Shown: piece by piece, positions 1 through 10,123 of the stretch
Layout: each line of letters opens with the position of its first letter
Position numbering within the stretch: the first letter of the stretch is position 1
Source: Zygophlyctis sp. KS116
Taxonomy: Eukaryota > Fungi > Chytridiomycota
Reading direction: 5' to 3'
Assembly (NCBI GenBank): GCA_054661495.1
Contig: BAAFSQ010000336.1
Span: 1 to 10,123 of the forward strand
Length of the DNA stretch: 10,123 nucleotides
The notes under the pieces: model-generated
What the model was told of the DNA's origin: nothing
Database searches by the model: none
What the model saw: the letters and a program-made list of their open reading frames with translations, nothing else
Translations under genes and position numbers: made by a program

Positions 1-679
1 CATCGATGCAATATTTGAAGGAACTCTTCCACTGAGTGGATTTTGTCGAAGACTTCTAAAAATTCAGCCAAGAAAACGTTACAGCTGACGTAAATTTATC
101 AAATTCCCAATTTCGGCAGGAATATTTCCAGTAAATGAATTTTTTCTCATATGGCTAAAATTTCAGTAAGAAGAAAATTACATCCATTCCAGTTTAGTCA
201 AAGTTCCAATCCATGAAGGAATCGAACCGGTGAGACTATTATCAGCAAGAACCCTTAAATTAAATCAACAAACCAATTACAGATATTTCAACTTAGTCAA
301 GTAACTAATTTCTAGTGGAATTGAACCTGAGAGTTGATTATCATACAAATCACTACAATTTTAAATTAGAAAATAATTACAGCGAAGTCAAATTTGTCAA
401 CTTTCCAATTTCAGCAGGGATTGAACCAGAGAGGCCTTTCCCGCTCCACTCAATGGCGGTAACTTTGTTTGTAGAATCACAGTCTACACCAGACATTGAG
501 CAACAAGCAGTGGCACTAGTATGAGAAGCTGAAGTAGATTTCCCCATCAGTTGCCATGATCGGACAACCCAACAACATTGAGGGGAACCTGAATTGCATG
601 AAACCGCTGCATCAGTCCCTGTGATCAATGCCGAGAGAGCCAATGCTAAGATAGAGTTCTTGAGAGATGAAGAAATCAT
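1..679 (-). CDS. Secreted plant-type (24-aa) leucine-rich-repeat protein; 3' part runs off the left edge. Exons 679-381, 352-281, 253-182, 154-83, 55-<1
   Basis: ATG at 679, then a signal peptide (MISSSLKNSILALALSALITGTDA) and a Cys-rich cap (CNSGSPQCCW...CCSMSGVDC). Manual splicing of GT-AG introns 380-353 (28 nt), 280-254, 181-155 and 82-56 (27 nt each) gives stop-free repeats: LDLYDNQLSGSIPLEISYLTKLKY / LVLADNSLTGSIPSWIGTLTKLEW / IHMRKNSFTGNIPAEIGNLINLRQ / LSLRQNPLSGRVPSNIASM. Confidence 0.93.
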
Positions 680-698
680 TGTTTAATTTTTTGAATGA
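677..698 (-). promoter_or_regulatory. Leader motif TCATTCAAAAAATTAAACA-ATG (Inr-like TCATTC plus A-rich start context)
   Basis: Differs by one A from the sequence preceding the ATG at 6550 of an unrelated gene. Confidence 0.55.
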
Positions 699-735
699 AT
701 TGTTTGTGCATTGTTCTTTTGAGTACGTAATCCAG

Positions 736-743
736 TGACGTCA
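736..743. promoter_or_regulatory. Perfect CRE/ATF palindrome TGACGTCA upstream of the LRR gene
   Basis: Exact bZIP consensus ~57 nt upstream of the ATG; a second ACGT-core palindrome TACGTA lies at 724-729. Confidence 0.4.
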
Positions 744-790
744 GGACAATGAAATCCTCAGAAATCCAATGTTCTTCTTAGAGTCCCACA

Positions 791-1225
791 TTATCGATCA
801 CTCACTAATTTATTCCATAATTAATAAAACATTTTGTTACAGGAAGTGCTCGTTATTAGTTCTTTCAGAATCCGATATTATCAATCGCTTTCAGAACAAT
901 CACACAAGCAAGCATTGAAATTCGAAGTCATGTCGCCACTGTATCCAAGGCCTACCAAGACTATAAAACATCTGGTCTGCTCTTTCCTTGCAAATCGGCA
1001 CAAACTTCCGTGGATCGCTGGCAAGTTTTTCAGGTTTACAATAGTAAGTCAAGGCATGATACAATCCTGGTAGGGGTTGCCATCATTGTCGGTCGGATTG
1101 TTTACTTTCGTATCAGTATTACCAGTAGATAGTAAGTTTTCCAAAAAAGTAGAGAAAACTTGTATTCTCTTGACAAGTAAAGGCTTGGAAGGAAATGATA
1201 CTTTACTAAAAGCATATATTCTCAT
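791..1225 (-). pseudogene. Decayed copy of the GNP(Y/F)QDC Cys-rich domain
   Basis: Minus strand reads ...LVKRIQVFST...DGNPYQDCI, a 1-nt frameshift at ~1056, then ALTYYCKPEKL...ICKERADQMFYSLGRPWIQWR, further lesions, and ...LPVT...LWNKLVSDR*. Colinear with 8182-8607 and 9329-9665. Confidence 0.8.
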
Positions 1226-1381
1226 TTTTTATTACGATGAAGTCTATTGATTATAAATTAACTGCATTCACGAATGGTCTACAAAGTAATCGGAACAAGA
1301 GAAATAGATCATTAATTAGCTCAATCAACCAGGACTCTCATCGCCGATTTGTAAGTCTAGGGGTAGTTCAAGGTTAAAAGT

Positions 1382-1652
1382 TTATTGAGATTCTTCCTTT
1401 TCCTTTTTCCATTTTGCTATTCTTTGAGGAAATACTTTTCTTTCAACAGCTAAGATTTAGAATGTTTGTAAAATTACCATAAAATGGAAGGAAAAAGAAA
1501 AAGGCACAAGCAGTCCAATATCCTACAACAAATCTAGATCTGTTTCTTATTCCAAAAGGTACAGGTCCATTTCCTCTCCAGTTGATTCCTTCAAAATGGA
1601 TTGGGCCCCATGGAGAATTTGAGCCTCTCTTTAAGAAACCGCTTTTCAACAT
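1382..1652 (-). CDS. Small single-TM protein (80 aa), probably cytochrome c oxidase subunit VIIc/yeast Cox8-like. Exons 1652-1478, 1449-1382
   Basis: Basic N-terminal presequence, then HFEG...VPFGIRNRSRFVVGYW...FFFFLPFY, resembling the COX7C pattern. A 28-nt GT-AG intron (1477-1450) restores the tail AVERKVFPQRIAKWKKEKEESQ*. Confidence 0.65.
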
Positions 1653-1764
1653 TTTTTACGCGACTCAAACCCTCAAACGCGATTCTAGGGGTTGGTATTG
1701 TGTTGAATCTAAAATCTTGTAGTGAATAACATGCTTTATATTACATTTTTATAAACTGATAAAA

Positions 1765-4240
1765 TTACCAAAAATCCTTTAAAGTGTTGAGAGTCACGTT
1801 TCCATTCAATGAACAATCAGGTACAATATATCTTCCGACTGTAGAATTATAATAGGGTGATCCACAGATTAGTCCGGGTTTGGTATGAAATGTAGTGGAA
1901 CAGTAATCACGAAGAGATAATCCATTGTCTGATCCAGCGATTCGTTTTTTTCTTTTATAGATAAATGATCCATGTCCACCATAATTATCAGAGAATGAAT
2001 TTGGAAGACTATAAATAAATTATACTTTATATACCATTTCCAGATTTCTGTGATTTCAGAATTAAGAGTTCCATTTGTATAAATATCTTTTTGTTCACAG
2101 CAACAGTTGGAAGTGAATTCAGTCCAATTTGCATATCCAGCAAATTCATATTTTGTAATTTCAATCTGGCCCTGTTCGAAAACTAGAGTTGGAATTGAAG
2201 AAGATAAAACATTTGAATTTGTGGTTGATCGGACGACTCCAGCAGTTGTAATACAAATACTTAGAAAACATGCTACTCCAAGCATTAAAAAATATTCAAC
2301 AATTCTATGGACAGAATAATTATTTAGTTCACTGTCGATAGATTTAAACATCTAATTTGATTAATACTTTACAAAATACCTGTTTATCTTGATCAGAAGT
2401 GAAATCATTGATTTTTTTTCCAGCTTTTAGTGCCTTCTTTTCTTCTTTACTCTTTTTGACTCCAAGCCATATTTGATATCCAAAAAATCCAATCGGAAAT
2501 GCAATATTTACAACTCCAAGAATAACAAATGCGGATTGAGGTATATTTACTCCATATGAAACTGCAATACCAACTCCTGCAGTGGCTGTATTTAACAAAA
2601 AACATGTTGAACCAAGTGCATTAACTAGTCCTGACGTGTATGGTCTTTGAATGATTGAGATTAAAAAGAATATGAAATAAAGAGCGCATAGGATCATCTG
2701 CTAATTAGTTTGTAAAACTTACAAGAACTCTGTCTGGGAGATAAAATCCAAAAACAGCCATTCCTACAACCAACATTTTTTGAATAAATATTACAATTTG
2801 ATAATGTCTAAACTTATACTTGTAGCCAAGATATAATATACGACAAATGTTTTGTGATTTTTCCATCTGAAATTCCCATATTTGGTTTTGATTTCCATTT
2901 GCAAACTCTGGTGCTGGGCCCTGACCAACCAACTTTGTTGATGTAGTTACCAAACGGTAAAATAAGAATGGGATCCCAAAAATCACCAAAAATAGAACAG
3001 GAATGGCTCCAGGCAAGTAATACGGATAAACATCATTCATGCAAGATAGGGATGTATCGGATATCTAAGCTTGTTAATCAAAAATTCATACCAGCCTAAA
3101 ATCGGTTTCTCCTCCACATAATTGAGAAGAAATCGTGCATGTATTTGTAAAATTACAAGCTGTACAAGTATCGGTTGTATTCACAACTCTAGCAAAAGTC
3201 TTTAAAATATCGATAATATCTAATGATTAAAAGAATTTAGATTACTTAAATCAGTTGGTATATCAAAATTTCTAACCAATTCAAAACCACTATTACATGT
3301 TTGCTCTGCACAAGCAAATACCTTAAAAATTGAATTTGTCAATGGGATGTAAAGAATTGTCATCAAAAACAGTATGAGTGATCCAATATTTGAACTAAAC
3401 CATCTCCCCGATATATGCAGAAACTTTCTTCCTGAATGAGATAAACTTAGAAAAAAATGGATTCCAATTAATGATCCAAAAACTAGAAAAAAATATCCAA
3501 TACCTGCAGATTCGTCACCATCAACTACCCAATTTGAAGTTCCCGGAGTTGGGAAATCAGCTAGTAAAACACCCAAATATAGTAAACACGAGGCTATGAA
3601 TCCATTCTTGAAAAGAACATACCACGGAGGCCTTTTATGAAGTCTTCCTTTTTTAATTGATGCAATATTTAGTGCCGCCTGGCTATCATAAACTTCATCT
3701 TGTTCAAAATCAATTTGATCTTTAGATCCATTCTTGGAAGAATCAGGTAAAAGTAATTCTGTTGTTGGACTAACTCTAGATCTTATTTCCTTTTTCTTCT
3801 TCCATTTCTTATACGCCATCAATGCATAACCTCCAGCCAATAATACCATCAATCCAGCGCCAACTCCAATCAAAATATCTGCATACTGTTTGATAAGAGC
3901 GAATGCAGTTGATGGCACCGAATATATCACAATTCCCATCAAAAAACTCCCAATGGCACCCAATCCCAATATATATAGCAGCACAATATGTATCGGTTTA
4001 AATAAAGCCAATAGAATGATCGATATAACAAATGGTAGTACATTTACCAAGATCATAACTTGGCTCCTAAATGAATAATCAAATCGCTGAAAATCTAATT
4101 TGATGGCTTGTAACTATTTTTACATGAAAATTAATTACAGCTTCAATTACTTTTTCTGTTTCAGGCGGCCACTGTATATTTACTGCAGAAATTATTCCTA
4201 GATTCTGAACATGATCAATGATTGTAGAAAAAGAATTCAT
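1765..4240 (-). CDS. ~772-aa multipass membrane protein with Cys-rich loops and a Cys-rich C-terminal domain. Exons 4240-4139, 4113-3246, 3219-3092, 3064-2723, 2697(or 2700)-2380, 2351-2035, 2008-1765
   Basis: Four ORF-track pieces join into one frame via introns of 25, 26, 27, 25 (or 22), 28 and 26 nt. Motifs IIDHVQNLGIISAVNIQWP, LISDTSLSC and LYLGYKYKFRHYQIVIFIQK resemble TRP-like (Flc/Pkd2-type) membrane folds. Many hydrophobic segments. Confidence 0.85.
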
Positions 4241-4526
4241 GACTGATCTCTTTCAGATGTCCGAAATGCGTGCGGAAATATCTATGATTCGGAAAAATTA
4301 CCTGCACTACTTATACTTTACTAATATGCGACTGGAATTAATCATCTTTGTGTCGAATCAAGATTAAACCATTTGTAAAGTTCTAAAGTTCTCAAGTCAC
4401 TCGTCTACAAAGTAAAATATTGTAAACATTGAAATATCAGATACTATTTAAAATATTCTGGATTGATAGTATAAAATTCTCTAGGTGACCTGATAGATAT
4501 TGACTTAAACTAGAAAAATAATATTA

Positions 4527-4622
4527 ATGGTGATGGTGGGGACAGTGTGGCCCAGAGGGTGCCTGATCAGGGGCAGGTCGATGCGCAGCGAGCAGTAAGG
4601 ACAGACGTAGGGAACTGCTGAG
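4527..4622. other. GC-rich island (~63% GC by hand count) in the divergent intergenic region, directly upstream of calreticulin
   Basis: Sharp compositional contrast with AT-rich flanks. Contains palindrome CCTGATCAGG (4562-4571) and a 23-codon uORF starting at 4527. Confidence 0.5.
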
Positions 4623-4635
4623 TTATAAATAAAAA

Positions 4636-6012
4636 ATGAAACTTTTATTGAACATTTTAAGTTTGACTGCTGTATTTGGAACTGTTTATTTCAAAGAAAC
4701 GTTTGACGAAGGATTATCGGACAAGTGGATTGAATCTAAATCTAAAGACGATTATGGGAAATTTATAATTTCTGCTGGAAAGTTTTTTGCTGATGCCTCA
4801 TCTTCTAAAGGACTGCAAACTTCTGAAGACGCAAAGTTTTATGCGATCGCTACTCCTTTTGAAAAGGACTTTGATAACACGGATAAAACATTGGTTGTTC
4901 AATTTTCTGTAAAGTTTGAACAAGGGATTGACTGTGGAGGCGGTTATGTGAAGATTCTACCTCCTGGAAACGATTTAACAAAATTAAATGGAGAGAGTAC
5001 ATACAATATTATGTTTGGTCCTGATATCTGCGGAAGTGAAAAGACAACTCACGTAATTTTCTCAAACAAGGGGAAAAATCATCTCTTGAAGAAGAAGATT
5101 AGTGCAGAGTCTGATGAATTAACACGTAAGTTTATCTTTTTTCAGTTTTAAACACTAGATCTTTACACTTTAATCCTTAAACCTGATCAGACTTATTCAG
5201 TATTAATTGATAATAAGGAAGTAGAAAAGGGAGATTTGTTTGCAGATTGGGATATTCTGCCTCCAAAAGAAATAAGTGATCCAAAAGCCTCAAAGCCAAA
5301 AGATTGGGTTGGTAAGTTTATATATTTGATAACAATTTACTAGAAGAGGAAATGATGGCGGATCCAGAAAGTAAGAAGCCAGAAGGTTATGATGACATAC
5401 CCGCTTCAATTCCAGATTCTAGTGCCGTAAAACCAGAAGATTGGTAATTTTAGAAAAGGGAAATACTAAATTTTTAGGGATGATGATATGGATGGAGAAT
5501 GGGAAGCCCCAAAAATTCCAAATCCTGAATATAAGGGAAACTGGACTCCAAAGGTATTCTTAAAGAGGTTATTTATAATTTAGATGATTAAGAACCCAGA
5601 TTATAAAGGTCCTTGGGTTCATCCTAAAGTACCAAATCCTGATTACAAAGAAGACTTGACTCTTTACAAGTACAACTCTGGTGCCATTTTCTTCGACTTG
5701 TGGCAGGTAAAATCCGGAACTATCTTTGATGATATTATTATCACCGATTCTATTGAAGAAGCAAATGAATTTGCCAAAGAAACTTTCTTGAAGAAGAAGG
5801 ACGCTGAGCTTAAAGCCAAGGAAGCAGTAGATGAGAAGGAGAAAGAAAAGAGAATGCAGGAAGAAAAGGAAATGAAGGAGAAGATGAAGGCAAAGAAATC
5901 TGAGGATTCTGAATCTAAAGAAGATGAAACCGAGGAAGAGAAAAGTCCCAACTCTGATGATGATGAAACTGAGGAAACTGAAGAAGATGACCAAGGGCAT
6001 GATGAACTATAA
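4636..6012 (+). CDS. CALR: Calreticulin (415 aa). Exons 4636-5125, 5159-5311, 5344-5443, 5478-5553, 5584-6012
   Basis: Signal peptide, [14 protein letters not shown] and IMFGPDICG signatures, P-domain repeats ([30 protein letters not shown]), [12 protein letters not shown], acidic tail, no TM segment, C-terminal HDEL. Introns of 33, 32, 34 and 30 nt. Confidence 0.97.
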
Positions 6013-6094
6013 ATGAGAAATGAAGATAAAATAAACCAGCTTTGGGACTTTATTTATTTGAGATTTCATGATAATTGGCACAATCTAAACCATT

Positions 6095-6550
6095 TCAAGA
6101 AAGATTGGGTTTTATGCATTTAGCCCAAGTTTTGACAAATTGACACGAAGATTCAGAATCACAATTCGGACCATTTGATGAGTTTGTACAATATTCACCA
6201 ATCCCAGCAATTTTAGGCAGTGAAATGCATTTTCCAGGAGCAGGATCTGATGCCTTAGAATTTGTCAATGGTACAAAACAAGTTAAATCTTTTATACACA
6301 ATTTTTGTGAGTTGACTTGTCCGATCGTTGAGAAACACTCGTCTCCATTGATTGCAGTTCCAATCTGCATTTCTTGAGTTTCTACTGATGATGGATTTCT
6401 AGAAGCAACTGTTAGCGCAATTACTATAATCATGATAATTGTCAGAATTATTCCAGTAAAAATATAGATGATATTCTTTGGGAGAAAAGACAAAAAAATC
6501 GTTTGTTTGATACTAGTCTTTGTATTTTTAATCTTTGTTGTAAATTTCAT
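6095..6550 (-). CDS. Type II single-pass membrane protein (151 aa) with two Cys-rich repeats
   Basis: Lys-rich N-terminus, TM segment IIYIFTGIILTIIMIIVIALTV, then two 4-Cys units: AINGDEC...LCIKDLTC...GKCI and AGIGEYC...NCDSESSC...AKCI. Confidence 0.75.
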   Translation of the reverse strand: MKFTTKIKNTKTSIKQTIFLSFLPKNIIYIFTGIILTIIMIIVIALTVASRNPSSVETQEMQIGTAINGDECFSTIGQVNSQKLCIKDLTCFVPLTNSKASDPAPGKCISLPKIAGIGEYCTNSSNGPNCDSESSCQFVKTWAKCIKPNLS

Positions 6551-6568
6551 TGTTTAATTTTTGAATGA
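6548..6568 (-). promoter_or_regulatory. Second copy of leader motif TCATTCAAAAATTAAACA-ATG
   Basis: Matches 677-698 except for one A in the A run. Confidence 0.55.
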
Positions 6569-6652
6569 CGATTCGTAAGTTCACTTTGAAAAACACTTGT
6601 AAAATCACAAAATGAAAACTAAAATCTTGCCAAACAAAAAAGTCTTAAAATT

Positions 6653-7617
6653 TCACTCTTGTTGAATTAATCCTACAACAATCGTAATATCATCCATTTT
6701 CCCACCTTGATAATATAATCCTTCTTGTATTGCTTTTTCTTGAAATGGAGAATACCTTTTAGTATCTTCTGCAACTTCTCTAGCCTTTTTTAACAATAAT
6801 GATGCAATTCTTGATGGACTAGAGGCCCCTTTAGTTTTTGATGTTACAGAATGAGTTAAACTTGTAATATCTTCATCCTAAAACTTTTAAAAATCCTAAA
6901 ATAAATACAAAAACATTATCAAAGAGTCCATCAGTCCCTAAAATCACAATATCCCCTTCTTTAATCACAACCTGTTCAAAAAAGGCATCAGCAGGTGAGT
7001 CTTTAGACCCAGTCCCCAATTGAAAAGGAAAATTAAAAGAGTGTTGTTGTTCCAAAGTTTTATAAATGCAAACTCCATTACGAATTAATAATAGCCTAGA
7101 ATCTCCAACATTTGCAATTTTCAACTTATTTTCCTAGTATTAATTGAAGAGAAATTACTCTTAAAATTGTAATTAAAGCGGTTGTAGAACCCAATACTTG
7201 ATCTTTAGTTTCATTTAGTAATGCATTAAGTCCCTGTTGCATAATTTTTCTAGGATCTATATTATAATAATCCAACGATGTGATTTCCTCATTTAATAAA
7301 TCGTCATATTTTTCCAATTCTGAAGAAATATAGTGCATCAGTCTCCTAGAAAATAGAGCCGGATCTGCTTTTCTAACAGAGCACCAACCGCCGACCCCAT
7401 CGGCCACCCCCAATGCATCTTTTCTATAGAAATAAGCATCTTCTCCGACTTGAACCGAGAGTTCGTTTGGATCATGTAAAGTCTTTTGGATCTTTTTAGG
7501 GGCTGCAGAGACTCCAACTTCAAATTTAAATGATTTCTTTAGCTGCCGGCTAGTATTTGATGTATGTAGATTAACTTTTAAGAGATGCAATTGTTTAATA
7601 CACAAGAATCTTGACAT
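6653..7617 (-). CDS. PTC7: PTC7/PPTC7-type PP2C protein phosphatase (302 aa). Exons 7617-7159, 7133-6909, 6877-6653
   Basis: Motifs GEDAYF, GVADGVGGW, GSTTA, ANVGDS, QQHSFNFPFQLG, GTDGLFDNVFDEDI and GGKMDDITIVV. Introns of 25 and 31 nt. Basic mitochondrial-type N-terminus. Confidence 0.93.
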
Positions 7618-7756
7618 TTGCGACTTGGCTGCGAATTTTCTGTTTTCTGACGCACAAATTTTGTCGTTTCGTCCGAAATCTTAAACTATGGACAATGCTA
7701 TTAAATCATTCATTAAGAAGAATATTTACTATTTTAAAATTGTTTTGAGAGTTAAA

Positions 7757-7782
7757 TCATAAACCATTTTATTTTTATTTTC
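7757..7782. repeat. Extra left terminus of the T-rich inverted-repeat element (TCATAAACCATTTTATTTTTATTTTC)
   Basis: Matches the ends at 9114 (TCATAAACCATTTTTATTTTTTTC) and 8059. Confidence 0.6.
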
Positions 7783-8055
7783 ATGAGATGTCGGTTCTTA
7801 GACAAGTAAATAAAGTCGTGATCTTTTCTCTATAATAGTCAATTCAGGAAAGTCGATAATATGGGAAATTGATGTATGCAAAGATGCATTAAATGAAAGA
7901 TGAATATTTTTGATTCCAACGCTTGTATTATGATTGCAAGAGGCGAGTTGCCTTTTGAAGACTTATCATCTCAAGGTTCTTTTATGATCATTTCAAAATG
8001 TCCCCTGCTCTTGCATAAAGTTTTAAAGGATTTGAGTTGGTCAGAGAGGAAATCC

Positions 8056-8183
8056 AAGTCAAAAACCATTTTTTTATTGTTATCAATATCAATCGATGAT
8101 ATAATTGAGTTTTTTTGTTTTTTTCTTTAGTTTTATAGTTTTTTTGTTGTTTTCTTTGAGTTTTTAAGTATGGTTTATGACTT
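8056..8183. repeat. T-rich element, copy A, with terminal inverted repeats (MITE-like)
   Basis: AAGTCAAAAACCAT ... ATGGTTTATGACTT (14 bp, 1 mismatch). 8140-8176 is identical to 9242-9278 (37 nt). Confidence 0.65.
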
Positions 8184-8607
8184 ATGGCACTGTAATCATT
8201 GGATTGTGGACAGTCAGTGCAGAAGTGACAGGGATTTTTGTTCCGTCTGGCGTAGTGTAAAATGCATTGTTCTGTAGGGCAATGTTAGCACTTTTGCAGG
8301 CCAGGGAAGATGGTGAACCAGTAGATCCATCAAATGGCCACTTGCCACAATATATGCGAACGTCTCTCCATGGTGATGACAAACTTTTGATCATCTGGTC
8401 AGTTCTTTCTCTGCAATTTCGTATGCGATTTGCATCCCCTCTAATGTAATCGGAGTTACATATATAACCAATAACATTCAAACAGTCCTGATAGGGGTTT
8501 CCACTTGTATCGCTGTTGCAACTAAACCGGTAACCATCTAAATTTAGAGAAAACACTTGGGCTAAAATTCTTTTTCCTCTGACTGATTCAATCGAAAGCA
8601 TGTACAA
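8182..8607 (-). CDS. Open-frame copy of the GNP(Y/F)QDC Cys-rich domain with no signal peptide or LRRs; possibly a 5'-truncated fragment
   Basis: KRILAQVFS...SGNPYQDCLNVIGYICN...CRERTDQM...PWRDVRIYCGKW...CKSANIALQNNAFY...IPVTSAL. Homologous to two other loci in the window, but lacks their LWNKL ending. Confidence 0.65.
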   Translation of the reverse strand: MYMLSIESVRGKRILAQVFSLNLDGYRFSCNSDTSGNPYQDCLNVIGYICNSDYIRGDANRIRNCRERTDQMIKSLSSPWRDVRIYCGKWPFDGSTGSPSSLACKSANIALQNNAFYTTPDGTKIPVTSALTVHNPMITVP

Positions 8608-8688
8608 TGAAAAAAGTGAAGCTCGTACAGTAGAATTTACACATGATGTAGTTGTCAGTCAATCATCAAAATAAAAGGAACAACGGAA

Positions 8689-9048
8689 TCAAGATTTCTT
8701 AAAAAATCTCATAAATACAAATGTGCCTACAAAAGTCAATAAAACCACTAAAACCGATCCCCAGATTAGAAATGTAGTTGTCCAAGACGAAGACGTTAGA
8801 GATTTGATCTGTTTAGAAGCTTTAGAGAGTGAAATTGTCTGATTTTCTAATTTAAAAGAGATTTCTTTCAAGTTTGCATCTTCTCTAGTCAGAATATTAG
8901 AGAAATTTATAGAATTATTTTTAAGAATAGATGCTTTTTTGATTAATTCACTAGTCAGCTCTAGATCGCTATTTTGGATCTCTGAATTTACCAGCGTGAA
9001 TGGGTAAAAGTAGAAACTTATTGGTGCATCATCTTCCCAGTCAGACAT
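8689..9048 (-). CDS. USE1: Use1-like tail-anchored ER Qc-SNARE (119 aa)
   Basis: Heptad SNARE-like coil ELTSELIKKASILKNNSINFSNILTREDANL...LENQTISL followed by C-terminal TM FLIWGSVLVVLLTFVGTFVFMRFFKK, typical of Use1 C-termini. Confidence 0.7.
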   Translation of the reverse strand: MSDWEDDAPISFYFYPFTLVNSEIQNSDLELTSELIKKASILKNNSINFSNILTREDANLKEISFKLENQTISLSKASKQIKSLTSSSWTTTFLIWGSVLVVLLTFVGTFVFMRFFKKS

Positions 9049-9113
9049 TTTGTCTCACTTGTGTCACGGTTTCTTCTGTGCCAAGGATCCCTGATCAATG
9101 AAAGTACATAGTT

Positions 9114-9334
9114 TCATAAACCATTTTTATTTTTTTCGACGATATCAATGTTTGATTCAAGATTACTGTTTTCTTGGAGTTTTTTTTTAGTTTTCTTTGA
9201 GATTTTATAGATTTTTTGTTGTTTTATAGATTTTTGTGGAGTTTTTTGTTGTTTTCTTTGAGTTTTTAAGTATGGTTTTCTTTTAGTTTTCTAAAGATTA
9301 TATATTTTTTTGAGTTTTTTGTAATGGTTTACGA
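9114..9334. repeat. T-rich element, copy B, with terminal inverted repeats and internal sub-repeats
   Basis: TCATAAACCATT ... AATGGTTTACGA (12 bp, 1 mismatch). Internal repeated units TTTTTTGTTGTTTT, TTTTATAGATTTTT and TTTGAGTTTTT. Confidence 0.65.
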
Positions 9335-10048
9335 TGAAATGAAGGTAGACAGCTTGTTCCACAAGAGAGTCTTGGCAGATTCAATCAGTGCATCAGGAAC
9401 TGACATGATATCAGTTCCTACCGCATAATTTGCATTCAATTTCAAATTTTGGATTGCAGAGTCACAGTTTCCAATGTTACTTAGAAAATGTCCATGCGGT
9501 ATTAGAACAGAGACGGCGCCAAGTTTGCCAATGTCCATTCAATCCCCGAGTCATTTCGTCTACTCTTCTCTTGCATTCATTGACAAAAGAAACTCCTCCA
9601 TTGAGTCTTTCAGAATTGCAATAAAAAATCAAAGAATTCATACAATCCTGGAAAGGATTGCCATCTCAGAATTTGCAAATTTATCAAATTTCCTATTGAT
9701 GATGGAATTGATCCTGAGAGTTTATTGTTGGGAAGATAACTATCATTGTAAATTTAGAAAACAATTACAACTCTTTCAAATTTGTCATTTTCCAATCGAA
9801 GCAGGAATTGATCCATTGAGTTTTTAATTTTCAAGAATAGTAGTTACATTAAAGTTAAATTCTTCAGGTTTCCAGCAAATAATTACAGCGAAGTCAAGCC
9901 GGTCAATTGTCCAAGTGAAGTAGGAATTGATCGATCCCCACTCAAGTTGAGTGGGGATCGAAGCTTAATAAATTTGTTGGAACAGTCACAATCTACACCA
10001 GCCATTGAGCAACAAGCAGTGGCACTATAAGAAGAAACATCAGTAGAT
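9329..10048 (-). pseudogene. LRR + GNP(Y/F)QDC-domain pseudogene, paralog of the gene at 1-679
   Basis: Cap STDVSSYSATACCSMAGVDC matches 1-679, but the signal peptide region is absent. Same intron donor position (9886). LRR exon ~9839-9769 has a TAA, a 1-nt deletion and a lost acceptor. A 29-nt intron precedes an intact 72-nt exon 9739-9668 (YLPNNKLSGSIPSSIGNLINLQIL), joined out of frame to DGNPFQDCMNSLIFYCN...CKRRVDEM...WQTWRRLC, a frameshift at ~9485, then NCDSAIQNLKLNANY...LLWNKLSTFISS*. Confidence 0.88.
9931..9961. repeat. Perfect 15-bp-arm palindrome with 1-nt spacer
   Basis: TCGATCCCCACTCAA-G-TTGAGTGGGGATCGA. Confidence 0.95.
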
Positions 10049-10123
10049 GATTCGAACCTTTCAACTATTGGCCGCTGCTAGTAAGTTTAGTTTCGCGTTT
10101 TATGATATACAGGCGCATTTTCA

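Follow-up and report, generated by a model that had tools for sequence, protein, structure and literature searches.

Fast-evolving recognition repertoires occur in plants, brown algae and ciliates. Among plant LRR genes, ERECTA and SERK are built of one-repeat exons. The variable lymphocyte receptors (VLRs) of lampreys are LRR binders that are diversified by copying between homologous repeat scaffolds; their germline gene is empty and is completed somatically from intronless cassettes.

Brown-algal ROCO type I LRR genes (Ectocarpus and Saccharina) consist of 72-bp single-LRR exons whose order is shuffled. Alternative splicing and a concave face under positive selection have been reported for them, and a role in pathogen recognition has been proposed (PMC3341825, PMC11378527). 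Tetrahymena group III LRR genes, which number thousands, have 90-bp exons encoding 30-aa repeats and are linked to the REP retrotransposon (PMC6564038). For fungi, the accessible part of a 2010 survey describes LRR receptors as nearly absent and expanded LRR pattern-recognition receptors as lacking (PMC2939053). According to the available parts of two other sources, plant-like secreted LRRs (sLRR) occur in fungi including chytrids, such as ZtLRR and Globomyces GppLRR (bioRxiv 10.1101/2025.08.22.671746), and in a Lobulomycetales MAG the orthogroups of highest abundance are LRR families (PMC13618815). Exon structure, mosaicism, selection and swappable terminal domains are not described in the accessible text of these three sources (bioRxiv 10.1101/2025.08.22.671746; PMC13618815; PMC2939053). 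Moreover, a literature search that had most subscription papers outside its range found no fungal LRR family for which exon structure, mosaicism or selection had been described.

The window, by which we mean the whole stretch of 10,123 nucleotides analysed here, opens with a minus-strand gene (679-1) belonging to an LRR family that can be compared with each of these systems. Like the brown-algal ROCO genes, the family has 72-nt single-LRR exons, shuffled order and selection on the concave face. Unlike the ROCO proteins, which carry a ROC-COR GTPase, its products are secreted or membrane-bound and have no GTPase, and the intron position is different, with whole codons at exon bases 3-71 in ROCO genes (PMC11378527) and at 2-70 in the chytrid family. 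With Tetrahymena group III it shares equal-length exon arrays, phase-2 introns, variable repeat number, ectopic recombination and domain fusion, whereas its exon length of 72 nt, its plant-type 24-aa repeat, its dozens of genes and its extracellular products set it apart. The ascomycete sLRR examples given in the available part of the fungal sLRR study have one to six copies, in contrast to these dozens of genes. The 24-aa consensus, N-cap and C-cap are like those of plant LRR receptor kinases, receptor-like proteins and PGIPs, but the traced members have no kinase, the N-cap is specific to the chytrid, the terminal domain is an orphan and mosaicism acts at the level of the repeat. A literature search gave no confirmation of the intron position in plant LRR genes. 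As in lamprey VLRs, LRR binders are diversified by copying between homologous repeats; unlike VLRs, the chytrid family consists of many complete germline genes, as judged from assembled contigs, which give no hint of somatic assembly.

The window gene is truncated by the contig end at base 1, and its C-terminus lies outside the window (Table 1). Rereading of the sequence agreed with what the first-pass annotation had claimed for the body of this gene. Three internal exons are each exactly 72 nt long and encode one LRR each, the flanking introns of 27-28 nt have GT-AG bounds and fall between the second and third bases of a codon, and the fixed scaffold carries the variable triplets D-Y-D, V-A-D, H-R-K and S-R-Q. 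A small correction concerns exon 1 (299 nt), whose last base is 381, with intron 1 beginning at base 380. The introns are low in GC (0.14-0.33), and the reading frame of the 72-nt exons is open from the second base. By its hydropathy profile, exon 1 contains a signal-like stretch, with a peak of 2.55 at residues 10-20. Exon 1 alone appears for this gene in the bacterial-code ORF listing, and a Pfam search with exon 1 gave no match; searches for the spliced model were made exon by exon. In the paralog C957, a second N-cap module follows the 75-nt fifth LRR exon. A contig of run X1 reaches 365 letters past the window start and should contain the missing 3′ part of the window gene.

Table 1. Parts of the window gene and other pieces of the same family in the window
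Feature	Position	Strand	Remarks
Exon 1	381..679	-	Predicted signal peptide (~residues 1-24), Cys-rich N-cap with CCWxxRSW motif
First LRR unit, inside exon 1	452-381	-	
Intron 1	353..380	-	28 nt, GT-AG, phase 2, within a Leu codon
72-nt LRR exon, concave D-Y-D	281..352	-	Nearest relative C957 unit 3, 86%
Intron 2	254..280	-	27 nt, phase 2
72-nt LRR exon, concave V-A-D	182..253	-	C957 unit 4, 92%
Intron 3	155..181	-	27 nt, phase 2
72-nt LRR exon, concave H-R-K	83..154	-	C957 unit 5, 96%
Intron 4	56..82	-	27 nt, phase 2
Fifth LRR exon, truncated by contig end	1..55	-	75 nt in paralog C957
Type A fragment, upstream of window gene	1052..1225	-	
Solo type A remnant without LRRs	8185..8571	-	45% to C117 type A
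Degenerate second family member	9330..10123	-	Broken N-cap, one broken and one intact LRR (9739-9668), broken type A

Three broken family pieces (the last rows of Table 1) sit among housekeeping genes in the window, and such pieces are expected from birth and death of genes. In the degenerate second member, an LRR unit passes straight into the middle of a type A domain. Behind the stop codon of each of two type A remnants lies a low-complexity stretch, at 8108-8164 and at 9178-9267; the two stretches are similar, T-rich (on the coding strand A-rich) and perhaps a common 3′ untranslated region. Directly upstream of the LRR gene lies an intron-split gene for a multi-pass membrane protein (1869-4240, minus strand), for which three pieces searched gave no Pfam match. 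It is followed by a calreticulin gene (4636-6012, plus strand), in which RNA contigs confirm introns of 33-34 nt plus a 30-letter gap at 5552, and then on the minus strand by a single-pass Cys-rich ORF without Pfam match (6095-6550), a PP2C/PTC7-like phosphatase of two exons recognised by eye only (6873-7617) and a Use1-like SNARE whose Pfam match is under the cut-off (8689-9048).

As for the host, the first-pass annotation had spoken of a fungus-like microbe. A fragment of RPB1 clusters with environmental sequences and the chytrid Cladochytrium (100/99, the Cladochytrium row being a long branch), and the window is present in freshwater metagenomes. Through this grouping and this occurrence the host can be placed among the fungi, and we read its genome as that of an uncultured freshwater chytrid.

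Searching this genome with exon 1 gave 100 places, 75 of them strong N-cap matches with E<1e-10, and a census of 230 kb, with about 20 weaker loci left out, counted 343 exact AG-72 nt-GT LRR exons on 47 contigs. Arrays contain from 1 to 23 repeats. A large paralog family with variable repeat number, as had been expected from the window alone, is thus present. Because the assembly is metagenomic and broken into 1175 contigs (12.7 Mb in total), alleles or strains may be counted among the paralogs, and where long duplications are identical, the assembly itself could be in error. Complete germline genes are common in the family, and intact arrays are found also within contigs of 40-100 kb. Two multi-module genes, L055 (C306:519-1355) and L053 (C488), which may be alleles, have a near-identical lectin-like N-terminus and first cap but not the same LRRs and later modules.

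The general plan of the genes is a signal peptide, an N-cap exon, LRR exons, a 60-nt C-cap exon and a terminal exon, with all junctions in phase 2. The repeat unit, a 72-nt exon and an intron of 23-33 nt, is about 101 nt long, and the 24-aa repeat consensus LxxLxxLxLxxNxL(S/T)GxIP, taken from column frequencies of 295 exons, is that of the plant-specific LRR class. The codon split by the intron encodes Leu in 283 of 316 junctions. This Leu lies in the strand, and two successive exons therefore each encode one half of a binding strand. N-caps that are 94% identical are followed by 10 repeats in one gene and 7 in another, and close N-caps also pair with different termini. The whole is best explained if this freshwater chytrid has a family of plant-type LRR proteins that are extracellular and whose genes evolve by birth and death.

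The exon boundaries were supported from several sides. Translation-based detection, which is blind to splice sites, found 413 LRR core motifs (overlapping loci were counted more than once), with AG exactly 13 nt upstream in 390 and GT exactly 59 nt downstream in 385; because this spacing is fixed, the boundaries of the 72-nt exons are not a matter of chance. Among walked exons, 222 of 230 were 72 nt long and the rest 69 or 75 nt. The pattern of intron, 72 nt and donor occurs 555 times genome-wide and its 75-nt version 255 times, and from this excess of about 300 most family exons have probably been seen. In RNA contigs of run X13, which come from paralogs or close relatives, successive repeats are joined with the 40 + 32 letters expected if the intron is removed, and the same run also confirms the short introns of the adjacent calreticulin gene. 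Moreover, several intron-free ORFs among the environmental homologues join LRRs, C-cap and type A, three of them at full length from signal peptide to stop, and this is support for the gene model that does not depend on the splice calls. At L029 (G000:C406:3360-3503, plus strand), two LRR units abut with the intron exactly absent, and similar junctions are found on C306 and C4; recombination with spliced cDNA could account for such precise intron loss.

Terminal exons are of several kinds: a tail of 12-13 residues, a TM helix with a short tail, a beta-rich domain, a second cap-LRR module, and the type A domain. LRR-only members are on C53, C80, C164, C641, C701, C716 and C827, and TM-tailed members on C18, C406, C778 and C852. 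At the family level, signal peptide, N-cap, LRRs, C-cap and, in some members, one TM helix make up the architecture of an LRR receptor-like protein or PGIP-like protein. Members traced to their stop codons have type A, type B or a short tail, with or without a TM helix before it, at their ends; no kinase was found in them, and ROC-COR was absent from the traced terminal exons. Some members have ephrin/TNFR-like Cys repeats or a lectin-like domain in front. The nearest named clusters of the beta-rich terminal domain are lectin or rhamnosidase N-terminal domains, which is a lead only. In L042 (C69:1195-2454, plus strand), the C-cap passes into a Thr-rich, acidic low-complexity linker and then into a further cap-LRR module.

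Type A is a Cys-rich domain of 170-180 residues with six invariant Cys and a nearly invariant KR, which is kept in at least 90% of 30 type A sequences. All of its 22 homologues are environmental in origin. Its fold is predicted with confidence (pLDDT 84), with the KR inside a low-confidence loop (residues 36-42, pLDDT <50). Searches gave no match for it in Pfam, in the PDB (Foldseek, VIA; best Z 3.7) or in the Atlas (features, shape). Type A is a candidate new fold; the weak matches are no proof. For a full-length homologue, a single-sequence model of low confidence (pLDDT 51) confirms an LRR solenoid only, and the best PDB sequence matches of its LRR part are the plant receptor ectodomains GSO1, FLS2 and MIK2.

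Selection differs strongly between parts of the repeat. In samples of disjoint close exon pairs, dN/dS at the five concave strand positions was 2.8 (95% interval 2.0-3.8; 51 pairs) or 2.2 (1.75-2.7; 87 pairs), against 0.11-0.13 at scaffold positions and 0.8-0.9 at the remaining positions, by pairwise counting on short recombining exons. With synonymous rates of the same codons the concave value falls to 1.5-2.0, so its sign holds and its size is uncertain. Strand faces are distinct in 314 of 324 cases. A diversifying concave face on a fixed scaffold, which had been proposed from four repeats of the window gene, is therefore found across the family.

The family is probably a recognition repertoire, serving host finding, adhesion or defence, that binds variable molecules of another organism. 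Binding of foreign molecules is suggested because secretion, a solenoid like that of plant receptors, a selected concave face, remixing of repeats and high turnover are found together. The targets would belong to an algal host or prey, a parasite, a virus or a competitor. According to this reading, the terminal exon would set the output, giving a soluble binder, a membrane-anchored receptor-like protein, a lectin-like bridge or a small domain released by kexin.

An offensive system, in which the LRR would aim a secreted effector or toxin, is an unlikely alternative. KR-flanked type A would then be the cargo against an algal host or competitor, and LRR-only members would be receptor mimics, as fungal sLRR effectors are. 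Type A does follow the nearly invariant KR in a loop of low model confidence, but Golgi cleavage there would part aim from cargo unless the two were still bound to each other. Its six invariant Cys and the absence of Pfam, PDB and Atlas matches are consistent with an effector, yet it resembles no toxin fold (best Z 3.7), many members have no type A at all, and some have a transmembrane tail instead. In the accessible part of the sLRR study, phytopathogenic fungi suppress plant immunity by means of secreted plant-like LRRs, whereas the one chytrid sLRR tested there is outside the six suppressors (bioRxiv 10.1101/2025.08.22.671746). A fungal modular targeting system, in which the recombination-diversified LRR would find a target cell that varies and a Cys-rich domain without known structural relatives, once released by kexin, would act on it, seems rather improbable to us. 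If true, eukaryotes would have an equivalent of polymorphic toxins, or an extracellular immune system of chytrids would have its effector arm in this family.

Units of about 101 nt are copied and exchanged within and between genes, by which repeat number changes and binding strands are remixed with the frame intact; selection fixes new concave-face residues and keeps the scaffold. In the young subset, 36 exon pairs were at least 90% identical, against 0.9-1.9 after codon shuffling. For between-gene pairs of at least 90% identity, the neighbouring exons average 74%, and the positions in the array differ in 25 of 39. Scored against the column background, with a null and a breakpoint simulation, 72 high-identity tracts (median 71 nt) were shared, where about 2 were expected by chance; 57 were out of register and 15 lay within one gene. 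The young set alone had 62 tracts, against 1-2 in the nulls. The window gene and C957 have in common a tract of 260 nt at 96%, which is offset by two repeats and starts inside an exon. Introns are homogenised to the same degree as exons. Painting of the arrays by a copying model was dropped as overfitted, since shuffled data also gave about 400 jumps. Repeat order is thus mosaic among paralogs, as had been suspected. The first-pass annotation had named few paralogs, congruent order and a surface under purifying selection as signs against its reading; each was examined and none was found.

The unit of exchange is a different matter. Of 121 tract ends, 19% fall in introns and 38% in the middle of exons. 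Simulated uniform breakpoints placed 23-25% of the ends in introns and 39-43% mid-exon, whereas simulated intron-bounded swaps placed 64-73% of detected ends in introns and 2-3% mid-exon. Because the tract ends come close to the simulation with uniform breakpoints, exchange is homologous and in register over the unit of exon plus intron, and an in-register crossover anywhere in this unit therefore keeps the frame. The first-pass annotation had taken the symmetric phase-2 cassettes as the unit of exchange. This did not hold, as the tract ends are spread over exon and intron alike. The 72-nt phase-2 pattern is best read as a trace of clonal expansion of one ancestral unit, and we infer germline unequal crossing-over or gene conversion as the mode of exchange.

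True exon shuffling or alternative splicing as the main source of diversity, in which whole phase-2 exons would be swapped via introns or skipped in mRNA, as has been proposed for ROCO genes of brown algae, is very unlikely. Every exon is symmetric with a length that is a multiple of three, and a few tracts do extend over roughly a single exon and end in introns or close to them, but the overall distribution of tract ends disfavours the DNA part of this explanation for LRR exons. N-cap, C-cap and terminal exons are also in phase 2 and close N-caps have different termini, and phase symmetry may still be relevant to the swapping of terminal exons. For splicing, no exon-skipping RNA joint was seen in the contigs of one RNA run, which give thin coverage by fragments of paralogs.

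Variation within the population was visible at the window gene itself. Positions 103-233 occur in two versions in runs X1 and X3, with depths in X1 of 73 and 67 against 145 in the flank (contig depth being a weak measure). The flank at 879-6000 is a single contig in X1, with no difference. The two listed exonic changes, K>T at codon 4, on the concave face, and F>L at codon 7, are both non-synonymous and lie in the exon with concave H-R-K. This suggests that polymorphism is concentrated in the LRR gene. C957 was considered as the other allele of the window gene and rejected. No read variant is listed at the C957 differences 51, 52 and 78, and the haplotype bubble closes at 233, with C957 still differing at 232; the second haplotype, which has three letters in common with C957, is therefore separate from it. 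A DNA joint 111-317 in run X3 was dropped as evidence, as only 23 letters support it. Neutral turnover of a 101-nt repeat, or inflation of the assembly by metagenome strains, is hardly credible: many arrays are located at the end of a contig or on a short one, remnants are common and the two window-exon haplotypes each have about half the depth, but a dN/dS above 2 on the concave face together with 0.11-0.13 on the scaffold is impossible neutrally, short tracts with both flanks divergent would not come from chimeric joins, intact arrays lie inside contigs of 40-100 kb, and full-length spliced homologues occur elsewhere.

What is new here is that a chytrid has an extracellular LRR repertoire which is diversified by recombination and includes an orphan, candidate-cleavable domain; repertoires of this kind are known in other lineages. 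Fungi join brown algae, ciliates and plants as lineages with one-repeat-per-exon LRR arrays. The distribution of breakpoints shows that repeat exons of the same phase need not be what is exchanged, and this matters for the interpretation of such arrays elsewhere. For the chytrid, the members of this family are direct candidates for how zoospores choose their hosts or resist parasites.

What the first reader, a model, noticed from the sequence alone, without database searches (positions are those of the whole stretch)
791..9665. Unrecognised Cys-rich 'GNP(Y/F)QDC' domain present three times and attached to LRRs
Seen: three diverged minus-strand copies (motif at 1061-1081, 8482-8502, 9642-9662) sharing GNP(Y/F)QDC-x7-C ... 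C(K/R)xRxD(Q/E)MxxxLxxxW. Two copies also share C-x-SAxxxLxxNAxY, and two end in LWNKL. Two copies are largely hidden from the ORF track by frameshifts. At 9329-10048 the domain follows LRR exons, implying an ancestral architecture of signal peptide, Cys cap, LRRn and this domain, with no TM segment or kinase visible. I do not recognise it as a known family. Inference: a lineage-specific secreted LRR-plus-payload protein family.
Basis: partly seen in the sequence, partly recalled or inferred. Interest (0 to 1): 0.85.

Follow-up and report, generated by a model that had tools for sequence, protein, structure and literature searches.

The report
Chytrid payload protein shared with diatoms
A freshwater flagellated fungus makes dozens of secreted binding proteins that each carry a small, probably cut-free protein of no known fold, and diatom-type algae appear to have acquired that same small protein several times over, which points to an unknown weapon or signal in the conflict between algae and their fungal parasites.

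Summary
Observation confirmed: three minus-strand copies of a ~125-aa six-cysteine domain. All three are broken. The LRR join at 9666 is a deletion scar, yet the inferred architecture is right. The genome (a freshwater chytrid-type fungus) has 43 matches. Intact genes and intronless public transcripts read signal peptide - Cys cap - LRRn - C-cap - KR - domain. No Pfam, PDB or atlas match; the AlphaFold model is confident (pLDDT 92, best Z 4.3). The domain nearly always starts at a processing site: KR in the fungus, directly after a signal peptide, or after a diatom RXL propeptide. New here: it occurs in the diatom Discostella pseudostelligera and in related propeptide genes. Those algal-type copies pair with different fungal subfamilies at 70-90% identity (single origin rejected, AU p=9e-67), suggesting repeated, domain-precise transfer, probably fungus to alga. 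Best reading: a Kex2-released secreted payload acting on other cells, carried by a variable LRR; activity is inferred, not shown.

The parts
791..1207 (-). Copy 1, pseudogene: cap remnant, KR site (KRIQVFS 1151-1171), GNPYQDC 1061-1081, frameshift at about 1058, helix piece 945-1058, degraded 3' part, LWNKL 806-820, stop 791-793
8212..8563 (-). Copy 2: domain-only fragment. It starts exactly at the mature N-terminus (AQVFS 8562), has all six Cys, and has no signal peptide, LRR or cap. A 23-nt deletion relative to paralogs at 8210 removes the last helix. 78% identical over the alignment to intact paralog L003 and 90% to P0003
9329..9665 (-). Copy 3: domain lacking its first ~19 residues. GNPFQDC 9642-9662, frameshift near 9480, LWNKL 9350-9364, stop 9329-9331
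9667..10048 (-). Truncated Cys N-cap and frameshifted LRR exons fused to copy 3 by a deletion that removed the C-cap and KR; no signal peptide before the contig end
1..679 (-). 5' half of an apparently intact family gene: signal peptide, Cys N-cap (CCWVVRSW 554-577), one-repeat LRR exons with 27-28-nt introns; runs off the contig end
   Evidence: N-terminus nearly identical to L017, which ends in the domain
8056..8180 (-). A-rich 3' element behind copy 2; the same element follows many family members in the genome
9113..9334 (-). A-rich 3' element behind copy 3

Best explanation
The three copies are dead members of a large birth-and-death family of secreted pro-proteins of a freshwater chytrid-type fungus. 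SHOWN (sequence and model): the precursor is signal peptide - Cys N-cap - 2 to 12 plant-type LRRs - four-Cys C-cap - KR - ~125-aa six-Cys domain. The domain folds as an N-terminal beta-hairpin plus a helical bundle with no known structural match, and is predicted to pack rigidly on the LRR/cap unit. The genome encodes a kexin. INFERRED (about 0.85): Kex2 cuts after KR in the Golgi and exposes a defined N-terminus, because three unrelated kinds of carrier place the cut at the same residue. INFERRED (about 0.55): the mature domain acts on another cell (algal host, rival chytrid or other microbe) as an effector or toxin-type payload, while the variable LRR/cap part masks it and aims it, as in K2PP effectors and killer preprotoxins. 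INFERRED (about 0.75 for direction): algae, including the diatom Discostella, captured the payload coding segment from fungal subfamilies at least three times. They placed it behind their own signal peptide and RXL propeptide and keep it under purifying selection, so it works without the LRR and is useful to the alga.
For: 43 matches in the own genome; 8 open signal-to-domain gene models; intronless public transcripts with the full architecture, e.g. P0080, P0064, P0215. The R of KR is invariant and K at least 90% in 42 LRR/cap-type homologues. Domain starts fall at KR, straight after a signal peptide (P0144, P0158, P0045, L020, L023, L053) or after R-x-L/I. Kexin gene present. AF2 domain pLDDT 92.3, pTM 0.85; full precursor pTM 0.90; LRR closest to PGIP and plant receptors. 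Discostella gene KAL3759564.1 on a 740-kb contig. Fungal/algal-type pairs: P0200-P0041 85%, P0213-P0215 90%, P0016-P0215 81%, P0015-P0014 70%. Starred mixed clades; algal-type monophyly rejected, p-AU 8.9e-67. Near-identical propeptides (76-84%) carry domains only 38-52% alike. Fungal branches are near zero and algal ones longer. Algal-type domain GC3s is 0.28-0.40, against 0.49-0.62 in three of their own propeptides. Cross-kingdom dN is 0.17-0.23 with saturated synonymous sites.
Against: No activity, cleavage or secretion was measured. There are no catalytic-type invariant residues (the conserved ones are Cys, Pro, Trp, Asn, Tyr, Ser, Ala) and no cationic or amphipathic bias (median net charge 0 to +2). 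Some own-genome copies lack KR (L018, L029, L050, L052). pTM 0.90 also fits a permanent LRR-domain unit. Synonymous saturation means the transfers are not recent and weakens the GC3 argument (Discostella domain 0.345 against propeptide 0.368 and neighbours 0.38-0.47). Only Discostella is a named diatom; the other algal-type genes are metagenomic, and the P0016/P0213 host is unknown. The host of the fungus is not known.
Confidence: 0.55

Rival explanations
1. The released domain is a fungal self-signal (mating, aggregation or 'host already occupied' cue) read by a chytrid receptor. Algae captured it as a decoy that jams or repels zoospores.
For: The subfamilies shared with algae are the slow-evolving ones (dN/dS 0.25-0.35 against 0.35-1.07 in other subfamilies), as expected of a ligand held by its receptor. 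Algal copies stay 70-90% like a fungal version despite saturated dS. A precise free N-terminus is typical of peptide signals.
Against: Over 35 divergent copies per genome (25-40% identical), fused to variable LRRs, look more like an arms-race repertoire than one signal. No receptor was identified.
Confidence: 0.2
2. The domain is a non-toxic binding module (lectin or adhesin). It stays attached to the LRR, cut or uncut, and forms a two-headed adhesin for zoospore attachment; algae reuse it as a surface-binding module.
For: Rigid packing in the precursor model (pTM 0.90). In P0128/P0141/P0151 two copies sit in a C-terminal slot that relatives fill with other Cys modules, including a chitin-binding-like one. 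No catalytic motif. A few copies lack KR.
Against: Many carriers have nothing but a signal peptide or propeptide before the domain. There is no membrane or GPI anchor. The cut is conserved at the same residue across three processing systems.
Confidence: 0.17
3. Same function, reverse direction: a diatom secreted-protein family was captured several times by chytrids (host mimicry) and grafted behind LRR-cap-KR.
For: Most algal-type genes share one homologous propeptide, as a native family would. The tree needs 7-9 label changes either way. Deep nodes of the mixed clade are unresolved.
Against: All 76 rows outside the mixed clade are fungal-type or unlabelled, so most diversity is fungal. In each pair the fungal branch is about 0 and the algal one is longer. 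Only one named diatom genome has the domain. Algal-type domain GC3s is fungus-like.
Confidence: 0.2
4. The algal-type genes are contamination or chimeric assemblies.
For: Most come from mixed lake metagenomes.
Against: One is in a cultured diatom genome on a 740-kb contig among ordinary genes. The propeptide-domain joins recur in many independent assemblies. Synonymous sites are saturated against the fungal copies, which chimeras would not show.
Confidence: 0.03

Closest known systems
K2PP (Kex2-processed pro-domain) fungal effectors such as SnTox3, Avr1, Avr3 (PMC10942635)
   Same: Signal peptide, pro-region, dibasic Kex2 site, then a small Cys-rich mature protein; multigene and fast-evolving.
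   Different: The pro-region here is a folded plant-type LRR with Cys caps, not (own knowledge) a short disordered peptide. The mature fold matches no known effector. Found in a zoosporic fungus and in diatoms.
Yeast and smut killer preprotoxins (K1, K2, K28, KP4, KP6; PMC13211469)
   Same: One secreted precursor cut by Kex2 at dibasic sites; documented horizontal transfer and family expansion.
   Different: No sequence or fold match to any killer toxin. One cut site only. An LRR replaces the beta/gamma domains. The even Cys counts per part suggest no inter-chain disulfide. Killing was not tested.
PGIP and secreted plant LRR / receptor-like proteins
   Same: The LRR part has the plant-specific repeat and Cys N-cap; best structural hit PGIP, E 3e-10.
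   Different: Extra C-cap, KR and payload; fungal; one repeat per exon.
Diatom RXL-propeptide proteins (silaffins, Silicanin-1; PMC5525289)
   Same: The algal-type carriers use a signal peptide plus an acidic propeptide ending in R-x-L.
   Different: The cargo is the chytrid-type six-Cys domain, often with one extra Cys pair, not a silica-associated protein.
Oomycete elicitins (beta-cryptogein)
   Same: About 100-125 aa, six Cys, helical with a beta-hairpin; recalled as a lead.
   Different: Foldseek E 4.6, TM 0.20; not recovered by VIA-align. Not the same fold on these tests.

Membership tests
K2PP effectors | Signal peptide | tested here: met
   Hydrophobic N-termini in 8 gene models and in cDNA-type proteins; judged by eye and a simple score, no SignalP
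K2PP effectors | Kex2 motif (KR, RR or LxxR) before the mature protein | tested here: met
   R invariant and K at least 90% in 42 homologues; kexin gene in the genome; a few copies lack it
K2PP effectors | Cys-rich mature protein | tested here: met
   Six Cys at 98-100% conservation
K2PP effectors | Short, largely disordered pro-domain | tested here: not met
   The pro-region is a folded LRR with caps, pLDDT above 90
K2PP effectors | Cleavage shown, and action on a host | not testable with these tools
   Needs proteomics and assay
Killer preprotoxins | Homology or fold match to a killer toxin family (KP4, KP6, K1, K2, K28, SMK) | tested here: not met
   No Pfam, PDB, Foldseek or VIA match; weak MU117 and Hce2 hints are below threshold
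Killer preprotoxins | Kills other fungi; producer immune | not testable with these tools
   No assay
LRR receptor kinases / receptor-like proteins | Transmembrane helix, with or without a kinase | tested here: not met
   Full-length homologues end with the soluble domain; Pfam finds only LRRs
Elicitins | Elicitin fold or Pfam match | tested here: not met
   TM 0.20, E 4.6; no Pfam hit
GDNF-receptor/GAS1 or folate-receptor Cys-rich helical domains | Fold and Cys pattern | tested here: not met
   Single-member Pfam hints at E 0.04-0.18; chain 5vz4_B only Z 2.7

The most novel reading that the evidence does not exclude
A eukaryotic polymorphic 'guided payload' system: shuffled LRRs aim a Kex2-released toxin or effector of a new fold, and diatoms have repeatedly taken over the payload at the exact processing boundary to turn it against their fungal parasites, or to jam them.
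Probability: 0.3. Interest if true: 0.93.

Novelty: new variant of a known kind. Interest (0 to 1): 0.77.

Why it matters
Chytrid epidemics shape freshwater diatom blooms, yet almost no molecule of chytrid-alga recognition, attack or defence is known (own knowledge). This family supplies a concrete, small, foldable candidate of no known fold. A near-identical version is kept under selection on both sides, which makes its role directly testable with a cultured diatom that has a public genome. Repeated domain-precise transfer between a fungus and diatoms would be unusual; my paper searches found no report of it. Secreted LRR repertoires were thought rare in fungi (PMC2939053).

Tried and rejected
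No match in Pfam (single sequences and 25-member alignment), PDB sequences, Foldseek PDB and viral libraries, VIA-align wide and second look, or ESM Atlas by shape and by features. The elicitin, KP4/Hce2/MU117 and GDNF-receptor leads were rejected as below threshold. Chance fusion was rejected. Species identification failed: the Rfam search errored, the 18S gene is cut at a contig end, run names are coded, and accession look-ups in papers were empty. DNA for P0015, P0021 and P0197 was unavailable, so their hosts were not confirmed. The fate of the 1-679 gene is unresolved. The 116-row tree finished only as a quick tree. Careful trees used 43-46 rows, leaving out the five 'MGS' rows, fragments and most outgroup rows. 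Spliced models were built only inside one script to test open frames; the joined-model search step was left out, and searches used single exons by reference or database proteins. Broken copies were read with X or * at breaks and never mended.
Full report
1. Observation. The window is a whole 10,123-nt contig (C336) of a 12.7-Mb, AT-rich eukaryotic assembly with 27-29-nt introns. The genome has many chitin synthase matches, a flagellar radial-spoke gene and a kexin. The DNA occurs in freshwater runs. It is therefore a zoosporic, chytrid-type fungus; species and host could not be named.

2. State of the three copies. All are broken. Copy 1 (791-1207) keeps a KR site but has a frameshift just after QDC and further breaks. 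Copy 2 (8212-8563) is a domain-only fragment. Its similarity to paralogs L002 and L003 starts exactly at the mature N-terminus, and it lacks 23 nt encoding the last helix. Copy 3 follows LRR exons through a deletion at 9666 that removed the C-cap, KR and the first hairpin; it also has a frameshift near 9480. These states are reproduced in another study's contigs (X3), so they are pseudogenes and not assembly errors. An RNA-library contig matches 8267-8563 with 13 differences and continues into LRR-like sequence, which fits an expressed paralog (contigs cannot prove transcription).

3. The family. A profile finds 43 matches in the own genome, a lower bound. Eight loci give an open model from signal peptide through Cys N-cap, LRR exons, a C-cap (CG..ICGC..PA..FP...TP..CL) and KR to the domain (built in a script only, not searched as joined models). 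Intronless database proteins confirm the layout independently of my splicing (P0080, P0064, P0127, P0215). Variants exist without LRR: signal peptide-domain-KR-domain (L020, L023) and signal peptide-domain (L053). A full HMMER scan finds 144 clusters at 50% identity, a few of the weakest spurious. None of the fungal-type proteins I looked up carries a name from a cultured fungus.

4. Structure. AlphaFold2 on a 25-sequence alignment gives pLDDT 92.3 and pTM 0.85: beta-hairpin, five main helices and a second short hairpin. Six Cys, one Pro and one Trp are at least 95% conserved across 116 domains; there is no catalytic-looking set and no charge bias. No library recognises it: Pfam, PDB sequences, Foldseek PDB best E 1.5, VIA-align best Z 4.3 among 48,161 chains, atlas TM at most 0.41, viral library. 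This does not prove a new fold, but no known family claims it. The full precursor models with pTM 0.90. The LRR is closest to PGIP.

5. Processing site. The R of KR is invariant in 42 LRR/cap-type homologues. Where there is no KR, the domain usually begins right after a signal peptide, or after an acidic propeptide ending in R-x-L/I. RXL is the known diatom pro-domain motif, removed proteolytically in silaffins (PMC5525289). Three kinds of carrier converge on the same first residue, which argues that the domain is a free mature protein whose N-terminus matters. Exceptions without KR exist (L018, L029, L050, L052).

6. The domain in algae. One RXL-type protein is KAL3759564.1 of the freshwater diatom Discostella pseudostelligera, on a 740-kb contig among ordinary genes. 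Related genes with a homologous signal exon and propeptide recur in lake metagenomes (L032, P0012, P0013, P0015, P0019, P0063, P0123, P0159, P0200, P0209). A second propeptide type (P0016, P0213; L033, GC 49%) has an unknown host. Labels were set from the upstream region before any tree was built. The algal-type domains do not group together (p-AU 8.9e-67; 0% of bootstrap trees). Each sits with a different fungal subfamily: P0200 with this genome's L019/L021 subfamily (82-85%), P0015 with P0014/P0212 (70%, 100/97), and P0213 and P0016 with the LRR protein P0215 (90% and 81%). Propeptides 76-84% identical carry domains only 38-52% identical, and P0209 and P0159 have practically the same propeptide but domains 50% alike. 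The domain has therefore been swapped behind a stable scaffold at the processing boundary. Synonymous sites between fungal and algal partners are saturated (pS 0.72-0.74) while dN is 0.17-0.23. The transfers are thus not recent, are not chimeras, and both sides are under purifying selection. Direction is probably fungus to alga: diversity outside the mixed clade is fungal, fungal branches are near zero, and algal-type domain GC3s is fungus-like. Deep nodes are unresolved, so I put the direction at about 0.75. Three further proteins (P0128, P0141, P0151) carry two copies behind an unnamed N-terminal domain whose relatives have a hydrophobic insert and other Cys modules.

7. Mechanism. Most likely the precursor folds in the ER, is cut by Kex2, and is secreted as an LRR/cap carrier plus payload. 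The payload acts on another cell, and the variable LRR masks and aims it (0.55). Rivals are a self-signal that algae copy as a decoy (0.2) and a non-toxic adhesin module (0.17). Architecture, fold model, site conservation, kexin and cross-kingdom distribution are shown. Cleavage, target and activity are inferred.

8. Comparison and novelty. It works like K2PP effectors (PMC10942635) and killer preprotoxins (PMC13211469), but fails membership of both: the pro-region is a folded LRR and there is no fold match. It is not a receptor kinase or receptor-like protein. Chytrid LRR expansions have been noted (PMC13618815), but I found no description of this domain or of chytrid-diatom exchange. Earlier scan notes on other contigs had already seen the LRR-KR-six-Cys family. 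I re-derived it before consulting them and found no note of the diatom link.

9. Verdict. The feature is real. The window holds pseudogene debris of a new secreted LRR-payload family whose payload is shared, by repeated transfer, with diatom-type algae. New variant of a known kind (Kex2-processed pro-protein) with an unassigned fold; interest 0.77.

Noticed in passing
window 9932-9960: Perfect 14-bp-arm hairpin with a 1-nt loop inserted in the first LRR exon of the pseudogene; also present in runs X2 and X3. Possibly a transposon or repair footprint.
   Followed up: no
window 8056-8180, 9113-9334: A-rich element directly behind the stop of domain copies; the same element follows at least 10 other family loci.
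   Followed up: partly
window 8689-9048: C-terminal half of a Use1 SNARE (Pfam E 1.6e-8). Its 5' part is replaced by family debris here, while the X3 contig diverges beyond 8996 and the X4 piece ends there too: a structural polymorphism or a duplicate.
   Followed up: partly
window 4636-6012 (+), about 6650-7617 (-): Ordinary calreticulin gene (33-nt and 30-nt introns seen spliced in an RNA run) and a PP2C/PTC7-type phosphatase.
   Followed up: partly
window 1443-4056 (-) and 6095-6550 (-): A multi-exon multi-TM gene with Cys-rich stretches, and a small single-TM Cys-rich protein; neither has a significant Pfam match.
   Followed up: no
L038:538-1932 (P0141), P0128, P0151, P0203-P0208: Unnamed 'MGSYISIVNDT' N-terminal domain, in relatives with a long Gly/Ala hydrophobic insert (pore-former-like by appearance), fused to interchangeable Cys-rich C-terminal modules, including two copies of this domain.
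   Followed up: partly
P0013 versus P0040 and P0012: Algal-type genes look like mosaics of one another within the domain, suggesting recombination among captured copies.
   Followed up: no
L058 (G000:C957): Close counterpart of window 1-339 in which the LRRs are followed by a cap-like stretch, then a second Cys N-cap and more LRRs (tandem cap-LRR blocks).
   Followed up: partly
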